The notes beneath the pieces were generated by a model, which did not search any database, was not told the origin of the DNA, and was given only the letters and a program-made list of their open reading frames with translations. The translations under genes were made by a program, and so were the position numbers. A DNA stretch of 30,732 nt from positions 1 through 30,732 of the IMG/VR virus record IMGVR_UViG_3300037420_000585, one strand, 5' to 3'. Every line of letters begins with the position of its first letter. Positions within the stretch are counted from its first letter, which is position 1. The stretch comes from a virus (Duplodnaviria; Caudoviricetes). Shown here in pieces: positions 1-30,732 of the stretch.

Positions 1-333
1 TGGCCGGCTGATCCTCTGTGGCCGAACAAGAGCGCGCACCGTTACGTTGAGGCACGCTCACGCAAAGCGGCAAAGCGGGAAGCATACTACGCGACCAGGT
101 TGATGATGCCGCACGATTGGGCACCAGCTGGCGAGAAGGTCAGCGTTCACCTGATCGCTCACTGCAAGCCCACCGGCCCGCATCCCGATAAAGACAATAC
201 CGTCGCGGCCGTGAAAAGTCACCTGGACGGAATTGCTGATGCGATCGGCATGAACGACCGCAGCTTCGAGGCTCCCACCGTCTCATTCGCCGATCGCTGC
301 GAGCGCGGCAAGCTCATCGTGAGAATAGGCTGA
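1..333 (+). CDS. rusA: RusA-like Holliday junction resolvase (5' truncated)
   Basis: Frame open from base 1 (WPADPLWPN...), with PDKDN...KSHLDGIADAIGMND matching the RusA D-x-D-N / K-x-x-x-D acidic motifs. Confidence 0.75.
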   Translation, partial: WPADPLWPNKSAHRYVEARSRKAAKREAYYATRLMMPHDWAPAGEKVSVHLIAHCKPTGPHPDKDNTVAAVKSHLDGIADAIGMNDRSFEAPTVSFADRCERGKLIVRIG

Positions 334-560
334 TGCTCAAGCAAGCAACCGGCCGCGCATACGATTGGGACCAACAACGTCTCAACCGCATCCGAACCGC
401 CCAAATCAGATCGGACCTATCAACCGCTCGCCTTCAAGGAATGAAGGCCAGAACCAAGCTTAATCCTCCCCGACCAGCGGAAGGCAAATTCCCTCATCCA
501 GCGCGCACCTGTGCCGAGTGGCGCCCATTTGAAACTTGGCAGGAGCGCCGCAACCCATGA
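333..560 (+). CDS. Hypothetical protein
   Basis: 75 aa ORF coupled at both ends (TGATG and ATGA overlaps). Confidence 0.6.
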   Translation: MLKQATGRAYDWDQQRLNRIRTAQIRSDLSTARLQGMKARTKLNPPRPAEGKFPHPARTCAEWRPFETWQERRNP

Positions 561-886
561 TGGAACCTATCGAACTGCCGTCGCGCACGCGCGTCTCGCA
601 TCGTCCGACAACGCAGATCCAGGAGTTGGTTGCAGTCTCCTACGGGCTGCATCCCAAGCACATGGTGTCGCCAGAACGCAGACGAGACATTGCTTGGCCG
701 CGACAGATCGCAATGTACCTCACCCGCCAACTGACCAAAAGGTCATTGCCCTGCATTGGTGAGGCATTTGGTCACCGCGACCACACCACTGTCATCCACG
801 CCATAAAAGCCGTCGAGAAGAGGATGCAAGCCGATCCTCTCTACCGCGCTGATGTCCAGGCTCTGCGGAAGGCGCTGACGAAGTGA
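557..886 (+). CDS. DnaA C-terminal (domain IV) HTH protein
   Basis: IAWPRQIAMYLTRQLTKRSLPCIGEAFGHRDHTTVIHAIKAV is the DnaA_C signature; ATG 557 overlaps the upstream stop; AGGAG upstream. Confidence 0.9.
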   Translation: MMEPIELPSRTRVSHRPTTQIQELVAVSYGLHPKHMVSPERRRDIAWPRQIAMYLTRQLTKRSLPCIGEAFGHRDHTTVIHAIKAVEKRMQADPLYRADVQALRKALTK

Positions 887-1353
887 GCGATCTAGAACAA
901 ACCTTCGCCGATCTCCTTCAAGTGGTCGAGCTTGAGACGGATCACGCGCGCCCAGGAGAGAAGCCAGGATGGGTGTATTTCGTGGCCTGCCCAGCGACGA
1001 TGCGGCTCAAGATCGGCCATACCGGAGGCAACGTGTATGCTCGCGTCTCTGCCCTTCAGACGGGCTCGGCGAGTCCGCTCCGCCTTATGGCTAAACAGCC
1101 CGGAACGATAGATACCGAGCGCGCACTTCACGCGAGATTTGCCAAGCAGAGGGTGCAAGGGGAATGGTTCGAGGTAAACGGAGAAATCCTCGCCTACATG
1201 TGGGCCGTTGTCTGGGTCATGACCAGACTTTCCCTGAAATTTGGAGGCGACATCGAACCGTGGATGCTCTGCGGACTTCGCATGTTCGAGGATCAAGGCG
1301 GCCCACTCCCCGATGATCTCCACGCGCTTATTGCAAACGAGCCGGTTCACTAA
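883..1353 (+). CDS. GIY-YIG family nuclease (T5orf172/MUG113-like)
   Basis: GWVYFV...LKIGHT...RVSALQTGS...ERALHARFAKQRVQGEWF. Confidence 0.85.
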   Translation: MSDLEQTFADLLQVVELETDHARPGEKPGWVYFVACPATMRLKIGHTGGNVYARVSALQTGSASPLRLMAKQPGTIDTERALHARFAKQRVQGEWFEVNGEILAYMWAVVWVMTRLSLKFGGDIEPWMLCGLRMFEDQGGPLPDDLHALIANEPVH

Positions 1354-2162
1354 TGGCCGAGTTCCCCGCCCTTCCGCTGTGGACAGACGCCTACCTAGGC
1401 GACACCACACACCTGACGACGATCGAGCACGGCGCCTACCTCCTGTTGCTAATGACAGCATGGCGAACGCGCGACTGCGCGTTGCCTGACGATGACCGAC
1501 TGCTTGCCAGATATGCTCGCCTGAACACCCAACAATGGAAGAGAATGCGCCCGATCATCGAGGCGTTTTTCACGATCGAAAACGGATTCTGGAAGCAGGG
1601 TCGTTTAACAGACGAGAGGGGAGCTGTTGAACGGCATCGCCTTCAACAATCAGAGAAGGGTAAAGCTGGCGCGGCCGCTAAGTCTTTGAAAAGACAGGAG
1701 CGGGACAAAGCCGCGGCCAAATCTGGCTCAACCTCTGCTGAAGCCCAAGTTCAACCGGACGCAAGCTCCCTTACCCATACCCAATGTTCCGAAGATAAAT
1801 CTTCGGGCGGCGAGCCGCCTGCTGATCCGATCAAACAGGTTTTTGATCTTGGGGTGTCTATCCTGGTTGCTGCTAGCTGCACCGAGAAGAATGCCAGATC
1901 GCTCATCGGCAAATGGCGAAAATCCCACGGTGAGGCGAAGGTGCTTCAAGGCCTGCTCGATTGCCGGGCAAGAGGCATCAGTGATCCTGTCGAGTGGCTT
2001 GAGAAGCGCTTTGCCGGAAGCAAATACACCTCGGCCTCCGGTTACGAATATCGCGGCGACGAACGGGCTGTGATGCGTGAGGCCGAGAAGCGCGCCGATT
2101 GGGGCGTCTACTGGCAAGCCAAAGCGAACCTCGAAGGCGAAAGGCAAACAGCCAATGGGTGA
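1353..2162 (+). CDS. DUF1376/YdaU-family phage replication initiation protein
   Basis: N-terminus FPALPLWTDAYLGDTTHLTTIEHGAYLLLLMTAW...LPDDDRLLARYARL; position in replication module. Confidence 0.85.
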   Translation: MAEFPALPLWTDAYLGDTTHLTTIEHGAYLLLLMTAWRTRDCALPDDDRLLARYARLNTQQWKRMRPIIEAFFTIENGFWKQGRLTDERGAVERHRLQQSEKGKAGAAAKSLKRQERDKAAAKSGSTSAEAQVQPDASSLTHTQCSEDKSSGGEPPADPIKQVFDLGVSILVAASCTEKNARSLIGKWRKSHGEAKVLQGLLDCRARGISDPVEWLEKRFAGSKYTSASGYEYRGDERAVMREAEKRADWGVYWQAKANLEGERQTANG

Positions 2163-2325
2163 ACGCTCGTCCTGGACGCTGAAAGAGCATTGCGACCACG
2201 CCAATGCCCAGCTCGTGCTCAAGAACATCAATGAGGATCGCCGCAGAAAAGACATGGGCCAGGTTCGCTGGGTAATCCGCGACGGTCGCGTTGTCTGCGA
2301 GCTCTCACCCACCGGAGGAAGGTAA
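2155..2325 (+). CDS. Hypothetical protein (56 aa)
   Basis: ATG 2155 overlaps upstream gene end; stop TAA coupled to next ATG. Confidence 0.55.
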   Translation: MGERSSWTLKEHCDHANAQLVLKNINEDRRRKDMGQVRWVIRDGRVVCELSPTGGR

Positions 2326-2498
2326 TGACATCTGCCGAACAGAAAATCGCAGATCAGTGCTTTGCCGTTTTCCGTGACGCCTGCGCCGCATTCGAGCGCG
2401 GCGACATGGTTGAGCACGAACGGCTCAGGTTGGAGCACAAGAGACTTGCCGAGGTCCATAAGGCGTTGGCCGAGCGCGAAGAAAGCAGGGTTCAATAA
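2325..2498 (+). CDS. Hypothetical protein (57 aa, MTSAEQKIADQCF...; not in ORF track)
   Basis: GGAGGAAGG RBS; TAATG coupling at both ends. Confidence 0.65.
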   Translation: MTSAEQKIADQCFAVFRDACAAFERGDMVEHERLRLEHKRLAEVHKALAEREESRVQ

Positions 2499-2629
2499 TG
2501 GCCCGCGCTCTCGGTTTAGCGCTCAAGACAGTGGGCGGTATCGTCGGCTCAGCCTTCCTGCTGTGCCTCTCCATCGAAGGTTATCACTGGTTTCAGGTCT
2601 GGCAGATTTTACGCAAGGGAGAGCGTTAG
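2498..2629 (+). CDS. Small membrane protein (43 aa, MARALGLALKTVGGIVGSAFLLCL...; not in ORF track)
   Basis: TAATG coupling, one hydrophobic segment, TAG overlaps next GTG. Confidence 0.6.
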   Translation: MARALGLALKTVGGIVGSAFLLCLSIEGYHWFQVWQILRKGER

Positions 2630-3177
2630 TGGCAAGGCGTAAGCATAAAACCAAGGTCGATCAGGTCGCGAAGCTGGCAATGTCGATCTTGCCTCCAGAG
2701 CAGCTTCGCAACAACCTATACGAAATCTGTGGCGTGGCCAACCATAGCGTGGCCGACCAGCGCGACAGCATGAGCCTGAAGCGCACCAAAACGCTTCGCC
2801 GGCGTACCAGGATTGAGCTGATGCAGAGAGCCGGGATCATCAATGCCGAGCAGGCTGCGGCATGTGAATTTTACGCCGCCGCTTATCAGCTCGGGTTCCA
2901 GACGATCGGATGCACAGCCAATTATGGCGGAGCCGGAGGGGGATCTTTCGGCTCATCCGACCTGCTCTCCCGCTACAAAGCCCAAGCCGAGGCTCGTGAG
3001 AACTACCACTTCGCCCGCCTCGCCATTCCTGCTCACCTCTTGCCGTCGCTAGACGCGGTTGTGCTGGAGACCGGCAGACCACCGCAGATGATGCGGAAGG
3101 AGGAGAAGCTTAGGTTCAGCTTGGCGGCGTTTTTACTGCTCGGGCAGATCGGCCATATGCTTGCGATGGCCGCTTGA
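2629..3177 (+). CDS. DUF6456/GafZ-like late transcription antiterminator/activator (Q-position gene)
   Basis: GTG start after AAGGGAGAG; RIELMQRAGIINAEQAAACEFY...TANYGG...AQAEARENY...LDAVVLE pattern; last gene before the late promoter. Track ORF 2362 is over-extended. Confidence 0.6.
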   Translation: MARRKHKTKVDQVAKLAMSILPPEQLRNNLYEICGVANHSVADQRDSMSLKRTKTLRRRTRIELMQRAGIINAEQAAACEFYAAAYQLGFQTIGCTANYGGAGGGSFGSSDLLSRYKAQAEARENYHFARLAIPAHLLPSLDAVVLETGRPPQMMRKEEKLRFSLAAFLLLGQIGHMLAMAA

Positions 3178-3202
3178 CGACAAAGCGAGCCAACTATATA
3201 CA
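3174..3202 (+). promoter_or_regulatory. Putative sigma70 late promoter (pR'-like)
   Basis: TTGACG (3174-3179), 17 nt spacer, TATACA (3197-3202) in a locally AT-rich stretch just after the regulator gene. Confidence 0.55.
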
Positions 3203-3221
3203 AATCGCTAGATTGTTTTCG

Positions 3222-3260
3222 CGCGCCCGCAGCAACCGCTGTCAGGGCGCGTTTTCATTT
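3222..3260 (+). terminator. Intrinsic terminator/attenuator (tR'-like)
   Basis: CGCGCCC-g-CAGC aacc GCTG-tca-GGGCGCG hairpin followed by TTTTCATTT. Confidence 0.7.
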
Positions 3261-3298
3261 CGGCGCCAGAGTGTTTCCCCCTGCGCTCGCTCGCCGAT

Positions 3299-3383
3299 CC
3301 CCGCGCCCGATCATCCGACACACCCACTGGAAGCTCTAACGTAGCTTAGCCGGTCGGCAATGATTGCGGCGCGGGGTTTTATT
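3299..3383 (+). terminator. Long stem-loop with U-tract (second attenuator or structured leader RNA)
   Basis: CCCCGCGCC/GGCGCGGGG, CGATCAT/ATGATTG, CCGAC/GTCGG and inner AAGCT/AGCTT pairings, then TTTTATT. Confidence 0.55.
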
Positions 3384-3395
3384 CTGGAGGCCAGG

Positions 3396-3539
3396 ATGGG
3401 CGGTTTCGGACTGTCTACGCGCCTCAAGAATTTCGGGCGCCGTGGCAGCAGTGGCAGCACACCAACCAACGCAGTCACACGCGAAAATGGCGGATACGCC
3501 CTTCGTGAAGACGGCTCTCGCTTTTTGAGGGAGGCATAG
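3396..3539 (+). CDS. Small virion-accessory-like peptide (47 aa, MGGFGLSTRL...ALREDGSRFLREA; not in ORF track)
   Basis: GGAGG RBS; C-terminal LxEDGxxLLxE-type motif seen in phage fibre/decoration proteins. Confidence 0.65.
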   Translation: MGGFGLSTRLKNFGRRGSSGSTPTNAVTRENGGYALREDGSRFLREA

Positions 3540-3761
3540 TTGGCCGATACCAAGATTTCAGCTGAGACCGCAGCCAATGCCCTAGACGGAACCGAGCTTG
3601 TTCTTGGTGTCCAGGGCGGTGCCAACGTCAAGATCACTGGCGCCCAGATCCGAACCTACGCGCAAGCCAATCTCGGCACGGCATCACTCAAGAATCTCGC
3701 AGTCGGAACGTCCGCACCGGGCAGCCCATCGGTCAACGATCTCTGGGCCGACACCAACTAG
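3540..3761 (+). CDS. Small fibre/decoration module protein (73 aa)
   Basis: GGAGG RBS, TTG start; ADTKIS...LDGTELVLGVQGGANVKIT N-terminus and VGTSAPGSPSVNDLWADT C-terminus, both typical phage fibre motifs. Confidence 0.7.
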   Translation: MADTKISAETAANALDGTELVLGVQGGANVKITGAQIRTYAQANLGTASLKNLAVGTSAPGSPSVNDLWADTN

Positions 3762-3774
3762 AAGGATTTTCGGC

Positions 3775-4341
3775 ATGGCTGACAATGGACAATTCTTTCT
3801 CGATACAAAAACCCCGTTCCTCAACGCAGACCCTTCAGCGGTTACGCTCGCCACGACCTATAAGGCGCTGGTCCCGGCTGCCTCTCTTTCTCCGCTCGGC
3901 ACCAATTATTTCGGCTATGTCGGTAAGGCGGTGAGAATTTGGGCGTTCGGGCGCATCACGACCGCCGCCACGCCTGGCAATATCCAGCTCGGCATCCTCT
4001 ATGGGACAGGCGCAGACGCCAACGGAACGACCATCGTGCAAAGCGGAACGGTGGCCCTTGTTGCCTCACAGACCAACCTCAGCTGGTCGCTGGACGTTGA
4101 TATCGTCTGCCGTTCGATCGGCTCTGCGGGAACACTGATCGGGCTTGGAGAAGCGCATTTCAATGTTGGTGTTATTGCTTCGACCAACCAGCCCATCATG
4201 CTCCCGGCCTCGGCTCCTGCCGTATCGGCCAGCGTCGATCTCACCTCTGCGACCAGCCTGCTCAGCCTTCAGGCGCTGCGCTCGGGTTCAACCGCTGAGA
4301 CGATGCAGGTCCACGGCTTCAAGATGTTTGCGTTGAACTAA
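3775..4341 (+). CDS. Putative virion structural beta-sandwich protein (188 aa)
   Basis: GAAGGA RBS, ATG 3775 (track start 3598 over-extended); A/T/S/G-rich beta-strand composition. Confidence 0.65.
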
Positions 4342-5795
4342 TGCCTGTCCGGCTTATCGCCAGACAACCGCTGCGCTGTTCTAGTGGCGGATGGATGGTC
4401 GATAAGGGGCCACGCCCGGTCAATACGGCATCTATTCCAGCATCGTGGCGGCCCGCTCTGCTCAAGGCCTGGGACGGCACCCAGTGGGTGACGAAGCCGC
4501 TCAAAGTCTGGAACGGAACGGCGTGGGTCACAAAGCCCCTCAAGTTCTTCTCCTCCGCGCTGGTCAATACGCGCTCGCCTAATACCGCAGACGGGGCAGC
4601 TATTGTCGGACAGACACTCTTCGCTACCGACATGGGGGATTGGACGAGCACACCATCATCCTTTGTGATCGATTGGTATGACGATGTTGGTCTCGTCGAG
4701 TCGAACCAGGATTATTATCTGATCCCGGACATCGAACTCGCCCAGCATATTTATTACAAGGTCACGGCCACGCTCGGTGCGGAGACCGCCTCGGTGATGT
4801 CAGCTGGCACGGTCTCGGTGATCGATATCGATCTTTCGAACGCAATTGTCGATTTTTCGCGCACATCGGCTTCCGGTGTCGTTCCAATGACGTGGAGCCT
4901 CACCTTCGGCTCCAACGTTTACGCCGGCTACATGACGCGGTGGGAGGTCGCCGCAAGCAACAGCTTCTCAGAAACGACCAATCTTCAGGACGTTTACTAT
5001 CAACTGACCGACGATGATCTCCAGCCGGGGGTCAATCTAAGTTCGGCGCTCGCGGCAGCGGGACTAGGCGCAACCGTCACCGGCAGTATCAGTGGAACAA
5101 CCCTCACTGTCACCGCTGTTAGCCAAGGCACGTTGACTGTCGGGCAGGCGATCAGCGGAACGGGCGTCACGGCCGGAACAACGATCACTGCTTTGGGTAC
5201 GGGCACTGGTGGGACTGGAACCTATACCGTCAGCGCCTCGCAGACCGTCAGCAGCACGGACATCACTGCCGCTGTCGGTCCCACGCAATATATCCGCCTA
5301 ACGGTGTTCGCCACCAGCCCCAACGGAATTGGACATACCTACACTTATCCAGCCGCACTGACTCCAACCGATCCGGCTGGGCATCGTTATTGGAAATACA
5401 CGGTAACGGCGGGAAGCTATTCGATTCTTCGGACGATCGCTGTCGCCACCACTGTCAGTGGGACCGATATCGCTGGAGGTCGAACCTATAGCTACACGCC
5501 ATCCAACTGCGAGAATATCGGCGGGGCTTTCGACAGCGACCAGTGGTTCGATGCTAATACAGCGACGGCGGGCGGCTTTGACACCAACACTGCCGCACTT
5601 CCGAATGCCGTCACGATCGATTTCGGCAGCGCTGTCGATCTCCATGAACTTCGGCTCAGTCACTACAGCCCGACTGCTTTCCCGCCGAGTGCGTTCACCT
5701 TCGCTTATTCTGACGACAACTCGTCATTCACGACTGTTGTTTCCCCAAGCGGTCTCACCTGGACCTCTGACGAAATAAAGACCTGGAGCTGGTGA
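4341..5795 (+). CDS. Tail/head fibre-like adhesin with C-terminal discoidin (F5/8 type C)-like domain
   Basis: Tandem [26 protein letters not shown], an Ig-like segment, a [12 protein letters not shown] module, and HRYWK...IDFGSAV...[16 protein letters not shown]-terminus. Confidence 0.7.
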
Positions 5796-7717
5796 TGATG
5801 AAGCATATTCTCATTGCCCTCTCTCTACTCCTTGGGCTGAGCGCGCCGGCCTACGCTGTGGAAATCAATAGCGATGTTGGCTGTGACAGCTCCGGCGCAT
5901 GGATGCCAGAAACGGGATGGTCGGTCTCGGGCTCAAAATGTGTAGCCTCGTCCGCAACCCGTATGAAAATGCTGATGCAGATGAGCTCTGCGATCAAGAA
6001 GAACCACGATTACAAGATCACTTTCACCGTCTCGGGAGTCTCTGGGTCTGGCAAACTACGCGCGTTCGTTGGTGTGCAGATGCCGAGCGCTCCCACGGGA
6101 ACAAACATCCTCGCTTCGTCGGTATCGGCGGTTCCTGATAACTTCACCACATCCCTCGGTCTGACCACCTCCGGCGCTATTTGGCGCAGCACGACCGGCC
6201 CTGGCGATGACCCTGAACGCAACGGATCAATGCGCATCTCGTGCATCAGTGCTGGCTTCAAGCGCGTCGATCCGCTGGTTTATCCCGGCACTCAGTCTCC
6301 GCACACGCACGAGTTTGTTGGTGCATCCAACATTGGTGAAAATTGGACTTACAACGACTTCCGCACCAAGGCGCAGTCGAGCTGCACCAACCTTTACGAC
6401 CCGAGGCACACGGTTTTGCGTTCTGGCTACTGGTTCCCAGCGGTCATCGACGGCAACGGGAATTACAAGCGCACCGCGCCGTTGCTGATCTATTACAAAG
6501 GACCTTCAAATCCTTCTCAGCCAGCAAGCGTGGCGCTGACCGGCTCGATTTCGGGAACGACCCTGACCGTCACTGCAAACGGCGGTGTTTCTGCCCCGAT
6601 CAGTCCTGACGGCGAGTTCATTACAGGCGCGGGAATCACGGCGGGGACGCAGATCATCAGCCAGCTCACCGGCACGAACGGAGACGTTGGCACTTACCAG
6701 CTTAATAACTCGATGACGGTTGGCTCAGAGACCATTACACTAATCTCGCCTTACAAGAACGCTGGAGAAGTTGACGGGACGGCCGCGTCGATGTGCGCCG
6801 CTTTCTCCACGACGACCGATTGCCAGAACGTCCCGCGCGGCCTTCGTTTCACCTTTGGCTATAAGGGATCGTTCAACGCCACGGTTTCGACCGACAATAA
6901 CTGCGGCCCGGACGATGCCGTGAATGTTGGTTCCTCGACCACCGAGCGGTGTTCCGGTAAGGACCTCATGGTAGCATGGCGCTGTGCCGGTGGTCCCAAT
7001 GGTGAAGGTGCCGCGACCGGCGTTGAATATACTTCGGCCTACACCACTCTTCATGCGATCATGGCTGCTGGTGTCTGCGTGGTTGGTTCGTGGGTTGAGC
7101 GGGCGATCGGCTTCCCGTCCTGCTGGGACGGAACCTATGTCGATACGCCTGACCACCGTGCTCACATGAGCTGGGGTAACGACACCGCGCATTGCCTCTC
7201 GGCTCACCCCGTCAAGCTTCCGCAGATCTCGTTGTTGTTGTCCTATCGTGTCGATCCGACATTCCTGGCCGGGCTCTGGCATCTGTCCTCAGATGAGATG
7301 GCTGCTTGCTATGACACTTCGGGTCTCGCTGGCTGCACCGAGCACGCGGATTATTGGGAAGCATGGTCAGACAGCGTTCGCGACACCTGGTTTCAGCATT
7401 GTAACTTGGCACACAACAGCTGCACCAATGATCTCGGTGACGGTACTTCGCTGAAGGGCGCCACGACGGACTCATTCGGCAATCCCAACGGCCCGATCTT
7501 CGGTTCGCAATTCCAATTGAACGACAGAACCCCACCCGAGAACCTTGGCATGTCGAAGGACATCACTGCCAACGGGACCTATACTGTGTACCTCCGCTCA
7601 CCCGCAGCGGGCGTGTGGGGTTTCATGGGGCTGAAGAACTTTTCGGGATCGGTTGACAGCATCTCGGTCACCGACCTTGGCCTTGCGGCGAAGGGACCAG
7701 TGACGGTCCACAATTAG
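5792..7717 (+). CDS. Secreted DUF1996-domain protein with phage fibre-type modules
   Basis: Signal peptide [20 protein letters not shown]; [30 protein letters not shown] and HADYWEAW motifs; Cys-rich; exact start could be 5792, 5795 or 5798. Confidence 0.85.
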
Positions 7718-7809
7718 GCTGAGTATGTATCTGAGCAGCGAGCCGTGCTCACGGTTCTGACGGGCGATCCAGCATTTATCGCATTCGCCAAAGGGCACAT
7801 GGAAGCAGC

Positions 7810-7920
7810 TCATCGCAACAACCACCATGCACATACGGCCACAACACCGACAGTGAACTGAACGCCGCCAACCGCAAGGAAGAACGGCCACCACTCTCGA
7901 ACAATAGAACGCATGAACAT
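7810..7920 (-). CDS. Small single-pass membrane protein (36 aa, MFMRSIVREWWPFFLAVGG...)
   Basis: GAGGGA RBS before ATG 7920 on the minus strand; fills the gap between + genes. Confidence 0.45.
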   Translation of the reverse strand: MFMRSIVREWWPFFLAVGGVQFTVGVVAVCAWWLLR

Positions 7921-7989
7921 ATCCCTCGCTAATACCGAGCAGAGGCAAGCCGATTCACTTACGTCAATATAAACAGGAAGTAAACGGAT

Positions 7990-8244
7990 ATGAGCGCAAT
8001 CGCTTCGGGCACTTCCAGCGTCCGCCTTCTCTCCGCGAGGGCCGGCAGAAACGGCTTCGTGGTCGAGAACAGCGATGCCAATCGCCTTCATGTGCTCCTC
8101 GGATCAGGAACCGCAGACACATCAACATCCTATAGCTTCAGCTTGGCCCAAAATGAGACATCCGCGCTTCTGACATACAATGGTGATGTATTCGGCATCT
8201 GGGCCGCTGACGGTTCTGGCTACGCACTCGTAACTGAATGGTGA
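7990..8244 (+). CDS. Small beta-rich virion-associated protein (84 aa)
   Basis: AGGAAG RBS; LLSARAGRNGFVVENS...GDVFGIWAADGSGYALVTEW pattern resembles small phage structural proteins. Confidence 0.7.
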   Translation: MSAIASGTSSVRLLSARAGRNGFVVENSDANRLHVLLGSGTADTSTSYSFSLAQNETSALLTYNGDVFGIWAADGSGYALVTEW

Positions 8245-8249
8245 GGACG

Positions 8250-8366
8250 ATGAGCGACAAATCCAAGCGTCCGCTTCCGCACGTACCTTCAGCAGATGAA
8301 CAGCGGGCCAGAGCTGCTCGCCAGGCAATGTTCAACGCCATGCTCAAGGATGCGCTAGATGGCTGA
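8250..8366 (+). CDS. Hypothetical protein (38 aa, MSDKSKRPLP...; not in ORF track)
   Basis: GAGGA RBS; overlaps terS start. Confidence 0.5.
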   Translation: MSDKSKRPLPHVPSADEQRARAARQAMFNAMLKDALDG

Positions 8367-8844
8367 GCGCGACTTCGCCGACGATATCGTGGAAGAACTG
8401 CTCGATCGAGTTTCCAAGGGAGAGCAACTCGTCAAGCTCTGCGCCGACAAGAGAATGCCAGCTCGCTCGACGGTCTATTCGTGGATTGATTGCGATCCTG
8501 ACTTTGCTGGACAGTTCCGTGCGGCGCGCGCGCGAGGTGTTCATGCTCTGGCTGAGCAATGCCTTGAGATCGCTGATGAGCCAGTGAGCAAGGACGACAG
8601 TGTCGCGGTCGCCAACAAGCGCGTTCGGATCGACACTCGTCTGAGGTTGGCAGGCAAATGGCTAGCCGCTGAATATGGCGACAAGCTCGACGTGAACTAC
8701 AATGCGGAGATCACGCATCGGCATGACCTTAGCGGCTACAGCACAGATGAACTCGACACGCTTGAAAAGCTTGTCGCAAAGAGTTCCGACGCTCCGAGAG
8801 ATACGGGCAGAGAGGGCGCGGAGAAGCCTGGGAGCGTTCACTAG
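8359..8844 (+). CDS. terS: Terminase small subunit (Sf6/P22-like)
   Basis: GEQLVKLCADKRMPARSTVYSWI...F..ARARG...LEIADE...RVRIDTR...KW...YGDK; directly upstream of terL. Confidence 0.9.
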   Translation: MAERDFADDIVEELLDRVSKGEQLVKLCADKRMPARSTVYSWIDCDPDFAGQFRAARARGVHALAEQCLEIADEPVSKDDSVAVANKRVRIDTRLRLAGKWLAAEYGDKLDVNYNAEITHRHDLSGYSTDELDTLEKLVAKSSDAPRDTGREGAEKPGSVH

Positions 8845-10189
8845 CTACACCGAGCCCGCTTATGAACTGGCGGGGCATCAGGCGAAGCTGGACGCAGCCT
8901 TGGAGGCTGTTGAGCGGGGCGAGATCGACCGGCTGATGGTGTTTATGCCGCCGCGCCACGGCAAGAGTGAAAAGGCGAGCAAGCGTTTCCCGGCTTGGTA
9001 TCTGGGAAGGAACCCGAAGCGGCAGATCATCGCATCGAGCTATAACAGTGATCTGGCTACCGATTTTGGTCGTGAAGTTCGTAACATCATGGCTTCGCCT
9101 GAATATGGCGAGGTGTTCAGCCATGTTGGGTTGAGGCAGGACAGCCGAGCGGCCGATCGGATGAACACCGATCAGGGCGGTGCATATTTCGCTTGCGGTG
9201 TTGGAACTGCAACGACTGGACGCGGCGCGCACCTTGGACTGATTGATGATCCGTTCAAGGATCGTGAGGACGCAGACAGCGAGATTCAGCGTGAAAAGGT
9301 GTGGCGCTGGTATCGCTCGACCTTCTTTACGCGGTTGATGCCGGGTGGGGCAATTGTGCTGGTTCAGACGCGTTGGCACGAAGACGATCTGGCTGGACGG
9401 CTGTTGGAGTTGCAGGGCCGCAAGGAAGATGGCGGCGAATGGACCGTGCTCGATCTGCCCGCACTGGACGAACAGGGCCACGCTCTTTGGCCGGAATGGT
9501 ATGACGAAACGGCTCTTGAGCGGATCAAGGCCACGATCGGCCCGCGCGAATGGTCGGCGCTCTATCAGCAACGACCGCAGCCTGACGAGGGCACGTTCTT
9601 TCAACGCGACTGGTTCAAGGAATGGGAGAAGAAGCCAGCTCTCCGTTACTATGGAACCAGTGACTACGCTGTTACGGATGGCGGCGGCGACTTCACCGTC
9701 CACAGAGTGTGGGGCATTGATCCCGAAGGCTGCATCTATCGCGTTGATGGGTGGCGAGGCCAAGCGACGTCGGACGTGTGGATCGAAGAGAAGCTGAATC
9801 TAGTAGACAAATACAAGCCCTTTGCCTGGTTCGGCGAAGGCGGGGTTATCCAGAAGGCGGTTGAGCCGGCCCTGATGCGCAGGATGCGTGAACGCAAGAG
9901 CTTCTGCCGATTGGTGTGGCTGCCGAGCGTTCATGACAAGCCGACGCGGGCACGGAGCTTCCAGGCAATGGCGGCAAGTGGCCGAGTGTATTTCGAGAAA
10001 GGCGCGGACATCAGCGAGTTCCTGAGTTTCCCCGCCGGCAAGCATGATGATGACGTGGACACAGCTTCATTGATCGGGCGGGCTCTGGACCAAGCTCATC
10101 CGGCGATCATTCACCCGCAAGTTCCACCGAAGAATCCCCCCGATCTGTGGGGCCGCAAGAAGGATGGCGAGTCATGGAAGGTGATGTGA
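8747..10189 (+). CDS. terL: Terminase large subunit
   Basis: Walker A MPPRHGKS, Walker B GLIDDP, coupling motif QTRWHEDD, nuclease TSDYA and HDDDVD; start uncertain (about 8702-8771). Confidence 0.96.
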   Translation: MNSTRLKSLSQRVPTLREIRAERARRSLGAFTSYTEPAYELAGHQAKLDAALEAVERGEIDRLMVFMPPRHGKSEKASKRFPAWYLGRNPKRQIIASSYNSDLATDFGREVRNIMASPEYGEVFSHVGLRQDSRAADRMNTDQGGAYFACGVGTATTGRGAHLGLIDDPFKDREDADSEIQREKVWRWYRSTFFTRLMPGGAIVLVQTRWHEDDLAGRLLELQGRKEDGGEWTVLDLPALDEQGHALWPEWYDETALERIKATIGPREWSALYQQRPQPDEGTFFQRDWFKEWEKKPALRYYGTSDYAVTDGGGDFTVHRVWGIDPEGCIYRVDGWRGQATSDVWIEEKLNLVDKYKPFAWFGEGGVIQKAVEPALMRRMRERKSFCRLVWLPSVHDKPTRARSFQAMAASGRVYFEKGADISEFLSFPAGKHDDDVDTASLIGRALDQAHPAIIHPQVPPKNPPDLWGRKKDGESWKVM

Positions 10190-12039
10190 CCACTTCCCTC
10201 GCCGACTACAAGAAGATGTTCGCGGACGCTCGCGATCTGCTCGCCGACAACCGCAAAGAGCAGCAGATCGACGACGATTACTACCACGGCTATCAACTCA
10301 CTCCTGAAGAGCGGAGAGCCTTACAGAAGCGCAAGCAGCCGGACACGGTGTTCAATCGCTACCGGAAGAGTATCAACGGCACGTTGGGGGTACTAGAGAG
10401 CGGCGAGACCGATCCGCGGGCTTACGGCCGCAATCCCGGCGTGGATGAGGACGCTGCGGATGTGGTGTCGAAGACGCTGCGGTTCGTGGCGGACCTCAAC
10501 GACTTCCATGAGCTGAGGCTGCGCTGCGCTTACGATTATCTCGTGCCTGGAACCTGTGCTGCCTTGGTTGAGGTTGGTGAGGACAATAGGCCCAAATTAA
10601 CTCAGATCCGCTGGGAAGAGTTCTTTCACGATCCCCGCTCGCGAATGTGGGACTTCTCCGATGCGCGCTACATGGGCATCGCCAAATGGATGTACGCCGA
10701 CGACCTCACTCGGATGTACCCCGACAAGGCGAAGGAGATCGAGGACGCCTTAGGTTCTACTGGCCCGATCACCATCGACGACACGTTCGGTGACAGGCCG
10801 CGAGACAGCCTCTCCAACTGGGTCGATGCCCGCAAAAGACGGCTGATGGTGGTGGAGATTTACCACCGCGAGGGTCAGGGTTGGCTCCGATGCGTGTTCC
10901 ATGCCGGCGGGATATTGGAAGCTAGTCCCAGTCCGTATTTGGACCAGAGGAAACAGCCCGAATGCGCGATCGTTGCCCAATCCTGTTATGTGGACCGCGA
11001 AAACAATCGGATGGGGGTCGGGCGGGACCTCAGAACCCCGCAGGATGAGTTCAACAAGAGAAGGTCAAAGCTCCTCCACGAGACCAGCAACCGCCAGATG
11101 CAGGCCATGCCCAATGAAATGGGGCAAATGGCGCTGGCGACCGATGCGGATACTGTACGGCAGGAAGCGGCGAGACCGGACGGGATCATTCCGCCGGGCT
11201 GGATGCCGGTACAACGGGCGGATATCTTCACCGGCCAGGTCAATCTGTTGCAGATGGCCGAAGCCGAACTGGATCGGCAGGGACCGAACCCGGCCATTCT
11301 CGCCCGGTCGGCATCCTCTGCCTCGGGCAGATCAAAACAGGTCGATCAGCAGGCCGGTCTGACGGAAGACGCGGTTGTCTATAAGGGCATCCATGCGTGG
11401 GAAATGCGCATGTACCGCGCAATGTGGAACCGCTGCCGTCAGTATTGGACCGCGCCTGATTATATCCGGGTCACTGACGATCTGAAGTCGCCGCAGTTCA
11501 TCGGCATCAATCAACCGCAAGTAGGAACGCAGATCGGCCGCAACCCTGAGACGGGAATGCCGGAGATTCAGCAGGTCGTGCTGGGCTATGGGAACCAATT
11601 GGCCGAACTGGATGTCGATATCGTTCTCGATGTGGTGCCTGACACCGCTGCTTTGGCTGACGAGCAGTTCCAGGCATTGACCGAACTGGCGAAAATGTAC
11701 GGCCCGCAGGAAGTGCCGTTCGACGATCTGCTGGAAGTGTCGAGCATCCCCAACAAACGGGAGCTGATCGAGAAAAGGAAAGCGAGAGCCAAGCAGGCCG
11801 CACAGCAGGGCGGACAGGGCCAGCAGATGCAATTGCAGGCCGCAGCCGTGGAGATTCAGGACAAGGCCGCCGCCGCTCAGCTGAAGCAGGCACAGACAGC
11901 CAAGACGCAGGCCGAGACAGAAAAGCTTGGTTACGAAGCGCAAAACGAGATCATCAAGCCGCATCTGGAGGTCGTGAAAGCCGGTTTTCAGATCGGACAG
12001 AGACAACCGCCGCCGGGTTTGACGGGCGCTACAGGCTAG
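10186..12039 (+). CDS. Portal protein (P22-like)
   Basis: GTGA overlap with terL stop; DYYHGYQLT...FNR, FFHDP...DFSDARY, PQDEFNKRRSK motifs; Gln-rich C-terminal barrel. Confidence 0.92.
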   Translation: MTTSLADYKKMFADARDLLADNRKEQQIDDDYYHGYQLTPEERRALQKRKQPDTVFNRYRKSINGTLGVLESGETDPRAYGRNPGVDEDAADVVSKTLRFVADLNDFHELRLRCAYDYLVPGTCAALVEVGEDNRPKLTQIRWEEFFHDPRSRMWDFSDARYMGIAKWMYADDLTRMYPDKAKEIEDALGSTGPITIDDTFGDRPRDSLSNWVDARKRRLMVVEIYHREGQGWLRCVFHAGGILEASPSPYLDQRKQPECAIVAQSCYVDRENNRMGVGRDLRTPQDEFNKRRSKLLHETSNRQMQAMPNEMGQMALATDADTVRQEAARPDGIIPPGWMPVQRADIFTGQVNLLQMAEAELDRQGPNPAILARSASSASGRSKQVDQQAGLTEDAVVYKGIHAWEMRMYRAMWNRCRQYWTAPDYIRVTDDLKSPQFIGINQPQVGTQIGRNPETGMPEIQQVVLGYGNQLAELDVDIVLDVVPDTAALADEQFQALTELAKMYGPQEVPFDDLLEVSSIPNKRELIEKRKARAKQAAQQGGQGQQMQLQAAAVEIQDKAAAAQLKQAQTAKTQAETEKLGYEAQNEIIKPHLEVVKAGFQIGQRQPPPGLTGATG

Positions 12040-12102
12040 ACTGCATCTAGCAATGGGCCGCCGCCAATCGGGCGCATCGTCACTGCGACGTCAAGCAGAG
12101 GG

Positions 12103-12870
12103 ATGATCATGGACAAGCTGGAATTTTTGGACGGCGCGGAAGCGCCGAATGAGGAAGTTGTGCCAGCGGAAGCCGCTCCGGCGGAAGTCGCTGCCGAGGA
12201 AAAGCCCGAACGTCCGCGAGGACCGGACGGCAAGTTCGCGCCCAAGGAGAAGGCTGAGGCTCCTGCTTCGCCAACTCCAGAACCCGCACCTACTGCTGAA
12301 CCCCCACAGGAACAGCCGATGGTGCCGCTCGCGGCGCTGCACGAGACCCGCGACAAGGTCAGAGACCTCGAAGCCCGTCTCGCTGCAATGCAACCCAAGC
12401 AGCCAGCACCTCAACCCGCGCTCGGCCCGGCTCCCGACATGTTCGAGGACCCGGACGCCTATCAGGCGTGGCAACAGCAGCAGATCGTCAATGCGACCCT
12501 CAACCTCTCGGAAGAGATCACGCGGGAAAAGTATGGCGACGAGCTGGTGGACGCAGCCAAGGCGTGGGCCACCGAACAGTTTCAGGCCCGTCCCGGCTTC
12601 GCTCAGGAGGTCCTGAGCCAGCGCAATCCCTACGGCTATGCCGTCAAGCAGTACCAGAAACAGCAATCGCTTTCCCAGCTGGGAGACGATCCGACAGAGA
12701 TTCAAGCCTACCTCGCCTGGAAACAGGCCCAGCAGGCTCAGCCGGCGGCTCCGGCCGCCACAACCCCACCTCAGCGCCCTCCACAATCGATCGCCTCTGC
12801 ACCTTCAGCCGGAGGATTGCAGTCACAGGCGGTCGGGCCGGGAGTGGCGTTTGATTCAATCATAAGGTAA
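12103..12870 (+). CDS. Capsid scaffolding protein
   Basis: Between portal and capsid; acidic Pro/Ala-rich; RGPDGKFA and VPLAALHETR motifs; start 12103 or 12109. Confidence 0.85.
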   Translation: MIMDKLEFLDGAEAPNEEVVPAEAAPAEVAAEEKPERPRGPDGKFAPKEKAEAPASPTPEPAPTAEPPQEQPMVPLAALHETRDKVRDLEARLAAMQPKQPAPQPALGPAPDMFEDPDAYQAWQQQQIVNATLNLSEEITREKYGDELVDAAKAWATEQFQARPGFAQEVLSQRNPYGYAVKQYQKQQSLSQLGDDPTEIQAYLAWKQAQQAQPAAPAATTPPQRPPQSIASAPSAGGLQSQAVGPGVAFDSIIR

Positions 12871-12876
12871 TTCGAA

Positions 12877-13986
12877 ATGGCTGAAGTCACCCTCGCATCT
12901 GCTTCCGAAAAGCAGAAGTGGATCAGCGACTATTTCGCTGAATATGTCCGGCAGTCCGGTTTTTCCGGATACATGGGCCGGTCCAACAACTCGATCATCA
13001 TTGCCAAGTACGAGCTTCAGGAAGAGGCTGGCAAGACGATCAACATCCCGCTCATCACGCGGCTGAAGTCGGCGACCGGCGTTACCGGTTCCGGCGTGCT
13101 CGACGGCAACGAGGAAGAGCTCGGCAACTACAACTGCGCGATCTCGATCGACTGGCGCCGCAACGGCGTCCGTGTTCCGAAATCGACCAGTTTCAAGACC
13201 GAGATCGATCTCTTGAACGCCGCTCGCGACATGCTGCGCACGTGGGAAGCCGAGAAGATCCGCGACGATATCATCAAGGCAATGCTGTCGGTGGTCACGA
13301 CTGCCGACACGACCGTCAACATGGCGGATTCGTCGGCGGCCAACCGCAATGCTTATGCGGCGGCCAATTCGGATCGGTTGCTCTTCGGCAACGCGCTGTC
13401 GAACTATTCGGCGACGTGGGCGACGGCGATGGGCAACATCGATACGACCAACGACAAGTGCAACGTCGCGCAGATGAGCCTGATGAAGCGCATCGCCAAA
13501 TTGGCCGATCCGCACATTCGTCCGTTCCGGTCGAAGGTTGGGCAGGAGTTCTTCGTGGCGTTCCACGGCTCCCGCACTTTCCGCGACCTGAAGGCGGACT
13601 CGACCATGACGCAGGCCAACCGCGATGCGCGGCCCCGCGATGTGGAAGAGAACCCGATCTTCCAGGACGGCGATCTCATCTATGATGGCATCATCCACCG
13701 TGAGGTGCCGGAAATCGATGCGGTCGCAGCCAATGGCGGCAATGCCTACACCTTGAACGGCGTCGGCGCGTCATCGGCGGATGTCCGTCCGGTGTTCCTC
13801 TGCGGAGCGCAGGCCGTGGGTATCGCTTGGGGCCAGGAGCCAACTCCGAGAACCGACACGGCGAAGGACTATCAGTTCCGTCCCGGTGTCGCGATCGAGG
13901 AGCTGTTGGGCGTCAAGAAACTGGCGTTCAACGGTCTCCAGCAGGGCATGGTCAGCGGCTTCTTCGCTGCGGCGGCCGACAGCTAA
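12877..13986 (+). CDS. Major capsid protein (N4-gp56/DUF4043-like)
   Basis: 369 aa; GKTINIPLITRL...GVTGSGVLDGNEEEL, NPIFQDGDLIYDGIIHRE, LCGAQAVGIAWG. Confidence 0.9.
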   Translation: MAEVTLASASEKQKWISDYFAEYVRQSGFSGYMGRSNNSIIIAKYELQEEAGKTINIPLITRLKSATGVTGSGVLDGNEEELGNYNCAISIDWRRNGVRVPKSTSFKTEIDLLNAARDMLRTWEAEKIRDDIIKAMLSVVTTADTTVNMADSSAANRNAYAAANSDRLLFGNALSNYSATWATAMGNIDTTNDKCNVAQMSLMKRIAKLADPHIRPFRSKVGQEFFVAFHGSRTFRDLKADSTMTQANRDARPRDVEENPIFQDGDLIYDGIIHREVPEIDAVAANGGNAYTLNGVGASSADVRPVFLCGAQAVGIAWGQEPTPRTDTAKDYQFRPGVAIEELLGVKKLAFNGLQQGMVSGFFAAAADS

Positions 13987-13996
13987 GGAGGGACAG

Positions 13997-14116
13997 ATGC
14001 CTGAGATTGGCTCCGGCGATCCGAGTGACCCGCTGTTTCAGCAGGCCCTTGGTTTCACTCCCAAGGCTAAACCGAAGGCCAAGCCAAAAGCAAAGCCCAA
14101 GGCAAAGCGCAAATAA
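13997..14116 (+). CDS. Small basic protein with PKAK repeats (39 aa)
   Basis: TAAGGAGG RBS; MPEIGSGDPSDPLFQQALGFT(PKAK)4RK. Confidence 0.7.
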   Translation: MPEIGSGDPSDPLFQQALGFTPKAKPKAKPKAKPKAKRK

Positions 14117-14124
14117 CCATCATC

Positions 14125-14156
14125 GAGTGAGCGGCCCTTCGGGGCCGTTCGCTTTT
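14125..14156 (+). terminator. Intrinsic terminator after the capsid genes
   Basis: GAGTGAGCGGCCC-TTCG-GGGCCGTTCGCTT with cUUCGg tetraloop and short T run. Confidence 0.75.
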
Positions 14157-14167
14157 GGAGATACGAA

Positions 14168-14605
14168 ATGGCGACTTATTCAAGCTCTCAGGTGACGAAC
14201 AGCATTCCCCTGTCGCACCACGGCCCTGGCGGCAACGTCAAGGTCGCATTCGCGGATATCAACTGCACCGCCGCGCCGTCCACTTCCGACACGATCAACT
14301 TTTTCGATCTGCCGGCTGGCGCGAGGGTTCTCTTCGCTATCCTGGAATCGGACGACATGGACACCAACGGCACCCCGACGCTCACCATCAACGTGGGTGA
14401 TGCGGGCTCGGCGACGCGGTACTTCTCCGCTTCGACCGTGGGCCAGGCCGGCACTCTGTCAACGGCGATTGCCACGGCGGGTGCGGGTTACTCCAACACG
14501 GCCAAAACCCGTGTCGTAGGGGTGGCGGGCAACAACGCCGCAACCGGCGCTGCCGGGCACCTCTATCTGACGATGTTCTACGTCCTCGAAGGCGTGGCGT
14601 CCTAA
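14168..14605 (+). CDS. Putative capsid decoration/minor head protein
   Basis: GGAG RBS; DTINFFDLPAGARV...DDMDTNGTPTLTINVGD pattern of post-capsid decoration proteins. Confidence 0.7.
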   Translation: MATYSSSQVTNSIPLSHHGPGGNVKVAFADINCTAAPSTSDTINFFDLPAGARVLFAILESDDMDTNGTPTLTINVGDAGSATRYFSASTVGQAGTLSTAIATAGAGYSNTAKTRVVGVAGNNAATGAAGHLYLTMFYVLEGVAS

Positions 14606-14610
14606 CGATC

Positions 14611-14645
14611 GGTGGGGGCTGTAATGGCTCCCACCTTTCCTTTCG
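14611..14645 (+). terminator. Possible terminator hairpin
   Basis: GGTGGGGGC-tgtaatg-GCTCCCACC followed by TTTCCTTT. Confidence 0.5.
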
Positions 14646-14658
14646 GGGAGGGTGATTG

Positions 14659-15237
14659 ATGGCAACCTGCCTCGATATCATTACTTATGCCATGCGCTCG
14701 CTGGCGCAGTTGGCCTCTGGCGAGCCACCTACCTCGAAGGAAAGCGACGACGGACTTGTCGCACTCCAGTCTTTCTATGACGAGCTGGTCATGTCCGGCA
14801 TGTTCGGACGACTTGAGGATGTCTACCTCACTGCCAATGATACGGCGGAAGAGGGAAAGAGATATCTCCTAGCTTCCGGCATCACGCTCATTGAACCAAC
14901 GATCATTCTCGCCGCTGACACGGACGGTGGGGTAGACCGGCAGCCAAGAGACCTGTCGCTGTATGAGAAGCTGACGAGCACCGGAACGCTTACGCGCAGG
15001 CTCTATGATCGCACATCATGGGTCAATCTGACGGGGCTGGCGCTCACCGACACGGCTCCTTTGTCCGGAAGAGGGGCGATGGGCCTTGCTGCGGCGGTAG
15101 CGTGCTCTGGCGGCTTCTCGGACATGTTCGGAGCCACTGCCGGGCCAGCGCTTCTAGCCAGGTCCCAGCGGTTCCTGTCGAGCCTTTCGCATAAGCTCGG
15201 TTCGACTCGCGACCGTCTCGCGGCGGAGTATATGTGA
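14659..15237 (+). CDS. Head-to-tail adaptor (P22 gp4-like)
   Basis: TCLDIITYAMRSLAQLASGEPPT..E..DGLVALQ N-terminus; synteny. Confidence 0.75.
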   Translation: MATCLDIITYAMRSLAQLASGEPPTSKESDDGLVALQSFYDELVMSGMFGRLEDVYLTANDTAEEGKRYLLASGITLIEPTIILAADTDGGVDRQPRDLSLYEKLTSTGTLTRRLYDRTSWVNLTGLALTDTAPLSGRGAMGLAAAVACSGGFSDMFGATAGPALLARSQRFLSSLSHKLGSTRDRLAAEYM

Positions 15238-16608
15238 GTGCCCTCCATTTCCTACGGCTCGGGAGCCTACAAAAGGACAAATGGGAGCCTCCCACCGCTC
15301 ACGCTCATCAACATGTTTCTGGAGCAGGCCAAGACATCGGAGCAGGGAGTAGGCCTCTTATCCCGTGAGGGACTGGCTCAGTCTTCGGCGGTTGGAGGCG
15401 GGCCGATTAACGGCATCTTCTCCAAGCAGGGCTGTTTCAATGGCGACCTGTTCGCCCTCTCCGGCAATGCGGTTTACCGGGGAACAACCTATCTGGGTGC
15501 GATCACCGGGGCCGGGCCGATTTCCATCGATGGCTCGGACAATGAGATTGTCATTACAAGGGGAGGCACGGCTTACAGCTATAACGGCACCGATCTTCAG
15601 CCGATCGCCTTCCCTGACGGGGCCAATGTCCGGGCTGTATGTTTCATCAATGAAAGGTTCGTGTTCGTCCGCGATGGGACGGCAAAATTCTATTGGTCCG
15701 ACATTCTCGATGGGCGGACGGTCGATGCGCTCAACTTCGCCACTGCGGAAAGGCAGCCGGATCAGCTCCTCGACGTGAAGGCACGGGGAGACATTCTCTG
15801 GTTGCTTGGACAGGCGACCATTGAGGCGTGGAGCAACGACGGAGCCGACGTGGACATTCCCTTTTCACGCATCGAGCAGGTTGTCTTCGACGTGGGAACT
15901 ATCGGTACGGGCTGCACCGTCCAGGCGGACAACACATTGTTTACCATCGGCCATGATGGAGTTCTTTATCGCACCGGAGAAGTGCCTGAGCGGGTTTCCG
16001 ATCATTCCATTGAGGAGCGCATTCTCAGCTCCACGGCACAAAAACTATTCACATTCAAATATCAGGGCCATGAGTTTCTTGCTATAAGATTAGACGAAGA
16101 AACCTTGCTCTATGATGCGGCCACCCAGGAATTTTGCGAGTTTCAGTCATCACAGGCTAATTGGATCGCGCATTGCGCGACAATGGTTGGTGATGTGGCC
16201 TATTTCGGTCATTCATCCAGCAATCAAGTGATGATCTTCGATGGTTGGACTGATGTTGGCGACGAATTAGAGCGCCGCTTCTCTGCCGCCCAGCAATTGG
16301 ACGTGCCGCTGTCGGTCAACAACATCCGTTTGTGGTGCAATGCCGGGCATACGGAGGTGCTAAGCGGCCAGGGATCAGACCCACAAGTTGAAATGCGCTA
16401 TTCGAGGAACGCCGGCAATAGCTGGAGCGGCTACAGCTCGGCCAGACTAGGAGCGGCCGGGCAATATCGGACGGTTCCGGCATGGAGAAGGCTGGGGCAG
16501 TTCGACTTTCCGGGGCTGTTGTTGGAGTTTCGGCTGACCGACCCAGTGCCGTTTCGGGTCTCAGCGGTGAAAGCCAACGACTTCTCGGGCGGGCGGTCGC
16601 GTGCCTAA
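15238..16608 (+). CDS. Tail hub/nozzle (P22 gp10-like DNA stabilisation protein)
   Basis: 456 aa; LNFATAERQPD, IEAWSN, PQVEMRYS..AG.SWS...LGAAGQYR...WRRLG motifs. Confidence 0.85.
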   Translation: MPSISYGSGAYKRTNGSLPPLTLINMFLEQAKTSEQGVGLLSREGLAQSSAVGGGPINGIFSKQGCFNGDLFALSGNAVYRGTTYLGAITGAGPISIDGSDNEIVITRGGTAYSYNGTDLQPIAFPDGANVRAVCFINERFVFVRDGTAKFYWSDILDGRTVDALNFATAERQPDQLLDVKARGDILWLLGQATIEAWSNDGADVDIPFSRIEQVVFDVGTIGTGCTVQADNTLFTIGHDGVLYRTGEVPERVSDHSIEERILSSTAQKLFTFKYQGHEFLAIRLDEETLLYDAATQEFCEFQSSQANWIAHCATMVGDVAYFGHSSSNQVMIFDGWTDVGDELERRFSAAQQLDVPLSVNNIRLWCNAGHTEVLSGQGSDPQVEMRYSRNAGNSWSGYSSARLGAAGQYRTVPAWRRLGQFDFPGLLLEFRLTDPVPFRVSAVKANDFSGGRSRA

Positions 16609-17464
16609 GCTTCTCGACAGACTGACGGGGCAAAATTCATCGGGAGTCGCCTTTAGGAAGCTGTGGCAAAAGAACTGCGAACTTATTGAAGCCCAGTTCA
16701 ACGATATCTTCCTGGCGCTGGCTTCAATTTCCGAGGTCGCCCCGATCACTATTGTTGCCGATTACACAGGAGCAGTGAACCCGGCGAACCAGCTGCCTTA
16801 TCAGGTGGCGATCAAGCGGTTCAGCGGCGACACGGACGTCACCACATCGGCGACTTGGTCGCTTACTGCCGATGCCGGGATTACTGCCTCAATCGGAGCT
16901 TCCACGGGCCTCCTCTCGATCACCGCGATCACGGCTTCGGGGACAATCACGATTTCCAGCATCTACAACGGGATCACGAAAACCAAATTGGTTCCGGTCA
17001 CGCTGAGCATCGGCGCTACGCCTTCAACGGGATCTGGTGGCGCCGGGTCCACTTCTTCGGACACGACATTCAATTCGATCAGTTCCGCCACCCACGCCGC
17101 AATTTCGGATGAGCTTACGGTCACGGTTGGATCGTCGGGAACAGTCACGCTGAACGCCGCCTCATTAACGGTGCGGACGGCCAAGGATACGGCCGGCACT
17201 TTCCCGGTCTATGGTCTCTGGCGATGGTGGAACGGAGCGGCGTGGGCCGATGTCGGAACCGAGGTTCAGAGCAGTCCGGATTGTGCGCTCGAATATGACT
17301 CCGAAGTCGGGATTTACTTCTTCAGTCCGTCAGGAAGCTTGACCGTCAATACTTCGAAAACAGGGCTGGGCGTCGGCACCAGCCAGAAGTTTCAATTATA
17401 TGCCCGTAATTCCTCCGGAACGCGGACGATGACCTTCACCGGGACTGCCTCGGCAATCCCATGA
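16601..17464 (+). CDS. Tail needle/fibre-like structural protein
   Basis: gp26 position; short helical N-terminus, then S/T/G-rich Ig-like beta domains. Confidence 0.6.
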   Translation: MPKLLDRLTGQNSSGVAFRKLWQKNCELIEAQFNDIFLALASISEVAPITIVADYTGAVNPANQLPYQVAIKRFSGDTDVTTSATWSLTADAGITASIGASTGLLSITAITASGTITISSIYNGITKTKLVPVTLSIGATPSTGSGGAGSTSSDTTFNSISSATHAAISDELTVTVGSSGTVTLNAASLTVRTAKDTAGTFPVYGLWRWWNGAAWADVGTEVQSSPDCALEYDSEVGIYFFSPSGSLTVNTSKTGLGVGTSQKFQLYARNSSGTRTMTFTGTASAIP

Positions 17465-17847
17465 TCCGGCGTGCTTCGGTCGAGGATGTCGAGAACATCA
17501 ACGACTGGATCTATCGCGACAGCGGCAAGAGGCCGGATTTCAGCTTCTTTCTCGCCGACCGGATGAATGTCTGCCTCATCGAAGGTGAGGGCGGGGCTCT
17601 GTTTGTGTGGCGGGGGCCGGGGATTTTCGAGGTCCACGTCTTCTTTACCCAGCGGGGGAAATCAGTTTTGCGCCTCTCTCGTGAGATGCTTGAGATCATG
17701 CGCCGGGATTATGGAGCTGAGACGTTCTGGGCGGCGGTTCCTGTCGAATCCCGCCACGTCATCATGTTCACTCGCCTGATGGGCTGGAAGTCACGCGGTT
17801 TCGCCGAGCTCCCGCAGGGCCGGTGCGAACTTTTCATCGGAGAATAG
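17461..17847 (+). CDS. GNAT-like virion assembly protein (P22 gp14 / T7 gp13 position)
   Basis: GIFEVHVFF...FTRLMGWKSRG; directly precedes the ejection genes. Confidence 0.65.
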   Translation: MIRRASVEDVENINDWIYRDSGKRPDFSFFLADRMNVCLIEGEGGALFVWRGPGIFEVHVFFTQRGKSVLRLSREMLEIMRRDYGAETFWAAVPVESRHVIMFTRLMGWKSRGFAELPQGRCELFIGE

Positions 17848-17848
17848 G

Positions 17849-18829
17849 ATGCCCCCAGCAATCATTGCCGCTGGAGCCGTTGCTGCCGGCACCATTGGCG
17901 GTGCCGTGATTAGCTCATCGGCCCAGAAGAAAGCCGCGAAACAGGCCAATGCCGCGCAGCAGCAGGCGACCGATGCTCAGCTCCAGCTTGGCCGCGAGAA
18001 CATCAATTTCCAGCAGGGCATCTATAACCAGAATAGGGCATTGCTCAGCCCGTTCGTGGACCGGGGAAATGTCGCCGGGCAATCCATTAATGCGTTGCTC
18101 GGGCTTCCCGCCGCGCAAGCGACACCACAGCCGGCGCAATCCTACGCGCAATCCTATTCGCCGGGACAGCCGACCAATTCCATGTGGGACGCTTATTTGT
18201 CCGCAAATCCTGATGTCGCGGCGGAATCCAGACGGGTGACGGCCGATGGTGAGTTCTCATCGCCTGAGGATTATGCGGCATGGCACTATCAGCATTACGG
18301 GCAGAATGAGGGAAGGCAGCTTCCCCAGCCCCAGACGGCTCCTGTGGCGGCCCAGGAGCCAGTTGCGACCACAACTACAGCACAGCAGCCTCTCGATGCC
18401 GCCGGGGCATTCAACAACTTCGCCAATTCGGCAGGGATGCAGTTCCAGCTCCAGCAGGGCGAAAACGCGATCAATAATGGTTATGCGGCCAAAGGCCAGC
18501 TTCAATCCGGGGCTGCGCTCAAGGGCCTCCAGAACTACGGCCAGCAAACCGCGCTCAATAATTACTTCTTGCCCTATCTGGGGCTTCTTGGCGGGCAGCA
18601 GGCGACGGGAGCACAGGCGGGTTCAGCAATCGCCGGAGTGGGGTCTAACTTCGGCAATACGGTCTCCAACATCTACGGCCAGCAGGGCAACGCGATTCAA
18701 TCCGGAGCCAATGCGGCTTCCAATGCGGCCTTGCTGAAGGGACAGGCAAACTCGAACATGTGGTCCGGGATCGCGTCAGGGTTGGGCACCTTCGCCTCAA
18801 GCTTCTCTCCTGCCACGAAGGGCTTCTAG
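17849..18829 (+). CDS. DNA ejection/pilot protein (P22 gp7-like)
   Basis: Hydrophobic Ala/Gly N-terminus, SSAQKKAA..A, LSPFVDRG, GMQFQLQQG...SGAALKGLQNYGQ. Confidence 0.8.
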   Translation: MPPAIIAAGAVAAGTIGGAVISSSAQKKAAKQANAAQQQATDAQLQLGRENINFQQGIYNQNRALLSPFVDRGNVAGQSINALLGLPAAQATPQPAQSYAQSYSPGQPTNSMWDAYLSANPDVAAESRRVTADGEFSSPEDYAAWHYQHYGQNEGRQLPQPQTAPVAAQEPVATTTTAQQPLDAAGAFNNFANSAGMQFQLQQGENAINNGYAAKGQLQSGAALKGLQNYGQQTALNNYFLPYLGLLGGQQATGAQAGSAIAGVGSNFGNTVSNIYGQQGNAIQSGANAASNAALLKGQANSNMWSGIASGLGTFASSFSPATKGF

Positions 18830-18830
18830 G

Positions 18831-19532
18831 ATGGCTGATGTCAATTGGGCTCTTGGCCTTCCCCAGCAAAACGCCGGCAACGCCTTTCTCGACGCCTTCA
18901 AGCAGGGCCAGCAGCAGCGGCGACAGGATCAGGCGCGGCAGGCTTTGGGGACGCTTGTTCAGAACCCCAATGACCCGAAAGCCCTGGCCGCATTGGCTCA
19001 GGTCGATCCGCAGAGCGCGATGGAGTTCCGTAAGCAGCAGATCGAATATTCCAAGGCCCAGTTGGCCCAGCATCAAGACTCTATTCTCAAAGGTGCAGAG
19101 ATCATTCGCCAGATCAACCCCAAGGACCAGAGGGGATGGGATCAGGCGCGGGCTCTAGCCGCTCAAGCCGGTATCGATATTTCGCAAGTGCCGCCGACCT
19201 TCAATCCTGAATACGCACAGGGGCTGATGTCGCTCGCGGATGCGTTCAAGCCGCAGACGTCCGACAACATGCACTTCATCACCCCGCAGCCCGGAGGGGG
19301 TGCTTATGGCTATGATCCGCGAACCGGCGGCGTCACGACCATTATCGCACCCAATCCCGGCGATCAGGCTCCGGGTGCTCCCGTACAGGCTGGGGGCATC
19401 CCACAAGCGGCGGTCAATTATCTAAAATCAAATCCAGCCTTGAAGGGCGAGTTTGACGCAAAGTACGGGCAGGGCGCGGCAGATAGGGTTTTAGGAGGTC
19501 AGTCGGTCGCCCCGACTGGCGGGTTTCCCTGA
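18831..19532 (+). CDS. DNA ejection protein (P22 gp20 position)
   Basis: Gln/Ala-rich helical protein; C-terminal [23 protein letters not shown] module; synteny. Confidence 0.75.
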
Positions 19533-19536
19533 TCCG

Positions 19537-19788
19537 ATGATGGCTCCTGGCCATATGACATCGGGACGCCGGACGGTCGAAGGAAACCGCTTGGTCGGCG
19601 GCGTTCCCAGTTCACATCATCTTTCCGGAGATGCGGCCGATTATGTCGGCACTTCGGTCAATGCCTTGAGTAGTTACTTCGGGCCGCAGGCACGTATCCT
19701 CGATGAGGGCAACCACATTCACGTTACGCTTCCTGGGTATGGGCGTGTCCCCTACTTCGGCCAGCGCGGCACCATCGGGAGACCCTGA
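19537..19788 (+). CDS. Peptidase M15-like zinc peptidoglycan hydrolase domain (possibly a frameshift extension of the upstream gene)
   Basis: TSGRRT.E.N..VGG...[10 protein letters not shown]...HIHV (H-x6-D...H zinc ligands). Confidence 0.8.
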
Positions 19789-22673
19789 TGCCTAATCCGT
19801 TCGACCAGTTCGATAATCACGCTGGTCCAGTCTATGGCTTGCCGCGCCAAGCGCCAATGCAGACGTCCGAGCAGGCCACTGGGCAGACGCTACAGAACAC
19901 CAAGAATCAGCTCGACATCGCAAATAACCCCCTGACGGTCGCGAACACCAAGACGAACATCGAGCAGGGACAGGCGAGCATCCAGAACCAGAAATTCAAC
20001 CAGAATCAGGGTCTGCGACAGGAATATAACGCTCTCCCGTTGACCAAGAATTACCAGACGGTGGTTCAGAAAATGGGCAGCGCTCTAAATGCTCCTCCGG
20101 GACCACAAGGTGACCTTGACGTTCTCTATGCTTTCGCGACTGTCATGGACCCTAACTCAGTTGTCCGTGAGAGCGAGCAGGACATGGCGAAGCAGACCGC
20201 TTCGCTCTACCAGCAGCTGCAACAGAAATACCGCTCGTATCTTGAGGGTAATGGCCTTCCGCCTGAAGTGCGCCAAGGTCTCATCGAGACAATGCGCCAC
20301 AATACCGCTGTCATCAACAACTCCTATAATCAACAGCGGGCGCAGTACGAGGATTTGGCCAAGCGCAACGGCTTTGATCCGGTTGAAATCGTTGGTCCCC
20401 ACCTTGGGTCAACGATGCAGCCTCTGGAAAAGCAGTATATTGAGGCCCACGGCGGCACACCGCGCATCAATGGCGTACCTGTTGACCAGCCAGCCCCAGA
20501 AGGGCCGCAAACGAACGCTCCGACGCAGACGGTCGGTCAGTTCGGCGATGCTCGGGGAGAAGCCCCACTTCCGCCCCACGCCGAGGATTTCCGCAACGGC
20601 CTTTATTCCGCCATGCGCAACCGGCAGATCAATTCCCCGGCCGACATGAAGGCATGGGTCCAGCAGTTCAACCAGCAGAACGGGACACAATATCAGCCCC
20701 AGCTCACCGCGAAGGATACGCTGCGGGCCATTAACGCGGCGCGGAAGGGTCAGGCGTTCAACGTCGAACTGCCTAAATATATGCCGAACATCTCGGACGT
20801 TCGTGGCGGAGAGAACACGTCAAACCAGGATGCCTACAATGCCGGAGTTCGTGGGATCATCGACACCCCGACGCTTGGCACGATAGATAAAATCGTTGCC
20901 GCCTCAGATACCTTGTTCAAGGGCGGCACGATGGACGAAAATCTCGCCCGTCAATATGCTATCAGTGATTACGACCAACAAAAGCATCCCTACGCTCGCT
21001 TGGCCGGTCAAGCTGTGGGCGGCGCACTCGTTCCGATGGGCGAGATGGCGTCAATTCCTCAAGCCGTGGGCAAGAGCGCTGCTTTGGGGGCCGCTTATGG
21101 GGCAGGTTCGTCGCGGTCTCTTGCCGATGTACCGCAGAATGCCTTTCTGGGAGGCGTTGCCGGTGGCGCGATCGGTGGAGTAGTTGGAGGCATCCCGCGC
21201 GCCCTTGGGGCCTTGCGCCGCGCTCCCGGCGAAGTTCCGCCGCTGGTCGATCCACAGACGGGCCAGCTCAACCAGCCTCTGGAAGCGATGACTCCCGGAC
21301 AGAGGGTGGTCAAAGCCGAGGAATATGGCGTCAACCTCCCCGCCGACGCAGCGGGAGGCCGTACCGCCGCTGTAATCGGCAAGGGGTTGGACATCATGCC
21401 CGGCTCTGCCGGCGTGATGGAGGATGCTCGCAGGGCCACGGAAAGCCAGATTGCCGCCGCTTCCGATGTGGTTGCCTCCCGCTTCGGCAATGCGCGCACC
21501 ATGAATGAGGCGGGCTCAGAGCTTCAGCAGGCGGCGAACGCTCGGATTGAGCGCGGCAAGACCGTTATCGGCAAAGCCTATGATGCAATTCCGATTGCCG
21601 ATCAGGCTCCAGCTTCGACGAGCAATAGCGTCGCCGCACTTCAAACCCTCACAGGACGATTTCAGTCAAATCCCGATCTCGCCGCCACACTGAAAGACCC
21701 AAAACTTGCCGGCTACCTCGATGCTCTGCAAAAAGGGGGCCTCAGTTGGCAGGACCTGAAGGATTTCCGGTCGATCATCGGCGAGAAGATCGGCGAGATG
21801 CGCTTCGGCGAAAGCTCCAGCACATCCGATCTCCGTGCTCTTTACGCCGGGCTCTCCGAGGACATGCAGACGACCGCTGCTCAGATGGGGCCGCGCGCGA
21901 CAGCAGCATTCAATCGTGCCAACAACCTCAACCGCGAAAATGAGCAGCTGATCCAGGGAGCCTTGACCCGCATCCTCGGCAAAGACGGCCAGCTAAGCCC
22001 GGAAAAAGCAGCCGCAGCTGTCCAAGCGATGACCAAGGGCGGCAAATCGACCGGAGATCTCAAAACGCTGGCCCAAATCCGCTCGGCAACGATGAAAAGT
22101 GGGGCATGGAACGATATCGCTGCAACCATGATCCGGCTCGGGGGGCAGCCAGTCAATTCTGCCGGCAGAGACTTCAACCCGCAGACGTTCGTCAACTGGT
22201 ATGCCGATATGTCCGAGCCTGCCAGGAAGATGCTGTTTGGCAAGTCCGAGCTTAGGGACGCGCTGGACGGCTTTGTTGCGGTCAACCAGCGGCTTCAGAA
22301 GGTCAATGCGCTCCGCAACACCTCGCAGACCGCTGGAAATCTCACTGCGGCAGGAACCGTGGGTACGATGGCCGCATCCATCGGTAGTCCACTACTCGGG
22401 GCCAAGCTGCTCGGCGTCATGGCCGGAAACTACGGCATGGCGAAGTTGTGGACCAACCCCGCCTTCGTCCGGTTGATTACTGGTTATTCAAAGGCTGTGG
22501 CCTCAGGAAACGATAACGCGGTTCGCTCGCAGATTGGGCGCATCGGGAAGCTCGCGACCACCAACCCTGACCTGAGAGAGCCGCTGATCGCGCTTCAAAG
22601 GCGCCTTGCTAACGACAATTACACGCCCTCGGTGGCGGCCTCAAGTTCCAACCAAGCTGACCAGAACCAGTAA
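19788..22673 (+). CDS. Large DNA ejection/internal virion protein (P22 gp16 position)
   Basis: 961 aa; MPNPFDQFD start, DPNSVVRESE motif, Gly/Ala-rich membrane-like segments. Confidence 0.8.
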   Translation: MPNPFDQFDNHAGPVYGLPRQAPMQTSEQATGQTLQNTKNQLDIANNPLTVANTKTNIEQGQASIQNQKFNQNQGLRQEYNALPLTKNYQTVVQKMGSALNAPPGPQGDLDVLYAFATVMDPNSVVRESEQDMAKQTASLYQQLQQKYRSYLEGNGLPPEVRQGLIETMRHNTAVINNSYNQQRAQYEDLAKRNGFDPVEIVGPHLGSTMQPLEKQYIEAHGGTPRINGVPVDQPAPEGPQTNAPTQTVGQFGDARGEAPLPPHAEDFRNGLYSAMRNRQINSPADMKAWVQQFNQQNGTQYQPQLTAKDTLRAINAARKGQAFNVELPKYMPNISDVRGGENTSNQDAYNAGVRGIIDTPTLGTIDKIVAASDTLFKGGTMDENLARQYAISDYDQQKHPYARLAGQAVGGALVPMGEMASIPQAVGKSAALGAAYGAGSSRSLADVPQNAFLGGVAGGAIGGVVGGIPRALGALRRAPGEVPPLVDPQTGQLNQPLEAMTPGQRVVKAEEYGVNLPADAAGGRTAAVIGKGLDIMPGSAGVMEDARRATESQIAAASDVVASRFGNARTMNEAGSELQQAANARIERGKTVIGKAYDAIPIADQAPASTSNSVAALQTLTGRFQSNPDLAATLKDPKLAGYLDALQKGGLSWQDLKDFRSIIGEKIGEMRFGESSSTSDLRALYAGLSEDMQTTAAQMGPRATAAFNRANNLNRENEQLIQGALTRILGKDGQLSPEKAAAAVQAMTKGGKSTGDLKTLAQIRSATMKSGAWNDIAATMIRLGGQPVNSAGRDFNPQTFVNWYADMSEPARKMLFGKSELRDALDGFVAVNQRLQKVNALRNTSQTAGNLTAAGTVGTMAASIGSPLLGAKLLGVMAGNYGMAKLWTNPAFVRLITGYSKAVASGNDNAVRSQIGRIGKLATTNPDLREPLIALQRRLANDNYTPSVAASSSNQADQNQ

Positions 22674-22757
22674 GGCAGACACCGAGTAAACCCGCCATTT
22701 TCGCGGGGCGAACCAACCCACAATCACGAGCAGGAACATGACCTGCCAAGCCTTCAT
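22641..22757 (-). CDS. Small two-helix membrane protein (38 aa, MKAWQVMFLLVIVGWFAPRKWRVYSVSALLVLVSLVGT; not in ORF track)
   Basis: ATG overlaps the lipoprotein stop (ATGA); two hydrophobic stretches around a basic loop. Confidence 0.5.
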   Translation of the reverse strand: MKAWQVMFLLVIVGWFAPRKWRVYSVSALLVLVSLVGT

Positions 22758-22972
22758 ACGCACTCAAACGCCATGTGATCCTGAAGGTCATTTTCGGAGC
22801 TGACGCGGGCCGACTTTCCGAGTTTCGCGCAATAGTTCTGAGCGATCTGAAGCGCCTTGTTCGGCTGCCAGCCATAGCTTGAGACGATCCCGCCCGCCGG
22901 AGTGGCGGAGGTCAAATGCGGTCCAGAGCAACCGCCAACTAACAGAACCGCCGCCCAAAATCCCGTTCGCAT
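22754..22972 (-). CDS. Small lipoprotein (moron, possible superinfection exclusion)
   Basis: Lipobox LVGGC; A..YCAKLGKSA...FEC pattern; antisense to the structural operon. Confidence 0.7.
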   Translation of the reverse strand: MRTGFWAAVLLVGGCSGPHLTSATPAGGIVSSYGWQPNKALQIAQNYCAKLGKSARVSSENDLQDHMAFECV

Positions 22973-23008
22973 GAGCGGGAAATAACAGCTTTTGCCCCGG
23001 AGTAACAG

Positions 23009-24805
23009 ATGGCCCTATTTGTCCCGCCGGTCGTTCGCGCGACCGACGCCAATAATCTCGCGCTCTCGGGTGCCCAGTGGTTCTTTTACACCGCTGGAAC
23101 GACCACGCCCGCTGCGGTCTATACTACCTCATCCCTTTCGGTTGCGCACGCCAACCCGGTCGTGGCGGATTCCGGTGGCCTGTTCGCGCCCATCTATCTC
23201 GATCCAGAAGTCGTCTACCGCGCTATTCTGAAAACATCCTCTGGGGCCACCATCCAGGATGTGGACCCGTACAACCCGCTAGAGACTGCCGTTGCGACCA
23301 GAGCCGCAATGGCGGCGTTTACCGGAGCCTCCACCAAAGTCGCACATCTGACGGAAGCCGGTCGGGAGGGCTTGTTCTTCTGGTCGAGCTCAAACCTGTC
23401 CGCTTATGTGACGCTCGACACGCAACAGGGAATCTATGTTGCGCCCGCATCCGATACCACTGGGGCGTCTGGGGCATGGGTGCGCAAGTTCGATGGTCCG
23501 CTCAATGTCAGGTGGTTCGGGGCCAAGGGCGATCTCTCTCAGGACGATCAGCCCGCAATCCAATGTGCTGTCAACGTCGCGGCGGGGCGGACGGTTTACG
23601 CTCCAGTCGGTCGATACAAGCTCGCCAGCGGCATCGTCGCCACGGACCCGATGCATATTGTCGGAGACGGTAATGGTGCTGGACCGGGGACGGCTTCACA
23701 GTCGAACAACAACGTAACGCAGTTCCACTATTTCGCATCAACCGGATATGTGATTCAAGTCACTTCGGTTTATCCCAGTATCTTTGAGAACTTCCAGATC
23801 AACGTAGCCGTAGCCAACCGCCCCATGACTTCAGGCGGCGGGATTTACTTGATTGGCACAGGGACCGGCACCGTCGCGAACTACAAAATCCGCAACGTGG
23901 CATTCAACTATGTCTACACCTCGATCCTCATCACTCGCCCGGCGTGGGGTGAGATTTCCGGCTGCTATTTTGGCGACTGGGTTCAGGACGCGATCAAGCT
24001 CTGGACCGACCAAAACATTGAGGGAAGCGGCGGTCACGTCTTCGCGAATTACTTCTTCGGACAGACGTCCTCCGCAACCCAGCGGTCATGCATTTATCTC
24101 GGCAGCGGCTATGTCAACATCTATGACAATGAAATGCTTGGGGCTCTCACTGGTATTTATATAGCTGCGCAAAATTCTCCTGTGGGCTTCATCCGTATTT
24201 GGCAAAACACAATCGAGGAACAGCACGACAACGGAATCTATATTTCCTCCGTCTCGAATACCGCCGTCTCTATGGTGGAGATTTGCAACAATGAGTTCTC
24301 GTGTGTCCCTAACGGGTCCACCTATGTGTCCTCTGTCAACATCGACCAGAACGGCAATCCGGCGGTTAATTTCATTACGGACTTGCACGTTTGTCAGAAC
24401 ATCACGCGACACACTTTTCTAGCTGCTGGCGGGAAGCATTATTACATCAGCAACTGCAAAAACGCGCTGATCTCAGGCAACATTCTTGAGGAACTCGGAG
24501 CGAACAGCCCGACAGGCATTCAGCTCACTGGCGCGTCCAGCACGGTAGGTCTGATCGCTCCGATCGTTGTCAGGGACAATCTGTTCGTCGGCACCTTTAC
24601 GGCGAAATACGCACTGCCAACCAATAATGTCGTGACCGTTCACGACAGCACCGGTTCTACTGTCGCCACTCTTCCCACAAATGCTGCGAATGGCTCAAGC
24701 TTTTGGGCCACAGACGGCACGCCGGGAACCTATGGCAACGCCATAGCCGGGGCTGGCACTGGAGCCAGCGTCAAGCGCGTCGGCGGTGCTTGGGTGAACG
24801 GGTGA
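23009..24805 (+). CDS. Tailspike / polysaccharide depolymerase (beta-helix)
   Basis: N-terminal virion-binding domain (FFYTAGTTTP...ANPVVADSGG), GASGAWVR, NVRWFGAKGD...DDQPAIQ pectate-lyase-3-type start, Asn-rich beta-helix repeats. Confidence 0.9.
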   Translation: MALFVPPVVRATDANNLALSGAQWFFYTAGTTTPAAVYTTSSLSVAHANPVVADSGGLFAPIYLDPEVVYRAILKTSSGATIQDVDPYNPLETAVATRAAMAAFTGASTKVAHLTEAGREGLFFWSSSNLSAYVTLDTQQGIYVAPASDTTGASGAWVRKFDGPLNVRWFGAKGDLSQDDQPAIQCAVNVAAGRTVYAPVGRYKLASGIVATDPMHIVGDGNGAGPGTASQSNNNVTQFHYFASTGYVIQVTSVYPSIFENFQINVAVANRPMTSGGGIYLIGTGTGTVANYKIRNVAFNYVYTSILITRPAWGEISGCYFGDWVQDAIKLWTDQNIEGSGGHVFANYFFGQTSSATQRSCIYLGSGYVNIYDNEMLGALTGIYIAAQNSPVGFIRIWQNTIEEQHDNGIYISSVSNTAVSMVEICNNEFSCVPNGSTYVSSVNIDQNGNPAVNFITDLHVCQNITRHTFLAAGGKHYYISNCKNALISGNILEELGANSPTGIQLTGASSTVGLIAPIVVRDNLFVGTFTAKYALPTNNVVTVHDSTGSTVATLPTNAANGSSFWATDGTPGTYGNAIAGAGTGASVKRVGGAWVNG

Positions 24806-24841
24806 TGCGCGCCAATTCCTCCCGCTCGGTGGAGGCTCCCT

Positions 24842-25195
24842 GTGGTTAATCGGAGATCCCCGCCAATGTCGGATACGCTTGGGCAAATCAGAGAGGACTT
24901 GGGCGAGTTGCGCGGGTCGGTGAAGGCCATCGAGCAATATGTCCACGAAGGGAGGCACGGCACCAACAACCTTAGCCAGAAGATCGACGCGCTGGCGGTG
25001 AAAATTACGTCCGACATGGCCTCCGTCGAGGCTAGGTTGGATGGAAGGTTGCGGAGATTGGAAACCAATGCGGCCGGTGACGAGCGATCGCGCAGCATCC
25101 TCGTCACCTTCCTGCAAAGCCCGCTGCTGGCGTGGATTTTTGCCGCTGCTGTCGTGTTCTGGTCGTGGGTTACGACTGGCGGGCACAAGCCATGA
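24842..25195 (+). CDS. Coiled-coil protein with C-terminal TM helix (holin/lysis-associated)
   Basis: GGAGG before GTG 24842 (alternative ATG 24866); directly upstream of the endolysin. Confidence 0.6.
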   Translation: MVNRRSPPMSDTLGQIREDLGELRGSVKAIEQYVHEGRHGTNNLSQKIDALAVKITSDMASVEARLDGRLRRLETNAAGDERSRSILVTFLQSPLLAWIFAAAVVFWSWVTTGGHKP

Positions 25196-25740
25196 GCATC
25201 GATAGCCTCATCGAAGGCGTGCTCGGCCGCGAAGGAGGCTACACGAATAACCCTGCCGATCCAGGCGGCGCAACGATGTGGGGCATCACTGAGCGGGTAG
25301 CTCGCGCCAATGGATATGCGGGGCCGATGAATGCCCTTCCCAGAGAGACGGCGAAGGACATCTACTTTTCACAATATGTCCGCAAGCCAGGATTCGCCGC
25401 CGTCATGGCGGTGAACGAGAATATCGCTGAAGAGCTGGTTGATACCGGCGTCAACATGGGGCCAGCCATAGCCTCGATCTTTCTTCAGAAAGCACTCAAC
25501 ACCTTCAACAACCAGGGGCACGACTATCCAGACGTGAAGGTGGACGGCGACGTTGGGCCGGCCACCATAAGCGCCCTGAAAGCGCTTCTCGCCAAGCGCG
25601 GACACGACGGCGAAACCGTAATGCTCAGAGCTCTCAATGCCCTTCAGGGTGAGCATTACATTTCGATCGGCGCCAATCGACCGGCGAGCGAACTTTTTGA
25701 ATACGGTTGGTTTCTCAATCGCATTGGGAATTTGGCGTGA
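25192..25740 (+). CDS. Endolysin, glycoside hydrolase family 108 with peptidoglycan-binding domain
   Basis: EGGYTNNPADPGGATMWGIT, DTGVNMG, VDGDVGPAT, F.YGWFLNRI; ATG 25192 overlaps the upstream stop. Confidence 0.93.
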   Translation: MSIDSLIEGVLGREGGYTNNPADPGGATMWGITERVARANGYAGPMNALPRETAKDIYFSQYVRKPGFAAVMAVNENIAEELVDTGVNMGPAIASIFLQKALNTFNNQGHDYPDVKVDGDVGPATISALKALLAKRGHDGETVMLRALNALQGEHYISIGANRPASELFEYGWFLNRIGNLA

Positions 25741-26156
25741 ACCTCCCCATCGTCCGCAATCCCATACGAGCCTTCGCGGTCGTCTGTGTTGCCGTGACCA
25801 GCGTCTTCGTCATGGTCATGTCGTTTCGGCTGCTGAACACGCTTTCCGGGCCGGATTGGTGCCGAACCGCCATCGGAGCCGACAAGGCGGACGCGAACAG
25901 CAAAATCGATGCGGCTCAATCGTGCATCGCCCTCCTCACGATCCAGCTCAAGAGCCTCGCCAACAATAGCTACATCTTCGGTGGAGTAACGGCGCTCTGC
26001 CTGCTCACCCTCATTGTGATCGTCATTGCTGGCGGCAAGCTCGACCTCAAGGTCAAGGATATCGTGGAAGCGAACATGAGCCGCGACGGCGCCGCGCAGA
26101 CCGTCGCCGATGCAGCCCAAACCACAGCCGATCAAATCAAGGAGACTACGCCATGA
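25737..26156 (+). CDS. Two-TM membrane protein (holin candidate)
   Basis: GTGA overlap; two hydrophobic helices flanking a loop with two Cys. Confidence 0.6.
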   Translation: MNLPIVRNPIRAFAVVCVAVTSVFVMVMSFRLLNTLSGPDWCRTAIGADKADANSKIDAAQSCIALLTIQLKSLANNSYIFGGVTALCLLTLIVIVIAGGKLDLKVKDIVEANMSRDGAAQTVADAAQTTADQIKETTP

Positions 26157-26314
26157 GCATCCTAATCTTTGTCATTCTCGTCATCATCATTCTCGCGCTG
26201 CTCGTCTGGGCGGTGGACATGCTGCCCCTTGGGCCGCCGTTCAACAACATCCTGAAAGTGTTGGTCATCCTGATCGGCGTGCTTCTGATCGCTCAGAAAG
26301 CAGGGTTGTTATGA
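26153..26314 (+). CDS. Small two-TM membrane protein (53 aa, Thivi_2564-like; not in ORF track)
   Basis: AAGGAG RBS; MSILIFVILVIIILALLVWAVDMLPLGPPFNNILKVLVILIGVLLIAQKAGLL. Confidence 0.75.
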   Translation: MSILIFVILVIIILALLVWAVDMLPLGPPFNNILKVLVILIGVLLIAQKAGLL

Positions 26315-26706
26315 TCTCTCTCCTCTTCCTCGCGCCGGTCCTCGTTCACATTGAGGGCCATGCCTATGACTGCGGCTCTCCGAAGAGCGATGCTCACGGC
26401 AATGTGTCGATGGCGGGCGATTGTTATCAAAGGGCCGCTGCGCTTTTCGTCCATGCGCCCGGTCATCAATGCCGAGTGCCAAGCGCGGCATATGACTATG
26501 CCGATGCCATCGATGAGCATGTCGTGAGCAGTGAGATGTCCAGAGCGGACGCAAAAGCGATGGAGAGGTTCGGCTATTGCCTATGTGGGCCTGAGGGCAC
26601 GGTAGATTGGGACCCACGGCCGCATAATCCCGGAGGATATTTCGCTCACCCGAGCTGTAACCGCAACGGCTGGAACGGCCATCGCTACGTGGGAGAGCGC
26701 AGATGA
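26311..26706 (+). CDS. Cys/His-rich hypothetical protein, possibly exported (131 aa)
   Basis: ATGA coupling at both ends; hydrophobic N-terminus MISLLFLAPVLV; track start 26110 over-extended. Confidence 0.6.
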   Translation: MISLLFLAPVLVHIEGHAYDCGSPKSDAHGNVSMAGDCYQRAAALFVHAPGHQCRVPSAAYDYADAIDEHVVSSEMSRADAKAMERFGYCLCGPEGTVDWDPRPHNPGGYFAHPSCNRNGWNGHRYVGERR

Positions 26707-26831
26707 TCCGCCGCTTCATCCATTGGTGGCGATCCTCGGTGACAGGGCGCTTTGTCAGCCGCGCCTACGCCAAGGAGCATCCCGACACCACCGAAGAGCA
26801 AAAACGTCCCGTGCGTGACGATTCACTCTGA
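26703..26831 (+). CDS. Small protein with RSSVTGRFV..YAK.HP.TT motif (42 aa; not in ORF track)
   Basis: GGGAGAG RBS; ATGA coupling; motif resembles a small-protein family I recall. Confidence 0.65.
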   Translation: MIRRFIHWWRSSVTGRFVSRAYAKEHPDTTEEQKRPVRDDSL

Positions 26832-26843
26832 AGGAGAACGACC

Positions 26844-26966
26844 ATGCCTAAGATCGATCCTAAAGCCGAATACCGTGTCGCCAAGTCATGGGCAAACGGC
26901 CATGTGCTCATTGCGGTGATCGCCGCCGCTGTCGCCGGGTTCATTCTCGGCGCGCTGTTGCTCTGA
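26844..26966 (+). CDS. Small tail-anchored membrane protein (40 aa; not in ORF track)
   Basis: AAGGAG RBS; C-terminal LIAVIAAAVAGFILGALLL. Confidence 0.7.
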   Translation: MPKIDPKAEYRVAKSWANGHVLIAVIAAAVAGFILGALLL

Positions 26967-27310
26967 TGTTCGGCTTCTCCACCCGCATCATTGCCATGAT
27001 CGTCGGCGGAATCATCCTCATCGGCATCATCCTTTTCGGTCTCAACGAGTGCCGCGCACGCCAGTCAGCCGACAAGCAAGCGGAAGTCAGCAGCGAGCAA
27101 GGCCAAGCGTCCATCAATGCCGGCGCAACAGCGATCAATACCGTGTCCAATGTCGCCAGCAACGACGCCGCCACAGATGCCAGCGTTGCGCAGGGCCAGA
27201 GCGAGATCAGGAGCGCACCCGAGGGACAGAAGGGTAAGGCCACGCGCAATGCCGCTTGCCGCCTGAAGGCATACCGCGACACGCCCGAGTGCAAGGAGCC
27301 GCCGAAATGA
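26966..27310 (+). CDS. Inner-membrane spanin (Rz-like)
   Basis: TGATG coupling; N-terminal TM, helical periplasmic region, C-terminal Cys pair; followed by a lipoprotein. Confidence 0.7.
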   Translation: MFGFSTRIIAMIVGGIILIGIILFGLNECRARQSADKQAEVSSEQGQASINAGATAINTVSNVASNDAATDASVAQGQSEIRSAPEGQKGKATRNAACRLKAYRDTPECKEPPK

Positions 27311-27657
27311 GGAAGTTGACTTATATGTCAATCGCCGCGGCAGCCTTCGCGCTGTCCGGCTGCGCGCTGTCCGGCAAGACGCCGGTCTATGGCGAGATTC
27401 CGGAGTGTGAGCGGTTGATTCCGCCATCGCTGAAGGCGCCCGTGCCAGGCGTGCCGCTTCCAGAGGCTCAGAATTGGCCAGACGGGCACGAGAAGGCTGA
27501 GCCGTGGATGCAAGGCTTCCTCGGACAAACAGGACAGCTCGACAAAGCCAACGAACGCGCTCCCGCAGTCGATTACATCTATTCACAATGCCTGGAGATG
27601 CATCGCCGCGCCCTCCAGCGGGCAAAGCGCGGCGTCCTCGGAAGGATATTCGGATGA
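27307..27657 (+). CDS. Outer-membrane lipoprotein spanin (Rz1-like)
   Basis: MRKLTYMSIAAAAFALSGC lipobox; Pro-rich; QTGQLDKAN.R motif. Confidence 0.75.
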   Translation: MRKLTYMSIAAAAFALSGCALSGKTPVYGEIPECERLIPPSLKAPVPGVPLPEAQNWPDGHEKAEPWMQGFLGQTGQLDKANERAPAVDYIYSQCLEMHRRALQRAKRGVLGRIFG

Positions 27658-28988
27658 ACCGCTATCTCCTCGCCCTGCTGGCCACGGCGTGCATCTCCGT
27701 TCCTGCCCAAGCCAAGGTCTGCCGCGACAGTCACGGACGATTCGTGAAGTGCCCAACGCAGACTTGCTCTGACGGCACGGTGATTCCGCTGACCAGCACA
27801 TGCCCTACGCCTACCCCGACGCCGACACCAACCCCGACGCCTACGCCTACGCCTACGCCTACGCCTACGCCAGTTCCAACCACCATCGCTTATCCAGTGG
27901 TGTCGCCCAATGGCCTAAAAGGCGAGTTCGACGTCGCCGACAATTTCGATGTTCAGACGACGCTGATGCAAACCGTCGAGACGGTTCCCGCGAGTGCTGA
28001 TCCGGTCGGCGCGTTTCGCTTCACCTGCCTTGCCGGGCAACTCGCAAAGGATGACCCGATCGTCTATCCGGGACAGCCGGGCAAATCGCACCTTCATCAG
28101 TTCTTCGGCAACACTGCGACGAACGCCAATTCGACCTATCAGAGCTTGCGGACGAGCGGCGGTTCGACTTGCACGGTCAATGGACTCAGCGCGTCGCCGC
28201 AACGAACAGCCTACTGGATGCCGGCGATGCTCGACGGAGCGGGAAATGTCGTCAAGCCGGATTTCATCCTCACTTATTACAAGCAATTGCCCAACGGCAG
28301 TCCAGAATGCAAGGGAGCACCGGACGCCACCCATGTCGGATATTGCGTACCAATCCCGAACGGCACCAGGTTCATCGTCGGATACAATATGGCGACTGGA
28401 GAGGGCGGGCCGACATCAGATCCCAACGGCCCATTCTCTGCCGATTACTGGGGTGAGGGGTTCGAGTGCGAAAGCCCCGATCAGCAGACCTCAAGGACGG
28501 GTTTCAAGCACTCGTTCCAGGAGATAATCGACACCGGCAAGTGCCTTGTCGGCGACCACTTACGCGTGGCCATTGCGTTTCCTAGTTGCTGGGACGGCAA
28601 GAACCTGGACACTGCCGACCACCGTTCGCATTTGGCCTATCCGAACGGGGCCCTCATTGACAACTTCCTGCCCGCCTGTCCCGCGGATCATCCCTATTCG
28701 ATCCCGCAGATCGCTGAGCAAGTGTTCTTTCGCGTCGATGCCAATTTCCTCGCCGGTAAATGGGAATTGTCTTGCGACCAAATGACGGGCGGCAAGCCAA
28801 AGGGCGCCTGCCTTCACTTCGACTATTGGGAGGCTTGGTCTGCTCCCGTAAAGAACATGTGGCAGACCGGCTGCATCGACGGCCACCTAAGCTGCAATGT
28901 CGGGGAAATGGGCAACGGCCAGTCGATCATCGGAATGCAGCAAACACATCCCAACCATGTGCTGGTGCCGCTGTCGTCGATACCTTAA
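27654..28988 (+). CDS. Secreted DUF1996-domain protein with Pro-Thr linker
   Basis: Signal peptide MNRYLLALLATACISVPAQA; GAFRFTC..DDPIVYPGQPGKSHLHQFFGN, FPSCWDGKNLD..DHRSH, LHFDYWEAW; track start 27504 over-extended. Confidence 0.88.
   Translation: MNRYLLALLATACISVPAQAKVCRDSHGRFVKCPTQTCSDGTVIPLTSTCPTPTPTPTPTPTPTPTPTPTPTPVPTTIAYPVVSPNGLKGEFDVADNFDVQTTLMQTVETVPASADPVGAFRFTCLAGQLAKDDPIVYPGQPGKSHLHQFFGNTATNANSTYQSLRTSGGSTCTVNGLSASPQRTAYWMPAMLDGAGNVVKPDFILTYYKQLPNGSPECKGAPDATHVGYCVPIPNGTRFIVGYNMATGEGGPTSDPNGPFSADYWGEGFECESPDQQTSRTGFKHSFQEIIDTGKCLVGDHLRVAIAFPSCWDGKNLDTADHRSHLAYPNGALIDNFLPACPADHPYSIPQIAEQVFFRVDANFLAGKWELSCDQMTGGKPKGACLHFDYWEAWSAPVKNMWQTGCIDGHLSCNVGEMGNGQSIIGMQQTHPNHVLVPLSSIP
27804..27872 (+). 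repeat. Hexamer tandem repeat encoding a (PT)n linker
   Basis: CCNACN units including five perfect CCTACG copies at 27840-27869. Confidence 0.9.
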
Positions 28989-29245
28989 GCGGAGGTTGCT
29001 GCGCTGAAATCAACGCCAAGGTCCTGAAGCCATTTTACTGCGGAAACGCAATTCGCAACGGCATTGTCTCGCTCACGTCTGGCGTCATCCCTCTCCTTAA
29101 GCAGGGTAGAAATTGCTTCGGCTGCTTCGATCAGAGAATCAGCCGCCAGCAAGTGTATTGATGTCCCGCTGTCCTCAACCCAGAACGCGCGTAGCTGCCG
29201 AGCCGTGTCATTCCACGCGCAGATCAGCTTCTCATAGTCAGGCAT
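28985..29245 (-). CDS. Hypothetical protein (MPDYEKLICAWN...)
   Basis: GAGGA RBS; stop overlaps the convergent DUF1996 stop. Confidence 0.6.
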   Translation of the reverse strand: MPDYEKLICAWNDTARQLRAFWVEDSGTSIHLLAADSLIEAAEAISTLLKERDDARRERDNAVANCVSAVKWLQDLGVDFSAATSA

Positions 29246-29486
29246 TGGGCCGATATCCTCGCAGGAGGTGCGAAAGAGCATGATCTACCGACATCGTATC
29301 GAGAGCGTAGAAGTAGAGTTCGCTGGTCTCGCCGCGCAGCTTGTGCATCAGATATCGGTAGGTCGTTCCACCCTCGCGCGCCATAAGCTGCTCGCCGCTA
29401 CTTAGCGGAACTTGGTTGCCGTCTAACGGGCCGCCAATGCATGGGGCGTGGGTGAGCTTTGCGGCAGTCATCGAATCAGTCGGCAT
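29238..29486 (-). CDS. Hypothetical protein (CIGGPLDG motif)
   Basis: Common small phage protein motif; overlapping neighbours. Confidence 0.65.
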   Translation of the reverse strand: MPTDSMTAAKLTHAPCIGGPLDGNQVPLSSGEQLMAREGGTTYRYLMHKLRGETSELYFYALDTMSVDHALSHLLRGYRPNA

Positions 29487-29586
29487 TGCTTTCGTCCTTC
29501 AGGGCTTGGCAGGCGGCAAGCTTCTCGTGCAGACCAATCGCGCGCTCGACGAACGCTCGCACTTCTCCATCTTCACCTGTTGTCAT
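29476..29586 (-). CDS. Hypothetical protein (36 aa, MTTGEDGEVRAF...; not in ORF track)
   Basis: GAGGTG RBS; ATGA coupling. Confidence 0.55.
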   Translation of the reverse strand: MTTGEDGEVRAFVERAIGLHEKLAACQALKDESNAD

Positions 29587-29753
29587 GATGCACCTCGCTT
29601 AGCCTTGGGCGGGAGGGCGCGGAACATGCCGTGCCACTTGCCGGTGTTGCATTCGGAGCAGAGAACGGGCTGGCCCTTGGCTCTGTTATACCAGTAGGCA
29701 CCTAAAGCTGTGTTCTCGACGACACCGCATTTGGAGCAGTTAAACAGCGGCAT
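29583..29753 (-). CDS. Small zinc-finger protein (56 aa, MPLFNCSKCGVVENTALG...LCSECNTGKWHGMF; not in ORF track)
   Basis: GGAG RBS; two CxxC pairs. Confidence 0.75.
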   Translation of the reverse strand: MPLFNCSKCGVVENTALGAYWYNRAKGQPVLCSECNTGKWHGMFRALPPKAKRGAS

Positions 29754-30000
29754 CGGTATCTCCCGCTTCGAGCTTGGCGAGGAGGGCGTCCAAAGCGTCG
29801 ATTGCGTCGTCTAGCGATGGGGAACGATAGCCAGGAACCAATCCGATGCGCCTATCGACGACAGCTTGAGCGGCGTCCAGGAATAGTTCGATTGTATCGG
29901 CGGCGTCTGTCGCTCGCGCCGCTCCCCGCGCTCTACGCACCGCCGCCAATGTGCGTGGTCCTGCTTCTCGATGTGGGTTAGGTGTCATGCTGCTGGTCAT
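29740..30000 (-). CDS. Hypothetical protein (86 aa)
   Basis: Coupled overlaps with both neighbours. Confidence 0.55.
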   Translation of the reverse strand: MTSSMTPNPHREAGPRTLAAVRRARGAARATDAADTIELFLDAAQAVVDRRIGLVPGYRSPSLDDAIDALDALLAKLEAGDTDAAV

Positions 30001-30203
30001 TGGGCGTCCCCGCCTGCGGCGGTCGGGCTCTCATGCTTCGCACCATGCCCCTCTTCGGGGTCATGGCCTTCGGTTTCGATCCCTGACGCGGGGGAAATTG
30101 TTATTGTCAGGCCAATAAGCGGTGTCAGTTCCCAGACGAAGGCGAAGCTGACATCGCGCCCATGCGTTTCCAGGAGGCGCGCGAACGCTACTGAGTCGAT
30201 CAT
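29997..30203 (-). CDS. Hypothetical protein whose C-terminus is encoded by a structured DNA element
   Basis: ATGA coupling at both ends. Confidence 0.5.
   Translation of the reverse strand: MIDSVAFARLLETHGRDVSFAFVWELTPLIGLTITISPASGIETEGHDPEEGHGAKHESPTAAGGDAQ
30002..30092 (-). repeat. Multi-hairpin element B with c(GNA)g triloops
   Basis: Minus strand: GCGTC/GACGC outer stem; ccGAAgg, ccatg-cccc..gggg-catgg, tgcGAAgca, ccgccGCAggcgg. Confidence 0.65.
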
Positions 30204-30616
30204 GCTGCGGTCCCTTCAGGCTGGGCCGGGACGTATCCAGTCAGCGTCCGCGTAACCTTGTCCTTCGACCGCCACAGCATTGTGCTGAGCACCGTGTCTG
30301 GTTTTTTACCGTTCAGGATGATGCCTCGATTGGTGAGTGCGTCGAGCAGTTCGACGCGTTTCATTGGACGACCGGCTTCTTGGAGGATGGCAACAGCGGC
30401 CTCCGCAACTTCTTCCTTTGGCGGATTGGAAGTACGCGGAAGTGTGCGTTTGGCGTTCTCTCTCTTCTCGCTTGGCGGGACGGGAATGCCGGCGATTTCA
30501 AACCATGAAGCTATGAAGTGATTTAGCCGCTTGAGTTCGGCAGCAAGTGCGGGGATTTGCGCCTCTATTTCCCGACGCCGCTCTATGGCGGTATTAAGCG
30601 CGATGTCGCCGATCAT
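30200..30616 (-). CDS. Winged-helix (HARE-HTH-like) DNA-binding protein
   Basis: AGGAG RBS before ATG 30616; coiled-coil N-terminus, then AVAILQEAGRPMKRVELLDAL..RG...GKKP..VLSTMLWR. Confidence 0.75.
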   Translation of the reverse strand: MIGDIALNTAIERRREIEAQIPALAAELKRLNHFIASWFEIAGIPVPPSEKRENAKRTLPRTSNPPKEEVAEAAVAILQEAGRPMKRVELLDALTNRGIILNGKKPDTVLSTMLWRSKDKVTRTLTGYVPAQPEGTAA

Positions 30617-30634
30617 TGCCGCACTCCTGCGATA

Positions 30635-30710
30635 GCGATGCGATGCTGGCACGAAGACGCCGTAGGCGGCTGAGCCCCGAAGGGGTCGCAGCGCGGGCCG
30701 AAGGCATCGC
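30635..30710 (+). repeat. Multi-hairpin element A with c(GNA)g triloops
   Basis: GCGATG/CATCGC outer stem; cgccGTAggcg, ccccGAAgggg, gccGAAggc. Confidence 0.65.
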
Positions 30711-30732
30711 CAGAACTATGTCGGTTAGGCAT

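Follow-up and report, generated by a model that had tools for sequence, protein, structure and literature searches.

To our knowledge, few natural +1 signals have been described in bacteria. The release factor 2 gene, prfB, combines an internal Shine-Dalgarno (SD)-like stimulator with P-site re-pairing on a pyrimidine run, and prfB variants that rely on tRNA-Phe (TTTTTGA) occur in 21 genomes according to the available part of PMC12421855. As the excerpted text of PMC5009743 describes, an SD stimulates +1 shifting when it lies 3 nt ahead of the codon that slips, the SD hybrid ruptures after 5-7 nt of translation, and UUU_Ynn is +1-prone in bacteria without a stop codon. The same tetranucleotide serves in YopN-TyeA and in influenza PA-X (UCC_UUU_CGU), and the available excerpts name no SD-plus-hairpin stimulator for such sites. 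In the Listeria phages PSA, A118 and A500, as far as the excerpts cover them, capsid and tail-shaft proteins are C-terminally extended in a fraction of subunits by slippage at a proline CCC before a stop or with a 3' pseudoknot. An engineered upstream hairpin, an artificial 12-bp stem that replaces the SD, was reported to stimulate +1 shifting in 70S lysates by refolding beside the E site, only without RF2 and at a stalled stop (PMC6321510, in excerpt). In T4 genes 38/25, a hairpin cuts an SD-to-P-site-codon distance of 22-27 nt to a working one, at initiation on AUG (PMC3014915, in excerpt). A nascent 5' stem-loop next to a T5C5-like run is found in the transcriptional slippage of Roseiflexus. 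Wall-lytic domains on ejected virion proteins are known as well, since T7 gp16 is a podophage ejection protein with a transglycosylase domain.

The locus described here lies in a 30.7-kb virus record with an estimated completeness of 79% (the window, i.e., the whole stretch of DNA that was analyzed), and carries an SD-like GGAGG, a hairpin and the predicted slip codon UUU-Y in a cassette of 34 nt. It is similar to prfB in the SD-like stimulator, the predicted P-site re-pairing on a pyrimidine run and the +1 direction. Unlike prfB, its SD and slip codon are 25 nt apart instead of 3 nt and flank a covarying hairpin, a stop directly follows the slip codon in only 9 of 157 split cassettes and not in the window, RF2 feedback is absent, and the product is an extension of a virion protein. 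As in PA-X, UUU is commonly followed by CGN, which is the commonest context among the cassettes, whereas an E-site UCC is present in only 1 of 76. Similar to the Listeria phages, a structural gene would be extended in part of its subunits; here, however, the slip codon is Phe, the stimulators are 5', the gene belongs to the ejection module and the extension is a variable predicted wall hydrolase. Unlike the engineered hairpin, the cassette uses a natural stem of 7-9 bp together with an SD, and most cassettes have a sense codon in the A site; unlike the T4 genes, it places an internal in-frame UUU at the working distance. The stem-loop is shared with Roseiflexus while the T5C5-like run is not, and the wall-lytic domain, which T7 gp16 carries by plain in-frame fusion, would here be joined by recoding.

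We propose that this GGAGG-hairpin-UUU(C/U) cassette very probably programs a +1 frameshift, judging from sequence comparison, so that the gene of a 233-aa protein would also give a 318-aa form with a predicted M15 domain. No description of the cassette was found in the literature searched, chiefly non-subscription papers; the available part of PMC10885494 contains no mention of TTTC/UUUC or ejection, and that of PMC9382816 no mention of frameshift, gp14 or gp15.

Layout of the junction and the ejection module

The window possesses a P22-like structural module, consisting of terminase, portal, major head protein and Hc3 head closure, followed by the ejection genes. The features relevant to the junction are as follows:

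17849..18829, + strand: upstream ejection gene at the P22 gp7 position, 326 aa; phrog_598 'DNA ejection' (E 1e-13), 34% identity to Pam1 gp12
18831..19532, + strand: 0-frame ORF, 233 aa, predicted second ejection protein (gp20 position); the unshifted product ends GGFP-stop
19494..19499, + strand: internal SD-like GGAGGT, in-frame Gly-Gly
19498..19520, + strand: hairpin with a 7-bp core (19500-06/19512-18) and a loop of 5 nt, extendable to 9 bp
19524..19527, + strand: predicted slip site UUU-C (TTT at 19524-26, then CCC)
19530..19532, + strand: 0-frame stop TGA, close to the slip site, at a distance that is not fixed in relatives
19525..19788, + strand: M15 peptidase-like cargo in the +1 frame, 87 codons from TTC (Pfam PF08291); its stop overlaps the next ATG
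19788..22673, + strand: next gene, 961 aa, at the large ejection-protein position (gp16-like by synteny); matches only PHROGs of unknown function

The 233-aa ORF sits between the gp7-like gene and the large ejection gene, as in the P22-like module. Its product shares 26% identity over the full length (E 1e-15) with gp14 of the cultivated podophage Pam1, annotated by its depositors as 'DNA/protein translocase of injectosome', and a profile of 26 aligned members of the family gave no meaningful Pfam, PHROG or PDB match. On synteny and the annotation of Pam1 gp14, the protein is predicted to be a gp20-like ejection protein. Several other genes of the window were also recorded. A 128-aa ORF (17461-17847) without PHROG match precedes the ejection genes, at a place where Pam1 has an annotated acetyltransferase, and a 484-aa ORF (4341-5795) upstream of the terminase genes, outside the tail module, has a 70-aa match to a tail-fibre PHROG. 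A pectate-lyase-like tailspike candidate is located at 23009-24805, and a 494-aa ORF after the lysis region (27504-28988) matches DUF1996 (E 2e-40). As well, an endolysin (phrog_315) is encoded at 25132-25740; the lysis enzyme is distinct from the M15 cargo.

The initial annotation, which was made from the bare sequence, had laid out the end of the 233-aa gene as GGAGGT, a stem, TTT CCC TGA, a TAG at 19492-94 in the +1 frame and ATG ATG at 19537/19540, and every element was recovered at its place. The stem arms are CAGTCGG (19500-06) and CCGACTG (19512-18), separated by the loop tcgcc and followed by GC GGG, while folding prediction extends the stem to 9 bp (19498-19506/19512-19520) with the last two bases of GGAGGT inside it. 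The gap from GGAGG to UUU is 25 nt. The +1 frame is open from 19495, and a shift at UUU would yield, by arithmetic, a fusion of 232 + 86 = 318 aa. The first ATG lies 4 nt past the 0-frame stop and 16-18 nt beyond the stem; as the annotation had it, this ATG lacks a properly spaced SD, for no GGAG or AGGA occurs within 20 nt of 19537. Contigs from four soil metagenome runs show no indel over 18800-19900, and the split is thus not an assembly error. The window hairpin alone is not significant against dinucleotide shuffles (z -0.3 to -1.0) and is significant against synonymous recodings of the same peptide (p about 0.01). An Rfam scan of 18500-20500 returned two chance matches only. A second in-frame TTT-C is present at 18885-18888 (codon 19 of the 233-aa gene), where no SD or stem role is known.

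The ORF in the +1 frame (19537-19788 when counted from ATG) had been assigned to M15 peptidases, and the assignment was borne out by Pfam Peptidase_M15_3 (E 2.2e-7, above the cut-off). It carries the Arg, His, Asp and HxH motif residues of the family; in the alignment of cargos T12, S13, R16, H32 and D39 are invariant and H66 is near-invariant. The His/Asp/His set presumably corresponds to the zinc ligands of the family. The cargo profile weakly matches PDB 1lbu, a solved muramoyl-pentapeptide carboxypeptidase (E 0.002), and the AlphaFold model of the cargo reaches a pLDDT of 93. The cargo is therefore described here as a predicted wall-peptidase domain. A search of INPHARED with it matched only two distant records of microvirus size.

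Conservation of the cassette among related loci

An M15 set selected by protein similarity comprised 44 loci plus the window, with the cargo in the +1 frame in 38, fused in frame in six and in the -1 frame in one. Among the 38 split +1 loci, 37 (33 distinct) possess an in-frame GGAGG, a stem of -8.8 kcal/mol or lower and an in-frame TTTC 27, 30 or 33 nt after GGAGG, and their stems are 7-9 bp long with varied sequence. The only miss (L044) is a distant stand-alone M15 gene. The locus with the cargo in -1 (L012:2955-3005) has a decayed stem and a C CCT TTC heptamer at the junction; it may be a pseudogene, contain a sequencing error or have switched to -1 shifting.

The cassette is not restricted to this cargo. 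It is present in 33 of 33 loci with a second M15 type (M15b; the first is called M15a) and in 29 of the best 80 of 578 SLT loci, with the cargo in +1 in 28, while the SLT loci without it among these 80 are mostly long fusions in frame, or N-terminal domains that have a start of their own. A search with the upstream protein led to L045 and L046, which are 76% identical upstream and carry the same cassette followed by an SLT domain in +1.

Scans of DNA by motif pointed to the same junction. Two motif-only scans listed 167 matches (141 distinct), and in 140 of the 141 distinct matches listed the upstream ORF shares the frame of TTT and is long or cut off by the contig end, the remaining one being a chance match; the cargo is in +1 in 135 of these 140 and in frame in five. 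In an unforced scan, with only one stem sequence and TTT fixed, 91 distinct matches were listed: all 55 of those listed in junction context have the stem preceded by GGAGGT and TTT followed by C or T, whereas GGAGG was found in none of the other 36, of which 23 have a purine after TTT. A first loose scan (119 of about 760 matches) returned mostly chance matches, yet the junction layout occurred in 13 of the 20 with a stem and in none of the 99 without.

After L038 was dropped and L021, L023 and L177 were re-picked, the set in which the cassettes were counted changed from 76 to 75, and L315 was dropped as a chance match before pooling. The pool contains at least 164 distinct cassettes, 157 of them split. 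These counts are not independent by kinship, since the 147 upstream proteins form 96 clusters at 50% identity, all linked. A covariance-model search of 151 genomes of the Sphingomonas glacialis family, which scored 42 candidates per genome and is no measure of range, yielded four matches, three in junction context (L456, L458, L460) and one false (L459). The alignment of homologous loci proposed at the outset thus revealed GGAGG-hairpin-TTTC with a covarying stem and a fixed +1 frame, instead of a variable frame without covariation, and confirmed that the cassette is real, conserved and far from chance.

Stimulators, slip codon and start codons

A contiguous match of 5-9 nt to the SD consensus is found in all 164 pooled cassettes, at 22, 25 or 28 nt from the slip codon in sequence rather than the prfB-like 3 nt. 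Need for a Gly-Gly peptide was rejected as a sufficient cause of GGAGG, because other Gly-Gly pairs of the upstream ORFs begin with GGA in only 14 of 213 cases and because L196 encodes Gly-Asp yet keeps GGAG. The L196 and Gly-Gly evidence leaves room for a nascent-peptide effect at GGAGG. At 144 other in-frame TTT-Y sites of the upstream genes, GGAG occurs at the cassette distance only once.

In an alignment of 64 ungapped cassettes (20 of these 64 use a different stem register), eight of nine stem pairs vary on both sides, and the covariation score is 0.547 against 0.221 after shuffling, the observed score being reached by none of 500 shuffles and by no slid register. Two stem classes are each almost fully paired, one with 8-9 bp and a 5-nt loop (44 cassettes) and the other with 8 bp and a G-N-N-A loop (16). 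Stems fold at -14.5 kcal/mol compared with -7.2 kcal/mol for synonymous recodings, with p <= 0.05 in 56 of 75. Related sequences can beat covariation shuffles, and more weight is given to the sliding control, the two registers and the recoding test. That both the SD and the hairpin are needed is somewhat more likely than not. An intrinsic terminator at the stem was rejected, as only 3-4 T lie downstream of it.

The slip codon is followed by C in 154 and T in 10 of the 164 pooled cassettes and never by a purine, a count partly forced by the search pattern; where the fourth base was unforced, it is C or T in 76 of 76. The next codon takes 14 values, of which CGC is the commonest (52 of 157) and cannot re-pair in +1, and the 0-frame stop follows TTT by 1-16 codons (no more than 5 in 146 of 157). 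Invariant TTT-Y and a variable A-site codon point to re-pairing of P-site tRNA-Phe rather than to a shifty stop, and a ribosomal +1 shift at UUU-Y is, from the compared sequences, the event most strongly expected. Of the initial proposal, the programmed +1 shift by SD and hairpin that adds a wall-lytic domain is strongly supported by the comparison, whereas the CCC-UGA shifty stop is not supported. A shift by slow termination at CCC-UGA, of the Listeria phage tail-shaft type, with an incidental upstream hairpin, would give the window the same junction peptide as UUU-C, and the window does have CCC TGA, a site that according to excerpts of PMC5009743 is used in Listeria phages and shifty in E. 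coli. However, only 14 of 157 split cassettes contain TTT CCC TGA, with the rarity of stops next to TTT and the non-re-pairing CGC adding to the case for UUU-Y, which makes this reading extremely improbable for the family; CCC-UGA could add to the shift yield in the window genome only. Translational hopping from GGA over the stem was also rejected, given that the window encodes Gly just ahead of TTC in +1 and many relatives encode Pro, Arg or Thr there.

The same T/C run raises the question of the polymerase. In slippage of the Roseiflexus IS630 type, a nascent stem would make RNA polymerase skip one base at TTTC, and a shortened mRNA would be translated into the fusion, i.e., the same protein product. 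The stem does lie just 5' of the run, and the loop of one stem class is a GCAA-type tetraloop, as in the Roseiflexus element. Yet 102 of 164 cassettes have only T3 followed by one C in place of T5C5, the best realigned 9-nt hybrid holds five or fewer Watson-Crick pairs in 144 of the 164 cassettes and seven at the most in any, the stem ends 3-5 variable nt before TTT, and the invariant GGAGG would be left unexplained. We regard polymerase slippage as highly unlikely.

Independent initiation, by which the cargo would be a separate small protein made through re-initiation or a split ribosome-binding site of the T4 gene 38/25 type, has a real precedent for the split site (PMC3014915, in excerpt) and draws on the ATG ATG just after the stop of the window, on the Met of 19537, retained in 22 and replaced in 11 of 33 distinct M15a loci, and on a GTG/TTG-type start at codon 7 in 13 of 15 M15b cargos. 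However, a +1-frame ATG, GTG or TTG occurs 3-13 nt after GGAGG in only 16 of 157 split cassettes and within -5..+10 of TTT, where a T4-type hairpin would bring it to the working distance, in only 19. The Met persists in the in-frame fusions L010, L013 and L040 as well and is therefore better seen as a feature of the domain, and the in-frame UUU-Y would have no explanation. Moreover, M15b cargos have no ATG in 9 of 15, and 14 of 24 SLT cargos have their presumed catalytic Glu ahead of the first ATG, with no ATG, GTG or TTG before Glu in two. Start codons thus appear dispensable for some cargos, since none precedes the catalytic motifs of Pam1 and of several cargos of the SLT and M15b types. As the main route, independent initiation is very doubtful; it may coexist as a minor one in M15a loci, and re-initiation at ATG 19537 may add some free peptidase in the window.

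Pam1 illustrates this in a cultivated phage. Its gp14 ends in a cassette, GGAGG-stem-TTT TCG (L286:3937-4279, corresponding to ON014753.1 11173-11515), and its +1 frame contains a 103-aa M15b domain. The annotated gp15 of 49 aa is the tail of that domain and begins at codon 55, right behind its His and Asp ligands. Descriptions of Pam1 give Pseudanabaena as its host; the bacterial locus with a name among those recovered belongs to Sphingomonas (S. glacialis).

Under the frameshift at UUU-Y, the stem would refold behind the ribosome and cut the gap between GGAGG and UUU to 3-5 unpaired nt, whereupon the SD could pair with 16S rRNA at prfB-like spacing. Crowding of the E site by the SD duplex together with the hairpin would drive peptidyl-tRNA-Phe off its UUU onto UUC or UUU, and such a shift would need neither a stop nor a particular A-site codon. 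Since SD hybrids are reported to rupture after 5-7 nt, the model requires the SD to re-pair after the stem refolds. Competition of the extended stem for the last bases of GGAGGT speaks against the model.

Cargo domains and the two predicted products

The cargos fall into seven clusters, including M15 subfamilies, SLT types, a lysozyme-like domain with an NNPG motif and one domain without family; two M15-like clusters, which score weakly or not in Pfam, were assigned by motif and alignment. The NNPG-motif cargo matches endolysin, tape-measure and tail-injection transglycosylase PHROGs, and the best cultivated matches of the SLT cargo include Caulobacter RapA gp40, whose SLT domain is internal and shows no cassette match. 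The +1 cargo of L371 and a domain at L010:2698-2990 (~95 aa, motif GNIDLHSRP) matched no Pfam or PHROG family, and only clusters of viral hypothetical proteins in the Atlas. In L010 this domain is followed in frame by an M15 domain. As it takes the place that wall hydrolases fill in other loci, it is regarded as a candidate new muralytic family.

More than one cargo cluster was found in 11 of the 19 multi-member upstream clusters (50% identity). This interchange of cargos, like the inverted polarity described below, goes beyond the initial annotation. Soil metagenome contigs diverge abruptly from the window at 19493 (before GGAGG) and 19526 (after TTT), and one contig that breaks at 19526 continues into an NNPG cargo. 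Such breaks at the edges of the cassette are consistent with module exchange there, and the cassette may act as a junction for the exchange of cargo domains.

In-frame fusions in relatives, anticipated by the initial annotation, were indeed found. VSN-002 gene_41, an ejected virion protein with a wall-lytic domain like T7 gp16, is such a fusion without cassette, and in the fusions L038 and L043 the hairpin has decayed. Others keep an intact cassette, and the +1 frame of these stops within four codons in 8 of 8; the matched frame that split loci leave unused does so in 10 of 156. Four of these fusions belong to the largest cargo cluster, where a base rate of 8 of 52 in split loci weakens the case (fusions 4 of 4); in the other clusters, the fusions (4 of 4, counting L010) compare with 2 of 103. 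This inverted polarity, by which a one-base change flips the isoform that needs the shift, suggests, in small numbers, selection for two isoforms instead of rescue of a broken gene. A selected ratio of two isoforms is a slightly favored interpretation, and its purpose would be to let a set fraction of the ejection subunits carry a wall-lytic domain into the periplasm during DNA entry. The initial proposal of a 233-aa major form and a 318-aa minor form that sets the enzyme stoichiometry would be one such ratio.

The same frameshift could also serve another purpose, if shifted ribosomes ended at the start of the next and largest ejection gene and metered its translation by coupling. The next gene starts -8..+10 nt from the cargo stop in 126 of 132 loci (a one-base overlap in 73), and an SD-like motif stands ahead of this start in just 51 of 132. 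Phage operons are, however, commonly packed this tightly, and descent from a fused ancestor would preserve the arrangement; GGGAGA lies upstream of the next gene in the window, and the conserved catalytic residues indicate that selection acts on the cargo itself. Coupling as the purpose is accordingly considered unlikely, and delivery of the wall-lytic domain is preferred.

Taken at its widest, the proposal is of a natural class of +1 recoding, in which an elongating ribosome responds to an internal SD from which it is separated by an extruded hairpin, without need of a stop, and in which P22-like phages of Sphingomonas-type hosts, together with Pam1, use a plug-in socket at the slip codon for at least three unrelated wall-lytic folds and one unknown domain, which would be a new wall-hydrolase family; we consider the case for it evenly balanced. 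If true, it could be tested directly whether the 16S rRNA of an elongating ribosome can pair over a folded hairpin and whether, in nature, the refolding of a 5' stem drives the ribosome ahead. The 34-nt cassette (SD, hairpin and UUU-Y) offers more than 160 natural variants, and cultivated Pam1 and the locus in Sphingomonas glacialis make it testable. As well, the cassette would correct annotations that truncate or miss the cargo, such as Pam1 gp15, and provide a sequence handle for finding new peptidoglycan hydrolases. If the described host of Pam1 is right, the signal works across phyla. Finally, if the frameshift is true, it would explain the virion wall hydrolase in P22-like phages that seemingly lack one.
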